A stretch of DNA of 64,000 nt from Myxococcota bacterium. Its GTDB lineage: Bacteria; Myxococcota_A; Polyangia; Nannocystales; Nannocystaceae. The stretch lies in NCBI GenBank assembly GCA_039028615.1, contig JBCCHT010000052.1:28821-92820 (forward strand), read 5' to 3'. The notes below the pieces were generated by a model. It saw only the letters and a list, made by a program, of their open reading frames with translations. It was not told the origin of the DNA and ran no database searches. This document shows positions 1 through 64,000 of the stretch, piece by piece (position 1 is the stretch's first letter; each line of letters begins with the position of its first letter). A program made the position numbers and the translations under genes.

Positions 1-1
1 G

Positions 2-2278
2 GCCGCTGCGCGGGTGGTGCATCCCAACGTGGTCGCGATCCACGAGGTGGGGCAGATCGATCACGAGGGCTTCGTGGCGATGGAGCTCGTGCCCGGCCAT
101 ACCCTCCGCGCCTGGCTCACCGAGGCACCGCGACCCACCGACGAGGTCATCGAGGTCATGCTCGCGGCGGGGCGGGGCCTGGCCGCCGCCCACGAAGCCG
201 GGCTCGTGCATCGCGACTTCAAGCCCGACAACGTGCTCATCCGCGAGGACGGGCAGGTCAAGGTCGTCGACTTCGGCCTCGCTCGCATGCACACGGAAAT
301 CGTCGAATCGAGCACCGAGCCGGGCACCTCGAGCGCGCCCGATCCGTCGGCCTCGGTGACGTGCACGTGGGCGGGGACGCCCGCCTATATGGCACCCGAG
401 CAGCACGACGGCGCCAAGGCGTCGCCGCGCAGCGACCAATTCGCATTCTGCATCTCGCTGTTCGAGGCGCTGTACGGGGAGCGCCCCTTCGCCGGTCGTA
501 GCCGCGCCGCGCTGGCGCTGGCCGTCCGCGAGGGCGAGGTCGAGTTTCCCCGTCGCAAGGGCGTGTCGCGGGCCATCGCCGCCGTGCTCCGTCGGGGCCT
601 TCAGACCGAGCCGGAGCACCGATGGCCCGACATGGCGAGCGTGCTCGATGCCTTGCGTCGCGCTCGTCGTCGGCCTCGGCTCATCCGCCTGACCGCCCTG
701 CTGGCCACGACCACCGTCGCCGCCGTCACCCTCGGCTGGATGGCCCGACCCACGCCGGAGCCCACCCCGGCCGCCGCGGTAGATCCCGGGCCGAGCTGCG
801 ACGATGGCCTCGCTCGGCTGCGTGGGGTCTGGGACGAGCAGCGCCGTGAAGCCGTGGTGAAGACCGTCGGTGCACCCGGTCCCGATGCCACCGCCATCGC
901 CACCACCGCGGCCGAGCGCCTCGATGCCTACGGCGAGCAATGGGCGGCCGCGCACGACCTGCACTGCGTCGCGACCCGGGATGGCGAGGTTCGTCCCGGG
1001 CTCGAGGCCCAGACGAACCGCTGCCTCGAGCGGCGCCGCGACGCCCTCGGGGCGCTGGTCGACGTGCTGGCGGGCGACAGTCCGGTCAAGCTCCACAAGG
1101 TCGTCACCGCTGTCGACAACCTCCCGAGCATCGACGACTGCCAGGACGAGCGACTGCTGGGGATCCTGCCCGACCCGCCCTCCGACCCCGAGGTCGCCCG
1201 ACGGGTTCGCGAGCTGACGCCGCGGGTCGCCAAGGTCTACGCCCTCAACGCGGCCAGCCTCTTCGAAGACGCCGTGAAGGAGGCCGAGATCACCGTGGTG
1301 GCGGCACGAGAAATCGGTCATCTACCGCTGCTCGCCGATGCCCTCCAGCGACTCGGCCAGGCCCAGAGCGCCCTGTTTCGCGATGAAGCCCGCGCCACGC
1401 TGGAAGAGGCGGTTCTCACCGCCGAGAAGGCGGGCTACGACCTCCGCAAGATCGACGTCTTGATCGCGCTGGCCAACAACGCGGCGCACATCATCCGCAA
1501 GTACGACGCGGCTCGCGACTACCTGCGCCGCGCCCGGGCCTCGCTCGATCGCATCGGAGGCGAACCCGGCCGGGAGATCAGGATGCTGTCGACCCAGGCC
1601 GGCGTGCACTGGATGTCGGCCGAGTACGACGAGGCGCTCGCCGCCGCGAAGCAGGCCATCGAGCTATGCGAAGCCACGGGCCGCGAAGAGCGGACGTATA
1701 TCGTCTCCCCGCTGAGCACCGCGGCCATGCTGCACACGATGAAGGGCGAGCCGGATCTCGCGATGCCGTACTACCAGCGCGCCCTGAAGATCCTCGCCAA
1801 GACGGTGGGCCCCACCCACGCCAGCACCATGGGGCTGCGCAACAACATCGCGCTCAACTATGGCGAGGCCGGCGACTACGACGCGGAGATTCGCGAGTTC
1901 CGCGAGCTGATGAAGCTCCACGAGCAGCGCGGGGAGAAGGGGCGCATCGACTCCGTTCGCACGCTCCGCAACCTGTGCCGCAGCCAGCTCGTCGCCGAGT
2001 ACATCGACGACGCGTCCTCGTGCATCGAAGACGCCGTGGCCCTGGCGCGCGACGTCGGCTACGAGCCCGACCTGGTCCTCGCGCTGGTCATCCAGACCGA
2101 GATTCACGCCAAGGCGGGGCGCACCGAACAAATGTGGAACAGCGCCTGCACGGTCCATCCCAAGGTCATGAAGAGCGACGAGGTCGACCGCAAAGACCTG
2201 CTGCCTCGGCTCGCCCGCAAGCTCGGGGTGACCGAGGCCCAGTACGCCGCCCGCTGCCGGGGCTACGTCGGGCCCTGA
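2..2278 (+). CDS. Ser/Thr protein kinase with TM helix and extracytoplasmic TPR region (5' end lies before the window)
   Basis: HPNVV, HRDFKPDN, DFGLAR and GTPAYMAPEQ kinase motifs; hydrophobic helix LIRLTALLATTTVAAVTLGW; TPR-like repeats; frame is open back to the window edge and lacks subdomains I-III. Confidence 0.93.
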   Translation, partial: AAARVVHPNVVAIHEVGQIDHEGFVAMELVPGHTLRAWLTEAPRPTDEVIEVMLAAGRGLAAAHEAGLVHRDFKPDNVLIREDGQVKVVDFGLARMHTEIVESSTEPGTSSAPDPSASVTCTWAGTPAYMAPEQHDGAKASPRSDQFAFCISLFEALYGERPFAGRSRAALALAVREGEVEFPRRKGVSRAIAAVLRRGLQTEPEHRWPDMASVLDALRRARRRPRLIRLTALLATTTVAAVTLGWMARPTPEPTPAAAVDPGPSCDDGLARLRGVWDEQRREAVVKTVGAPGPDATAIATTAAERLDAYGEQWAAAHDLHCVATRDGEVRPGLEAQTNRCLERRRDALGALVDVLAGDSPVKLHKVVTAVDNLPSIDDCQDERLLGILPDPPSDPEVARRVRELTPRVAKVYALNAASLFEDAVKEAEITVVAAREIGHLPLLADALQRLGQAQSALFRDEARATLEEAVLTAEKAGYDLRKIDVLIALANNAAHIIRKYDAARDYLRRARASLDRIGGEPGREIRMLSTQAGVHWMSAEYDEALAAAKQAIELCEATGREERTYIVSPLSTAAMLHTMKGEPDLAMPYYQRALKILAKTVGPTHASTMGLRNNIALNYGEAGDYDAEIREFRELMKLHEQRGEKGRIDSVRTLRNLCRSQLVAEYIDDASSCIEDAVALARDVGYEPDLVLALVIQTEIHAKAGRTEQMWNSACTVHPKVMKSDEVDRKDLLPRLARKLGVTEAQYAARCRGYVGP

Positions 2279-2289
2279 ACCAGCCGAGC

Positions 2290-3705
2290 CTACGCCGCCG
2301 GCATCGCGACCGAGGTCGACAGCTTCCGCCTCCGGTACCGCACGCGGCACGGCGAGCGCGGCCCCACCAGCATCCGCTCGTAGCTGGGCTCGTACTTGGA
2401 CTCGAGCAGCTCGAAGTCGAAGTTCCGCAACAGGTGACTCCAGATCGCGCGCAGCTGGAGCTGAGCGAACACGATGCCCATGCAGCGATGTCGGCCGCCG
2501 CCGAACGAGATCCACGACATCGGGTGCTTGCGGTCCTCTTCCCGCTCCGGCCCGAAGCGATCCGGCTCGAAGCGGTTGGGGTTCTTGAACACCTCGGGAA
2601 TGCGATGGGCGATGGCGGGCGAGGCCATGACCATCGAGCCCTCGGGCACGTGGTAGCCGCCGTAGTCGAAGCCCTCGAGCATGCGCCGCATGACCATGAT
2701 GATCGGCGGATACAGGCGCAGCGTCTCCTTGACGACCCAGTCGAGCTCGGTCATCGCCCGCAGGTCCTCCAGCTCGAGGTTGGTGCGATCGCCGAGCACC
2801 CGGGTCTGCTCCGCGCGTAGGCGCTCGATCCACTGCGGGTTCTGGTTGAGCAAGATCCCCGTCCACGCCAGGGTGATTCCGCTGGTGTGGTGCCCCGCGA
2901 ACATGATGGCCAGCAAAAGACCGGTCATCTCGTCCTCGGTGGGCGCACGGCCGTCCTTGTAGCGGGCTTCCATCAGGGTCTGAAGGAAGTCTTCCGACTC
3001 GATGCCCTTGGCCCGGCGTTGCGCCACGATGCCCGAGATCAGCTCTCCCAGGCGCTTGCGGGCCTGATCCCGCTTGCGGAACTGGGGAATGGGCAGCTGC
3101 GGCGCAAAGAAGGCGAGCAGGTTCAGGCCGCCCTCCATGTCGTAGTAGAGCTTGGCGAACTCGTCCGAGAGCTGGTCGCGGAAGCTCTTGCCGAGCAGCG
3201 AGCGGCTCGAGGTGAAGATCGTCAGCTGGTTGCCCGTCTCGTACAGCTCGACGACGCCTTCGTCGCCCCACTTGCCGAAGTAGTCCTCGGCCTCCTCGAC
3301 GAAGCCCTGGGCGTAGGTCCGCAGCCGGCTCTCCCGCAGCGCCTCGTGGAAGAAGCCCAGCTGCTCCTTCATGACGTCGGGCTCGGCGTCGTAGGCGATG
3401 CCCTTGCCGAAGATCGGCGTCATGAGCTTGTAGACCTCGCGCACGCTCATCTGGCTGTCGCGCAGGCGGAAGAACTTCTGCTGCGCCTTGGGCCCGGTCA
3501 TGACCACCGTCGAGGGGCTCCCGGGCAGCCGCAGCGTGAACAGATCACCGTGGCGATCGCGGCCGCGCTGCAGCAGCTCCACCGGGTTCTGCTTCAGCTG
3601 CAGGGCGTGGCCGACCAGGGGCAGGCCTCCGTCCAGAAGTGGCGGCGTGGGCAAGGCGGAGCCACGAGTATCGGTCGAAGCACTCACGGTCGAAGTGGAA
3701 GCCAT
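2290..3705 (-). CDS. cyp51: Cytochrome P450, sterol 14-alpha-demethylase (CYP51 family)
   Basis: Heme motif FGGGRHRCMG, ETLR, I-helix FAGHHTS and substrate-recognition segment YKLMTPIFGKGIAYD characteristic of CYP51. Confidence 0.88.
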   Translation of the reverse strand: MASTSTVSASTDTRGSALPTPPLLDGGLPLVGHALQLKQNPVELLQRGRDRHGDLFTLRLPGSPSTVVMTGPKAQQKFFRLRDSQMSVREVYKLMTPIFGKGIAYDAEPDVMKEQLGFFHEALRESRLRTYAQGFVEEAEDYFGKWGDEGVVELYETGNQLTIFTSSRSLLGKSFRDQLSDEFAKLYYDMEGGLNLLAFFAPQLPIPQFRKRDQARKRLGELISGIVAQRRAKGIESEDFLQTLMEARYKDGRAPTEDEMTGLLLAIMFAGHHTSGITLAWTGILLNQNPQWIERLRAEQTRVLGDRTNLELEDLRAMTELDWVVKETLRLYPPIIMVMRRMLEGFDYGGYHVPEGSMVMASPAIAHRIPEVFKNPNRFEPDRFGPEREEDRKHPMSWISFGGGRHRCMGIVFAQLQLRAIWSHLLRNFDFELLESKYEPSYERMLVGPRSPCRVRYRRRKLSTSVAMPAA

Positions 3706-3755
3706 GGCGCCGCCACGCTACCGCCTGGGGCATCGCGCGCCCACGCGCGCCGGGA

Positions 3756-3781
3756 GCGAGCGTGCTCTAGAGCACTCTCGC
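3756..3781. promoter_or_regulatory. Palindromic candidate operator in the divergent cyp51 / sterol reductase promoter
   Basis: GCGAGcGTGCTCTAGAGCACtCTCGC, 26 bp with one mismatched pair and a perfect 14-bp core; half-site CTAGAGCAC recurs at 3820-3828. Confidence 0.45.
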
Positions 3782-3863
3782 GTGAGCGTTTGCAACGCCC
3801 GGTATGAAAAGGGTCCGCCCTAGAGCACCGCGCCTACGCCTCAAACGCGCTACTTCCTCGACC

Positions 3864-4967
3864 ATGGAGCTTGCGCCGGTCACCCTGCCCCATTTGCTCG
3901 TAGCGGGTGCAGTTTACCTCGCGTTCTTCTTCGGCCTGCTGGCGGCGGCAATGATCCTGCCCGGCCCCACCGTGCGGGGCTTCCCCGCGCCCGACGGCAG
4001 TCGCAAGGACTACAAGGTCAACGGCATGGCGCTGTGGGTCGCGACGCACATCGCCGTGGTGAGCGGCGCGGTGTTCCTCGACCTGCGGCTGTCCCACCTC
4101 ATCGAACACTTTTGGTCCTACTTCATCGTGGTGAACGTGTTCTCCGTGGCGTGGATGGCCATCCTCTACGTGGGCGGACGCCGTCGCCAGGATCCGGCCG
4201 AGCATCGCCCCGGCCTGGTCGCGCTGGTTCAGGACCTGTGGATGGGCGTGGAGCTCAACCCCACCTGGCGCGGCGTCGACCTCAAGACCTTCGCCTACCA
4301 GCCCTCGCTCATCGGCTTGTCGCTGCTCAACGTCGCGTTCGGGTGGGCCCAGTGGGAGATGCTCGGCACCCTCACCCCGCAGATGATCGCGTACCAGGTC
4401 TTCTGGTGGCTCTACATGGCCACGCACTTCCACTACGAGCGCGGCGTGCTGTCGATGTGGGACGTCATCGCGGAGAAGTTCGGCTTCATGCTGCTGTGGG
4501 GCGACCTGGTGCTCGTCCCCTTCTTCTACTGCATCGCCGGGTGGTGGCTGCTCGACGCGCCCGCCTCCGCGATGTCGTGGCCGGTGTTGGCCGCGTTGGT
4601 CGTGCTGCACCTGCTCGGCCTGTGGATCTTCCGCGGGGCCAACGCCCAAAAGGACCGCTTCAAGCGCGACCGCAGCACGCTCATCTGGGGTCGCCCCGCC
4701 GAGATCATGGGCGACCGCCTGCTGGTGTCGGGGTGGTGGGGCTTCGGCCGCAAGATCAACTACACGGGCGAGATCATGGTCTACTTCTCGTTCGCCCTGT
4801 GCAGCGGCTTCCAGTCGGTGCTGCCGTATCTGCTGCCGCTGTGGCTGTGCGTGCTGCTTCCGCACCGCGCGTGGCGGGACGAGAAGCGCTGCCACGCCAA
4901 GTACGGGGAGCTGTGGGAGCGCTACTGCCGTAGGGCCCGGTTCCGCATGATCCCGTTCATCTACTGA
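3864..4967 (+). CDS. Sterol reductase, ERG4/ERG24 family (probably delta-14 reductase)
   Basis: Multi-TM protein with GVELNP, FGFMLLWGDL, RGANAQK, LLVSGWWG and C-terminal signature LLPHRAWRDEKRCHAKYG; start moved to ATG 3864. Confidence 0.88.
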   Translation: MELAPVTLPHLLVAGAVYLAFFFGLLAAAMILPGPTVRGFPAPDGSRKDYKVNGMALWVATHIAVVSGAVFLDLRLSHLIEHFWSYFIVVNVFSVAWMAILYVGGRRRQDPAEHRPGLVALVQDLWMGVELNPTWRGVDLKTFAYQPSLIGLSLLNVAFGWAQWEMLGTLTPQMIAYQVFWWLYMATHFHYERGVLSMWDVIAEKFGFMLLWGDLVLVPFFYCIAGWWLLDAPASAMSWPVLAALVVLHLLGLWIFRGANAQKDRFKRDRSTLIWGRPAEIMGDRLLVSGWWGFGRKINYTGEIMVYFSFALCSGFQSVLPYLLPLWLCVLLPHRAWRDEKRCHAKYGELWERYCRRARFRMIPFIY

Positions 4968-5011
4968 GCCCCGCCCCGCCCGCCGACCGACCCCGTAGTA
5001 CCGTGGTCGGT

Positions 5012-5929
5012 ATGGACGTGCTGCGGACCCCCGACGAGCGTTTCGAGAACCTCCCCGGCTACGACTTCGAGCCGCACTACGCGGAGGTCGATGGCCTGCG
5101 GATCCACTACGTCGACGAAGGCCCCCGCGACGCGCCGCCCGTGCTGCTGATGCATGGCGAGCCCTCGTGGAGCTACCTGTACCGCACCATGATCCCGCCG
5201 CTGGTCGAGGCGGGACGCCGGGTGCTCGCGCCCGACCTCGTCGGCTTCGGGCGCAGCGACAAGCCCAGCCGCCGCGAGGACTACACCTACGCCCGGCACC
5301 TGGCATGGATCACCGCGTGGTTCAACGCGGTGGACCTGCGCGACGTCACCCTCTTTTGCCAGGACTGGGGCGGCCTGCTCGGCCTGCGCATGGTGGCCGA
5401 CATGCCCGATCGATTCGCGCGGGTCGTCGCCGCCAACACCGGTCTTCCCACCGGGCGCGGTCGAGTCGCCAAGGCCTTCGAAGCGTGGCAGACCTTCTCG
5501 CAGACGGTGGAGGTCCTGGAGGTCGGTCGCCTGATCCAGAGCGCCACCACCAGCACGCTGACGCCCAAGATCGTCGCGGCCTACGACGCCCCCTTCCCCG
5601 ACGAGACCTACAAGGAGGGCGCGCGACAGTTTCCCGTCCTGGTCCCCACCTCGCCCGACCAACCCGGCGCCGCAGAAAACCTCGAGGCGTGGAAGGTCCT
5701 CGCCACGTTCGAAAAGCCGTTCCTGTGTGCGTTCTCGGATCAGGATCCGATCACCCGAGGCGGCGACGAGTACTTCAAAGCGAAGATTCCCGGCGCGAAA
5801 GGGCAAGACCACGTGACGATCCAAAACGGCGGTCACTTCCTCCAAGAGGATCAGGGACCGCGCCTGGCGGAGGTCGTCAACGCGTTCATCGACGCCACTT
5901 GCCCGACCACCGAGGTCGAGCCCACCTGA
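5012..5929 (+). CDS. Haloalkane dehalogenase (alpha/beta hydrolase)
   Basis: LRTPDERF N-terminus, HGEPSWS, nucleophile elbow QDWGG, HFLQED. Confidence 0.9.
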   Translation: MDVLRTPDERFENLPGYDFEPHYAEVDGLRIHYVDEGPRDAPPVLLMHGEPSWSYLYRTMIPPLVEAGRRVLAPDLVGFGRSDKPSRREDYTYARHLAWITAWFNAVDLRDVTLFCQDWGGLLGLRMVADMPDRFARVVAANTGLPTGRGRVAKAFEAWQTFSQTVEVLEVGRLIQSATTSTLTPKIVAAYDAPFPDETYKEGARQFPVLVPTSPDQPGAAENLEAWKVLATFEKPFLCAFSDQDPITRGGDEYFKAKIPGAKGQDHVTIQNGGHFLQEDQGPRLAEVVNAFIDATCPTTEVEPT

Positions 5930-5982
5930 TGCCACATCGCGACGCGTGTGCCATTCGCGTCGAGCTGCTATCATGATGACTG

Positions 5983-6741
5983 GTGTCAGCACCGCCGCAG
6001 CGTCGAGTCATCGTGGCCAGCCCTCCGGAGCTGGTCGTGTACGACGCGGAGAGCCCCTGCCCCTACCTGCCCGAGCAAGTCTCGCGCTTGCCCTTGCGCC
6101 TGCCCATTCGTCGGCTGCAACGCACGGAGTTCGGGCAGCGGCTGTCGGCGGGCGATCGTCGCCAGGGCCTCATGCTCTATCGCACCGCGTGCCCGAGCTG
6201 CGCCGCGTGTGAGCCCATCCGCATCGAGGTCGATCGTTTCGCCCCCGGCCGGACCCAGCGCCGGGTCAAGCGCAACGGCGATCGCCGCATCGAGACCGAG
6301 GTCGGCCCCCTCGAGCCCACCCTCGAGAAGGTCGTGCTCTACAACAAGCACAAGCGCGGCCGCGGCCTGAGCTCCGGCGAGCGCGCCATCGACCTCGATG
6401 GCTACACCGCGTTCCTGGGCGAGAGCTGCTGCGACAGCTTCGAGCTGCGCTACCGGGTCGACGGCAAGCTCATGGGCGTCGCCGTCGTCGACCGAGCCGA
6501 TGATGCCCTGTCGGCCGTGTACTTCTACTTCGACCCGGCGCACGAAGACCTCAGTCCCGGGGTCTTCTCCGTGCTCACGCAGATCGAGCTGTGTCGCCGC
6601 TGGGGCCTGCGCCACCTGTACCTCGGGCTGTACATCGCCGATTGCCCCTCCATGGCCTACAAGCACCGCTACCTGCCGCACGAGCGCCTGCTCGATGGGC
6701 AGTGGGTGACCATCGACCGCCCCTCCTCTTCGCGGCCCTGA
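5983..6741 (+). CDS. Aminoacyl-tRNA--protein transferase, ATE/Bpt family
   Basis: CPYLP, YRxxCxxCxxCxPIR, LSAVYFYFDP, YLGLYI..C..MAYK motifs. Confidence 0.88.
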   Translation: MSAPPQRRVIVASPPELVVYDAESPCPYLPEQVSRLPLRLPIRRLQRTEFGQRLSAGDRRQGLMLYRTACPSCAACEPIRIEVDRFAPGRTQRRVKRNGDRRIETEVGPLEPTLEKVVLYNKHKRGRGLSSGERAIDLDGYTAFLGESCCDSFELRYRVDGKLMGVAVVDRADDALSAVYFYFDPAHEDLSPGVFSVLTQIELCRRWGLRHLYLGLYIADCPSMAYKHRYLPHERLLDGQWVTIDRPSSSRP

Positions 6742-6768
6742 CCGCTCACTCCCGGAGCCCCAACGCCC

Positions 6769-8076
6769 ATGGAAATCGCGATCGACAGCGAGATCGGACC
6801 TCTGCGCCGCGTGCTCGTCCACCGACCGTCGGACGAGATCGAGCGCATGACGCAGCACGATCTCGACCTGATGCTCTTCGACGACATCCTCGCCCCCGAC
6901 GAGACCGCCATCGAGCACGAGCTCATGGCCGACGTCCTGAGCGAGGCGGGGGCCGAGGTCATGCTGCTGGCCCCGCTGCTGCGCAACGCGATCGGCAACG
7001 CCCCCCAGGACGCCCGCGCGCATCTGGTCGAGCGCATCTGCGAGCACGCGGGGGCCCACGGCGTCGCGCCGCGGCTGCTCGACTGGGACCACGACAAGCT
7101 CGCCACCGGCCTCATCCGCGGCGTCTACTGGGAGGAGCTCGACGGCATCGCAGCCAGCCTCCCTCGCCTGCGAGCCGACGCCAAGAATCACCGCTTCGCG
7201 CTGCCCCCCGTGCCGAACCTGATGTTCATGCGGGATCCATGCATCTCCGTCTACGATCGGGTGGTCATGGGCCGCATGGCCACCGCGGCCCGCTCGCGCG
7301 AGCCCTCGCTGGTCGCGTTCGCGCTGCGCCACGCCCCCGAGGCGGGCGCTCGGCTGTCCTTCGACGACGACGACTCCCATCGGGGTGCGCCCTATCGTTC
7401 GCTCGAAGGCGGTGACCTGCTCGTCATCTCGCCGCACGTGGTGCTCATCGGCTGTTCGCTCCGCACCACCGCCCAGACGATCCAGCGGCTGGCCGAAGAA
7501 GCGCTCTTCCCTGCCCACCCCAAGCTGCAGCGCGTATACGCGGTCATGATGCCCGAGGCGCGCTCGGTGATGCACCTCGACACGCTGCTCACCCACGTCG
7601 ATCGCGGGCTCTTTCTCGGCCACCAGCCTCTGCTCGAGGGCACCGACCAGGGCCCCGGCCTCAGCATCGCTCGGCTGTCCCGCGACGCGCTGCCCACCAT
7701 GCTCGAGGGCGCCACCGTGCTCGACGTTCTTCGCGAAGAGCTCGGGCCCCAGACCCAGCTCATTCCCTGCGGCGGCCAAGACCGCCTGCACCAAGAGCGC
7801 GAGCAGTGGACCGACGGCGCCAACGCGGTCGCCATGAGCCCCGGGCACGTCATCCTCTACGCCCGCAATCGCCACACCATCCGTACCATGGCCGAGCACG
7901 GCTTCACCGAGGTCCGCCTCAGCGTGGTGCACTCGGTCGAGGAACGTCGCCAGCGCATCGCCGAGGGCATGAAGCACGAGCGAGCCATCTTCAGCTTCTC
8001 CGGTAGCGAGCTGAGCCGGGCCCGCGGCGGCGGCCGCTGCCTCACGATGCCGCTGCAACGCGAACCGCTGACCTGA
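6769..8076 (+). CDS. arcA: Arginine deiminase family (amidinotransferase fold)
   Basis: SEIGPLRRVLVHRP, PNLMFMRD, EGGD, MHLDT, EQWTDGAN, ELSRARGGGRCLTMPL (catalytic Cys). Confidence 0.85.
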   Translation: MEIAIDSEIGPLRRVLVHRPSDEIERMTQHDLDLMLFDDILAPDETAIEHELMADVLSEAGAEVMLLAPLLRNAIGNAPQDARAHLVERICEHAGAHGVAPRLLDWDHDKLATGLIRGVYWEELDGIAASLPRLRADAKNHRFALPPVPNLMFMRDPCISVYDRVVMGRMATAARSREPSLVAFALRHAPEAGARLSFDDDDSHRGAPYRSLEGGDLLVISPHVVLIGCSLRTTAQTIQRLAEEALFPAHPKLQRVYAVMMPEARSVMHLDTLLTHVDRGLFLGHQPLLEGTDQGPGLSIARLSRDALPTMLEGATVLDVLREELGPQTQLIPCGGQDRLHQEREQWTDGANAVAMSPGHVILYARNRHTIRTMAEHGFTEVRLSVVHSVEERRQRIAEGMKHERAIFSFSGSELSRARGGGRCLTMPLQREPLT

Positions 8077-8158
8077 GCGGCCCAGCGAGACCGCGCATCA
8101 GCGGCTCGGAGCCACCGGAACTCACCGAACGATGAGCCCGGTGGCCTGCCCGGTGGGC

Positions 8159-11100
8159 TCAGTCGTGCTCGTGACTCGCCGAGTCGTCAGCGTCGCCCGA
8201 GCCTTCCTCGGCTTCATCGCTCGGCTCGTGTGCCGCTGCCGGCATTGGCGTCGCGGTGCGAGCGCTACGGAGCAGCCGAACGACCCGAGCCGGCGCGAGG
8301 CTCAGCCACGAACCCAGCTCCTCGGCGTCCGTCTCGAGCAGCTCGCCCACGGTCGTGACGCCGTGGTGCCGCAACATCGACACGTGGTGACGCGCAATCC
8401 CGGACACGTCACTCAGCAACTGTGCCGCGACGTCTTCGCCGATCCCGTGTGCGCCGTGCTTTTCGTGCTTGCCGTGCTCGCTGTGGTCCATCATGCGAAA
8501 GCGAACGGTGCCGTCGAGGTCCAGATGCGCCATCGACATCACCATGCCGGTCGCGGGAGTCGGATGGGACGGCGCCTCGATGGCCGGCGGGGCTTCCCGG
8601 GCAAACGCAGCCGCAACCTGCGCATGAGGGACTCGAACCGGATCGGCGAACCGGACCCGAGCGTCCTCCTTCGCCGCCGAGGATGCAGCCGCGAGCTTCG
8701 AGCCCCGGGCGTTCTTGCCGTCGTGCTCGGCACAAGGCCCGGGCTCTTCGGGGCGCCCGTCGCCCGGATCCCCGGCGCAAACGCAGGCCGCGAGCCGCCG
8801 AGCATCGATCCCGTTGCGCTCGAGCAACTTCGCCACCGCGGGCTCCACGGCCAGGCATCGGAGCAGTCGGCATAGCTCGTCACGCGGCTCGTTCCCCGAC
8901 TCGGGTCGACCGGTGGCCGGTCCGAGTGCGGTGGGCTTGACCGAGAAGGTTCGCGTTTGCTCCCGCATGAACACCCGGCCGGCACGGGACCGCCCCCTCA
9001 CCCGCACCCGACACTGGTAGATGCCGCGGTGGGCCGCAGGGAGGTTCAGCGTGGCGAGCCCGTCGTCGGACGCGACCAGCTGGTGCTCGCTCACTCGCCC
9101 CAGAGGGTCGGTCACCGTCGCCCGCGCCGAGATCGTCCCGGGCAACGCGAGTCCGTACTGCGACAACGCGACCACCAGCGACAGCGCTTCGCCCGGCGCC
9201 AACGCTTCGGCGGGGGAGTACACGCTCATGGCGAGGTTCGACCGCGTCTGCACGATCGCGCTGTAGGGCACGCTGCCCTTGGCCGCGTGGTCGAACAGCG
9301 CGGACGCGACCCCGTCGTCGCGATGGGTCTGGGACTTCGCAGAGCGAGCCTTGGTCAGCGCCCGGATGCGGTCCGACGACAGCCGAACCCGAGCGGTCCA
9401 GCGCCCCGCGTGGCCGCCGGCCCCTGCCGCGGCAACCGGTAGCCCGACCCGTAGCCGGGTATCCAGACGATGAACGTCCAGCGTGGCCCCACCGAGCGCT
9501 CCGGCCTCGATGACGTGCCCACCCGGCGTCGTGAGCGAGATATCCAGCAAGGGTGCAACCGGCGACAGCACGATCAGGTCCACGGCCACGTCGGCCTCGC
9601 ACAGGTCGAACGGGATTTCGGCCACGTCCTCGAGACCCAGTCGCCCTTGCGGATCGACGACGATCTCGTTGCCTTTGATGCCCGCCAAGATCTGCACGAA
9701 GTACTTCGTGAGCAGGAAGCGGCGCTCGTCGGCGTCGAGGGTCCCCGTGATGAGCATGTACTTGGAGATGGCCCCCAAGGTGTCCTCGCTGACGTTGCCC
9801 TCTCGACCGAGGCCGATGGCGTACAGCGCCCCATCGAGCGCCGCGACCTCCGTCGGCACCGGCTCCTCGAGCACAAAGGGGTGAATATTCTCGTTGCCGT
9901 CGGTCAGGCACACGACCGCGGTGTTGTCGTACACGGAGCTCGGATCCGAGAGCACACTGGAAAGCTGCGATACGCCTTCGATCAGGCCGAGGCCGATGGC
10001 CGTGGACCCGAACGCCGGCTGAATCGCCGAGCCCTCGAGCACCGTCGTCACCGATCCCGCGCTCAGGGGCGCGAGCGGCAGCGGGGTCGTGATCGCGTCG
10101 TCGAAGAACACCAGCGACGCCGCATCGTTCGAGTCCATGAGATCGGTGACGACCTCGAGCGCCTCGGTCAGCAGCTGGAACTTGGTCGTGCCTCCCCCCG
10201 CGTCCCCGCTCATGCTGCCCGAACGATCGGACACGAACGCGATGGCGGACCGACGCGAGATCGGGGTGGCCGTGGTGTTGAAGGTCCAGCTGTCGATGAT
10301 GAACTCTCCGCCTTCGGCGTCCGCGAACAGAGCCTCGTCGTCGATGATGTAGGCCTCGACCATCACGGAGCCGCTGCTCTCCGCGTCGAGGCTCGCCCCG
10401 GCGGCGAGGGCCGCCGCCGCATCGAACTCGACGTAGAGGGTCACGTCGCGCGCGGTGAAATCGTCGCGCTTCGGCTCGATGACCTGCATCCATCCGCTCG
10501 GTACGCCGATCCCGTCCCCGCTCATCCCGGTGACGCGAAACCGTACCTCGCGACAGCCCTCGACGGAGAAGGTCAGCGGGCGATGGGTGGTGAGGTCCTC
10601 GTCGACTCCGCCAAAGGCGACGGTGGTGGACGGCGGACTGATACGCGGCAGGTCGCTGTCGTACCAGACGTCGGTGGAGTGCAGGTCGAGGTGATCCATC
10701 GGCCGGCGTAGCGGCGGCAGGTTATAAAACGCCGGGTTGGTGACCGACATGTCATCGCCGAGGTTGTGGCCGGGGTTGGCCCCGCTGGTCGGCAGGTAGT
10801 CCGTCTGCGGCCACTTGTCTTGCCAGATCGACCAGAGGCGATCGATGGCGGCGTGATGCAGGAAGAACACCGGGTCGTTCGGCGAGGCGGCGTCGGCCAT
10901 GTTGCCGCCGACCCAGTTGTGCACGGGGTTGTGCAGCAGCCCTTCGAGGATCTTGCGAAAGCTCGAGAAGAACTCGTCTTCGGTGGTGTCGTCGTCCTCG
11001 TGCCACGGCAAGGCGTCGTAGGGACGGTCCTGCATCGTGAACTGATTCCAAAACGGGATCGGCAGCAGGACCTCGTCCTCCCCCAACTCCTCTGGATCGG

Positions 11101-11590
11101 TCGTCGGATTCGGAGCGACGACTCGCGTGAGTGCATCCGAGGTACCCGGGACATCCTTGATGTTGATCGTCCAGTTCCCTCCAGAGAATGCGAACGGGCC
11201 GTCGGTGACGACCCCTCCAAAGCCGCCGAGGAACTCGGGCGTGAAGGGCCATCCGTCGTCGCCGGCCTGTCGGGCCCGGGTCCAGTCCCAGTACGGCACG
11301 GTGATGGTGTCGTCCCCCGAGACGGTGCGAAGGTCGGCCTCGAACTGACGCAACATCTCGCGATGCCACGGCCCGAACGCCGCGCCACCGTGGATGTTGG
11401 TCGCCGCATTCAGGGCAACCTGGTGCAACCAGACGTAGTCGTCGTAGCGGCTCTCCGCCCCGTCGTCCTGCGCCGCGGGGATGATGCTCGCGCCGCCGGG
11501 TTCAGTGGGATCCTTGAGCTTGAGGATGGCTTGGACGAACGCGTTCCGCTCGTCGTCATCGAGTTCTTTGACGTTCTTTCGACACTTCAT
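8159..11590 (-). CDS. Tyrosinase-domain protein fused to a vWA domain and a His/Met-rich C-terminal region
   Basis: CuA region WLHQ...IHGGAAFGPWHRE, CuB region HNPVHNWVGG...SPNDPVFFLHHAAIDRLW; vWA MIDAS DRSGSM...TDG; start at 11590 or 11611. Confidence 0.88.
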   Translation of the reverse strand: MKCRKNVKELDDDERNAFVQAILKLKDPTEPGGASIIPAAQDDGAESRYDDYVWLHQVALNAATNIHGGAAFGPWHREMLRQFEADLRTVSGDDTITVPYWDWTRARQAGDDGWPFTPEFLGGFGGVVTDGPFAFSGGNWTINIKDVPGTSDALTRVVAPNPTTDPEELGEDEVLLPIPFWNQFTMQDRPYDALPWHEDDDTTEDEFFSSFRKILEGLLHNPVHNWVGGNMADAASPNDPVFFLHHAAIDRLWSIWQDKWPQTDYLPTSGANPGHNLGDDMSVTNPAFYNLPPLRRPMDHLDLHSTDVWYDSDLPRISPPSTTVAFGGVDEDLTTHRPLTFSVEGCREVRFRVTGMSGDGIGVPSGWMQVIEPKRDDFTARDVTLYVEFDAAAALAAGASLDAESSGSVMVEAYIIDDEALFADAEGGEFIIDSWTFNTTATPISRRSAIAFVSDRSGSMSGDAGGGTTKFQLLTEALEVVTDLMDSNDAASLVFFDDAITTPLPLAPLSAGSVTTVLEGSAIQPAFGSTAIGLGLIEGVSQLSSVLSDPSSVYDNTAVVCLTDGNENIHPFVLEEPVPTEVAALDGALYAIGLGREGNVSEDTLGAISKYMLITGTLDADERRFLLTKYFVQILAGIKGNEIVVDPQGRLGLEDVAEIPFDLCEADVAVDLIVLSPVAPLLDISLTTPGGHVIEAGALGGATLDVHRLDTRLRVGLPVAAAGAGGHAGRWTARVRLSSDRIRALTKARSAKSQTHRDDGVASALFDHAAKGSVPYSAIVQTRSNLAMSVYSPAEALAPGEALSLVVALSQYGLALPGTISARATVTDPLGRVSEHQLVASDDGLATLNLPAAHRGIYQCRVRVRGRSRAGRVFMREQTRTFSVKPTALGPATGRPESGNEPRDELCRLLRCLAVEPAVAKLLERNGIDARRLAACVCAGDPGDGRPEEPGPCAEHDGKNARGSKLAAASSAAKEDARVRFADPVRVPHAQVAAAFAREAPPAIEAPSHPTPATGMVMSMAHLDLDGTVRFRMMDHSEHGKHEKHGAHGIGEDVAAQLLSDVSGIARHHVSMLRHHGVTTVGELLETDAEELGSWLSLAPARVVRLLRSARTATPMPAAAHEPSDEAEEGSGDADDSASHEHD

Positions 11591-11807
11591 GGCTGGGGGC
11601 TCTGGCGGCATGTACGGCCGCGGTCGCCCCGGCCTGACGCGGTCGGAGCACGAGGCCTCGCTCACACGTCCCACGACGCCAATTTGGCGCTTCCGTGCCC
11701 ACTGCGCGCACCGTCCGGCCCGCCTGACGCGATGCGCACGCTACGCGGAGGGGTCGTCGAGGCCGGTAGCCGAGCCCGCAGCGAGGATGTGCTACATCCA
11801 TCGCTCG

Positions 11808-12425
11808 ATGTCCGCCGCCGCGCCCTCCAACAGCCCCGTACCGTCCCGGCGTAGCCGTCTGATCCTCACCGCGCTGGTGCTGATCGTGACGCTGGCCTTG
11901 GACCTGTGGAGCAAGAACTGGGCGTGGGAGAACCTCCGCCGTCAGCGGCCGATGAAGATCATCGAGCCCCACCTGGAGTTCGCGTTCAGCTTCAACCTGG
12001 GTGCCGCCTTCGGGTTCCTCAACGACGCGTCCTGGTCGCGCGTGTTCTTCATCGTGGTCACCGTGATCGCGCTGGCCTACATGACGTGGCTGGCCTTCAC
12101 CCTGCCCACGCGGCGCGGCTACGGGTTCGTGGCCATCGGCCTCATCTCGGCGGGTGCAGCGGGCAACCTCCACGACCGCCTGTTCCGCGCCAACGATGGT
12201 GGGCACTACGGCGTGGTCGACTTCATCAAGGTCAACTACCCGTGGGGCGGCTCGTGGCCGACCTTCAACATCGCAGACGCGCTGCTGCTGATCGGCGTGG
12301 GCATGCTGTTCATCTATCTCCGCCGCGAGGCCGACGAGATCGAGGGCACGGCAGAAGAGTCCAGCAAGGACGAGCCGGCCGAAGCGAGCGCCGAGGCCGA
12401 GGCGGCCACCGCCGCGGCCGACTGA
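11808..12425 (+). CDS. lspA: Lipoprotein signal peptidase II
   Basis: DLWSK, FNLGAAFG, GAAGNLHDRL, VVDFI, WPTFNIAD. Confidence 0.93.
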   Translation: MSAAAPSNSPVPSRRSRLILTALVLIVTLALDLWSKNWAWENLRRQRPMKIIEPHLEFAFSFNLGAAFGFLNDASWSRVFFIVVTVIALAYMTWLAFTLPTRRGYGFVAIGLISAGAAGNLHDRLFRANDGGHYGVVDFIKVNYPWGGSWPTFNIADALLLIGVGMLFIYLRREADEIEGTAEESSKDEPAEASAEAEAATAAAD

Positions 12426-13417
12426 TCGGGCGCCCCCGCCACGCCCAGCGCCACCAGCACGGTCAGGGCTCCGGCCATCGCCGCGGGCGCGGACCATCGT
12501 CGTCGCTCCCGGCCGCGCCGTAGCGCGGTGAGCAACGCGTCCATCGAGGCGAAGCGACACTGGGGCTCGGGCGACAGACCGCGTCGAATGACGCGGCCGA
12601 GCCAGCGCGGCACCGTGCGCCCCTTCGGTGCTCGACACCATCGCCCCGCCAGTTTTTGCTCGGCCAGCTCGGTGCAGCTACGCCCGGTGAAGGGCCGCAC
12701 GCCGTACACCGCCTCGAACATCGCCACGCAGAAGCTGAACTGGTCCGCCGCCGGCCCGACGCCATGCCCGAGGTGCTGCTCGGGCGCCATATAGGCCGGG
12801 GTCCCCACCGTACCGCCCACGCCCGTCCCATCCGGCGACTCGCAGCCCGACGCATCACCGTCTTCGTCCTGGGTCGGAGCCCGCTCTTCCGCGGTCAGGG
12901 TGAGCCCGAAGTCGGTGACCCGTACCCGCCCCTTGCGACCCACGATGAGATTGGCCGGCTTGAAATCGCGATGCACCAGGCCGGCCCGATGCGCGGCGGC
13001 CAGGCCCCGCGCCGCGCCGTCGAACACGGCGACGATCGCGTCCCAGGATCGCGACGCCTCCAGCCAAGCTTCCAGCGTCTGCCCTTCGACCAGCTCCATC
13101 GCGATCAGGCAGCGGTCGCTGCGGCCGCCGCCTCGCCGCACTCGGACCACGTCGAAGACCTGCACGACATTGGGATGCGACAGGCGAGCCATGGCCTGGG
13201 CCTCGCGAACGAAGCGCTGCCGCGAGCGAGCGTCTTCGACATGCAACGCCTTGAGGGCAACATCGCGCCCGAGCAGCGGGTCGAACGCCCGAAACACGGC
13301 GCCCATCGCTCCGCGACCGAGCTCGAAGAGCACGCGATAGCGACCAACCTGGTCCCCCGCGCACAGCTGCGAGCCGCAGGGGGGAAGGTGGGGAACGGTG
13401 GCAGTACGCGGGGGCAT
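12314..13417 (-). CDS. Short Ser/Thr protein kinase with TM helix and no ectodomain
   Basis: GRGAMG, VALK, HRDFKPAN, DFGL, GTPAYMAPEQ; the 3' end overlaps lspA on the opposite strand by 112 bp. Confidence 0.85.
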   Translation of the reverse strand: MPPRTATVPHLPPCGSQLCAGDQVGRYRVLFELGRGAMGAVFRAFDPLLGRDVALKALHVEDARSRQRFVREAQAMARLSHPNVVQVFDVVRVRRGGGRSDRCLIAMELVEGQTLEAWLEASRSWDAIVAVFDGAARGLAAAHRAGLVHRDFKPANLIVGRKGRVRVTDFGLTLTAEERAPTQDEDGDASGCESPDGTGVGGTVGTPAYMAPEQHLGHGVGPAADQFSFCVAMFEAVYGVRPFTGRSCTELAEQKLAGRWCRAPKGRTVPRWLGRVIRRGLSPEPQCRFASMDALLTALRRGRERRRWSAPAAMAGALTVLVALGVAGAPDQSAAAVAASASALASAGSSLLDSSAVPSISSASRRR

Positions 13418-13588
13418 GGGGGCTCGGCCCCCACTACGCGGCAGGTTGACACATGGATCGACACGGATCGCCGTCCGCTCACGAAGCCGTACACCGTTTG
13501 CTCGTCGAGACCCCGCCAGCGCCACCAAAGCGGGCTACGATGGGCCGTGAGCCTGAGCAACGAGCCCACCGCCGGTGGCTCCTCGCTG

Positions 13589-16585
13589 ATGCCCTCCGAG
13601 GATCCGACCCTCGCGGGAGACGGCCAGACACCGTCGGCGAACCGCTCCGCCGGCCCCGGCCTGCCCGTCCCCGGTCAGTTCGGACGCTTCGAGATCCGCG
13701 GACGACTGGGGCGCGGGGGCATGGGCGAAGTGCTCGAGGCCTTCGACCCCAACCTCGATCGACCGATCGCGCTCAAGGTCCTTCACCCGGGCACGAGCAA
13801 ACGCCACGGGCGACGGCTCGTTCGCGAGGCCAAGGCGCTGGCCAAGCTGTCGCACCCCAATGTGGTCCAGGTCTACGAGGTCGGCGAGATCGACGACCAG
13901 ACCTTCGTCGCGATGGAGCTGGTGCGCGGTCAGACCCTGCAGCAGTGGCAAGCCGAGCGCCCGCCGTGGCAGCGCTGCGTCGAGCTGTACCTGCAGGCGG
14001 GTCGAGGCTTGGCCGCTGCGCATGCGGTGGGGCTCATCCATCGCGACTTCAAGCCGAGCAATTGCATCGTCGACGACGCGGGCAAGGTCCGCGTGCTCGA
14101 CTTCGGGCTCGCGCGCAAGCAGGTCCTCACCGAGGACGAGCGGCTCGAGGAGGAACACGAGCGCTCGCTGCCCGACGAGCAGCAGATCCCGTCGTCGTTG
14201 ACGGTGACCGGCGCGGTGCTGGGCACCGTGGCCTATATGTCGCTGCAGCAGCTGTCCGGCGACCCCGTCGACGACAAGGCGGACCAGTTCAGCTTCTGCG
14301 TGTCGCTGTACGAGGCCGTGCACGGGCAGCGTCCCTTCGAAGACCAGTCGGTGGGCAAGCTGACCCTGGCCCTGATGAGCAATCAGGTCCGCCCCATCCC
14401 GAGCGACATCCGCATCCCACCGCGGCTGCGTCGGCTCTTGCTGCGAGGCTTGCACCCCGAGCCCCAGTCGCGCTGGCCCTCCGTCCAGGCCCTGCTCGAC
14501 GAGCTCGAAGACCTCATCCGCCCCCGCCGGACGATGACCATGGCCGTGCTGCTGGGCGGAGGCTTGGCTCTCGCCGCGGGCGGCCTGTGGTGGCAGTCCC
14601 GCGATCAGGACCACTGCCAGACGGAAGCCGAGCTGCGCGACGAAATCTGGACCGCCGCGACGGCCCAGTCGGTCAACGACGCCCTGCTGGCGACCGAGCT
14701 GCCCTACGCCGCCGACACGTGGTCGCGCATCGAGCCTCGATTGCAGGGCTACGCCGAGGGCTGGGCGCAGCGACGACGCGACAACTGCCGGGCGACCCGC
14801 GTCCACGGCGATCAGAGCGAGCAGGTCATGGACTTGCGCGGCGCGTGCCTGAGCACCCGCGCCCTCGAGCTTCGCGAGGCCACCGAGATCCTCGCCAACG
14901 CCGACGCGGCCGTGGCCGAGCAAGCAGTGGCCATCGTGACCGCCCTGCCCTCCCTCGAGCGTTGCGACGACGTCGAAGCGCTACGGCAGCAGGTCCCGCC
15001 GCCCGAAGACCCCGAGCAAGCAAAGCGGGTCCGAGAGCACCGCGAGCGACTCCCCCGGATCCGCGCCCTCATCGACGCAGGGCGCTACGACGACGCGGCC
15101 ACCGAGGCCGAGGCGCTGGTCGAGCTCGCGGTCACCGAGGGCCACCCGCCCCTGCAAGCCGAAGCGTGGCAGCTGCGAGGCGCGGTGTACCGACGCCAAG
15201 GTCGATTCGAGGACGCCGAAAAGGACCTCGTCGCCGCCTATGCCCTCGCCGTCGAGCACGGTCACGAGCGGGTCGCGGCCCTGTCGTCCCAGATGCTCGT
15301 GAACCTCGTCGGCGGGGCCCAGGTCCGCCACGCCGAAGGGCAACAATGGGGCGTCACCGCGCTCGCGCTGGCCCATCGCCGCTCCCCGGCCGAGGTCGCG
15401 GCCACCCTCGACGGCCTCGGGAACGTGCTGCACCAAAAGGGCGAGCTCGAGCCGTCGCTCGAGCAGCACCGTGAAGCGCTCGACATTCGCAAGCGGGTGC
15501 TCGACGCCGATCATCCCGCCATCGGGACCTCGCTCGACAGCATGGGGCGCATCTTGTTGGCGCTGGGCCGCCACGAAGACGCGCTCGAGAGTCACCTGCA
15601 GGCCCTCGAGATCCACGAGCGAGCCTACGGACCCTCGCACCCGCACGTGTCCCCCACGCTGTCCAACCTCGGGCAAGTGATGGACGCCAAGGGCGACCTC
15701 GATGCCGCCTCCGAGTATCACGGCCGCGCGCTGTCGATCCGCGAGCAGGCGCTCGGCCCCGATCATCCCGACGTCGCGGGCAGCGTGATGAGCCTGGGCC
15801 TCGCCCTTCGCAAGCAGGGCAAGCTCGAGCGCTCGCGGACCTTCCACCAGCGCGCCCTCGACATCTGGCTGAAGGTCGGCGGTGCCGAGCATCCCAACGT
15901 CGCCGTGGCCCGGATCAACCTGGGGGCCGTGCTCGACCGCCTCGGTCACCAAGAAGAAGCGCTCGACGAGTACGGCAAGGCCAAGGTCATCATCGAGCGG
16001 GCCTTCGGCTCCGAGCACCCCAACCTGGCCGCTGTGCTCGACAACATGGGCGTCGTGCTGCACGCCCAGGGCAAGCTCGACGAGGCCTACCAGCACCACC
16101 TGGAGGCCAAGGAGATTCGCAGCAAGAGCCTGGGCCCCGACCACCCTCAGGTCGCGATGTCGCTGGGCAACGTCAGCCGGCTGCTCATCGACCGCAAGGA
16201 GTTCGATGCCGCCCGCGAGCAGCTGGAGCGCGCGCTCGCCATCTTCGAGAAGGTCTACGGCACCGAGCACCCGCAGGTGGCCACGACCCTGATTCACCTG
16301 GCGCGAACCGAGCTACGCCGCGGCGACGGACAGGCCTGCATTCCCTTCGCCGAGCGCTCGCTCGAGATTCGCGCGTCCCTGGGCACCAACCCGGTCAGCG
16401 AGGCCTTCGCGCGCTTCGTCCTCGGGCGCTGCCACTGGGCGGCGGGCGACCGCAGCCGAGGGCGGAGCATGGTCGAGGCGGCCAACGCCGTGTACGACGA
16501 GTACGCCAAGACCAACGGCACGCCCGCGCACGAGCACGAGGCGATTCGCGACTGGTTGCGTGAACACGCGGCGCCCGCTCGCTGA
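13589..16585 (+). CDS. Ser/Thr protein kinase with TM helix and many TPR repeats
   Basis: GRGGMG, IALK, HRDFKPSN, DFGLAR; repeated G.dHP.VA....NLG TPR units; the ORF track N-terminus is antisense to the neighbouring kinase, so start moved. Confidence 0.93.
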   Translation: MPSEDPTLAGDGQTPSANRSAGPGLPVPGQFGRFEIRGRLGRGGMGEVLEAFDPNLDRPIALKVLHPGTSKRHGRRLVREAKALAKLSHPNVVQVYEVGEIDDQTFVAMELVRGQTLQQWQAERPPWQRCVELYLQAGRGLAAAHAVGLIHRDFKPSNCIVDDAGKVRVLDFGLARKQVLTEDERLEEEHERSLPDEQQIPSSLTVTGAVLGTVAYMSLQQLSGDPVDDKADQFSFCVSLYEAVHGQRPFEDQSVGKLTLALMSNQVRPIPSDIRIPPRLRRLLLRGLHPEPQSRWPSVQALLDELEDLIRPRRTMTMAVLLGGGLALAAGGLWWQSRDQDHCQTEAELRDEIWTAATAQSVNDALLATELPYAADTWSRIEPRLQGYAEGWAQRRRDNCRATRVHGDQSEQVMDLRGACLSTRALELREATEILANADAAVAEQAVAIVTALPSLERCDDVEALRQQVPPPEDPEQAKRVREHRERLPRIRALIDAGRYDDAATEAEALVELAVTEGHPPLQAEAWQLRGAVYRRQGRFEDAEKDLVAAYALAVEHGHERVAALSSQMLVNLVGGAQVRHAEGQQWGVTALALAHRRSPAEVAATLDGLGNVLHQKGELEPSLEQHREALDIRKRVLDADHPAIGTSLDSMGRILLALGRHEDALESHLQALEIHERAYGPSHPHVSPTLSNLGQVMDAKGDLDAASEYHGRALSIREQALGPDHPDVAGSVMSLGLALRKQGKLERSRTFHQRALDIWLKVGGAEHPNVAVARINLGAVLDRLGHQEEALDEYGKAKVIIERAFGSEHPNLAAVLDNMGVVLHAQGKLDEAYQHHLEAKEIRSKSLGPDHPQVAMSLGNVSRLLIDRKEFDAAREQLERALAIFEKVYGTEHPQVATTLIHLARTELRRGDGQACIPFAERSLEIRASLGTNPVSEAFARFVLGRCHWAAGDRSRGRSMVEAANAVYDEYAKTNGTPAHEHEAIRDWLREHAAPAR

Positions 16586-16630
16586 GCCGACGCCGCGTCA
16601 TCGCCCCCGCGAGGGCGGTCGAGACGAGCC

Positions 16631-18697
16631 CTAGCCGGGCCCGGTCTCGGCGGCTTCGCCCGCGCCCAGCTCGACCGGGGCTCCGGTCCCGCCCGAGCCT
16701 TCGCCGCCCGAAGCCGCACCACCCGAGCCTTCGCCCGCAGCGCCCGACTCACCCGCGGCCGGCTCGGCGGCGGAATCGGCCGCCTCCTCGTCCTTGGCGG
16801 GCTCCTCGGCGGCCCCGTCGCTCTTGAGCATCTCGTCGAGCGCCTCGCACTCCCAGTCCTCCTTCTTGAGGAGCTTGGACGCGGCCGCCTTCACCTTGGG
16901 GTAGACGTCGGGGCGCAGGCCGTCGACGAGAGCGGCGACCTCGACCACGAACTCGTTGTCGACGCCTTCGTCCTCGAGGTTCTCCCGCCAGGTCGCGAGT
17001 CGCTCGGCGGGCTCGACCTCGTCGTCCATGACGTCCTCGGCCGCGTAGCACAGCGCGTTGATCTGACCGCTGAGCTCGGTCATCTCGGCCATGGTGAACA
17101 CCCGGCCTTCACCGTCGGCCGCGGCTTCGCCTGGCTTCTTGATGTCGGGCCCCTTGGGCGCGCCCGGCTTGATCACCTGGCCGCTCTCGTCGAGCTGGGG
17201 CAGCGGCTCGTAGAAGGGCTTGTCCCGCAGGAAGATGTTGACCGGCCCCAGCGCCACCGTGGGCACGTAGGTCACGATGCCCAAGCCCACGAACATGATC
17301 ATGATGAACGGCACCACCGACTTGATGATCTCCCCCAGCGGCTTGCGGAACACGCTGGAGGCGACGAACAGGTTGATCCCGATCGGCGGGGTCAGGTAGC
17401 CGATCTCGAGGTTGACGATGAAGATCACCGCCAGGTGCACGGGGTCGATGCCGAACTGCTCGGCGATGGGCTTGAGCAGCGGCGCGATGATGAGGATCGC
17501 GGAGATCGAGTCCATCAATGCGCCGACGAGCAGCAGCATGACGTTGATCATCAGCAGGAACTGAAGCGGACCCAGGTTCATCGCCCGGATCTGCTCGACG
17601 GCCATGTCCGGGATCTTCTCCTCGACGAGGAAGTCGTTGAGGGCGAAGGCCAGCACCATGATGATGAGCAGGGTGCCCATCAGCACCGCGGACTCGCTGA
17701 GCACCTTGGGCAGATCCTCGAAGCGAAGCTCGCGGTGAATGGCCAGCTCGACCACGAGCGCATAGATGACGCTGACCGCGGCCGCCTCGGTGGCGGTGAA
17801 GGTGCCGGAGTAGATCCCGCCGAGGATCAGGACCGGCAACATGATCGCCCAAAAGCCGTCGCGGAACCGATGGAACACCTCCATCAGATCGAAGGGCGTG
17901 CGCTCGATCTTGTCGGTGGTGGCGATCCACATGCTGTAGATGGACAGCAGCACCCCGATGAGCACGCCGGGCATGATGCCGGCCATGAACAGCTCACCGA
18001 TGTCGACGCCGCCGACCACGATGGCGAAGACCAGCATCGGGATCGAGGGCGGGATGAGGATGCCGAGGGAGCCCGCGGTGGTCACCAGCCCCATCGAGAA
18101 CCGGCTCTGGTAGCCCGCTTTGGTGAGCGCGGGATACATCATGGTGCCGATGGCGATGACGGTGACCGGGCTACTGCCGCTGATCGCCGCGAAGAAGATG
18201 CAGGCACCGACGGTGGCCACGGCCAGGCCGCCGGGGAGCCAGCCCACCAGCGCCTTGGCAAAGGCCACCAGGCGGTTGGCGATGTCGCCCGCGCTCATGA
18301 TGGCGCCCGAGACGACGAAGAAGGGAATCGCCAGCAGGACGTTCTTCGTCGTGAGGCCGGCCATCTTCTGCGGGAACTTGTCGAACCCGCAGATGACCTC
18401 GGGATCGAGGCTGGTGCACGCCGAGACCTCGTAGAGGCCGGGCTCGCCGTAGAGCATGAAGCACAGCGCCGCGAGCACGCCGATGATCACGAACAGCGGG
18501 GAGCCCAGGATCACCATGGCCACCAACGCAGCGGCGATCATGAGGCCGGCGCCGGCCGGCGCGGTGCTCTCCTCGCCCGCGAGTTCCTCGGAGAGTTCGG
18601 CTGCCTCGGGGCCCGCGTATCCGGTGGCCGCGATGCCGAAGATGACCAGCAGGGTCAGGAAGGACAGCACCCGGACGATTCGGTTCTGAGAGTTCAT
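16631..18697 (-). CDS. dctM: TRAP transporter large permease
   Basis: LLAIPFF, FAAISGSS, GSLGILIPPSIP, FTATEAAAV, GYLTPPIGINLF. Confidence 0.93.
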   Translation of the reverse strand: MNSQNRIVRVLSFLTLLVIFGIAATGYAGPEAAELSEELAGEESTAPAGAGLMIAAALVAMVILGSPLFVIIGVLAALCFMLYGEPGLYEVSACTSLDPEVICGFDKFPQKMAGLTTKNVLLAIPFFVVSGAIMSAGDIANRLVAFAKALVGWLPGGLAVATVGACIFFAAISGSSPVTVIAIGTMMYPALTKAGYQSRFSMGLVTTAGSLGILIPPSIPMLVFAIVVGGVDIGELFMAGIMPGVLIGVLLSIYSMWIATTDKIERTPFDLMEVFHRFRDGFWAIMLPVLILGGIYSGTFTATEAAAVSVIYALVVELAIHRELRFEDLPKVLSESAVLMGTLLIIMVLAFALNDFLVEEKIPDMAVEQIRAMNLGPLQFLLMINVMLLLVGALMDSISAILIIAPLLKPIAEQFGIDPVHLAVIFIVNLEIGYLTPPIGINLFVASSVFRKPLGEIIKSVVPFIMIMFVGLGIVTYVPTVALGPVNIFLRDKPFYEPLPQLDESGQVIKPGAPKGPDIKKPGEAAADGEGRVFTMAEMTELSGQINALCYAAEDVMDDEVEPAERLATWRENLEDEGVDNEFVVEVAALVDGLRPDVYPKVKAAASKLLKKEDWECEALDEMLKSDGAAEEPAKDEEAADSAAEPAAGESGAAGEGSGGAASGGEGSGGTGAPVELGAGEAAETGPG

Positions 18698-19851
18698 TGC
18701 GGCCCCTCCTCGTCGTCCTCGGACAGGTCCCGGGTCTCGTTGCTGCCCAGGTCCAAGCCGTCGACGTCGACGTCTCGGGTGGCGTCACCGTCGGGTGGGT
18801 CGTCTCCGATCGAGCCCGCCGCCCCCGAGGACGCGGCCGGGTTCGAGCGAATCATCCCCGCGATCTCGCCGACGTCGTGCGCGTCGGTGGGCGTATCGCT
18901 GGGCCGAGGGGGACTCGCTCCGCGGGCCTGCTCTTCCATGGCCGAGCGCGAGGTCACCGTGTCGATGTCGCTGGGTCGCTCGTCCGCGACCGGAATGGCC
19001 TGGGTGGCCACCTCGCTGGGAGGCTTGCCGCCCTCTTCGTCGGGCAGGCCGCCCGCCGCCGCCACCGGGTCCATGGGCTCTTCGATCTCGCCCTTGGCCG
19101 CCCCGACCGCCTTCGCCGAGAAGCGAACGCCCATGAAGCCAAAGGCCACGGACAGGGCGGAGAAGCCCAGGTACTTTGGCACGGGCATGCCGAGAAACAG
19201 GCCGCCCTTGCCGTCGGTGTCGATGAACTCGTTGTAGTTGAAGCGAACGTCGCGGATCGACAGCCAGCACAGCATGAAGCAGATGGCAGCGGTCAGCGCG
19301 AACGACAGGAAGCCGATGGCGGGTCGCAGCTTCTCGGGAATCGCCCGTTGCAGGGCCTCGACCCGCAGGTGTCGGTTCTCGTAGGTGCACATCGACGCCC
19401 CCACGAAGCCGACCCACAACGTCAACATCATCGCCAGCGGTTGCGACCAGATGAGCCCGTTGGGCATCAGGGTCAGCATCAGCTGGATGAGGCCGTAGGT
19501 GACGATCACTCCGATGACCGCGGCCACCAACGCGACCGGAGGCTTGACCATGGTCTCGCGCTTCGCGGAGCGAATCCCGAAGTACGCCAGCCAGGTGAAC
19601 ACGACGAACAGGATGATCGGCGAGGCGTCGGCGATGCTCTGGTAGGTGGACGACTCGGGCCCGATCTCGCTACCAAACCATTTGGCGACCTTCGACGCGA
19701 TCATCGCGATCTTGCTGTCGTCGCCCGAAAAGCTCCGGTGCACGACGTCGAGGAAGACCACGATGGCCATCACCACCAAGGAGACGATGACCAGGGTCCG
19801 TTCGGCCCGGTACACCATCCGATCGATTCGCTTGTACGCTGATTCCGCCAC
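18694..19851 (-). CDS. dctQ: TRAP transporter small permease with long acidic C-terminal tail
   Basis: Several TM helices, LWVGFVGASMCTYENRHLRVE motif, 4-bp overlap with dctM; start uncertain (GTG 19851). Confidence 0.85.
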   Translation of the reverse strand: MAESAYKRIDRMVYRAERTLVIVSLVVMAIVVFLDVVHRSFSGDDSKIAMIASKVAKWFGSEIGPESSTYQSIADASPIILFVVFTWLAYFGIRSAKRETMVKPPVALVAAVIGVIVTYGLIQLMLTLMPNGLIWSQPLAMMLTLWVGFVGASMCTYENRHLRVEALQRAIPEKLRPAIGFLSFALTAAICFMLCWLSIRDVRFNYNEFIDTDGKGGLFLGMPVPKYLGFSALSVAFGFMGVRFSAKAVGAAKGEIEEPMDPVAAAGGLPDEEGGKPPSEVATQAIPVADERPSDIDTVTSRSAMEEQARGASPPRPSDTPTDAHDVGEIAGMIRSNPAASSGAAGSIGDDPPDGDATRDVDVDGLDLGSNETRDLSEDDEEGPQ

Positions 19852-19954
19852 CGACGAGGCGCATCGTAGCGCAAACCCGCGCTCTTCGAAAACACGAAGG
19901 GCGGCGGTCGTCGGCTGACGACCCCGCCCTCTCGGCCTGACGCGCGACGCCGCG

Positions 19955-20983
19955 CTACAGGGCGCCCTTGATCTTGTCGAACAGGGCCTTGCCCTCGGCG
20001 CTCGCCGTGTCGCGAAACTTGTCGTGGACCTCGCCGGCACGCGAAGCGAATGCGGCCCGCTCCGAACCACTCAGCTTGATCAGCTCGATTCCGGCATCGA
20101 CGACGTTCTGGATGAGCAGGTCGCCGATGGCCCGAACGCCGCGGCGTCCCTTCTTGGACAGCTTGGCGGGATCACCCATGACGATGGTCTGGAGATCGGC
20201 CGGCAGCGTCTCCCAGAACTTGCGCGACAGCACCACCAGGCCGGGCTGGTAGATGTGCTTGGTCAGCGTGAAGTGGGTGATGGACTGGTACCAGGACGCC
20301 GCGAAGGTGAACAGCGGCGTATTGTCGAAGCCATCGACGACGCCGGTCTGGAGGCTCGACAGTACCTCGGTGACCGCGATGGGCACGGGCGAAGCACCGA
20401 ATGCGCGCCACGTGTTCAGCTGAACGTCGGACTCCTGGGAGCGCATCTTCTTGCCCTTGAGGTCGCCCGGGCTGTGGATGGGGAAGTTCGACCCCATCGA
20501 GCGATAGCCGTTCTCCGAGAAGAACCACAGCTTGTAGCCGCGATCCCAAAGGAGGCGATCGAGGTCGTCGCGGACGACGTCGTCGAGGATGTGGTCGGCC
20601 TTCTTCTCGTTGTCGAAGAGGAAGGGCAGCTCGAGCACGTTGAGCTCGGGCACCGCCGAGGCCAGGGCACCCGCCGTGCCACCGAACACCTGAAGGGAGC
20701 CGCGCTTGGTGCTCTCGGCAGTGGAGATCTCGTCACCGAGGGCGCCGCCCAGGTAGGTCTTGACCTTGATCCGACCTTCGCTCTCCTTCTTGATCCTCCG
20801 CTTGATCCGCTTCATCTGGTCCGCCCAGGGGGTTCCCGGGGGAGCGACGGTGGCGAGCTTCATGACGTGCTCGGGCTCGTCGGCGAAGGCCTTGCCTCCG
20901 ATGAAGAAGGTCGAGGCAGCCGCAGCCGTGGTGCCTTGAACGAAGCGGCGACGGGTCGTGGAAGTCTTGGAACGCTGGGTCAT
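19955..20983 (-). CDS. dctP: TRAP substrate-binding protein (DctP/TatP) with twin-arginine signal
   Basis: TRRRFVQG Tat signal; KLATVAPPGTPW, LELPFLF, DLKGKKMR, LQTGVVDGFDN. Confidence 0.92.
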   Translation of the reverse strand: MTQRSKTSTTRRRFVQGTTAAAASTFFIGGKAFADEPEHVMKLATVAPPGTPWADQMKRIKRRIKKESEGRIKVKTYLGGALGDEISTAESTKRGSLQVFGGTAGALASAVPELNVLELPFLFDNEKKADHILDDVVRDDLDRLLWDRGYKLWFFSENGYRSMGSNFPIHSPGDLKGKKMRSQESDVQLNTWRAFGASPVPIAVTEVLSSLQTGVVDGFDNTPLFTFAASWYQSITHFTLTKHIYQPGLVVLSRKFWETLPADLQTIVMGDPAKLSKKGRRGVRAIGDLLIQNVVDAGIELIKLSGSERAAFASRAGEVHDKFRDTASAEGKALFDKIKGAL

Positions 20984-21346
20984 CGGATTTCGCAGCTCCT
21001 CTAGGCGAGAGCGGGACGGTCGTTTGCAGGCGACGAAAAGATGTAGGACGGGGAAGGCGGGTGTGTGTGCCCTTTCAAAGACCCCCCCGAGTCCGTTGCG
21101 CCCCTTGGGACGCCGGTGCAGGCCCCGAGCTTCAATCTCGGGGCACTGATTGAAACGCCCAACGACCCCCAGAAGCAAGCTCAAACCCGGCCAACTCGCG
21201 AATTAACCTAGAGTTTTCGAGCCGGCTGCGTTCGATCCGCGATCGCTCACATTTCGAACGCAACGACGGGCTCGAACCATGAACCGGCTCGAACCCGTCG
21301 CTCGCCGTAAGTGTTTTACTTACGCACTTCGCTCGTTATCGAACGC

Positions 21347-22231
21347 CTAGAAGAGGTCGTCCTTCTCGGCGAGCAACTCTTTGGCCTTGGCCTTCTCCAC
21401 GATCGTCTCGGGGACGAGTTCGGGGATGGCGTCGTCGGGTGCAGCCAGAACCTCGTTGAGAAGCTTGTCGAAGGTGTCCTCGTCCTGCTGCTTCACGGCG
21501 AGCTCGGCCGCCCACAGGACCTTGGTGCCGAGGTAGTTGGCCTCGAGCTCCAGCGACTTGTTGAAGTGGACCTTGGACTTGTCGAGATCGCCGCCGGCGA
21601 AGGCAGGCGCGATGGCGTAGTACGCCCCGAAGTATCGGTGGGGACCGCCATAGAAGAAACCGGGATCGAGCTCGAGGCAGCGATCCATGGTGGCCTTGAC
21701 GTTGTCCTTCTGACCGAGCAGGACGGCGAAGCCCTTCTTCTTGGCCCACTTGCCCAGTGCCGCGGCGTACCAATACATCGCGGGGACACCCTCTTTGGGC
21801 ACCACCTTGACCGCTTCGGGGATCTTTCCGCCGTCGCGCATCTTGGCCTCGAAGTCGGGGGAGGCGGCGACCATTGCCCGCTCGCCCCACTTGACCGCCT
21901 TGTCCATGGCGTCGAGGTACTCCTTCTCCTGCTCCTTGCCACGAAGGTAGCCGTCGGCGAGGAAGTAGTAGCCGCGGGTGAGCTTGACGGTGAGGTCGAG
22001 ATTGCCGGGGTTGGCTTCGGCGGCCTTTTCCCACTCGGTGAGCGCGGCCTTGACGGAAGCCGGATCGGTCCGCTTCTCCCAGTGCGCGTCACCGGCCGCA
22101 GACACGCCATCAGCTGTCGCCGAGGCCGTGTTCGTGGTCTTGCCGGGGTCTTCTTTCCAAACCGCCTTGCGCCCGGCACAGCCGCAGGGCACGAGGATCG
22201 CGAGCGCCAACACGAGGTGCTTGTTCACCAT
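21347..22231 (-). CDS. tatT: TRAP transporter TatT component (TPR-like lipoprotein)
   Basis: Lipobox-like LVPCGC; helical repeats, ELDPGFFYGGPHRYFGAYY..P.FAGGD; lies directly upstream of dctPQM. Confidence 0.78.
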   Translation of the reverse strand: MVNKHLVLALAILVPCGCAGRKAVWKEDPGKTTNTASATADGVSAAGDAHWEKRTDPASVKAALTEWEKAAEANPGNLDLTVKLTRGYYFLADGYLRGKEQEKEYLDAMDKAVKWGERAMVAASPDFEAKMRDGGKIPEAVKVVPKEGVPAMYWYAAALGKWAKKKGFAVLLGQKDNVKATMDRCLELDPGFFYGGPHRYFGAYYAIAPAFAGGDLDKSKVHFNKSLELEANYLGTKVLWAAELAVKQQDEDTFDKLLNEVLAAPDDAIPELVPETIVEKAKAKELLAEKDDLF

Positions 22232-22402
22232 CTTCCGCTTCCTGAATCGATGTTTGCCACGAGCCCGGGTGGATTCGCACCGCGACCGTGGCTTCGGTGC
22301 GAAATACACCGGCGCCCACACGGGCGTCAAACCGCCCCGAACCGGGCCTGACCGTCCTCACGACCTTGCGCCCGTCGAACCATAGGGAGCAAGCTCGCGC
22401 GC

Positions 22403-23683
22403 ATGGCACGGAGGGTCGAGACCTGGTTGGCTCGTGCGTCGCCAGCTGCGTTTTCCACCTACGCAATCGTCGCCGCGTTCGTCGCGTATTTTTGCATGTA
22501 CGGCTTCCGAAAGCCGTTCGCCGCCGCAACGTTCTCCGGTGAAGGCCTGTGGGGCCTCGACCTCAAGACCACGTTGGTCCTCGGCCAGGTCGTCGGCTAC
22601 ACGATATCCAAGTTCCTCGGCGTCAAGCTGGTCACCGAGCTGCCGTCGCATCGCCGAGCCATCGTCTTGGTGGGGCTCATCGGCACGGCCGAGCTGGCCC
22701 TCGCCGCCTTCGGGGCGCTGCCGCCGTGGCTCAAGCCGCTGGCCATCTTCTGTAATGGGCTGCCGCTGGGCGCGGTCTGGGGCCTGGTGTTCGGCTTCCT
22801 CGAGGGGCGTCGAACCTCGGAGATCCTGGGCGCGGGCTTGAGTGCCTCGTACATCGTGGCCAGCGGCGCGGTGAAATCGGTGGGGGCGTGGCTGTTGAAC
22901 ACGGGCGTGACCGAAGCCTGGATGCCCTTCGTCACCGGGCTGCTGTTTCTGCCGCCGTTTTTCCTCGCGGTCTGGATGCTCTCGCAACTACCGCCGCCCG
23001 CGGCCGAAGACATCGCCGCGCGAACCCAACGCGAGCCGATGACCGGCGCGGCGCGGCGCGAGTTCTTCGGGCGCTTCGCCACCGGCCTCATCGCCTTGGT
23101 TGCGCTGTACACCTTGCTGACCGCGTACCGTGATTTCCGGGACAACTTCGCGGCCGAAATCTGGGCGGCGGTGGGGCACCCCAAGGCGGCGGCGCTGTTC
23201 ACCATCACCGAGATCCCGGTCGCGTGCGCGGTGCTGCTCGGCCTCGCCCTGCTCTATCGCGTTCGCGACAATCGCCGCGCGTTCTTTGCCGTGCACGGAG
23301 TGATGGCCGGCGGCGCCGTCCTGATCGGCGTGGCCACGCTGCTGTTCGACTCGGGCGTGCTGTCGGCCGCGGTGTGGATGGTGCTCGTCGGCACGGGCCT
23401 GTACCTGGCGTACGTGCCCTACGGCTGCATGCTCTTCGATCGATTGATCGCAGCGACGGGCGCGGCGGGGACGGCCGTGTTCATGATCTACGTGACGGAC
23501 GCCTTCGGGTACGCCGGCTCGATCGGCGTGCTGCTGTACAAGCTCTTCGGCCAGCCCGATCTGTCGTGGCTGGAGTTCTTCCGCAGCTTTTCCTACGTGA
23601 CGAGTGTGGTGTGTACGGCCGCGTTCGGGGTCAGTGCGTGGTACTTCGGCCGCCGCATGCCGCGGCCCGACGCCTCGTGCTAG
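22403..23683 (+). CDS. DUF5690-family MFS-like membrane protein
   Basis: YFCMYGFRKPF, GYTISKFLG, FLEGRRTSE, RDFRDNF, DAFGYAGS; about 12 TM helices. Confidence 0.8.
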   Translation: MARRVETWLARASPAAFSTYAIVAAFVAYFCMYGFRKPFAAATFSGEGLWGLDLKTTLVLGQVVGYTISKFLGVKLVTELPSHRRAIVLVGLIGTAELALAAFGALPPWLKPLAIFCNGLPLGAVWGLVFGFLEGRRTSEILGAGLSASYIVASGAVKSVGAWLLNTGVTEAWMPFVTGLLFLPPFFLAVWMLSQLPPPAAEDIAARTQREPMTGAARREFFGRFATGLIALVALYTLLTAYRDFRDNFAAEIWAAVGHPKAAALFTITEIPVACAVLLGLALLYRVRDNRRAFFAVHGVMAGGAVLIGVATLLFDSGVLSAAVWMVLVGTGLYLAYVPYGCMLFDRLIAATGAAGTAVFMIYVTDAFGYAGSIGVLLYKLFGQPDLSWLEFFRSFSYVTSVVCTAAFGVSAWYFGRRMPRPDASC

Positions 23684-23702
23684 AACGTCGCGCGAGTCGG
23701 CC

Positions 23703-24383
23703 ATGCCCCTGAGTCCCGGAATCCACTGGTTTTCGCCCACCCTGCCGCTGCACGTCTTCGACGCGGACAAACCCGGTCCCACCGCGCTCATTCAGGCGGG
23801 CATCCACGGCGACGAGGTTGCGGGCGTGCACGCTCTGGCCGAGCTGCTCGAAGAAGAGATTCGCCCCACCCACGGCCGACTGATCGTGGTGCCGGTGATG
23901 AACCCGCCCGCGTACCGGGCTCGCGAGCGCAAGCCTCCAGGCGGGCTCGATCTCAACCGCTGCTTCCCCGGCGACGCCGATGCGCCCGAGCGCGAGTATC
24001 GACTCGCGCGTCGCTTCATGGATCTGGTGCTCGACGAGAAGCCCGCGCTCGTCACCACGCTGCACGAGAGCCACAAGCGCTACGACCCGAAGGTCACACC
24101 ATCCTTCGGTCAGACGATCGTCTATGGCGTCGAGCCCATGCCCGAGATCGTCGGGCGCGTGCTCGCACGATTGAACGAGCGCTTCACCGGCGACAACGAG
24201 CACTTCGATCCGCAGTACTACCCGGTCGCGACTTCGTCCACCGAGGTCATCGTCGACGCGGTCGGTTGCATCGGCCTGTGCATCGAGACGTGGATGGGCT
24301 TCGAAGAGGCGCGCAGAATCGAGATGCAACGCGCGGTCGTCGAGTACCTGCTCGACGATATCGGCGTTCGTAAGCTCGACTGA
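23703..24383 (+). CDS. Succinylglutamate desuccinylase / aspartoacylase family (M14-like) hydrolase
   Basis: GIHGDE, DLNRCFPG and TLHES zinc-binding motifs. Confidence 0.85.
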   Translation: MPLSPGIHWFSPTLPLHVFDADKPGPTALIQAGIHGDEVAGVHALAELLEEEIRPTHGRLIVVPVMNPPAYRARERKPPGGLDLNRCFPGDADAPEREYRLARRFMDLVLDEKPALVTTLHESHKRYDPKVTPSFGQTIVYGVEPMPEIVGRVLARLNERFTGDNEHFDPQYYPVATSSTEVIVDAVGCIGLCIETWMGFEEARRIEMQRAVVEYLLDDIGVRKLD

Positions 24384-24460
24384 GCGAGCGTCCTACACCG
24401 GGCCCGACGATCCCCGCGACACACGGCTCACCTCGCGCTACCATTGTGCGCGTCGGTCCA

Positions 24461-24676
24461 ATGGGTGAAGTCATCAACTTGGCGAACGCGCGCAAGCGCA
24501 AGCAACGGGAAGCCCGCAAGCGGCAGGCCGATGCCAACGCGCTGGCGCACGGCCGCACCAAGAACGAGAAACTCCGCGACCGACTCGAGCGGGCCCACCG
24601 CGAAGCGGTCCTCGACGGCGCCCGCGTCGAAGAAAACGACGGCGGCAACGACGACGAGCCGCCCGCCGAGACCTGA
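24461..24676 (+). CDS. DUF4169-family small basic protein
   Basis: MGEVINL..ARK...A.AN...HGRTK.EK pattern. Confidence 0.8.
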   Translation: MGEVINLANARKRKQREARKRQADANALAHGRTKNEKLRDRLERAHREAVLDGARVEENDGGNDDEPPAET

Positions 24677-24715
24677 ACGAACCCTGCCGCGGAGAAAATT
24701 CCGAGCATCGCCGCT

Positions 24716-25495
24716 ATGCTTGCGCCGATGTCCATGGCTTTTGCTCTGCGCGCCCCCCTATTCGTGTCGGTGATCGGCACGGCCCTCTTGCTCGGTGGCT
24801 GTCCCGGCGACGACTCCGGTGAGACGACCGCGGCTGGCAGCTCCAGCACCGCGTCGACGCCCGCGACCTCCGACGGCGGCTCGACCGGCGAGGCGGAGGA
24901 CTCCAGCGGGACCCCCCAGCCCACCACCGACGATCCGACGACCAGCGCGGGCTCCTCGGAAGAGGGTGACACCACGGCGGCCACGACCGAGGGCGACGGC
25001 AACAGCGTCATCATGGAGACCTCGCTGGGCACGCTGGTGATCGAGCTGGCGCCCGAAGAGGCGCCGGTCACCGTGGCCAACTTCCTGGCCTATGTCGACG
25101 CTGGCTTCTACGACGGCACCGATGGCATGGAGCCCACCATCTTCCATCGCATCGTGCCCGGCTTCGTGATCCAGGGCGGCGGCCTCACCGAGACCCTCGC
25201 CAACAAGCCGACCATGCCGCCCATCGTCAACGAGTTCGGCAACGGCCTGCTCAACGATCGGGGCACGCTGTCGATGGCCCGCACCATGGATCCGGACAGC
25301 GCCACCTCGCAGTTTTTCATCAACCTGGTGGACAACGATGGCCTCGACGTCCCGCCGGGCTACGCCGTGTTCGGGCGCGTGACCGAGGGCCTGGACATCG
25401 TCGATGCGATCGCCGCAGTCGAGACCACGGACATGCCGCCGTACCAGGGCGTGCCCGTCGTGCCCGTGATCATTCTTTCGGCCACCGTGCAGTAA
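24716..25495 (+). CDS. Cyclophilin-type peptidyl-prolyl isomerase lipoprotein
   Basis: Lipobox LLGGC, Thr/Ser linker, APVTVANFL, FHRIVPGFVIQGGG, SMART, SATSQFFIN, YAVFG; exact start uncertain. Confidence 0.92.
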   Translation: MLAPMSMAFALRAPLFVSVIGTALLLGGCPGDDSGETTAAGSSSTASTPATSDGGSTGEAEDSSGTPQPTTDDPTTSAGSSEEGDTTAATTEGDGNSVIMETSLGTLVIELAPEEAPVTVANFLAYVDAGFYDGTDGMEPTIFHRIVPGFVIQGGGLTETLANKPTMPPIVNEFGNGLLNDRGTLSMARTMDPDSATSQFFINLVDNDGLDVPPGYAVFGRVTEGLDIVDAIAAVETTDMPPYQGVPVVPVIILSATVQ

Positions 25496-25608
25496 GCGCA
25501 GCGGTTGCCGCGCAGGCTCTGAAGAACCGCGGGGCGGGGCTTCGGAGCCGTGTTCTGGCTCGTTTGCAACCGAGTCGGGCTGCGGTACACCTGCTCACGG
25601 GACCCGGC

Positions 25609-26199
25609 ATGGACGCAGCATCGACCGCATCGACCGCATCGAGCATTCCTCGTGCCCCTGTCGCCCATCCGCTGGTGCAGCGGGCGGACGAAATCTTCGC
25701 CCGCACCAGTCCCTACGACGGCGTCGGCTTCGTCAACCACTGCCGCCGCCTGTTCCACTTCACCGCATCGTTGATGGAGCTGCGCGGCGTCGACTTCGAC
25801 CCCGCCCTCGCCTACTTCATCGCGATGGTGCACGACCTCGGCATCGTGTCCGAGCAGGACCAGGGCAAGAACTACCTGCGCCGCAGCCTGGCCCTGTTCC
25901 ACCGCGAGACGGCGGAGCTGTCGCTGCCCGACGCCGACCCCGAGGTCATCGAGCAGTGCCTGGTCTACAACCACCGCGTGCTGCCCGTGCCCGGCCTCAG
26001 CGACGCCGCCGAGTGCTTCCGCAACGCGGTGATGATGGAGCATAGCCACGGGCTGCTGCGCTTCGGCCTCGACAAGCAGCAGATCAAGCCCGTGTTCGCC
26101 GAGTACCCCCGAGGCAACTTCGACCGCGTGCTGCTGGACTTCACGTGGCGAACCATCTCCCGCGAGCCGCTGACGCTGGTCCGCGGGATTTTCCTCTGA
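25609..26199 (+). CDS. HD-domain-like metal-dependent phosphohydrolase
   Basis: NHCRRL...MVHDLG...NH spacing typical of HD proteins. Confidence 0.6.
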   Translation: MDAASTASTASSIPRAPVAHPLVQRADEIFARTSPYDGVGFVNHCRRLFHFTASLMELRGVDFDPALAYFIAMVHDLGIVSEQDQGKNYLRRSLALFHRETAELSLPDADPEVIEQCLVYNHRVLPVPGLSDAAECFRNAVMMEHSHGLLRFGLDKQQIKPVFAEYPRGNFDRVLLDFTWRTISREPLTLVRGIFL

Positions 26200-26216
26200 G
26201 CGTGGAAAGACAACCC

Positions 26217-26492
26217 ATGGACGATCGCACTCGAGTGGAGATCGAGGCGGCGGCCTTTCGCCGCCTCGTCGAGCACCTGCAATCCCGCACGGACGTGCAG
26301 AACATCGACTTGATGAACCTGGCCGGGTTCTGCCGCAACTGCCTGAGCAAGTGGTACCGCGCCGAGGCCGAAGAGCACGGCGAGGCCATGGAGCTCGAGC
26401 AAGCGCGCGAGCGGGTCTACGGCATGCCCTACGCGGACTGGAAGGCCAAGCACCAGACGGGCCCCAAGGTCGACCTGCCTCCCAAGGCCTGA
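26217..26492 (+). CDS. DUF1244-family protein
   Basis: EIEAAAFRRL..HL..RTDVQNIDLMNLAGFCRNCLSKWY...YGMPY..WK..HQ. Confidence 0.9.
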   Translation: MDDRTRVEIEAAAFRRLVEHLQSRTDVQNIDLMNLAGFCRNCLSKWYRAEAEEHGEAMELEQARERVYGMPYADWKAKHQTGPKVDLPPKA

Positions 26493-26508
26493 GACGCGAG
26501 CGCTTCCG

Positions 26509-26928
26509 ATGCGGCACCACCTCGAGCGACTCACCGTCGCGACACCCGGACGCGGCACGACCGACATCACCGCCCCGGTGCAGCAGGTCGTGCGAGCGGC
26601 CGAGGTGCAGCAGGGTCAGTGCACCGTGTTCGTGCACCACACCTCGGCCTCGCTCATCATCTGCGAGAACGCGGACCCGGCCGTGCGTCGCGACCTCGAG
26701 GCCTTCGCCGCTCGCCTCGTCCCTGACGGTGACCCGCTATACGAACACGTCGACGAAGGCCCGGACGACATGCCGGCCCACGTGCGCAGCATCCTGACGC
26801 AGTGCTCGATCACCATCCCCGTCGATCGCGGTCGAGCCGACCTGGGGACGTGGCAGGGCATCTATCTGTGGGAGCACCGCCACGCCGCGCATCGCCGCAC
26901 GGTCACCGTCACCGTGCTCGGCCGCTGA
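26509..26928 (+). CDS. yjbQ: YjbQ / UPF0047 family protein
   Basis: HTSASL..ENADP.V..DL, EGPDDMPAH, LGTWQGIYLWEHR. Confidence 0.9.
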   Translation: MRHHLERLTVATPGRGTTDITAPVQQVVRAAEVQQGQCTVFVHHTSASLIICENADPAVRRDLEAFAARLVPDGDPLYEHVDEGPDDMPAHVRSILTQCSITIPVDRGRADLGTWQGIYLWEHRHAAHRRTVTVTVLGR

Positions 26929-26946
26929 ACGAGAGAGCGCAACGCC

Positions 26947-27792
26947 ATGGCCAACGCCGCACGCAAACGACTCGGTCGCGCCATGACCCGCACCATCGCG
27001 AGCCACGGGCTCGTGGAGGCCGGCGACAAGATCATGGTCGCGGTCTCGGGCGGCAAGGACAGCTACACCCTGCTCGACCTTCTGTGGGAAGCCCGACGAC
27101 GCGCGCCCTTTCCCTTCGACGTCGTCGCGGTGCACCTCGATCAAGGACAGCCCGGCTACGACGGCGCTCCGTTGCGCGGCTGGCTCGAGCGCTTCGGGGC
27201 CCCCTTCGAGATCGTCGAGCAGGACACCTACACCACCGTGCTTCGCCTGACTGCGGCGGGGAAGAGCTACTGCGGCCCCTGCTCGCGCATGCGCCGAGGC
27301 ATCCTCTACACCACCGCGGAGCGCCTGGGGTGCAACAAGATCGCCTTGGGGCACCATCGTGACGACGCGCTCGAGACCCTGCTGCTCAACCTCTTTTATG
27401 CAGGCAAGCTGCAAGCGATGCCCGCCGGATACACCACCGACGACGGGCGCTTCGAGGTGATTCGCCCCCTCATCGAGTGTGCCGAAGCCGACATCATCGA
27501 GCATGCAGCCGAAGCTGCATATCCCATTCTTCCCTGCAATTTGTGCGGTTCACAGGATGGTCTGCATCGACAGAAGATGGGCGAGCTGCTGCGGACGCTC
27601 GAGCAGGACAACCCGCATGTGCGCTCGGTGATGCTCAATGCGCTGCGCAACGTGCGGCCGACCCACCTGCTCGACCCCACCGTCATGCGACGTCCCGCCC
27701 CGTCAACCGGAACCGATGCAGCCGAGCCCGAGGCCTCGGCGCAGCCCCGCCACCGCTTGCGGGTCATCGACGACGCCGAGTCGGTAGGCTAG
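26947..27792 (+). CDS. ttcA: tRNA 2-thiocytidine(32) synthetase
   Basis: PP-loop SGGKDSY, CGPCSRMRRG, LGHHRDD, PCNLCGSQ. Confidence 0.93.
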   Translation: MANAARKRLGRAMTRTIASHGLVEAGDKIMVAVSGGKDSYTLLDLLWEARRRAPFPFDVVAVHLDQGQPGYDGAPLRGWLERFGAPFEIVEQDTYTTVLRLTAAGKSYCGPCSRMRRGILYTTAERLGCNKIALGHHRDDALETLLLNLFYAGKLQAMPAGYTTDDGRFEVIRPLIECAEADIIEHAAEAAYPILPCNLCGSQDGLHRQKMGELLRTLEQDNPHVRSVMLNALRNVRPTHLLDPTVMRRPAPSTGTDAAEPEASAQPRHRLRVIDDAESVG

Positions 27793-27803
27793 CCTCGTCG
27801 ACC

Positions 27804-29063
27804 GTGAAGCTTCAGGATCTCAAAGGCGAAAAGCTCGGCATCTGCGTCTCGGGAGGGCTCGACTCCAAGACGGTGACCCTGCGGCTCCGCGAAGAGGGTC
27901 TCGACGTGCTCGGCTTTACGGCCGACCTCGCCCAGCCCGACGAAGAGGACATCAACGACGTCGCCGAGCGCATGGCGACCACCGGGGCCGAGACGGTCAT
28001 CGTCGATCTCAAAGACGAGATGGCGGAGGCCTGCTACATGATGATCAAGGCCCAGGCGATGTACGACGGGGGCTACTGGAACACCACGGGCATCGCCCGG
28101 GCGGTGACCGTGCAGGGCCTTCTGGGGCCGATGCGCGACCGAGGCTGCACCGTGCTCGTGCACGGAGCCACCGGCCGCGGCAACGACCAGATCCGTTTCG
28201 AGCGCTACACCAACACGCTCGCGCCGGACATGAAGGTGTACGCGCCCTGGCGTGACGACGCGCTGCTCGAGCAGTTCCCCGGTCGCATGCAGATGGCCGC
28301 CTACCTGCAAGACCGCGGCATCGAGGCCAAGGTCGAGAAGAAGCGCTACTCCACCGATGCCAACCTCGCCGGCCTGTCGCACGAGGCCGAGGACCTCGAG
28401 GACCTGAGCACCTCCGAGCTCATCGTCGATCCCGACATGGGCGTGTGGCCGCACCAGGCCCCCGAGGAGCCGGAAGACTTCACCGCCCGCTTCGAGGCGG
28501 GTCGCTGCGTGGCGATCAACGGCGAGGCGGTCACGCCCCTGCAGGCCATGCTGCGCGCCAACCAGATCGCCGGTCGCAACGGCATCGGCATGCGCAACGC
28601 GCTCGAGAACCGAGTCATCGGCACCAAGAGCCGCGGCGTGTACGAGGCCCCCGGCCTCGAGCTGCTCGGGCACTGCCTGCGCGCTGTCTACCAGACCACC
28701 ATGGATCGCCGCTCGACCGGCTTGTTCCACGCGATGTCTCGACTCATCGCCGAGCAGGTCTACGACGCTCGCCTCTTCGACCCGGGAGCTCGGGCCGCAC
28801 TGGCGGGCATCGACGTGCTGGCCAGCTACGCCACCGCCGAGGTTCACGTGTCGCTGTATCGCGGCAACATCTACTTCGAAAACCTCATCGACTGCCCGCA
28901 CTCGCTGTACAACCCCGCCGATGCATCGATGGAGGCGAGCGATGGTCTCGACCCTCGCAGCGCTCAGGGCTTCGTCGAGGTGCAGGCCTGCGAGGCGTTG
29001 AACATTGCCCGGGCGGGGCAGATCGCCAACCCCTTCTGGGGCCAGGGCAAGGGCCAGGGCTGA
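27804..29063 (+). CDS. argG: Argininosuccinate synthase
   Basis: SGGLDS, HGATGRGNDQIRFE, YSTDANL, ENRVIGTKSRGVYEAPG; GTG start 11 bp after ttcA. Confidence 0.93.
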   Translation: MKLQDLKGEKLGICVSGGLDSKTVTLRLREEGLDVLGFTADLAQPDEEDINDVAERMATTGAETVIVDLKDEMAEACYMMIKAQAMYDGGYWNTTGIARAVTVQGLLGPMRDRGCTVLVHGATGRGNDQIRFERYTNTLAPDMKVYAPWRDDALLEQFPGRMQMAAYLQDRGIEAKVEKKRYSTDANLAGLSHEAEDLEDLSTSELIVDPDMGVWPHQAPEEPEDFTARFEAGRCVAINGEAVTPLQAMLRANQIAGRNGIGMRNALENRVIGTKSRGVYEAPGLELLGHCLRAVYQTTMDRRSTGLFHAMSRLIAEQVYDARLFDPGARAALAGIDVLASYATAEVHVSLYRGNIYFENLIDCPHSLYNPADASMEASDGLDPRSAQGFVEVQACEALNIARAGQIANPFWGQGKGQG

Positions 29064-29080
29064 CCGGCCCTGATGCCAAG

Positions 29081-29113
29081 AACCGGGCGCTAGCCCCGCG
29101 TAGGGCCCGGTTT
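29081..29113 (+). terminator. Probable intrinsic terminator after argG
   Basis: AACCGGGCgCTA...TAGgGCCCGGTTT stem-loop just after the stop codon. Confidence 0.5.
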
Positions 29114-29226
29114 AGGCGCGCAACAAGCTGCACACTACGGTTCACGGCCAATGATCTCGCGACCTGTCACTGCGGCGGGACGAGCGTCGCCGCCGAACGA
29201 AAACCGGATGCTACTGTTTGGGCAGG

Positions 29227-30153
29227 ATGCAGCTGTCGGGCGCCTTGCGATGGATACCTGTGTTGAGCTTGGTCGTTCTCCCGGCTTGTCCCGAGGAAGA
29301 CCCACCCGAGCAGACCACCACTGAGCAGAGCGAGGACTCGACCACGACGTTCTCGCCTGCGACCGGAAGCAACACGCCCATGGCGGACACGGTCTCCGAG
29401 GAGACCTCGCCGACCCTCGACGAGGAGACGGGCAAGGACCCGATGGGTGGCCAGTGCGACATGTTCGCGCAGGACTGCAACGAAGGGGAAAAGTGCGTGC
29501 CCTGGTCGGAGAACGCCGACCTCGTGCCCGACGACATTCGTTGCTGCCCCATCTCGCAGCCCGAGGTGCAGGCGGGCGACATCTGTGTGGTCGACGGCTA
29601 CTTCGGCAGCTGCATGGACAACTGCACCCCCGGCACCATCTGCCTCGACATCGATGGCGACGGTGAGGGCGTGTGCCAGGAGATGTGCGGGGGCGAGCCC
29701 GACAATCCCGAGTGCGAGAACGGCATCGACGACGAGTGCTTCGTCTACTACGGCGGCGTGCCGCTGTGCTTTGCCAAGTGCGACCCGCTGCTCCAAGACT
29801 GTCCCTCGGACAAGGGCTGCTACCCCGACGCCATCGCCGAGGGCGGCACCGGCTTCTTGTGCATGCCGACCGTGGGCGACAACCCGCTGGGCGGGTACTG
29901 CTGGCTGCTGTCCAACTGCAACCCGGGCATGATCTGCGCCACGCCGGACCTGCTGCCCAACTGCTTCGGCGGCGCGGGTGATGCCGGGTGCTGCACGGAC
30001 CTGTGCGACATCACCGAGAGCCCGGATCCCTGCCAGCAGCTCCACGAGGATATGGAGTGCGTGCCCTGGTACTACCAGGGCGCCCCGCCGCCCTCGACCG
30101 AGCTGCAGAACGTCGGCGCCTGCGTGCTCCCGACCGTGGGCGGCGGCGCCTGA
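29227..30153 (+). CDS. Cysteine-rich lipoprotein of unknown function
   Basis: Signal ending LPAC, Thr-rich linker, 28 further Cys, internal duplication CDxxxQDCxxxxxCxP. Confidence 0.85.
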   Translation: MQLSGALRWIPVLSLVVLPACPEEDPPEQTTTEQSEDSTTTFSPATGSNTPMADTVSEETSPTLDEETGKDPMGGQCDMFAQDCNEGEKCVPWSENADLVPDDIRCCPISQPEVQAGDICVVDGYFGSCMDNCTPGTICLDIDGDGEGVCQEMCGGEPDNPECENGIDDECFVYYGGVPLCFAKCDPLLQDCPSDKGCYPDAIAEGGTGFLCMPTVGDNPLGGYCWLLSNCNPGMICATPDLLPNCFGGAGDAGCCTDLCDITESPDPCQQLHEDMECVPWYYQGAPPPSTELQNVGACVLPTVGGGA

Positions 30154-30172
30154 GCCCGAGCCCCACCACGTG

Positions 30173-30970
30173 ATGCCCCACGCGCTGGCCCACGCCGACC
30201 GCACGCTGGTCCGCGAGATTCGTCGCGGGCTGAAGCAGGCAGCGGTCGCCGCCGATGCAGCGCCGATGCAGCGCTACATGAAGTCGGCCATGCCCTACCG
30301 CGGGGTCAAGAAGCCGGCTCGGGCCGCGGCGACGCGTCCGCTCTTCGCCGAGCACCCGCTGCCGGACTGGCCCGCGCTGCGGGACACGGTGCTGATGCTG
30401 TGGCGAGAGGCGAAGTTCCGCGAGGAACGCTACGCGGCCATCGACCTGTCGCGTCAGCGTCGCTATCGCGACCTCCACCGCCCCGCCGCGCTGGGCACCT
30501 TCGAAGAGCTCGTGGTGACCGGCGCGTGGTGGGACTACGTGGACGAGGTGGCCAAGCACAACGTGGGGACGATCCTGCGCGCCAGCCCCAAGGGCATGAA
30601 CCGGACGCTGCGGGCGTGGGCCAAGCACCAAGACCTGTGGAAGCGCCGGACGGCGATCCTCGCTCAGCTGGCGTTCAAGAAGGACACCGACGAAGCGCTG
30701 CTCGCCGATTGCATCGCGCCGAGCCTGGGCGCCGACTACCACCATGCCCACCGCGGTCCCGGCCAGTCCCAGGGGCACCCGATGATCCAAAAGGACGTCG
30801 ACTTCTTCATCCGCAAGGCCATCGGCTGGGCGCTGCGCGAGTACGCCAAGTCGAACCCGCGGTGGGTCGTCGACTACGTGTACGAGCACGCCGAGCAGCT
30901 GCCCCGCTTCAGTCAGAAGGAGGCGCTGCGGGTGCTCATCGCCGACGGCTTCGTCGACGGCCTGCCCTAG
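30173..30970 (+). CDS. DNA alkylation repair protein (AlkD-like HEAT-repeat glycosylase)
   Basis: MQRYMKS..P..GV, WWDYVD, LWKRRTAI, FFIRKAIGWALREYAK. Confidence 0.88.
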   Translation: MPHALAHADRTLVREIRRGLKQAAVAADAAPMQRYMKSAMPYRGVKKPARAAATRPLFAEHPLPDWPALRDTVLMLWREAKFREERYAAIDLSRQRRYRDLHRPAALGTFEELVVTGAWWDYVDEVAKHNVGTILRASPKGMNRTLRAWAKHQDLWKRRTAILAQLAFKKDTDEALLADCIAPSLGADYHHAHRGPGQSQGHPMIQKDVDFFIRKAIGWALREYAKSNPRWVVDYVYEHAEQLPRFSQKEALRVLIADGFVDGLP

Positions 30971-30973
30971 CAC

Positions 30974-32056
30974 TCACTGGGCGGGGCCCTGCTGGGCGGC
31001 GCCTTCGAGCGACAACACCTCGACGCGGTCGCCCTCGATGAGCAGCACCTGCACCGCGCCGCCGTAGTGCGCCGCCATGCCGACGTCGATGCGCCAGACC
31101 TTGCCGTCGCACGCAGACGTGATGCCCTTTTCCTGCACGGTGTGGCCGACGACCATGCGCTTGGCCTCGAGGCGTTCCAGTGCTTCGTCGAGCAGACCGC
31201 AGGCCTCGGCGTCGTCGCGCGCGTACATGCGAGTCCACACCATGCCTTCGCGACCGAGCACGTGCGGCTCGAGCTTGCTGCCGTCGTTGCGCCCGACGAG
31301 CCACCCGCGTACCTCGGCGTTGTGGGCTTCGAGCGAGGCGACACCTTCGGGCACATGTTGCGGGAGCACGCCGCCGTGCACGAACACGCTGTCGCCCACG
31401 ACCACCGCCGTGTTCCGATGGGCGATCATGGTGGCGTAGGGGCCTCCCGGCCGGAACGCAGCCATGCGGGCTCGAGCCTCGGGCGGCAATTTCTGCAGCG
31501 TGGCATCGTCGAGATCCAAGCCCTCAATTCCTTCAAAATCGCGGAAGCCACCGGGAGTCACATAGCGGAGATCACCCAGGGCATTCATCAACTCGTGGTT
31601 GCCGAGCAGGGCATGAAAGGCCCCACCCGCCGCCGCGGCCTCCACCCGGAGCCGGTCAAAAAGGTCCAAGATCTCCTGCTCGTCATCCCCCCGATCGAGT
31701 TGATCCCCGGTCTGCACGACAACCAGGGATTCCCCGACCCAGTGGTCTTTGGCATCGATGGCGCCGGTCAACCGCAAGGCTTGCCGCGTCGCCCGAAGAT
31801 CGCCGTGGACGTCGCCCAGCGCCATCAATCGCGGCGGAGCGGGGAAACGGGCAGGAAGGCTCGGGACCTCGAGCGCCTCGGCCTTCGGCACCGCCGGGGC
31901 GGTGGGGGCCTCGGCCTTCCGCTGAACGGTTGGGTTGGGTGGGGGCTCACGTTCCGTCGCGGGCGGAGGCTCCATCCGACATGCGCCCGAAATCGCCACT
32001 GCCCATACACCTAGTAGGCTCGCCCACACCCAACTCGACTGGACCTGCTGGCTCAC
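30974..32056 (-). CDS. Calcineurin-like metallophosphoesterase (Shewanella-like phosphatase), probable lipoprotein
   Basis: GDVHGD, GDQLDRG, GNHE, FVHGG, VVGHT, IDVGM; lipobox-like ISGAC; start uncertain. Confidence 0.87.
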   Translation of the reverse strand: MSQQVQSSWVWASLLGVWAVAISGACRMEPPPATEREPPPNPTVQRKAEAPTAPAVPKAEALEVPSLPARFPAPPRLMALGDVHGDLRATRQALRLTGAIDAKDHWVGESLVVVQTGDQLDRGDDEQEILDLFDRLRVEAAAAGGAFHALLGNHELMNALGDLRYVTPGGFRDFEGIEGLDLDDATLQKLPPEARARMAAFRPGGPYATMIAHRNTAVVVGDSVFVHGGVLPQHVPEGVASLEAHNAEVRGWLVGRNDGSKLEPHVLGREGMVWTRMYARDDAEACGLLDEALERLEAKRMVVGHTVQEKGITSACDGKVWRIDVGMAAHYGGAVQVLLIEGDRVEVLSLEGAAQQGPAQ

Positions 32057-32138
32057 GGCGGGGATGGTAGCAAGCCTCTCGCCGCACGACGGATTCGACC
32101 CGGACGGCCGGGAAACACGATACCCTTGCCGCTGGGTG

Positions 32139-33278
32139 ATGGGCACGCCGGCTCAGGATGGGATCGCGGCACGGATTCTGGTCGTCGACGACGAGGCCGG
32201 AGTTCGACGCGTCCTCAAGCGACTTCTCAGTAGCGAGGGCTACGAGGTTCTCGAAGCAGCAAGTGGCCAAGAAGGTCTCGAGCTTCTTTGGACTCATGGC
32301 GCCGACACCGTCTTGCTCGACGTGATGATGCCGCGCATGGATGGCCTCGAGGTCTGTCGTCGCATCCGCAAGAACAGTCGCACCGCACATACCCCGGTGG
32401 TGTTCATCACCGCCGCCGTCGATCGACAGTTCCGCCGTCAGGCTCGCAAGGCCGGCGCCGACGACTTTCTCTCCAAGCCTTTCGACGAGGTCGAGCTGCT
32501 CGCCCGTGTCAACAACACGGTCCGCATGAAGCTCTACTACGACCGCCTCACTCGCGAGCGTAACCGGCTCCGCAACGAGGTCGACGGTCGGACCCGAGCG
32601 CTGGACGAAGCCACCGAGCGCCTCGAGCGGTTGCAGGAAGAGCTTCGCTTCGCTCGCCAAGAAACCATCGGTCGACTCGCTCGAGCCGCCGAGTTCCGCG
32701 ACGACGAGACGGCGGCGCATCTGCAGCGGATGAGCCACTACTGCTATCTCATCGGCAAGAAGAAGGATCTCGACGACTACACCTGCGAGATGCTTCGGAT
32801 CGCCAGCCCGATGCACGACGTCGGGAAGATCGGCATCCCCGATCACATCCTGCTCAAGCCGGGGCGACTGACCGCGGACGAGTACACGATCATGAAGCAG
32901 CACGCGGAGATCGGGTACCAGATCCTCTCCGGGTCCGAGTCGCCGCTGGTCAAGCTCGCCGCCAACATCGCCCACACCCACCACGAGAAGTGGGACGGCT
33001 CCGGCTATCCGCGCGGGCTCCAGGGCGAGGACATTCCCATCGAAGGGCGCATCGCCGCGGTGGCCGACGTGTTCGACGCGTTGACCTCCGAGCGACCCTA
33101 CAAAAAGGCGTGGCCGCTCGAAGACGCGGTGTCCCTGCTGCAGCGGGGCCGTGAGGCGCACTTCGATCCCGAGCTCGTCGACCTGTTCTTGGACTCGATG
33201 GACGAGGTCCTCGAGATCCGCGACGAGTTCAAGGACACCCACGCGAATACCGAAGAGTCGGCGCGTCGGCAGGCGTGA
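32139..33278 (+). CDS. Response regulator with HD-GYP c-di-GMP phosphodiesterase domain
   Basis: REC motifs ILVVDDE, LLDVMMP, SKPF; MHDVGKIG, HHEKWDGSGYP, ADVFDAL. Confidence 0.93.
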   Translation: MGTPAQDGIAARILVVDDEAGVRRVLKRLLSSEGYEVLEAASGQEGLELLWTHGADTVLLDVMMPRMDGLEVCRRIRKNSRTAHTPVVFITAAVDRQFRRQARKAGADDFLSKPFDEVELLARVNNTVRMKLYYDRLTRERNRLRNEVDGRTRALDEATERLERLQEELRFARQETIGRLARAAEFRDDETAAHLQRMSHYCYLIGKKKDLDDYTCEMLRIASPMHDVGKIGIPDHILLKPGRLTADEYTIMKQHAEIGYQILSGSESPLVKLAANIAHTHHEKWDGSGYPRGLQGEDIPIEGRIAAVADVFDALTSERPYKKAWPLEDAVSLLQRGREAHFDPELVDLFLDSMDEVLEIRDEFKDTHANTEESARRQA

Positions 33279-34153
33279 ACGCGGTCATCGACATCGGGTC
33301 GAACTCGGTCCTGATGCTGGTCGCCGAGCGTGACGAGCATGGCCGCGTGCACGTGGTCGAGGACTATGCCGAGATTTCGCGGCTGAGCGAAGGCGTGGCG
33401 GAGACGGGGCGGCTGAAGCCCGAGGCGATCGAGCGGACGGTGGCCGTGCTCGAGCGCCATCGGCATCGGGCCGAGGCCCACGGGGCACGGCTGCAGGCGG
33501 TGGCGACCGAAGGCCTGCGCTTGGCGAAGGATCCGCAGGTCTTCCTCGACCGTGCCGAGCAAGCGCTGGGGCAGCCGATCCGGCTCATCAGCGGCGACGA
33601 AGAAGCGACGCTGTCGTATCGCAGCGTGGCCGACGAAGCGCAGGCCGGCACGCTGCGGGTGATCGACATCGGCGGGGCGTCGACCGAGCTGGTCGCGGGC
33701 CACGGGTCGACGATAGAGGGTCGCAAGTCCCATCGCATCGGCTCGGTGCGGCTCACCGAGCGCTTCGTCGACTCCGACCCGCCCACGGCCGCGGCCCTGC
33801 ACGCGATCGAGTCGGCGGCACGGCAGGCCTTGGCGACGCAGCCCCTCGATCCTCACCCCGAGCTGCATGGACTGGCCGGCACGGTGACGACCGCCGCCGC
33901 GCTCATCCTCGATCTGCAGGACTACGATCGCGGGGTCGTGGATGGCAGTCGCTTCTCGATCGAACGAGTCCGAGACCTTCGCGATCGACTCGCCCGTCAG
34001 ACCACCGCGCAGCGCATGGCCTCGCCCATGCTCCCGGCCGGTCGCGCCGACGTCATCGTGACCGGGGTGACGATCTTGCTCGTCGCCATGGAGCACTGCG
34101 GCGCGCAGACTCTCGTCGTCCGCGATCGAGGTCTGCGCTACGCCCTGATCTAG
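33275..34153 (+). CDS. ppx: Ppx/GppA family phosphatase (single domain)
   Basis: IDIGSNS, ATEGLR, ISGDEEA, DIGGASTE, GRADVI; 4-bp overlap with the upstream gene. Confidence 0.88.
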   Translation: MNAVIDIGSNSVLMLVAERDEHGRVHVVEDYAEISRLSEGVAETGRLKPEAIERTVAVLERHRHRAEAHGARLQAVATEGLRLAKDPQVFLDRAEQALGQPIRLISGDEEATLSYRSVADEAQAGTLRVIDIGGASTELVAGHGSTIEGRKSHRIGSVRLTERFVDSDPPTAAALHAIESAARQALATQPLDPHPELHGLAGTVTTAAALILDLQDYDRGVVDGSRFSIERVRDLRDRLARQTTAQRMASPMLPAGRADVIVTGVTILLVAMEHCGAQTLVVRDRGLRYALI

Positions 34154-34187
34154 TCTCGCGCCTGCTCCGTGCTACGGTTGATCCACG

Positions 34188-35065
34188 ATGATGGCGTGGG
34201 GTCGCGTAGCGTTGGGTCTGGTGGTGAGCGCCGCGAGTTGGGCCTGCACGAGCGCGACGGGAAACGACACGACCGACGGCTCGAGCACCGGGTCCGTGTT
34301 CGTTCCTACCTCCACCGATGGCTCCGGGTCCGCCCCGAGCGTCGAGACCGACCCCCTCCCGCCGGCCACCACGACGGCCAGCGACCAGTGCGACGGCACG
34401 GGCGGCGAGTGGAGCAGCGGCGAAGACGGTGACGCCAGCGGCGATCCGCCCATCGGCATGGACGACGACATGCCGCTGGCTGCGCTCGTCGCCGAGATCC
34501 AGCAGGACATGGTCCCGCGCAGCACCTTCGTGCTCATCGAGAACGTCGTGGTGACCACCCGATCGGTGCCCACCGAGGCGGAAGAGGGCTTCGAGTTCTT
34601 CATCCAAGACCCGGCGGGCGGCCCTTGGTCGGGCCTACGCATTCGCATGCCGAGCGACGTGGCGCTGCCCGAGGTCGGCCGCGCCGTCGATGTCGTCGGG
34701 CACCTCATCGGCCGCCGCGGCTTCTACCTCATCGATACCTCGGGCACGAACGCCGAGGTGACCGACCTCGGCCCCGGGGTGATGCCCGAGCCCGCCCTGG
34801 TCGACGTGGCCGACCTGGCGCTCGACGACGAGCAAGGTCGCGCGTACGAGGGCGTGCACATCCGAGTCGAGCAGGTCGTGGTCACCGATGAAGACCCCTG
34901 CGATGGCGAGTTCGAGATCGAAGACACCGCGCGGGTCGACGACCGCTTCGCGCCGGGGCAGATCGAGGCTCCGCCCGAAGGCAGCATGCTCGCCGCGGTC
35001 GAAGGCGTGCTCGTGTTCGCCGAGGATGCCCTCGAGATCGCGCCCGGGAGCCCCGAAGACGTGGG

Positions 35066-35069
<4 letters not shown>
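34188..35069 (+). CDS. Lipoprotein with probable OB-fold domains
   Basis: Signal ending SWAC, Thr/Ser linker, FFIQD..GGPWSGL and YEGVHIRVEQVVV segments resembling OB-folds of secreted nucleases (recalled, not searched). Confidence 0.6.
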
Positions 35070-37680
<2,611 letters not shown>

Positions 37681-37684
<4 letters not shown>

Positions 37685-38310
37685 GAGCCCCGCCGGCCCC
37701 GAACCTCGGCCGCCCAGTCTTCCAGCGTCTCGATGGTCACGGGAGCATGCCCAGCGCCCGTCAGCTCCAGCTCGCGATCGACCTGCTCTCGCAATCGCGC
37801 GAGCCCCCGCCGCAGACGGGTGCGTACCGTGCCTTCGGCCAGCTCGAGCAGCTCCGCGATTTCCGAGCCGGTGAGGTTCTGGAAGTACTTGAGCTCCAGC
37901 ACCACCTGGTAGTCCAGCGAGACCCGCCGCAACCCCTCCACAAAGGCCTGGAGCTCGCGTCGGCGCATCTCCATGGAGCTCATGCTGCGCGGGTCGAGCT
38001 CGTGCACACACACGGTGGCGAAATCGATCTCCTCGCGCTGGCGCTTGGCCTTGCCGCGTAGGTATTCGCGCAGCACGTTGTGCGCGATCGAGTACACGAA
38101 GCGACGGAAGCTGGTCTCCCCGCGGAATCGATCACGCGCGCTCACACAGCCCAGGAAGGTCTGGCTCACGAGGTCGGGCACATCCGCCTCGTCGAAGACC
38201 TTGTTGCGGAAGAACCAGGTGACCTCGCGGGCCCGGCGCTCGAGCAACTGCGAGCCCGCCCGGCGGTCCCCGCCACGCCACGCCTCGAGCAGCTCAACGT
38301 CGGAGTCCAT
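37681..38310 (-). CDS. ECF sigma-70 family RNA polymerase sigma factor
   Basis: SDVELLEAWRGGD, DLVSQTF, FRRFVYSIAHN, region 4 EIAELLELAEGTVRTRLRRG. Confidence 0.92.
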
Positions 38311-38440
38311 CGCGCAGCACAGTGTAGCGATTTTGAGGAATCGTTTTCGTGGAGGTCGTCACTCGATGGATAGACTCGGTTCATCGCATCGCGACATGCT
38401 CGGCGGTGGGCCCCTCAGCCCCCGAACCTTGGCCTTTTCA

Positions 38441-39115
38441 ATGATCAAGCTCCCCATCGCTCTGCCCACTGCCCTGCTCACCATCGTGGCCCTGGGTGCC
38501 AGCGCCTGCGGCACGCAAGCGTCCTCCGAGGACACCGCCGCGGGCGACTCGACCGGCAGCCCCAGCGGCACCACGTCCTCGGGCGCCACGAGCCAGGCCA
38601 GCCCGGCCGGCCCCGACGGCACGGGTCAGCCGCAGCCGACCGACGACGGCGACGCCACGACCAGTGGGGCGACCAGCATCCCGCCGGGGACCTCCACCAG
38701 CACGGGGCCCGATAACGGCATCTCCTCCGATACCCACGACGAGGACGACGGCCCGCTACTCACCACGGGCAACGACATGGCCGTGCAGTGGGACGTGCAG
38801 GTTCGCTACACGATCGGCGACCAAGACCCGGTCGACGGGTTCTATGAAGCGACGACCTTGATCGACATGGACGAGTTCGAAGCCGTCGTCCCCATCCCCT
38901 CGGACGGCGGCGGGACCCACTACCTGTGGCTGTACGGCGACGTCGGTGCCGACGGCGTGACGGTGACCCTGACCGAGAGCTCCGTCTTCGACGTCTCGGT
39001 CGAAGGCACGGTGCTCATCGACGGGCCGCTGCTCGGAGGCTTCGGCACGCTGAACGACGCGGCGACCGGCAATCCGCTGGGCACCTGGGAAACCCTCTCT
39101 GCCGTGCCCCAGTGA
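38441..39115 (+). CDS. Hypothetical lipoprotein (Thr/Ser/Gly linker plus beta-rich domain)
   Basis: Signal ending GASAC, low-complexity linker, GC3-rich codons; divergent from the ECF gene. Confidence 0.75.
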   Translation: MIKLPIALPTALLTIVALGASACGTQASSEDTAAGDSTGSPSGTTSSGATSQASPAGPDGTGQPQPTDDGDATTSGATSIPPGTSTSTGPDNGISSDTHDEDDGPLLTTGNDMAVQWDVQVRYTIGDQDPVDGFYEATTLIDMDEFEAVVPIPSDGGGTHYLWLYGDVGADGVTVTLTESSVFDVSVEGTVLIDGPLLGGFGTLNDAATGNPLGTWETLSAVPQ

Positions 39116-39125
39116 GGGCGGCCCC

Positions 39126-39527
39126 TCAGTAGGCGTCCGTCTCGTCGCGACCGTGGCGAGACACGTCGCCGCGCGCCCGCTCGTCTTCGAGCAGCTCGAG
39201 CGCCTCGATGGTGTAGCGCGTGGTGGGCTCGGCATCGAGACGGGCGAAGGGAATCGGCTCGTCCGTCTCTTCGCACAGCCCGTAGGACCCTTGGTCCATG
39301 CGCTGCAACGCGGCTTCGACCTCACGCAGCCGCGCGTCGTGGTGCACGCGTCGGCGCAGCGCCGTGGTGCGACGAGCCTCTTCGGAGGCCTTGTCCTGCA
39401 GGTCGCCCAGCTCGTGCTCGGGATACGCCTCGGCGTCCTCGCTCACCTGACGCGCGTGGAGCTGATCTCGCTCGGTCTCGAGGCGGGTTCGCAGGGCCGC
39501 GAGCTGTTCGGGGCGCAGGTGCTCCAT
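39126..39527 (-). CDS. DksA/TraR family protein, single-cysteine variant
   Basis: Coiled-coil tip DLQDKA (DxxDxA); ALQRMDQGSYGLCEETDEPIPFARLDAEPTTRYT. Confidence 0.87.
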   Translation of the reverse strand: MEHLRPEQLAALRTRLETERDQLHARQVSEDAEAYPEHELGDLQDKASEEARRTTALRRRVHHDARLREVEAALQRMDQGSYGLCEETDEPIPFARLDAEPTTRYTIEALELLEDERARGDVSRHGRDETDAY

Positions 39528-39789
39528 GCCCACAGCATCGACACGGGTCGGCCCCCGCGGCAAGCCACCCGGTAAAACAGCCCAACGCGCCCCGCATCGC
39601 CCGCTGTGAGTCGACAGCCGCAAGCGTTCAACAGTGAAGCGCGCCCGCAGCGACCCGCATCCGACCGGGGCCTGGTGCGGGTTTGCCGAGTTCGGGCGTC
39701 TGCGGGGCCTGAGCAGGTCACGACGGGCCCCGGACACGGCGGTGCGGTAGAGTCGATGCGCCGGCTATGCACCGCCGGCCCGCACAGTC

Positions 39790-41400
39790 ATGGCCAGCGA
39801 GTACGACTACGACGTCATCATCGTGGGTTCGGGTTTCGGGGGCAGCCCCACCGCACTCCGCTTGGTGGAGAAGGGCTACTCGGTGCTCATGCTCGAGAAG
39901 GGCTCCGAGCTCGGCCCCGGCCAGTTTCCCAAGTCCAACTGGAACATCTTCCGCTGGATGTGGGCCCCCTGGATCGGCGCGCGGGGCCTGTTCAAGATGA
40001 CCTTCTTCCGCCACGTCACCGTGCTGTCCGGGGTCGGCGTGGGCGGGGGATCGCTGGTCTACGCGTGCACCCACCCCGTACCCAAGGACTCGTTCTTCGA
40101 GACCGGGAGCTGGGCGGGCATGGCCCAGTGGAAAGAGGAGCTGTCGCCCTACTACGACCGGGTCAAAGGCATGCTCGGGGTCAACACCACCCCCATGCTC
40201 ACCCCGCCCGACAAGATCCTGCGATCGGTGGCCGAGAGCCGGGGCCAAGGCGACGATTTCCATGCCACCGACGTCGCGATCTACTTCGGCAAGCCGGGAG
40301 AGACGGTCGACGATCCGTACTTCGATGGCCAGGGCCCGCCGCGGACCGGCTGCATTCGCTGCGGCGGCTGCATGCTCGGCTGTCAGCACGGCGCCAAGAA
40401 CAGCCTCGACAAGAACTACCTGTGGTTCGCCCGCAAGCTCGGGCTGACGCTGCAGGCCGACACCGAGGTCACCGCGGTCCGTCCCCTGCCCGACGGCGGC
40501 TACCGGGTCGAGGCCAAGCAAGGTCGCGTGCCCTTTTGGCGCAAGAATCGAGCCTTCACCGCCGAGAAGGTCGTCTTCGCGGGCGGAGTGCTGGGCACGG
40601 TAGAGCTGCTGGCCAAGATGAAGCAGGACCCCAAGGGCCTGCCTGAGCTCAGCCCTCACCTCGGCAACGCCATTCGAACGAACTCCGAGTCGCTCATCGG
40701 CGTCGTCACCCCGGACACCAGCGTCGACTACTCCAAGGGGGTGGCGATCGGCTCCATCTTCCAGATCGACGAGCACGCCCACCTCGAGCCCGTCCGCTAC
40801 CCCGCGGGCTCGGGTGCCTTCCGCACCATGCTCGCGCCCCACGTGGCCGGCGAAAACGGCTTGGTTCGGCTGGTACGCATGATCGGGACCACGCTGCGGC
40901 ACCCCATCCGGCTGCTGCGGGCCCTGTTTGCGCGCGACCTCGCCAAGCAGAGCGCCATCTTGCTGTACATGCGCACGGCCGAGGGCACGCTGAAGTTCGC
41001 CCGCCGCTGGTGGGGCGGTCTGGGGTCACACCGCGAAGAGGGGCCCGCCCCCACCGCGTCGATTCCCGAGGCCACCGCGCTCGCCCACGAGTTCAGCGAC
41101 GAGATGGGCGGCACGCCCTTTTCGCTGATCACCGAGACCGCGTTCAACATCCCCACCACCGCCCACATCCTCGGTGGTTGCTGCATGGGCAAGGGCGCCG
41201 AGACCGGGGTCATCGACGCGCAGCATCGGGTCTACGGATACGACGGGCTCTACGTGATCGACGGGTCCTCCATCTCGTCCAACCCAGGGGTGAACCCGTC
41301 GCTGACGATCGCCGCGATGGCCGAGCGAGCGGCGAGCTTCTTCCCGCCCAAGACCGAGCACGCTCGCCCTCCCATCCTCCCCGCCGCCGCGGCCGAGTGA
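39790..41400 (+). CDS. GMC oxidoreductase, cholesterol oxidase (ChoD)-like
   Basis: GSGFGGS FAD motif, GVGGGSLVY, DPYFDGQGP.RTGC..CG.CM.GC, TAHILGGC, GVNPSLTI.A.AER. Confidence 0.85.
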   Translation: MASEYDYDVIIVGSGFGGSPTALRLVEKGYSVLMLEKGSELGPGQFPKSNWNIFRWMWAPWIGARGLFKMTFFRHVTVLSGVGVGGGSLVYACTHPVPKDSFFETGSWAGMAQWKEELSPYYDRVKGMLGVNTTPMLTPPDKILRSVAESRGQGDDFHATDVAIYFGKPGETVDDPYFDGQGPPRTGCIRCGGCMLGCQHGAKNSLDKNYLWFARKLGLTLQADTEVTAVRPLPDGGYRVEAKQGRVPFWRKNRAFTAEKVVFAGGVLGTVELLAKMKQDPKGLPELSPHLGNAIRTNSESLIGVVTPDTSVDYSKGVAIGSIFQIDEHAHLEPVRYPAGSGAFRTMLAPHVAGENGLVRLVRMIGTTLRHPIRLLRALFARDLAKQSAILLYMRTAEGTLKFARRWWGGLGSHREEGPAPTASIPEATALAHEFSDEMGGTPFSLITETAFNIPTTAHILGGCCMGKGAETGVIDAQHRVYGYDGLYVIDGSSISSNPGVNPSLTIAAMAERAASFFPPKTEHARPPILPAAAAE

Positions 41401-41404
41401 ACCC

Positions 41405-42400
41405 GTGGACTCGATCACTCAGGGTCTGCTCGGAGCGGCTGCCGCCCAGGCGGTGCTGGGCTCGCGCCTGGGCAAGCGGGCGTGGCTGTACGGGGCATTC
41501 GGTGGCATGGCGCCGGACCTCGACATCCTGATCCGCAGCAGCACCGACCCCACCGTCGGCTGGCAATACCACCGCCACTTCACCCATAGCCTCGCCTTCA
41601 TTCCCATCGGCGGCGTGCTGGCCTCGCTGCCCTGGGTCCTGCGCAAGCGCTACGCCGCTCAACGCCGCGACATCACCCTCGCCACCGTCGTCGGCTACGC
41701 CACGCATGCGCTGCTCGATGCCTTCACCTCCTACGGCACGATGCTCCTGTGGCCCTTCGCCGACACGCGCGTGGCCTGGAGCTCGGTGGCGATCGTCGAT
41801 CCGATCTACTCCGGCATCCTGCTCATCGGCGTCATCCTGGCCGCCCGACGCGTGGCGACCAAGCCCGCTCGTGTGGCCCTGCTGCTGTCGTCGCTGTACT
41901 TGGCCTTCGGCTTCGTGCAGCGCTGGCGAGTGCTCGAGGCCACTCGGGACCACGCCGAAGTTCGCGGCCACACTATCGAACGCATCGACGCCTTCCCGGC
42001 TCCGCCCACCAACATCCTGTGGCGCAGCGTGTACCTGAGCGACGGCCAAGTCCACGTCAACCAGGTTCGCGCCCCGTGGTGGGGCCCCGCCGTGCTCGCC
42101 CAGGGCGGCTCGATTCCATTGGCGACCGAGGACTCACTGCCCGAGCCCGCGCGCCAAGACCCGCAGACCCTCGCCGCGTTCCGACTCTTTCGGTGGTTCG
42201 CTCGCGACTGGGTCGGGTGGGACCCCCACCACCCCACCGTGCTCGGCGACCTGCGCTACGGCGTGACCGGAGGCGACGTGTCGAGCATGTGGGGCGTTCG
42301 ACTAGAGCCGGCGTCCGACCCGAGTGTCAGCGCGCACCGGGCGGACATGCCCGGTGCACTAGGACAGCGCTGGCGCAATTTGTGGGGCGAGAGCGAGTAA
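41405..42400 (+). CDS. Metal-dependent membrane hydrolase (YdjM-like)
   Basis: DSITQGLLG, PDLD, HRHFTHS, HALLDAFTSYGT.LLWP. Confidence 0.85.
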   Translation: MDSITQGLLGAAAAQAVLGSRLGKRAWLYGAFGGMAPDLDILIRSSTDPTVGWQYHRHFTHSLAFIPIGGVLASLPWVLRKRYAAQRRDITLATVVGYATHALLDAFTSYGTMLLWPFADTRVAWSSVAIVDPIYSGILLIGVILAARRVATKPARVALLLSSLYLAFGFVQRWRVLEATRDHAEVRGHTIERIDAFPAPPTNILWRSVYLSDGQVHVNQVRAPWWGPAVLAQGGSIPLATEDSLPEPARQDPQTLAAFRLFRWFARDWVGWDPHHPTVLGDLRYGVTGGDVSSMWGVRLEPASDPSVSAHRADMPGALGQRWRNLWGESE

Positions 42401-42586
42401 GAGGATCCAGCAGGTTGACGTACACCGATCGCTCCGTTTGAGGCGATTCGACCCCAGGCGGCCCGCTGTGATCCTCCCGTTTGTTCAGAGAACCCCCCAC
42501 ATCTCCCCGTCGGAAGACGAACACGGGGTTTGACCGCTTCGGTTCACCGTTTCCGCGACCCAGGGCGCGAGCTACCATGACATCGG

Positions 42587-43642
42587 GTGGAACCGGACAA
42601 ACGCGAGCTACCGGCGTTCATCGGTCGCTACGAGATCGAGGGGCACGAAGCCGAAGGCGGGATGGGCAACGTGTACATCGCTCGCGACCCACGCGTGAAG
42701 CGTCGCGTCGCCGTCAAGTTGCTCAAGGAATTGTTCAGCGGTGACCCGGCCGTGCGACGGCGCTTCGAACAAGAAGCCGAAGCGGTCGCCGGTCTCGAGC
42801 ACGAAGCCATCGTGCCCGTGTACGACTTCGGTGATCACGAAGGCATGCTCTACATCGTCATGCGGTACGTGGGCGGTGGCACGCTGCGCGATCGCATCAA
42901 GGGTGAGGGCAAGCTCCGCCTGCGCGACGTCGCCATGGTCATAGACCGCGTCGCCGCGGCGCTGTCGGCCGCCCACGCCAGCGAGCTGGTCCACCGCGAC
43001 ATCAAGCCGGCCAACATCCTCTTCGACGAGCGCGAGGTGCCCTACCTCTCCGACTTCGGCGTGGCCAAGGCCCCCGAGTCGATCGAGGAGACGGGCTCGA
43101 TGATGCTCGGCACCCCGCAGTACCTCTCACCCGAGCAAGCCATCGGGGGCGAGGTCGACAGCCGCAGCGACGTCTACAGCCTGGGCGTCGTGGCCTACCA
43201 CGCGCTCGCCGGGCGCCCGCCCTTCGAGGCCAAGACCCCGATGGCCATGGCCATGGCGCACGCCATGAAAGAGCCGCCCAAGATCCGCGAGTTCGTACCC
43301 GAGCTCCCCAAGGTCGCCGACGACGTCTTCGACAAGGTCTTGGCCAAGGATCGCGAAGATCGTTACCAGTCTGCCGAGCACTTCGCCCGCGACCTCCGCG
43401 ACATCGCCTCCGGCCGCTGGTATCTCGTCAAGCTCTCCAACCGCCTCGGGATCTCCGAGGACATCGCCCGCCGACCCACGCCCATCGCGACGCCCGACGT
43501 CAACTTCAAGCGCCGCGAACGACAACGGACGATGCCCTACCGTCCCCGTCAGGTCGAGAACACCCTGCCCGACACCTCGCTCCGGGACTTTGCCGACCTC
43601 GACGACGACGATGACGACGACGACGAGACCCAGATGCTCTGA
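42587..43642 (+). CDS. Cytoplasmic Ser/Thr protein kinase
   Basis: EGGMG, VAVK, HRDIKPAN, DFGVA, GTPQYLSPEQ; no TM; acidic tail. Confidence 0.92.
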   Translation: MEPDKRELPAFIGRYEIEGHEAEGGMGNVYIARDPRVKRRVAVKLLKELFSGDPAVRRRFEQEAEAVAGLEHEAIVPVYDFGDHEGMLYIVMRYVGGGTLRDRIKGEGKLRLRDVAMVIDRVAAALSAAHASELVHRDIKPANILFDEREVPYLSDFGVAKAPESIEETGSMMLGTPQYLSPEQAIGGEVDSRSDVYSLGVVAYHALAGRPPFEAKTPMAMAMAHAMKEPPKIREFVPELPKVADDVFDKVLAKDREDRYQSAEHFARDLRDIASGRWYLVKLSNRLGISEDIARRPTPIATPDVNFKRRERQRTMPYRPRQVENTLPDTSLRDFADLDDDDDDDDETQML

Positions 43643-43699
43643 GCATCCGGGGGCACGCGTCTCAGGCTCGGTCGGCCGCGAGAGACCGCTCGGGAGGCT

Positions 43700-44461
43700 C
43701 TACAAGCCCTCGCACAGGCGATCGCCGAGCTGCCGGTAGAGCCGGGCCAGCGACGACTTGGGGAAGCGCATGAGCATGATGCCAGCCGACGCCAGGGTCA
43801 TCAGGTCGTCGGAGTGCGGGAGCACGGCCGCGACTTCGCAGTTGTAGGTCTGGGCGACCCGCTGCTCGACGTCCCAGTGATCGAAGGAGTCGGGCGTCTT
43901 GTTCACCACCAACAGGATCTGCGGGACGTCGAGACTCCGCGCCACCTCCACGGTGACTCCGGTGCCCTGATAGTCCTGCTGATCGGGACGCATGATGATG
44001 ACCAGCGCGTCGGAGATGGCGATGGACAGCAGGGTCTCTTCGTTGAGACCGGGGTGCGTGTCGACGAGCAGGAAGTCGAGCCGAAGCTCTCGCACCAAGG
44101 CCTGCAATCCATCGTGCAGCAGCGAGACGTCGTAGCCGTCACGCAGCACGCGGGTGATCTCGCCCGTGCGCAGGCTCGAGGGGATCAGGAAGACCTGGCC
44201 GTCCACCGGTCCGCCGAGCCGCGACGTGACGTCATAGGCCGCGTCCTCGATCGAGCAGCGCCCCCACAGAAAGTCGTTGAGCGCCCGGTCGACCTCGGAG
44301 GGATCGAGAGCGAAGAGCACGTGGATGCCGGGCGACTGGATGTCGGTATCGATCACCCCGACTCGATGTCCCTTGGTGGCGAGATAGGTCGCCACATTGG
44401 CCGTGGTGTTCGACTTGCCCGTGCCGCCGCGGAATGAGTGAATGGAGATGATCTGGGCCAT
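43700..44461 (-). CDS. MinD/ParA family ATPase
   Basis: IHSFRGGTGKSN P-loop, IDTDIQSPG, VDTHPG, VVNK. Confidence 0.9.
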   Translation of the reverse strand: MAQIISIHSFRGGTGKSNTTANVATYLATKGHRVGVIDTDIQSPGIHVLFALDPSEVDRALNDFLWGRCSIEDAAYDVTSRLGGPVDGQVFLIPSSLRTGEITRVLRDGYDVSLLHDGLQALVRELRLDFLLVDTHPGLNEETLLSIAISDALVIIMRPDQQDYQGTGVTVEVARSLDVPQILLVVNKTPDSFDHWDVEQRVAQTYNCEVAAVLPHSDDLMTLASAGIMLMRFPKSSLARLYRQLGDRLCEGL

Positions 44462-44463
44462 GC

Positions 44464-46044
44464 TCAGCCATCCGCCCCAGACTTGGCCGAGGCGCGGAGC
44501 TTCTGCGCCATGTCGCGCAGATTCCGAAAATAGTCGGTTTCGGTGATCTGCGATACCTCCCGACGTCGGTTCGCCTCATCGACCCGAATTTCCAGGTGTC
44601 GGATGCGTCGACGCAGGACCGTCTCCCGGCGATAGCACTCGAGGGCCGCGCCCGCGAGCCGGGATAGGGACTCGAGGACCTCGAGCATGCCGTCGTTGAA
44701 GGGCACGACCGCGTCGTCGGTGGCCCGGGTGGCATTCCACAGCTCGAGCACCCCGATGACCTCGCCCTCGGCCCCCCGCAGCGGCAGGGCGACGAGCGAC
44801 TGGGTCCGGTAGCCATGCCAGGAGTCGAAGGCCTTGACCGCGCTCAGGTCGAGGTCCTCGGCTTCGTAGACATCGCCCAGGTTCACCATGGCGCCGCCCA
44901 GAGCCGCTTTTGCGGCCGGTCGCAGCCGCCCGTGCTCGGGCACCCGAAGCACCAGCGTAGCTTTGTCCCCTCGCCCCTCGGTCGCGTCCCCGGGCCGAAG
45001 CTCCACCGAATCACACTGCAATTGCACGTGCTCGAGGTCGTCGTCCTTGCGCAGGAACAGGCCACCGCCATCGGCTCCGCAAAAGCGTCGCGCCTCTCGG
45101 AGCACCCGCTCGAGCAAGCGGTTGAAATCGCGCTCGGCCGTGAGCGCCACCCCGATGGGGATGACCCCGTGCAGCAGGTCGTCCGCGCGGCGCTTCTCGG
45201 CCACGATGCGGACCAGATACTCGCGCTCGAGGTCGCGAATCTTCTTTTTCTCGAGAGACGACCCGATTCGGGCCCGTAGCAGCACCGGATCGAAGGGCTT
45301 GGGCAGGTGATCCTCCGCCCCCTGCTGGATGCAGCGCGTGATGCTGTCGGGCTCGTCGAGCGAGGTGAGCATGATGACCGGCAAATGCCGCAGCTCGGGG
45401 TCGGACTTGAGCCGCTCGAGGGTCTCGTAGCCGTCCATGACCGGCATCATGATGTCGAGCAGGACCACGTCGATGCGCTGCGATCGAACGACCCGCAGCG
45501 CCTCCACCCCGTTGTCCGCGGTGATGGCTGCATAGCCGTCCCGGGCGAGCCGACGCTCGAGCAACTCGCGGTTGGCCCGGTTGTCGTCCACCACCAAGAT
45601 GGTGCCCAGCACCTTGCCCACCGCCGCCCGCTCGGGGGCCGAGGAACGCCGAATTGTGGCGGCCACGGGGGCGTCGTTGTCGATTCCGACCCGATCCACG
45701 AGCTTGAGCAGGGCTCGGGTGTCGGAATGAATGGCATCGAGCTCGGAGACCCAGCGCGGCTCGGATTCGTCCTCCGCCTCCTCGAGCAGCAGCTCACCGT
45801 AGCCGAGGATCTGATTGACCGGCGTGCGCAGGTCGTGCCGAAGCTTGCGCGAGTCCTGGAGGGCCATGGCCTGGACCGTCCGCTCGGGCAGCTGATCGAG
45901 CAGGCCCCGCAGGTTGTCGGCAGCGCGCAACATCTTGCCGAGGTCGTCCGCGGTCGACTCGGCCCCGGCCTCGCGCGCCCGATCGTGCAGACGCTGGACC
46001 GCCGCCCGAACCTGAGCGGCAGTCTCGATGAGCTCGGCGCTCAT
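44464..46044 (-). CDS. Signalling protein: HisKA-like / REC / coiled linker / GAF / C-terminal helix
   Basis: RHDLRTPVNQILGY, ILVVDD..LLDIMMP..PKPF, GAF (RLLERVL..A...CGADGG.LF...YRTQSLVALPL...VIGVLEL.N); no catalytic output domain. Confidence 0.85.
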   Translation of the reverse strand: MSAELIETAAQVRAAVQRLHDRAREAGAESTADDLGKMLRAADNLRGLLDQLPERTVQAMALQDSRKLRHDLRTPVNQILGYGELLLEEAEDESEPRWVSELDAIHSDTRALLKLVDRVGIDNDAPVAATIRRSSAPERAAVGKVLGTILVVDDNRANRELLERRLARDGYAAITADNGVEALRVVRSQRIDVVLLDIMMPVMDGYETLERLKSDPELRHLPVIMLTSLDEPDSITRCIQQGAEDHLPKPFDPVLLRARIGSSLEKKKIRDLEREYLVRIVAEKRRADDLLHGVIPIGVALTAERDFNRLLERVLREARRFCGADGGGLFLRKDDDLEHVQLQCDSVELRPGDATEGRGDKATLVLRVPEHGRLRPAAKAALGGAMVNLGDVYEAEDLDLSAVKAFDSWHGYRTQSLVALPLRGAEGEVIGVLELWNATRATDDAVVPFNDGMLEVLESLSRLAGAALECYRRETVLRRRIRHLEIRVDEANRRREVSQITETDYFRNLRDMAQKLRASAKSGADG

Positions 46045-46418
46045 CCAGCCTCCTCCGGGAGCCGCTCGCGAATCTTGCCGAGCAAGCGCGAAAATTCCAC
46101 GGGTTTGGTGTCGTAGTCGTCGCAGCCCGCGTCGAGAGCCTGATCCCGGTCGCCGATCATCGCGTGCGCAGTCAGGGCGATGATGGGAATGGGCGAGGTG
46201 GAGTCGTCGGCCTTGAGCCGGCGAGCGACCTCCCACCCGTCGACCTTGGGCAGATCCATGTCGAGCAGCACCAGATCGGGCAGCAGGGCGCGAACCTTGT
46301 CTAGACCGTCCTGACCGTCGACCGCCACGCTGACCTCGAACCCGCGGCGAATGAGCCGGCGCGAGAGCATGTCCCGGTTCATTTCGTTGTCTTCGACCAG
46401 CAAAATTCGCGGCGCCAT
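46041..46418 (-). CDS. Single-domain response regulator (DivK/CheY-like)
   Basis: ILLVEDN, LLDMDLP, ALTAHAM, TKPV; only the last 125 codons of the long track ORF; ATGA overlap with the next gene. Confidence 0.92.
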   Translation of the reverse strand: MAPRILLVEDNEMNRDMLSRRLIRRGFEVSVAVDGQDGLDKVRALLPDLVLLDMDLPKVDGWEVARRLKADDSTSPIPIIALTAHAMIGDRDQALDAGCDDYDTKPVEFSRLLGKIRERLPEEAG

Positions 46419-46499
46419 GGCTCGTCGCAGTATGCCACCTTCGTGGATGCACGATCGGCCTCGGGTGGGGTACGATCCCGTCGTCTCGCTTCGGCCCCC

Positions 46500-48737
<2,238 letters not shown>

Positions 48738-48755
48738 TGCTCGACCAACCAACGA

Positions 48756-48787
48756 GAAGAGGGCGACCGCTGCCGGCCGCCCTCTTT
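48756..48787. terminator. Probable bidirectional terminator between the convergent kinase and mscS genes
   Basis: GAAGAGGGCGaCCG-ctgc-CGGcCGCCCTCTTT hairpin. Confidence 0.6.
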
Positions 48788-48813
48788 CGGTTAACGTGAT
48801 TCGCAGCGCGGGA

Positions 48814-49617
48814 TCAGGCCGCGGACTGCTTGATGGCGAAGTGCTCCTCGGGAACCTCGAAGCCCGCCTTGCCCAGCTCCTCACGGATGGCCTGGTTGGT
48901 GGCGAAGTACACGTCCCAGTAGTGCTCGTTGTTGGTGTAGGGGCGCACGCAGAGCTTGGGACCCGCGAGGTTGAACTCGAGGATGTACACGTCGGGCCCG
49001 GGGTCGGACTCCACGTTGGGGATCTTGGCGACCGCGGTGCGCAGGATCTCGATGGCCTTGGCCACGTCGGCGCCGTGGTTGAGCTGCGCGAACAGGTCCA
49101 CGCGGCGGTAGCCGTTGGTCGAGAAGTTCTGGATGACCTCGCCGAGCACCTTGCCGTTGCCGACGAAGACGCGGACGTTCTCCAGGGTGTCGAGCGAGGT
49201 GACGAACATGCCGATGTCCTTCACCGTGCCGGTCTGGCCGCCGATGGTGACGAAGTCGCCGACCTTGAAGGGCCGCAGCACCAGCAGGAACACGCCGGCC
49301 GCGAAGTTGCTCAGCAGCCCGGACCACGCCATGCCGATGGCGACACCGCCGGCGGCGATGAGGCCCGCGAAGGTCGTCGTCTCGACGCCGAAGACCGACA
49401 GGACCGCGATCACCAGCAGGATGTTCAGCAGGATCTCGAGGGCCGAGGTCAGGTACCTCGCCACGGTCGGGTCGAGGCGCTCCTTGAGCGTCTTGTCAGC
49501 CACGCGGCTCACCATGCGGATCACCATCCGACCGATGATCCACAGAATGATTGCGCCGACGATCATCTTGCCGACGTCGATGCCGAGGTCGAGTGCCTTA
49601 TCGAGGTATTCGTTCAC
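48814..49617 (-). CDS. mscS: Small-conductance mechanosensitive channel
   Basis: AAGGVAIGMAWSGLLSNFAAG, RPFKVGDFV, NFS...RRVDL; AAGGAG upstream of the GTG start. Confidence 0.9.
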   Translation of the reverse strand: MNEYLDKALDLGIDVGKMIVGAIILWIIGRMVIRMVSRVADKTLKERLDPTVARYLTSALEILLNILLVIAVLSVFGVETTTFAGLIAAGGVAIGMAWSGLLSNFAAGVFLLVLRPFKVGDFVTIGGQTGTVKDIGMFVTSLDTLENVRVFVGNGKVLGEVIQNFSTNGYRRVDLFAQLNHGADVAKAIEILRTAVAKIPNVESDPGPDVYILEFNLAGPKLCVRPYTNNEHYWDVYFATNQAIREELGKAGFEVPEEHFAIKQSAA

Positions 49618-49877
49618 GAGAGGGTTCGCTCCTTGGGGGGTTGCCCGCCCGCGATATTCAACTGCCGTGCCAGCGCAGACCAGCGCTAAAACGGAGCGAA
49701 ACGCCCCTGCACGCGCGGCTGTAGCCCGTTGGTGCGGCCCGATACGGGGCGACGGTGTAATTCGCCCCATCGCCCGGACGCCTCCGACGTCGTCCGAGGC
49801 CCCGACGGTCGATCGCGGGGCACGTCGACCCTAGCTCGTTCAATGAACCACGCCGGACGGCGATCGTGCACCGAAAC

Positions 49878-52577
49878 TCAGTCGTGCAGATCGTCGAGGT
49901 CGCACGCGGGATCGGGGCCAAGACGCTGCGGCGGCTCGACCAAGGCGGGCAGGCTTCGATCGGGATGGCGCTGCACCAGCTCCCGGTAGCCTTCGATCGC
50001 GGCATGGTGCGCGGACAGTTCTTCCTCGCGCTCTTCTTCGGCCTCTTCGAGCATCTCTGGGTCGGCCAGGTCGGCGGCGATGCGAGCATCGGCCTGTGCC
50101 GCGGTCAGCTCACCGCGCCGAAACGCGAGATAGTGCTTCACCACGCTTCCCAGGCCCGGGTTGCGATCGGGGCCACGGAAATCCATGCAGCGTGAAGCAG
50201 CAATGCCCGGGTCCCCCACGTTGCCCAGCTCCTCGGGGAACTCGCGCGGGATGGCGTCATAGGGCTCGAGGTCGGGCACGTCGGTGAACATGTCCCACAT
50301 GGGCGCGGCCGCGGCATCGGGCCGCCCCAGCGGCTGCACCCCGAGCAAGCGCTCGATGGTCGCGAATACGGAGGAGAACGAGTAGTGCGCATGACTGGCG
50401 TAGCCGCGGCGCACCCAGGGGCTGATCACCAAGATCGGCGAGCGCGACTCGTCGATGTGATCGTCGGAGCCCTGCGGGTCGTCCTGCAGCACGATGATCA
50501 CCGTGCTCTCCCAGAACTCGGAGTGGCTCACCGCATCGACCACGATGCCCACGGCGTAGTCGTTGTCGGCGGTCATCGAGGGCGGCGTGGGTTGGCCCGG
50601 CTCGATGCCCTGGCCGTGGTCGTTGGGCAGCAGCAGGTAGGTGAAATCCGCCAGCTCTCCCCGCGCGATCTCGTTGGCCACGTGCTGCGCCTTGTCCTCG
50701 TCGCGCACGTCGTAGTTCACCAAGATACCGCCGGGGAACGCCGGATCGGAGAACTGCGAGACGGGCCCCTGGCTGCTCTCTTGCAGGATGCCGACGATCT
50801 CGCCGTAGATCTGGATCGACTTGCCGTTGTCGAGCATCCAGGAGAAGAAGTTGCCCCGATCGGGGATGGAGGGCTGCGCCAGCGGATAGGACTCGAGCAC
50901 CCCGTGGTCGTCGCGCTCGTCCTTGATCCGCTCCACGTACTCCGTCCAGTGGGTCGCGGTGAGGAAGGTGTGGCCGGAGTCGGACTCTTCGGCGTCGGTG
51001 AAGAAGTGGTCACCGATCACGAAGCGCTCCGCCAGCGCCCGCTTGTTGACGGTGACGGGCAGCTCCCACTTGAGAAACTCGGGATCCGCCTCGACCCCCA
51101 GCGCCTCACCAGACTCGCCGAAGAGCGCGTCGAAGGTCTGGTTTTCGTTGACGATGAGCACGACGTGCTCGATGACCGGGCTGCCGCCGTAGCCCTCGGG
51201 CAGCGGGAAATCGCTGCCGCAGTCGGGCACGGTGGCCACCTCGAGAGGCCGCCGATAGTTCGACACCACGTCGTTGGTGGCGTCGGCCAGGTCGAAGCCG
51301 TCGAGGTCGATGAAGGACACCCCGCCTCGATACTCGCCGTAGTCCTCGGGCTCCCCCGTGACCCGCGAGCGCGAGCCGTTGGCCCGCATCTCGGGCACGA
51401 CCAGCTGCTGCCCGTCGGGGCTCAACGCGACGCCGGCCGGGTACCAGCTGGTGGGGATCGAGCCGAGCGGCGTCAGCGTGCTGGCCTCGAACACCCCGAT
51501 GGCCGAGTCACTGCCCCGCGCCGCATAGAGCCGGTCGGTCGCCGAATCGTGGAACAAGGCGCTCACATTGCTGTTGGGCAGCGGCTCTCCCATGACGTCG
51601 ACGAAGTCGTCCTCGGCCACGGGCGTCTCGGCCACCACCGTCCGGCTGTCGGTATCGATGGCCACGATGGTGTCGGCCCCCGTGACCGACACGAACATCC
51701 GCGACTCGTCGTCGTGCAGCGCCATCATCGAGGGCGAGGTCGGCAGCGAGACCGTGGCCGCCACCTCGTCGGCGCCGAGGTCGTAGATGGTCAGCTCTTC
51801 CTCGCCGAAGCCCGTGGCCCACAGCTCGTTGCGGCTCGGCACATGCATCACGTCCCAGGGCTGCACCCCGGTGGCGATCAGCCGGGTGACGGTCATGGTG
51901 CTCGTGTCGACCTCGGAGATCCGGTCGGCGTCGAAGCTGGCGACCCACAGGGTCGAGCCGTCGGCGCTCTGGGTCAGCCCCGAGGTCCAGCCCACCACGG
52001 GAATTTCGCCGGCCAGGGTCACCGTGCCGTCGGCCGCGACATCGAAGTACTCCACCCCACCCGGCACCCCGTTGCTCGCGTAGAGCCGGCTGCCATCGGG
52101 CGACAGCAACAGCCCGTGGTACGACTCTTCGCGCTCGACCTCCTGCACCACCGCGTGGGTATTGCGGTCGAAGACGTACAAACGTCGAGAGTCGCGGCCG
52201 GCCGCGGTCACGTACACGACCTCGGCCGTGGGGTGCTGGAGGGCATCGAAGCCGTGGTCGGCGATCAGCACCGTCTCGCCGTAGCTGTCGGTGCGGCGGC
52301 CGTTGACGAGAATGGTCGAGCCGTCGTCCTGTGGCCCCGGCCACTGCATGGCGGCCTTGGTGGGATCCACCGTGCATGCCACGGGCGGGGCCCCGCCGTC
52401 CGGCTTCTGACCGGTGACGTCGGTGCTCGAGTCGGCGCCGCTGGACGCATTCGGGGTGGCGGCCCCCGAAGAGCTCCCGTTCGTGGAGCCCGACTCGTCC
52501 GCCCCCGTGCTCGAGGGCAGGTCGTCACCACATGCGAGGGGCACCAAGGCCAAGAGCAGGAGCAACCGGTGGGCCAT
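49878..52577 (-). CDS. Lipoprotein: YVTN/YncE beta-propeller fused to a phosphoesterase (alkaline phosphatase superfamily) domain
   Basis: Lipobox PLAC; SPDG.RLY propeller repeats; IEHVVLIVNENQTFD, LPNDH, ADNDYAVG, DDPQGSDDHID. Confidence 0.87.
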   Translation of the reverse strand: MAHRLLLLLALVPLACGDDLPSSTGADESGSTNGSSSGAATPNASSGADSSTDVTGQKPDGGAPPVACTVDPTKAAMQWPGPQDDGSTILVNGRRTDSYGETVLIADHGFDALQHPTAEVVYVTAAGRDSRRLYVFDRNTHAVVQEVEREESYHGLLLSPDGSRLYASNGVPGGVEYFDVAADGTVTLAGEIPVVGWTSGLTQSADGSTLWVASFDADRISEVDTSTMTVTRLIATGVQPWDVMHVPSRNELWATGFGEEELTIYDLGADEVAATVSLPTSPSMMALHDDESRMFVSVTGADTIVAIDTDSRTVVAETPVAEDDFVDVMGEPLPNSNVSALFHDSATDRLYAARGSDSAIGVFEASTLTPLGSIPTSWYPAGVALSPDGQQLVVPEMRANGSRSRVTGEPEDYGEYRGGVSFIDLDGFDLADATNDVVSNYRRPLEVATVPDCGSDFPLPEGYGGSPVIEHVVLIVNENQTFDALFGESGEALGVEADPEFLKWELPVTVNKRALAERFVIGDHFFTDAEESDSGHTFLTATHWTEYVERIKDERDDHGVLESYPLAQPSIPDRGNFFSWMLDNGKSIQIYGEIVGILQESSQGPVSQFSDPAFPGGILVNYDVRDEDKAQHVANEIARGELADFTYLLLPNDHGQGIEPGQPTPPSMTADNDYAVGIVVDAVSHSEFWESTVIIVLQDDPQGSDDHIDESRSPILVISPWVRRGYASHAHYSFSSVFATIERLLGVQPLGRPDAAAAPMWDMFTDVPDLEPYDAIPREFPEELGNVGDPGIAASRCMDFRGPDRNPGLGSVVKHYLAFRRGELTAAQADARIAADLADPEMLEEAEEEREEELSAHHAAIEGYRELVQRHPDRSLPALVEPPQRLGPDPACDLDDLHD

Positions 52578-52652
52578 GCTTCCACCTTCTGGCATCCGTC
52601 CGCGAAAAGCCAGTCAATCCTTCGCAACGAAACCGGGGCAGCTGCGCGAGAC

Positions 52653-53906
52653 TCAGCCGTCGGCGACCGATTCCAGCGCGCTGCGGATGACGTGCCGCAG
52701 CACGTCGGTCGGCGTGGGCTTGACCAGGAACCGATGCACGCCGAGCTGACTGAGCAGGCGCCAGTCGTCGGCGCCCCCGACCCCGGACAGCACCACGATG
52801 GGCACGTCGGCGGTGGTGGGGAGCCCGCGCAGCGCCGCCACGAACTCGACGCCGTTGATCCCCGGCATCTGCAAGTCGGTGATCACCAGCGCGGGTGGGC
52901 GGCTCTCGATGATCGACAGCGCCCCCTGAGGATCGCTCAACGCCACGATCTCGGGGTCGGGCAAGGCCGACCGCACCACTCGCACCAACGCGCGCAGGAC
53001 CATCGGATCGTCGTCGACCAGCACGATGAAGGGCCGGTCACCGCCCTTGGCGTGTCGGCTGCGATCACGTGCAGCAAACAGTTCGTCGCGCAGCTCGGCC
53101 GCACTGGGGCGCACCTTGGGGTGACGCTCGAGCGCCGACAGGATCGGCCCGTCGAACACCCGCGACAGCTCCGGCCGCAGCGAGCTGGGCGGCGGGATTT
53201 CACCGTCGAGCTGCCGCGTCAGCATGGCGAAGACCTCGTCTTCTTCGACCGGCATGTGCCCGGTGAGCAGCCAGTACGCGGTCACCCCCAGCGAGTAGAC
53301 GTCGGCTTTGTGCGCCAGGGCGGTGTCGAAGGGCTCCTGCGCGATGAGCTCGGGCGCCACGAAGCCGGGGGTTCCCGGAGCCACCATGCCGCCACGCCCT
53401 TCTTCGGGGTGCCGCGCCAGGCCCAGATCGGTCAGCGCGACCACGAAGGCATCGGACACCAGAATGTTGGCCGGCTTCACGTCACCGTGGATGAGCCCGG
53501 CCTTGTGCAGCGCTTCGAGCCCCGAGCACGCCTGCCCCAAGATCCCGACCACCACATCGCCGGGAAGCGGTGGACCGCGATGATGCTCGGCCCAATCGGC
53601 GAGGTCGGCTCCGCGGTGATACGGCATCACGATGAACGGGCACGGCCCTAGCCGGCCGACGTCGTAGATCTCGATCACGTTGGGGTGCCGCAGCCGCGCC
53701 ATGCTCTCGGCTTCTCGCAAGAACATCCGAGAGCGACGCGGATCGTCGGCGACTCGCGGGTGCAAGAACTTGACGGCCACGGCCCGCTTGAGCCGAAGGT
53801 CGGTCGCCCGAAACACGACCCCCATGCCGCCCTCGCCGAGCCAATGATCGAGCCGATACTTGTTGTCGACGATCTGCCCGGCCCGCGGCAGGCCGACGTC
53901 CTCCAT
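52653..53906 (-). CDS. Ser/Thr kinase with C-terminal receiver domain
   Basis: GEGGMG, VAVK, HGDVKPAN, DLGLA, GTPGFVAPE; REC motifs LVDDD, TDLQMP, LVKP; start may be 53984. Confidence 0.88.
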   Translation of the reverse strand: MEDVGLPRAGQIVDNKYRLDHWLGEGGMGVVFRATDLRLKRAVAVKFLHPRVADDPRRSRMFLREAESMARLRHPNVIEIYDVGRLGPCPFIVMPYHRGADLADWAEHHRGPPLPGDVVVGILGQACSGLEALHKAGLIHGDVKPANILVSDAFVVALTDLGLARHPEEGRGGMVAPGTPGFVAPELIAQEPFDTALAHKADVYSLGVTAYWLLTGHMPVEEDEVFAMLTRQLDGEIPPPSSLRPELSRVFDGPILSALERHPKVRPSAAELRDELFAARDRSRHAKGGDRPFIVLVDDDPMVLRALVRVVRSALPDPEIVALSDPQGALSIIESRPPALVITDLQMPGINGVEFVAALRGLPTTADVPIVVLSGVGGADDWRLLSQLGVHRFLVKPTPTDVLRHVIRSALESVADG

Positions 53907-54114
53907 CCGTTCCGAAGAAGACCTCCCCGGTCCGGCAACCCGCGGCGTCGCGCGGTTCGATTGCTGGAGGATTTCGCCAGTCATGGCAGCACCAACAGCA
54001 TACTGGACTTCCCTACGAACCGAGCCCCACTGACGTGAACCCGTGGTCATCGTCACGAGCCGATCGGGGCCGGTCAGCGATGAGTCGAAACGCCTCGGCG
54101 GTAGACTCCGCCCC

Positions 54115-54618
54115 ATGCTCGAGCTTCGCCGTTCCCTTCCCTTGGGTGCCGCATTTGTCCTCGGAGCCTGCGCTGCGACCGCGGTGCAGTCCTCAGCGTC
54201 CACACCCACTGACAGTCAGACCACCGCGGCCGCGGAACCGACCGACGAAGCTTCGTCCGTGATGTCGGCGGTTGTCGGCATGAGCGATGCGCCAAAGCGG
54301 GTTGCGCCCAACGGCAAAGCCCGCGTGACGATGTTGGCCCAGGGTCACAACGCGTTCTTGGCTCGACTCGACATGGATGCGGGCGCAGCCGTGCCAGAGC
54401 ACCGGGACGCTACCGAGGAATACATCCACGTCCTCGAAGGCTCTGGCACGATCATGATCGACGATCGCGAATATGCCCTGTCCCCTGGCTCCACGGTGTT
54501 CATGGCCGCCGATGCCAAGGTCAGCTTCCAAAACGGTGACGCACCGTTCGTCGGGATCCAGGTGTTCGCGGGGCCAGGTCCCGCGGCCAAATATGACGCG
54601 TGGACCTCTGCCCCGTAG
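54115..54618 (+). CDS. Cupin-domain lipoprotein
   Basis: Lipobox VLGAC; VPEHRDATEEYIHVLEGSG cupin motif. Confidence 0.82.
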   Translation: MLELRRSLPLGAAFVLGACAATAVQSSASTPTDSQTTAAAEPTDEASSVMSAVVGMSDAPKRVAPNGKARVTMLAQGHNAFLARLDMDAGAAVPEHRDATEEYIHVLEGSGTIMIDDREYALSPGSTVFMAADAKVSFQNGDAPFVGIQVFAGPGPAAKYDAWTSAP

Positions 54619-54627
54619 CGCGCCCCA

Positions 54628-54957
54628 TCACGCCGCTCGTGGTGCACGACTCCCCGTCGACATGTGCACCACGGTATGTGGGGTCGTGGCGCTTCGCGTC
54701 ACGATGCGGTGACACGACGTACACGTCGCGGGTGTGCCCACTCGGTCGTGCAGGTACGGAAGTAGGCCGATGCCACACCCCGCGACCAGGGGCAGCACTG
54801 CCATGATCGTGGGACCGAGCAACGAAGCGCCGAAGACCATCGCCGAGAACGCGACGTAGCCGGCAACCAACGCGACCTTCCACCAACCCGAAGGACGCAC
54901 CACCGTGCCCCGACTTCCGCAGCAAGGACAGACCTCTTGGTGACGTGCATGCATCAT
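54628..54957 (-). CDS. Small membrane protein, CxxC - hydrophobic segment - CxxC (LITAF-like layout)
   Basis: AGGAG upstream of the ATG; CPCC, about 40 hydrophobic residues, CTSC. Confidence 0.65.
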   Translation of the reverse strand: MMHARHQEVCPCCGSRGTVVRPSGWWKVALVAGYVAFSAMVFGASLLGPTIMAVLPLVAGCGIGLLPYLHDRVGTPATCTSCHRIVTRSATTPHTVVHMSTGSRAPRAA

Positions 54958-54973
54958 TTCCGAATCTCCTGGC

Positions 54974-55021
54974 CTATCAATCGATAGGCTATCGATCGAT
55001 AGCTTGACTATCGACTGATAG
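54974..55021. promoter_or_regulatory. Three tandem palindromic operators CTATC-N4-GATAG (probable TetR sites)
   Basis: CTATCaatcGATAG 54974-54987, CTATCgatcGATAG 54989-55002, CTATCgactGATAG 55008-55021, between divergent genes, one of them TetR. Confidence 0.8.
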
Positions 55022-55108
55022 ACTGGCAACCACAGGATCTCGTTCGGTGGTCGATTCCCCCGTGGATCCAATGACTTCGAGCGAATCGCCGGCTCTCGGA
55101 CCTTCTCG

Positions 55109-55735
55109 ATGCCTCCCAAGAGCGCAACAAACGCGACTTCGCGACGGGCCGAAGTCCTCGAAGCCGCGCTCGAGCTGCTGGCCGACGAGGGCTACGCGGG
55201 CGCCTCGCTACGCAAGCTCGCGGCGCGGCTCGGGATGGCGCAGCCGAGCCTCTATCACTACTTCCGCACCAAGGAAGATCTCGTCGAGCAAGTGCTGGCG
55301 ACCTACGCGGGACAGATGTTCCAGGCGCTCAGCCCCGACCAGCTTCCGACCACGCTGGAGGACGTACCGCGGGTGACCGTGGAGACGGCGGTGCGCGTCT
55401 ACCAACGGCCGACCCACCCGCTGTTCGTTCGCGTCGCGATCTCGGTCTCGCGGGTCAATCCACGCTTTGGGACGCTGATGCGGCGGGTTTTTGTCGAACA
55501 AGCGACCTGGGGAATTCAGCAGATGATGAAGCCCTTCGTCGAGCGCGGGGAAATCGACGCCGACGATGCGGTCGATCTCGTCCGCATGTTGCTCAACGCG
55601 ATCGGCCTGCGGCTCATCGAAGACAAGGTGATGTTCGCCGCCCACGAGCCCGGGCCCGATTTCGATCGCTACGTTCGGTTCGTGATCGCGACCGGTCACG
55701 CTCAGCTCGCCGCCCTCGCAGCACAGCGGGACTGA
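55109..55735 (+). CDS. TetR/AcrR family transcriptional regulator
   Basis: VLEAALELLADEGYAGASLRKLAARLGMAQPSLYHYFRTKEDL HTH. Confidence 0.93.
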   Translation: MPPKSATNATSRRAEVLEAALELLADEGYAGASLRKLAARLGMAQPSLYHYFRTKEDLVEQVLATYAGQMFQALSPDQLPTTLEDVPRVTVETAVRVYQRPTHPLFVRVAISVSRVNPRFGTLMRRVFVEQATWGIQQMMKPFVERGEIDADDAVDLVRMLLNAIGLRLIEDKVMFAAHEPGPDFDRYVRFVIATGHAQLAALAAQRD

Positions 55736-55994
55736 TTCCGCGGCCAACGCCAGTGTCCCGAAGCCGGATTGCCAGGCGTGGCGACAGTAGGCACCAGGGA
55801 ACCCATTCATCCCGGTCGACCTCACCAGAAAATCCCGAGCCCATGGGGCGAGTTGTGCGGTATTTCGGCCGCCTAGGGGCCATTTCACGGGTGCAAAGCC
55901 GGCTCTCCAAATGTGGCACCGGGCTTGCTTTACTCCGCCCCGCCATCTTCTGCGGATGACCCTTTCGGGGGGCCCGCCCGGTACACGCAGCACG

Positions 55995-58874
55995 ATGCCC
56001 AACCCTCACGATCCAACCCAGCCGACCGAGGAGGCCGACCCGTCGGGGGCCGATTCCCAGATTGGGCACAGCGCGACGCTGGCCGACGACGGCCTCGACG
56101 ACGGACCCAACCGCACCCGGGGTCCCAAACTGGGCGACCGGATCGGGCACTACCACGTGCTCGAGGAGATCGGGTCCGGGGCGATGGGCACGGTCATCGA
56201 GGCCTACGACGAGCAGTTGGATCGACGCGTGGCCCTCAAGCTGCTGCACGACCGTCGGCGCAGCCGTTCGAATAGCGGCCGGCAGGAGCGACGCCTGCTG
56301 CGAGAGGCCCAGGCCCTCGCCCGGCTCTCGCACCCCAACGTGGTGCAGGTCTACGAGATCGGCGAGGCGGCGGGCGGCCTGTTCATCGCCATGGAGCTGA
56401 TCCTCGGCCAGACCCTCGAGGAGTGGCAAAAAGAAGATCGGACCTGGCGTGAAGTCGTGGACGTCTACATCCAAGCGGGCCGAGGCCTCGCGGGCGCGCA
56501 TGCCCAGGGCCTGATCCATCGCGACTTCAAGCCCAGCAACTGCATCATCGACGACGCCGGCCAGGTCAAGGTCCTGGACTTCGGCCTCGCCCGCGAGTCG
56601 GGTGACTCCTCGGAGGTCGACGACACCCTCAGCTCGACCGACCATTCCGCCATCCGTGATCTGCTGGCCGACGGCGGCTCGAGCGAGAGCAACCGCGTCT
56701 TCTCCGAGGCCCTGACCCGCACGGGCGCGCTGCTCGGGACCCCGGCCTATATGGCGCCCGAGCAATTGCGAGGCGGCCAGGTCGCGGCGCATAGCGATCA
56801 GTTCAACTTCTGCGTCGCGCTCTACGAGGGCCTGTACGGCTGCCGCCCCTTCCCGCACGACTCCATCGGCGAGCTCGTCAACGCGGTGCTCGGCGGCAAC
56901 CTCCGCTCGCCTCCGCCCGGCTCCAAGGTCCCGGGCTCGCTGTTCCACGTGCTGCGTCGCGGGCTGCAGTGCCGTCCTCGAGATCGCTGGCCTTCCATGG
57001 AGGAGCTGCTCGAGCGCCTCGAAGGGCTGCGCTCGCGACGAACCCAGAGCCGCTGGCTGGTGGCCATGGGCCTGGCCGCGGCCGCCACCGGGGGCGTGCT
57101 GTGGGGGCAGGCCGACACCACCCCGCCCTGTCGCGGGGCCGAGGCGCGCATGGGTGAAGTATGGGGACAGCCCCACGCCCAGATCATCGACGAAGCCCTG
57201 CTGGATACCGGCGTGCCCTATGCCCACGCCACCAGCATCCGGGTCCGCGACCTGCTCGATACCTACGCCAAGAGCTGGATCGCGCTGCATACCGAGACCT
57301 GCGAGGCCACGGCCGTGCACGAGCAGCAGTCGGCGGAGGTCCTCGACCTGCGCATGCGCTGCCTCGAGAGCCGACGCACCGCGATGCTGCGGACGATCGA
57401 GCTGCTCGAGGACCCCGATGCCTCCGTCGTCGAGAACGCGGTGGCCATGGCGTCTTCGCTGCCTCGCCTGGAGCTGTGCAACGACGTCGCCGCGCTCGAA
57501 GCCGCGGTGCCGCCCGCCGACGATCCCGCCGTCGCGACCGAGGTCGAGGCGCTGCGCGACCAGCTGGCTCGCGCCACCGCGCTGGCCAAGGCTCATCACG
57601 ACGAAGAGATGCTGGTGGTGGTGGAGCCGGTGCTCGAGCGCGCGCTGGTCTTGGGCTACACCCCGCTCATCGCCGAAGCCCGCCTCGGCCGGGGCATCGC
57701 CCTCAAGCTGCTGGGTCGCTACCCCGAGGCCCGCGTCGAGCTGCTCGCGGCCTTCGAAAAGGGCGTGGAGCTCGGGCACGACGAGATTGCGATGCACGCC
57801 AGCCAGGAGCTGACCTTCCTCGTCGGGCACGAGCTCGCGCAGCGCGAGGCGGGCCTGGCCTGGGGCTCCACGGCCGAGGCCTTTGCCCGTCGACTCGATC
57901 CCCAGGGCCCTCAGCACGCCAAGGCCCTGCGCAGCGTGGCGATCGTGCAGATCCAGATGGGCCAGATCGACGCCGCCGCGCAGCGCTTCGAGCAGGCGCT
58001 GCACATCCTCGAGAGCAACGCCGACACCGAGAGCCTGGCGCTGGCGCGGGCCCTGAGCGACATGGGCAACCTCAGCCTCGCCCAGAGCGACCTCGATGCA
58101 GCGCTCGACTACTACCACCGCGCCAACGCTCTGCGGCTCGACAAGCTCGGCAAGGGGCACCCGCAGCTGAGCCTCGGGGAGCTGAACCTCGGGCACGTGT
58201 ACGAAGCGAAGGACAACCTCGAGGCGGCCGCAGCCAGCTACGAGCGCGCGCTGAGCCTGCGCACCGCCGCCCACGGACCCGTGCACCCCGACACGGCGAT
58301 CGCCATGAACAACCTGGCCGTCGTCTACGACAAGCAAGGCAAGCCCGACCTCGCGCTCGAGCTGCACCGCCGCGCGCTGGACATGCGGGTGCAGACCCTC
58401 GGGCCCGACCACCTGTACGTCGCGCACTCCAACGCGAACATCGGGCTCGCGCTGCGGGCCAAGGGCGAGCACGAAGAGGCGCTGCCCTACTTCCAGCGCG
58501 CCTACGAGATCGCGGAGACGATCGGCGGCCGCGAGATCGAGCATGCGCTATTCGAGCTGAGCGAGGCGGAGCTGCGCCTCGGTCGAGTCGATGCCGCCCG
58601 AGCCAAGCGCGAGCGCTACCTCGAGCTCATCCAGGCCCACGAAGACGACCGCTCCAGCTCGCTGGCCTTCGCCGAGTTCGGCCTCGCTCGGGTGCAGTGG
58701 ATCCAGGGCGAGCACGAGGCCGCCACCGCGCTACTCGAGCGAGCCGTGACGCACTCCGAGGCCAGCGAAGATCACCGGGCCCCCGCGCTGCTGAGGGACA
58801 TCGCCGCCTGGAAGGCCGAGAACCTTCAGCCCGAAGACTCGGGCTCGTCGCCGTCGACCGCACGCAAGCCCTGA
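55995..58874 (+). CDS. Ser/Thr protein kinase with TM helix and TPR repeats
   Basis: GSGAMG, VALK, HRDFKPSN, DFGLAR, GTPAYMAPEQ; TPR units; start could be 55956. Confidence 0.93.
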   Translation: MPNPHDPTQPTEEADPSGADSQIGHSATLADDGLDDGPNRTRGPKLGDRIGHYHVLEEIGSGAMGTVIEAYDEQLDRRVALKLLHDRRRSRSNSGRQERRLLREAQALARLSHPNVVQVYEIGEAAGGLFIAMELILGQTLEEWQKEDRTWREVVDVYIQAGRGLAGAHAQGLIHRDFKPSNCIIDDAGQVKVLDFGLARESGDSSEVDDTLSSTDHSAIRDLLADGGSSESNRVFSEALTRTGALLGTPAYMAPEQLRGGQVAAHSDQFNFCVALYEGLYGCRPFPHDSIGELVNAVLGGNLRSPPPGSKVPGSLFHVLRRGLQCRPRDRWPSMEELLERLEGLRSRRTQSRWLVAMGLAAAATGGVLWGQADTTPPCRGAEARMGEVWGQPHAQIIDEALLDTGVPYAHATSIRVRDLLDTYAKSWIALHTETCEATAVHEQQSAEVLDLRMRCLESRRTAMLRTIELLEDPDASVVENAVAMASSLPRLELCNDVAALEAAVPPADDPAVATEVEALRDQLARATALAKAHHDEEMLVVVEPVLERALVLGYTPLIAEARLGRGIALKLLGRYPEARVELLAAFEKGVELGHDEIAMHASQELTFLVGHELAQREAGLAWGSTAEAFARRLDPQGPQHAKALRSVAIVQIQMGQIDAAAQRFEQALHILESNADTESLALARALSDMGNLSLAQSDLDAALDYYHRANALRLDKLGKGHPQLSLGELNLGHVYEAKDNLEAAAASYERALSLRTAAHGPVHPDTAIAMNNLAVVYDKQGKPDLALELHRRALDMRVQTLGPDHLYVAHSNANIGLALRAKGEHEEALPYFQRAYEIAETIGGREIEHALFELSEAELRLGRVDAARAKRERYLELIQAHEDDRSSSLAFAEFGLARVQWIQGEHEAATALLERAVTHSEASEDHRAPALLRDIAAWKAENLQPEDSGSSPSTARKP

Positions 58875-60103
58875 GGCTCCCGGTCCATTCGTCGCGCGCC
58901 CCAGATCAAGGCGAGGCCGCCGAGCGCGACCGGGATCGCGGTCAGCTCGATGGCCAGGGCCGGCCCGCGAGCGTCGCTCACCGCTCCCATCAAGGGCGGA
59001 GAGATGGCATCGCCGAGCACGTGGATGATGAACACGTTCACCGCCATCGCCCGCGCGCGCATCGTGGCCGGCACGCTGGCCATGAGCGCCGCGTTGAGCG
59101 GCCCCGTGTTGAGGAACAGCAGCAGCTCCGCCCCGAACGCGACGATGAGCGTGCTGGTGGCGTCGCCCTGCGCCGTCATCAGCAAGGCGAAGGGTGCCCC
59201 GAGCAGCAGTCCGTAGCCGCTGACGCGGAAGTACCCGCCCGCGCCTTTCGCCTGCGCTCTGTCGCCGAGCCAACCGCCCACCAAGGTCCCGATGAGCCCG
59301 CCGAGCACGGTCACCGCACCGAAGCCCGTGCCCGCCTCGCCCGTGCTCAGATCGTGCGCCCGTGCCAGATAGGTCGGCATCCAGGCGCCCAGCCCTCCGA
59401 CGGTGAAGGTCATCAGGGTCATGCCCACCGTGTTGATCCGCCACGCCGGGCTGCGGAAGAGCCGACGCACCGTCGACATCAACGGGACGTCGGTGGTCGG
59501 CAACGGCTCCTCGTCGAGGGCTCCGCGCTGGGGCTCCGGCAGCAACAGTACTATTGCGGCCATGATGAGACCGGGGACGCCCGCGACGTAGAACGCCATG
59601 CGCCAGCCGTGGGCATCCGCCATCGCTCCGCCCACCAAGAACCCGAGCGCGCTGCCCATCGGCGTCGCCAGGTAGAAGTACGCGAGCTTGCGGCCGCGCT
59701 CCTGCGGGCGAAACAGGTCGGAGATCACCGCCGGGGCCACCGCCGCGTAGCCGGCTTCGCCCACGCCCACCAACGCCCGCATGGTGAACAGCGTCGCGTA
59801 GTCCTCGGCCATGCCCGAGCCCATCGTGGCCAGGCTCCACAACACCACGGAGATCGCCGTGATCTTCTTGCGGGAGACTCGATCGCCCAGCTGCCCAAGC
59901 CACGGCGAAGCGAGGGCGTACACCAGAATGAACGCGGTGCCGAGGAAGCCCGATTCGCTGTCGAGCAGCCCCAGTTCCTTGCTCATCGGCTCGAGAACCG
60001 CGAACAGGACGTAGCGATCGAGATAGTTGACGAAGTTGATCGCGGTGAAGACCGCGAGGATCGAAAGCGCGATTCGTCGCGTCGGCGCAGAGCCCTCGAG
60101 CAC
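58826..60103 (-). CDS. MFS transporter, spinster-like
   Basis: INFVNYLDRY, LGDRVSRK, RALVGVGEA.Y...AP.VISDLF, IHVLGDAISP; 12 TM. Confidence 0.87.
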   Translation of the reverse strand: MLEGSAPTRRIALSILAVFTAINFVNYLDRYVLFAVLEPMSKELGLLDSESGFLGTAFILVYALASPWLGQLGDRVSRKKITAISVVLWSLATMGSGMAEDYATLFTMRALVGVGEAGYAAVAPAVISDLFRPQERGRKLAYFYLATPMGSALGFLVGGAMADAHGWRMAFYVAGVPGLIMAAIVLLLPEPQRGALDEEPLPTTDVPLMSTVRRLFRSPAWRINTVGMTLMTFTVGGLGAWMPTYLARAHDLSTGEAGTGFGAVTVLGGLIGTLVGGWLGDRAQAKGAGGYFRVSGYGLLLGAPFALLMTAQGDATSTLIVAFGAELLLFLNTGPLNAALMASVPATMRARAMAVNVFIIHVLGDAISPPLMGAVSDARGPALAIELTAIPVALGGLALIWGARRMDREPQGLRAVDGDEPESSG

Positions 60104-60283
60104 GGCGCATGCTAGCCCGGCTCAGGACGTAAAGGATGGCGGCTCTCCCGCCACCGAAATTCCGGCGCACACCAAAATGTGCCGCAGGATCTGGGAAAAG
60201 CAGGCAAATCTGAGTATATGTGCAGTATCGCGGAAGTCGGGGACCGCAGAAAATCTGCTCAACCGATCCAAGGCGAATCGACT

Positions 60284-60311
60284 CGCGTAACTAACTACGC
60301 GCACGGACGAT
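60284..60311 (+). promoter_or_regulatory. Candidate promoter/operator of the RiPP operon
   Basis: Inverted repeat CGCGTA-N6-TACGCG (60284-60301) overlapping GTAACT-N15-CGAT, an ECF-like -35/-10 arrangement about 50 bp upstream of the start. Confidence 0.35.
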
Positions 60312-60361
60312 TACTCAGCCGTCCCACCGGATACGGAACGAACTCAGGAGAAGAAGAACAA

Positions 60362-60640
60362 ATGGCAAACCTCAAGGACATCGCTGCCACTCTCGCGATT
60401 CTCGGCTCTGGCGCACTCGTCATGACCGGCTGCAACAAGGACGCCCCGGCGACCGAGGTTCCGGCCGACGCTGACGCTGCTGGTGACGCGGCCGAGGGTT
60501 CCTGTGGCGGCGACAAGGCCGAAGGCTCCTGCGGCGGCGACAAGGCCGAGGGCTCCTGCGGCGGCGACAAGGCCGAGGGCGAGGGCGAAGGCTCCTGCTC
60601 GGCCGAGGGTGGCGAGGGCGAAGGCTCCTGCGGCGCCTGA
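60362..60640 (+). CDS. MNIO RiPP precursor (HvfA/oxazolin-like) with lipoprotein signal and five EGSC[G/S] cores
   Basis: AGGAG upstream; MANLKDIAATLAILGSGALVMTG-C; EGSCGGDKA x3, EGSCS, EGSCGA-stop; immediately upstream of DUF692. Confidence 0.88.
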   Translation: MANLKDIAATLAILGSGALVMTGCNKDAPATEVPADADAAGDAAEGSCGGDKAEGSCGGDKAEGSCGGDKAEGEGEGSCSAEGGEGEGSCGA

Positions 60641-60668
60641 TCCCCGACGCTCAACACACACAACAGTT

Positions 60669-60751
60669 CGTGGCTTGCCTCCGGTAGGCCACGGCGGGTG
60701 AAAGCCCGACGAGACCCGTGGTCGAGATCCTCTTCTCCCCACGGGTTTCGT
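60669..60751 (+). other. Three consecutive stem-loops between the precursor and DUF692 genes
   Basis: Hairpins at 60669-60693, 60695-60708 (GAAA loop) and 60709-60751 (13-bp stem). Confidence 0.6.
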
Positions 60752-60783
60752 GCATGTACTACGCTCCAGCAGATCGCTTCACG

Positions 60784-61683
60784 ATGAGCATGCTCCACCA
60801 GATTCAGACCACGCACGCCGTCCCTACGGGGATCGGCCTCGGCTTGCGTGCGAACTTCATCGCCAAGGTGGTGGCGGGTGAGGCCGACGGAGTGGCGGCC
60901 TTCCTCGAGCTGTCCCCGGAAAACTACATGCACCGTGGAGGCCGCAGCCCCGCCCGACTCGGGCAGCTCGCCGAGCGCTTCCCCATCATCACCCACGGCC
61001 TGATGATGTCGCTGGGCAGCGCCGATCCCTTCGACGACGAGTACTTCGGCTTCCTCCGCGAGTTCCTCGATCGCTACGACCCCCCGTGGCACTCGGACCA
61101 CGTGTGCTGGAGCGGCCAGGGCGGAGCCCTGCTGCACGACTTGCTGCCCCTGCCCTTCACCAGCGCCGTGGCCACGCGCATCGCCGGTCGGGTCATGGAG
61201 GCGCGCGACCGACTCGAGCGCCCCATGGCGATCGAGAACATCAGCTGGTACCTGCGCCTGGGCAAGGGCGAGTACGATGAGCCCCAGTTCATCACCGAGA
61301 TCGCCGAGCGGGCCGACTGCGGACTGCTGCTCGACGTCAACAACATCTTCGTCAACGCGCAGAACCACGGCTTCGACCCCTACCGCTGGCTCGAGCACAT
61401 TCCCCTCGACCGCGTGCTCCAGCTGCACGTGGCCGGGCACGAGCCCTGGGACGAGACCCTGATCGTCGACACCCACGGCGAGACGGTGCGCGACGAGGTC
61501 TACGAGCTCATGGCCTGGGTCATCGAGCGCATCGGGCCGCGGCCCGTCTTGCTCGAGCGCGACAGCAACATCCCGCCGTTCTCCGAGCTACTCGACGAGA
61601 TGCGGCGGCTCGACGCCACCTACCAGGCCGCGGTGCAGCGCTGGCAGGTCGCGACGGCCACGGAGGTGCAGCATGAAGTCTGA
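60784..61683 (+). CDS. Multinuclear non-heme iron oxidase (DUF692/MNIO, HvfB/BufB-like)
   Basis: GIGLGLR, ELSPENY, HGL..SLG, SDHVCW, DLLPLP, IENI, LLDVNNIFV, LHVAGH, DTHG, LLERD. Confidence 0.93.
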   Translation: MSMLHQIQTTHAVPTGIGLGLRANFIAKVVAGEADGVAAFLELSPENYMHRGGRSPARLGQLAERFPIITHGLMMSLGSADPFDDEYFGFLREFLDRYDPPWHSDHVCWSGQGGALLHDLLPLPFTSAVATRIAGRVMEARDRLERPMAIENISWYLRLGKGEYDEPQFITEIAERADCGLLLDVNNIFVNAQNHGFDPYRWLEHIPLDRVLQLHVAGHEPWDETLIVDTHGETVRDEVYELMAWVIERIGPRPVLLERDSNIPPFSELLDEMRRLDATYQAAVQRWQVATATEVQHEV

Positions 61684-62503
61684 CGCCCCCGCCATCGAGC
61701 GCCCCACCGCCGCCCTCGATGCCATGATTCGCGAGCTCGGGGCCCAGGCCCGCATGGAGTCCGACTACGGTGCCTACCTCAAAGAGCACGGCGTCGAGGG
61801 CGAGGACCTCGACGCGATGCTCGAGGTGGGGACCGAGCGCATGCTCGTGTACCGGCAGCTCGTGCACAATCGCATTCGCAACGCCACCCGGAGCTTCATC
61901 GGGCGCACCTTCGCTCGGCTGGGCAAGGAGCGATGCCGCCGGGACGTGGCCACGTTCATGGACGACAGGGCCCCGCGTTCGCCCTATCTGCGGGACGTAC
62001 CGGCCGAGTTCGTCGAGTGGGCGTGCCCGCGCTGGGAGGCGGACCCGGAGGTGCCCGACTACATCCCCGATCTGGCGCGACACGAGCTGCTCAGCATCGA
62101 TGTTCGCAACGACTGGCGGGGGGGCGAGGAGCCGACGGGGGTGGCCTTGGCGTTGGACCGGCCACTTCGTTTCGATGGGGCGGCTCGGTTGGTGCAATAC
62201 AGCCACGCGGTGCATCGGCTGCCGAAATCCACCGAGGATCGTACGGAGCCCGAGGCAGAGGAAACGCGGCTGCTGGTCTATCGCGATGCGGAGCACGACC
62301 CGCGCTATCTGTCGCTCACGCCGTTTGCGGCGGCGTTGCTCGAGGCGCTGATGAACGATGGGCTCGCGGTCCAGCCCGCACTGCAGGCGGCGTGTGAGTC
62401 GCTTGGGCAGGTGCTGGATGATGCGGCGCTGGGTTCTGCGGCGCAGTTGTTTGCCGACCTCGGCGAGCGGGGGGTGTGCCTCGGCGCGGAGCCGTCGGCC
62501 TAG
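61673..62503 (+). CDS. MNIO partner protein (DUF2063 / HvfC-BufC-like, peptide recognition)
   Basis: R..VYR.LV.N, P.SPYL.DVP.EF, DLARHE, LLVYRD; overlaps the DUF692 stop; GGAGG RBS. Confidence 0.85.
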   Translation: MKSDAPAIERPTAALDAMIRELGAQARMESDYGAYLKEHGVEGEDLDAMLEVGTERMLVYRQLVHNRIRNATRSFIGRTFARLGKERCRRDVATFMDDRAPRSPYLRDVPAEFVEWACPRWEADPEVPDYIPDLARHELLSIDVRNDWRGGEEPTGVALALDRPLRFDGAARLVQYSHAVHRLPKSTEDRTEPEAEETRLLVYRDAEHDPRYLSLTPFAAALLEALMNDGLAVQPALQAACESLGQVLDDAALGSAAQLFADLGERGVCLGAEPSA

Positions 62504-62567
62504 CTAGGCGATGGGAGACCGGTTGGACGCGTGAGTCCGGTTTGCTTTGCGGGGCGCTTGGGGAATT

Positions 62568-63163
62568 CTTCGAACGGGCGGCTCGCCTGTTTAACGGCTG
62601 GAACCCTCCCCGGACGTGCTCGGCGGCCGTCACACCCGGGTGTTTCTCGACCGCTGGCAGCGGCCGCCTCCGCGCGACCGGGCCCCCTCCATCCGACGCG
62701 GCTTCGCTTCAGCCCTCCCCGCGCTCGGTCTCCCGTTCGGACGGCGGCGTGGGCCCTGCTCCGGGGGAGGCTTGCGTGCTTGGAGGTTGAAACGGATCGA
62801 TGCCTGGCCAGGGGGTGCGGGCTTCGAGATGCGCTTGCGACGTGTTCGAACCGTCGGCTCGCCTGTTGACGGCTGGAACCCTCCCCGGACGTGCTCGGCG
62901 GCCGTGATAGCTGAGTGTTTCTCCACGATTGTCGGCGGCCGCCTCCGCGCGACCGGGCCCCCTCCATCCTACGCGGCTTCGCTTCAGCCCTCCCCGCACT
63001 CGGTCTCCCGTTCGGACGATGGCGTGGGCCCTGCTCAGTTGGAATCTGGCTTGCTTCGAGGTCGGCCGGTTGGCGGTTGGCGGTTGGCGGAGCATGCGAG
63101 GGCCTCGAGGGGCAATGGAGAGTGTTCGAACAACTGGCTCGCCTGTTGATGACTGGAGCCCTC
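62568..63163 (+). repeat. Repeat family A: two ~276-280 bp direct units plus the head of a third
   Basis: Head GGCTCGCCTGTTGACGGCTGGAACCCTCCCCGGACGTGCTCGG at about 62580, 62856 and (partial) 63136. Confidence 0.9.
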
Positions 63164-63198
63164 TTCAATGGGGTCGACGGTAGTTGCGATGGAGTGGG

Positions 63199-63718
63199 GT
63201 TTGCCCCGGGGTCGTGCGCCCAAAGGGGGAACGAACTGGAGGGTGGGCCTCTGTGTTGTTGCCCTGCACCCTCGAAGAGACCGAGCCCAACTGCGTCGCA
63301 TCGGTGGCGGACTGTATTCCTCGGTGGCTGCCGATTCACTGCGGGCGGCGACCTCCGGGGCCCCACCAGTTCTAGGCCACGGACTCGAGCGTTGCCCTTC
63401 GCAGGAAGGACCCACTCGCAAGACATTTGAAGCGCTACCGAGCACGTCCGGAGAGGCGTTTGCCCCGGGGTCGTGCGCCCAAAGGGGGAACGAACTGGAG
63501 GGTGGGCCTCTGTGTTGTTGCCCTGCACCCTCGAAGAGACTGAGCCCAACTGCGTCGCATCGGTGGCGGACTGTATTCCTCGGCGGCTGCCGATTCACTG
63601 CGGGCGGCGACCTCCGGGGCACCACCAGTTCCAGGCCACGGACTCGAGCGTTGCACTTCGCAGGAAGGACCCACTCGCAAGACATTTGAAGCGCTACCGA
63701 GCACCTCCGGAGAGGCGT
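63199..63718. repeat. Repeat family B: tandem duplication of a 259-bp unit
   Basis: GTTTGCCCCGGGGTCGTGCGCCCAAAGGGGG begins at 63199 and 63458; six substitutions seen by eye. Confidence 0.92.
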
Positions 63719-64000
63719 CCAGCTGTCAGCAGGCGAGCCAGTTGTTCGACCACTCTCCGCTGCCGTTCGAGGCCAACCGCCAACCGCCAAACGGGCGACC
63801 TCCAAGCAAGCCAGAACTCCACCCGGGCAGGCCCCACACCACCGTCCGAACGGGAGACTGAGTGCGGGGAGGGCTGAAGCGAAGCCGCGTAGGATGGAGG
63901 GGGCCCGGTCGCGCGGAGGCGGCCGCCGACAATCGTCGAGAAACACCCGAGTATCACGGCCGCCGAGCACGTCCGGGGAGGGTTCCAGCCGTCAACAGGC
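63697..64000 (-). repeat. Inverted copy of repeat family A (runs off the window end)
   Basis: 63961-64000 is the exact reverse complement of 62861-62900; 63718-63960 mirrors 62900-63157 with substitutions. Confidence 0.92.

Follow-up and report, generated by a model that had tools for sequence, protein, structure and literature searches.

A Nannocystaceae lineage of predicted lipoprotein precursors encoded beside MNIO and PME1 enzymes, with a putative role in copper buffering

The window, as we call the whole 64,000-nt stretch of DNA that was analysed (contig JBCCHT010000052.1, from a Myxococcota bacterium of the family Nannocystaceae), carries at positions 60362–62503, all on the + strand, the genes for a Cys-rich precursor, an MNIO (DUF692) and a PME1 partner, in this order. 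The precursor belongs to an uncharacterised Nannocystaceae lineage that is unreported in the literature searched. By analogy with characterised clusters, we moderately favour the view that the unit specifies a lipid-tethered, thiooxazole-bearing copper buffer resembling that of NedABC, a captophorin-type DAG-RiPP. The parts of this view differ in strength: lipidation of the precursor, judged from its sequence, would be close to certain, and modification of its core Cys by the MNIO-PME1 pair is highly probable, whereas by the same analogy thiooxazole chemistry at the cores is very likely and copper as the main job of the product simply likely. The preliminary description knew of no characterised product that was both lipidated and MNIO-modified, but NedA of Neisseria dentiae, a lipoprotein with an SPII signal and three EGKCG motifs, has been reported as triacylated and MNIO-modified, with a loss of 12 Da (Chen et al., 2026, PMC13056109). 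The same paper named the DAG-RiPPs, proposed that they sequester copper at the membrane, reported that the lipobox Cys of DybA is spared by the enzyme and described SPII signals in some bufferins and some oxazolins, and around 16% of Buf2 bufferins are predicted to have lipoprotein signals (Antoine et al., 2025, PMC12452194). The headline idea is therefore already published, and the window adds breadth rather than a new principle, its importance being modest.

ORF and Pfam analyses confirmed the three-gene unit described previously. The precursor gene (60362–60640, 92 aa, five EGSC[G/S] cores), delimited by its ORF and by comparison with homologues, is preceded by a putative ribosome binding site (AGGAG, 60346–60350), and comparable purine runs precede the homologous starts. 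It is followed by the gene for the MNIO (60784–61683, 299 aa; PF05114, E 1.7e-94) and by that for the PME1 partner (61673–62503, 276 aa; DUF2063 plus NGO1945_C/RRE), the ORF of which overlaps the MNIO stop by 11 nt. Longer ORFs from GTG codons at 60179 (precursor) and 60718 (MNIO) were rejected because the homologues begin at the shorter Met, and the second GTG also falls inside hairpins; the MNIO start was set at 60784, the Met from which close homologues also start. We compared 55 named precursor loci, 20 of them of a His-type, with an [ED]GHC core and two His, and 35 His-free; the arrangement seen in the window is not due to chance, since the identical order occurs after 32 of the 35 His-free precursors. 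The space between the precursor and MNIO genes contains three adjacent hairpins (60668–60751, + strand) with a folding energy of −59.1 kcal/mol (z −4.5), none of 200 shuffles being as stable, and no U-run terminator was called there. From their sequence, these hairpins probably serve as a transcript stabiliser or attenuator, by which the precursor would be made in excess over the enzyme.

A gene for an MFS transporter (58826–60103, − strand; MFS_1, 4.3e-55) is divergent from the precursor gene. A related MFS gene lies at most 4 kb upstream in 20 of the 35 His-free loci, and directly divergent in 16, so that the gene order makes it a frequent syntenic neighbour and a candidate accessory at most. 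From 62503 to the end of the window, which is also the contig end, the sequence consists only of repeats; thus, as had been stated, no DoxX-type gene follows the operon, and the four DoxX matches in the genome are all on other contigs. This is unremarkable, since Buf1 does not need DoxX (Leprevost et al., 2024, PMC11626156).

The translated precursor agrees closely with the preliminary description. A type II signal peptide and lipobox (60362–60433), assigned by rule, places Cys24 (60431–60433) after a hydrophobic stretch and MTG; residues 7–21 are uncharged, with a mean hydropathy of 2.1. The core region (60494–60637) contains five Cys: Cys48, Cys57 and Cys66, as EGSCG within three EGSCGGDKA repeats, Cys79 in EGSCS and Cys90 in a terminal EGSCGA, all of them predicted from the captophorin literature to be 5-thiooxazole sites (−4 Da). 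The mature 69 residues are strongly acidic, with 17 Asp/Glu and 4 Lys, and contain no His. This low-complexity repeat had no match in Pfam or NCBIfam and matched only unnamed Myxococcota clusters in the ESM Atlas, whose model of it is uninformative (pLDDT 0.36). The replacement of Lys by Ser in the cores had been taken as a distinctive variant, but it is not unique, because the sequence of an MNIO-adjacent precursor of N. gonorrhoeae contains, in addition to four EGKCG, a single EGSCG and a single QGSCG.

We propose that an ECF-controlled envelope or metal stress would switch on the operon and that, as the hairpins suggest, precursor would be produced in excess over the enzymes. In the cytoplasm, MNIO-PME1 would carry out a four-electron oxidation of each core Cys (−4 Da each, up to −20 Da) to a 5-thiooxazole, sparing Cys24; Sec, Lgt, LspA and probably Lnt would export the peptide, attach diacylglycerol to Cys24 and remove the signal. 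The result would be a 69-residue, acidic, unstructured chain tethered to a membrane, whose thiooxazole thiols would bind excess Cu(I)/Cu(II). The genes, their order and conservation, the lipobox signature and the enzyme clade are established here. All characterised MNIO-PME1 pairs are reported to form 5-thiooxazoles and to give Cu-binding products, the captophorins (Gadgil et al., 10.1101/2025.11.18.689057), the structure of oxazolin having been reassigned (Manley et al., 10.64898/2026.06.05.730506), and the same gene order has been shown to work in E. coli for NedABC and DybAH (PMC13056109), which argues for a captophorin-type product here. This reading is weakened to some extent because the captophorin paper itself leaves open whether 5-thiooxazole is the only PME1-MNIO product (PMC13097082).

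A protein search with the precursor returned 308 matches, of which the 120 listed had been selected for their similarity to the query, including its signal; the few of these 120 that carry an organism name are from Nannocystales, Myxococcales or Deltaproteobacteria. A profile built from 60 members was found in all 24 genomes examined from the same family, which come from varied sources, and in none of 16 genomes from other families of the same class, while in a phylum-wide set it was found in four of 251 genomes (the window's own, another from its family and two weak matches from outside). The HvfA-family model NF050137 matched 13 of the 60 members only weakly (E up to 1, best 0.0045). Named loci are mostly from Nannocystaceae, cultured Nannocystis and Paraliomyxa included, although the named-locus and genome sets are likely to share members, and related genomes do not count as independent. 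When 18 loci were instead picked by likeness of their MNIO, the 14 that parsed cleanly all shared the signal and lipobox; two misparsed loci, one without an adjacent precursor and one at a contig end were left out. No paper on an EGSCG-motif or Nannocystaceae MNIO family was found among the matches listed in the literature searches, none of the papers listed for the EGSCG motif deals with RiPPs, and the word 'Nannocyst' is absent from the MNIO papers among those listed, although the datasets that accompany the papers cited here may already include precursors from cultured genomes. The lineage is a family-wide, unnamed group of predicted DAG-RiPPs overlooked by current precursor models, with named carriers in culture (Nannocystis, Paraliomyxa).

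Upstream of the precursor gene lies the sequence GATCC-N16-CGTAAC-N16-CGATT (60265–60312, + strand), which is conserved before His-free precursors. In the form GATCC-N16-CGTAAC-N16/17-CGAT, spotted by eye in the same sequences in which it was later counted, it occurs before 16 of 34 His-free precursors (0.0 expected in resampled sequence) and before none of the 20 His-type precursors, eight of which have a sigma-70-like box instead; a sigma-70 promoter scan of the window locus found none. We infer that the motif represents an ECF-sigma promoter, or two that overlap. Its second half is similar to the SigF box GTAACC-N16-CGAA, which drives DUF692 operons in Caulobacter (PMC3511200), and since SigF-driven bufferin operons of this genus are copper-induced (Leprevost et al., 2024, PMC11626156), the resemblance favours a captophorin-type product. 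A regulon defined by GATCC-N16/17-CGTAA was rejected, with three upstream matches genome-wide against 1.2 expected. A GTAAC pattern, widened after a match in the C22 bufferin locus was noticed, is present in 34 of the genome's 6901 upstream regions; shuffled sequences gave 9.7 ± 3.0, so that about ten of the 34 are chance matches. Four of them precede MNIO-linked genes, namely the window precursor, a paralogue on contig C17, the gene before a fused enzyme and a gene in the C22 bufferin locus; the others are mixed and, by sequence reading, include genes for glutathione-transferase-like and peroxiredoxin-like proteins. The anti-sigma factor NrsF was not found in the window's own genome (96.7% complete), leaving a true SigF/NrsF circuit unsupported, and no copper gene was syntenic in the flanking clusters, not all of which are annotated. 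These three observations, mixed genes, no NrsF and no syntenic copper gene, weaken the case for a captophorin-type product.

The first two also bear on the strongest alternative, to which we give a much smaller yet appreciable probability, that the peptide is lipidated and thiooxazole-modified but acts as a general envelope, thiol or oxidative buffer, or binds another soft metal, rather than serving mainly copper. The missing NrsF and the glutathione-transferase-like and peroxiredoxin-like genes behind the motif are in line with such a role, as are the presence of the precursor in every same-family genome from varied sources, in the manner of a core gene, and the expectation of roles beyond copper expressed by Antoine et al. 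(PMC12452194). Nevertheless, every EGKCG-type product whose testing is reported binds Cu, a Cu-binding Microbulbifer cluster is likewise genus-wide (PMC12538549), and the gene list on which part of the argument stands includes the chance matches noted above.

The MNIO has conserved residues at H71, H106, E151, D184, N187, H215, D229, H231, E258 and D260, and its His/Glu/Asp metal-site motifs align with those of 3BWW. We take the residues of these aligned motifs to be the metal ligands. As in captophorin enzymes, the metal-site residues and the catalytic Asp are intact, and next to the MNIO stand a PME1 (DUF2063 plus RRE) and a Cys-rich precursor. Asp260 corresponds to Asp249 of FonB by motif, using the numbering of the FonB paper, and this mapping is supported by most Buf2 enzymes having Asp at the corresponding position, in agreement with the paper. 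The PME1 partner scores 34.9 bits with DUF2063 (cut-off 27.2) and E 3.3e-16 with NGO1945_C. Against NCBIfam, the MNIO remains under the cut-offs of BufB (292.9 against 310) and HvfB (283.2 against 360), and the partner under that of HvfC (109.9 bits against 142); thus MNIO, partner and precursor all miss the NCBIfam cut-offs or models, which weakens their assignment to the captophorins. In a midpoint-rooted tree of 37 rows, from which two of 39 sequences were left out, the single and fused Nannocystaceae enzymes form one clade (100/99) on a long branch and share one side of a 96/94 branch with the three EGKCG/AKCG reference enzymes, apart from the bufferin enzymes. By sequence they are a separate clade beside the EGKCG enzymes, a placement that favours a captophorin-type product, although less firmly because the EGKCG/AKCG references are only three, two of them nearly identical and of odd make-up.

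Substrate and enzyme pocket both depart from the EGKCG group, and so offer a clear-cut way to test the specificity rules put forward for FonB, in which Arg15/Arg16, the base Asp249 and Phe250 are described, the last contacting Lys3/Gly5 of the substrate (Gadgil et al., 10.1101/2025.11.18.689057). The window MNIO has Arg22-Ala23 and Asp260-Ser261 where EGKCG-type enzymes carry Arg and Phe. By motif mapping, the second Arg occurs in none of 32 Nannocystaceae enzymes and the Phe after the catalytic Asp in none of 30, whereas all three EGKCG/AKCG references have Arg-Arg and Asp-Phe. On the precursor side, the residue before the core Cys in the 120 listed homologues is Ser in 385 of 459 cases, His in 37 and Lys in 17, Ala also occurring in the family; Glu or Asp stands at −3 in 458, and Ser directly follows the Cys in 131. 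EGKCG is absent from the 25 commonest core motifs of the family and from the window precursor. Both the clade-wide lack of the second Arg and Phe of the FonB pocket and the flanking Ser, which is not among the residues reported as tested, weaken the captophorin reading; the available text of Gadgil et al. (10.1101/2025.11.18.689057) contains no report of Ser being tested before or after Cys. It would therefore be conceivable, if improbable, that the Ser-Cys clade yields something other than 5-thiooxazole, for example through trapping of a thioaldehyde intermediate by the Ser hydroxyl, as the prevalence of Ser, the two changed pocket residues and the long branch would allow. However, FonBC is reported to tolerate Ala, Thr or Arg for the Lys before Cys, indicating that a small residue at this position does not necessarily prevent the reaction, and the FonB variants R16A, F250A and F250D still form 5-thiooxazole (Gadgil et al., 10.1101/2025.11.18.689057), which together make 5-thiooxazole chemistry the default. 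Moreover, Lys, His and Ala also precede Cys in the family and the catalytic Asp is kept.

The His-type precursors differ from the His-free ones in their surroundings. None of the 20 has an MNIO nearby, within flanks of at least 2.1 kb upstream and 3.8 kb downstream, and 13 stand opposite a VWA lipoprotein gene; of the three His-free precursors lacking an MNIO directly downstream, one lies at the end of its contig, another is a divergent copy and the third is a long outlier. The window's own genome has, besides the His-free precursor of the window, one His-type precursor (C54:5702-5998), two further stand-alone relatives (C17:1581-1970 and C6:27822-28259) and, on contig C13, a fused MNIO-PME1 of 571 aa without an adjacent precursor; in some relatives a precursor like that on C6 adjoins the fused enzyme. 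In another genome (G008) the enzyme has no adjacent precursor and the sole profile match is 14 kb away. The signal peptide of the His-type paralogue is nearly the same as that of the His-free type, and this, with the stand-alone position, suggests modification in trans, so that action of MNIO-PME1 on stand-alone precursors is plausible from the sequences; that one enzyme pair may serve several unlinked precursors was already raised by Antoine et al. (2025, PMC12452194).

Two genomes of one genus (G009 and G024) have the fused enzyme as their only member of the MNIO clade, without a stand-alone one; in both, the lipoprotein copy has no core Cys left but keeps, by hand count, 19 and 17 of 22 signal residues. 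This loss, which represents one event, is consistent with the Cys being kept for the enzyme and hence favours the captophorin reading; the persistence of the Cys-less copies also hints at an independent function of the acidic chain. We accordingly considered that the chain might work unmodified, as a cation-binding or structural envelope lipoprotein, with modification incomplete or no more than an extra. Of the 120 listed homologues, 119 have a mature chain of net negative charge, and the His-type paralogues, never beside an MNIO, bring their own His ligands. But the Cys-less case comes from a single genus, and the His-free copies that stand directly upstream of an MNIO keep two to six motif-bound Cys, making this alternative distinctly improbable.

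Conservation of the signal peptide matches that of the enzyme. Across the 14 loci anchored on the enzyme, the signal is 64–95% identical to that of the window, against 58–82% for the enzyme, and signal identity equals or exceeds enzyme identity in 12 of them; the same signal comparison gives 49% (ungapped) for His-type precursors, and the neighbouring VWA lipoprotein shows 25% in the signal against 65% overall. A complex prediction of PME1 with precursor residues 1–36 scored 0.57, the best of three controls scoring 0.03. The mark used is reached by 116 of 157 solved pairs and two of 215 mismatched pairs, scores up to 0.60 comprising only 18 solved pairs but both mismatches; at least 44% of contacts agree between runs and the pLDDT of the partner is at least 55. 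The prediction specifies no interface, and its score may owe something to similarity with solved RRE-leader complexes. The model points faintly to a signal peptide that possibly doubles as a recognition leader for PME1. That the signal is conserved solely because PME1 reads it is weakened by the Cys-less copies that keep it and because overexpressed Buf1 is modified even when its signal is missing (Leprevost et al., 2024, PMC11626156). Tentatively, and with considerably less confidence than for the window unit itself, one may envisage a dispersed network in Nannocystaceae, in which the MNIO-PME1 pair and the fused enzyme modify several stand-alone lipoproteins in trans, the signal acting as leader and being masked by PME1 until the Cys are converted. 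The lipoproteins concerned would be of His-bearing, Lys-rich and acidic types. If true, such a network would cover the envelope with mixed metal sites of His and thiooxazole, and would supply a natural set of cases for testing how signal-bearing precursors are kept back from export; in any case, the stand-alone paralogues make testable two published speculations, that PME1 binds the signal and that one pair serves unlinked precursors.

The lipoprotein assignment was made with a PROSITE-type rule, which the window precursor and all 120 listed homologues pass, against 667 of 9142 crudely called genes of the same genome; this result favours a captophorin-type DAG-RiPP. The MTGC box of the precursor falls outside the strict lipobox [LVI][ASTVI][GAS]C, which 49 of the 120 homologues match. 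Cutting by signal peptidase I or shedding by a protease, giving a soluble periplasmic captophorin, is very unlikely, for although Met at −3 lies outside the strict lipobox in 57 of the 120, all of them have an invariant Cys, outside any core motif, 18–20 residues after the leader anchor and with Gly or Ala at −1.

The window thus shows the testable features of both DAG-RiPPs, by rule an SPII signal and lipobox Cys beside a RiPP enzyme, and captophorins, and lacks those of the EGKCG/oxazolin family: of the oxazolin/Buf_EGKCG features it has the grouping of its enzyme with EGKCG rather than bufferin enzymes, but not EGKCG repeats, scores above the HvfA, HvfB and HvfC cut-offs or the Arg-Arg and Phe residues. 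In the literature searched, the Nannocystaceae lineage, its Ser-type cores, enzymes without the second Arg and Phe, and stand-alone paralogues are unreported; a 276-aa partner from Plesiocystis pacifica modelled by Antoine et al. (2025, PMC12452194) may be an orthologue of the window PME1 partner. Of the known systems, NedA/NedBC resembles the window in its SPII precursor, repeated EGxCG cores, MNIO plus partner and predicted role as a membrane-tethered copper chelator, with a lipobox Cys that the enzyme is expected to spare. The window differs from it in having Ser instead of Lys in most cores, an acidic chain, a separate Nannocystaceae enzyme clade, family-wide presence and a stand-alone His-bearing paralogue. 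The precursor-MNIO-PME1 order is shared with the clusters for oxazolin (HvfABC), fontiphorin (FonABC), gonophorin (NgoABC) and bulbicupramide (MmrABC), and the fon cluster, like the window, is described without DoxX. Lys-Cys captophorins also share the five-residue E-G/A-x-C-G repeat and sister placement of the enzyme, but their precursors are described with secretion signals instead of a lipobox, their cores are paired whereas those of the window family are unpaired and mostly nine residues apart, and their enzymes have Arg-Arg and Glu-Arg-Asp-Phe where the Nannocystaceae clade has Arg-Ala/Gly/Ser and Glu-Arg-Asp-Ser/Thr/Asn/Glu. The window precursor does not match DUF2282 or BufA2 and its MNIO is under the BufB cut-off, whereas the true Buf2 loci of the same genome pass both bufferin models. 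Finally, bufferins Buf1 and Buf2 share with the window the MNIO-PME1 chemistry and Sec export predicted for it and a SigF-like promoter box, but have folded, disulfide-containing cores of other families, in contrast to the low-complexity repeat and different enzyme clade of the window.

The genome from which the window derives (G000) contains two true Buf2 bufferin loci, on contigs C22 (25517-28269, L124) and C25 (48545-50674, L125), and both exceeded the cut-offs of the BufA2 precursor and BufB enzyme models in the model search. The precursors of both loci appear lipoprotein-like; a lipoprotein with two CxxCH motifs is encoded between the enzyme and the precursor at the C22 locus, and the core is doubled at the C25 locus. 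Contig C13 (91452-93167, L121) carries a 571-aa fusion of MNIO, DUF2063 and RRE, its gene preceded by one for a YceI-like lipoprotein, and similarly long frames occur in many relatives.

On contig C1 (206110-208700, L126), a lipoprotein-like ORF with AGCPT/GGCPT repeats is followed by genes for an MNIO and a partner, and next by that of a cytochrome P460-family lipoprotein; the locus is a further candidate DAG-RiPP, one in which Pro follows Cys. Another lipoprotein-like ORF, with a C-terminal CPACGRG, lies ca. 1.8 kb ahead of an MNIO gene of divergent sequence on C24 (7977-11258), with a small protein encoded downstream, an arrangement similar to the DybA/ChrA type. A divergent MNIO-like gene on C17 (19521-22809) clusters with a 72-aa leader-like ORF and additional RiPP-type genes.

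The window ends in a repeat region (62566-64000) with direct and inverted copies of a 197-nt unit, of which 64 copies longer than 120 nt are spread over 21 contigs, 28 of them close to contig ends, and with a 259-nt tandem pair seen nowhere else.

Lipoproteins with EKSCG repeats occur in other families of the phylum (L128 in G143 and L027 in G027), and L051 (G009) and L053 (G024), at 1503, encode an acidic lipoprotein with the signal peptide of the precursor family and zero core Cys. Among the 120 listed precursor homologues (P0004-P0123), position +2 after the lipobox is variable, while +3 is Lys in 115 and +4 is Asp or Glu in 104, a pattern reminiscent of the 'KDD' surface signal of Bacteroidetes mentioned by Chen et al. 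(PMC13056109).
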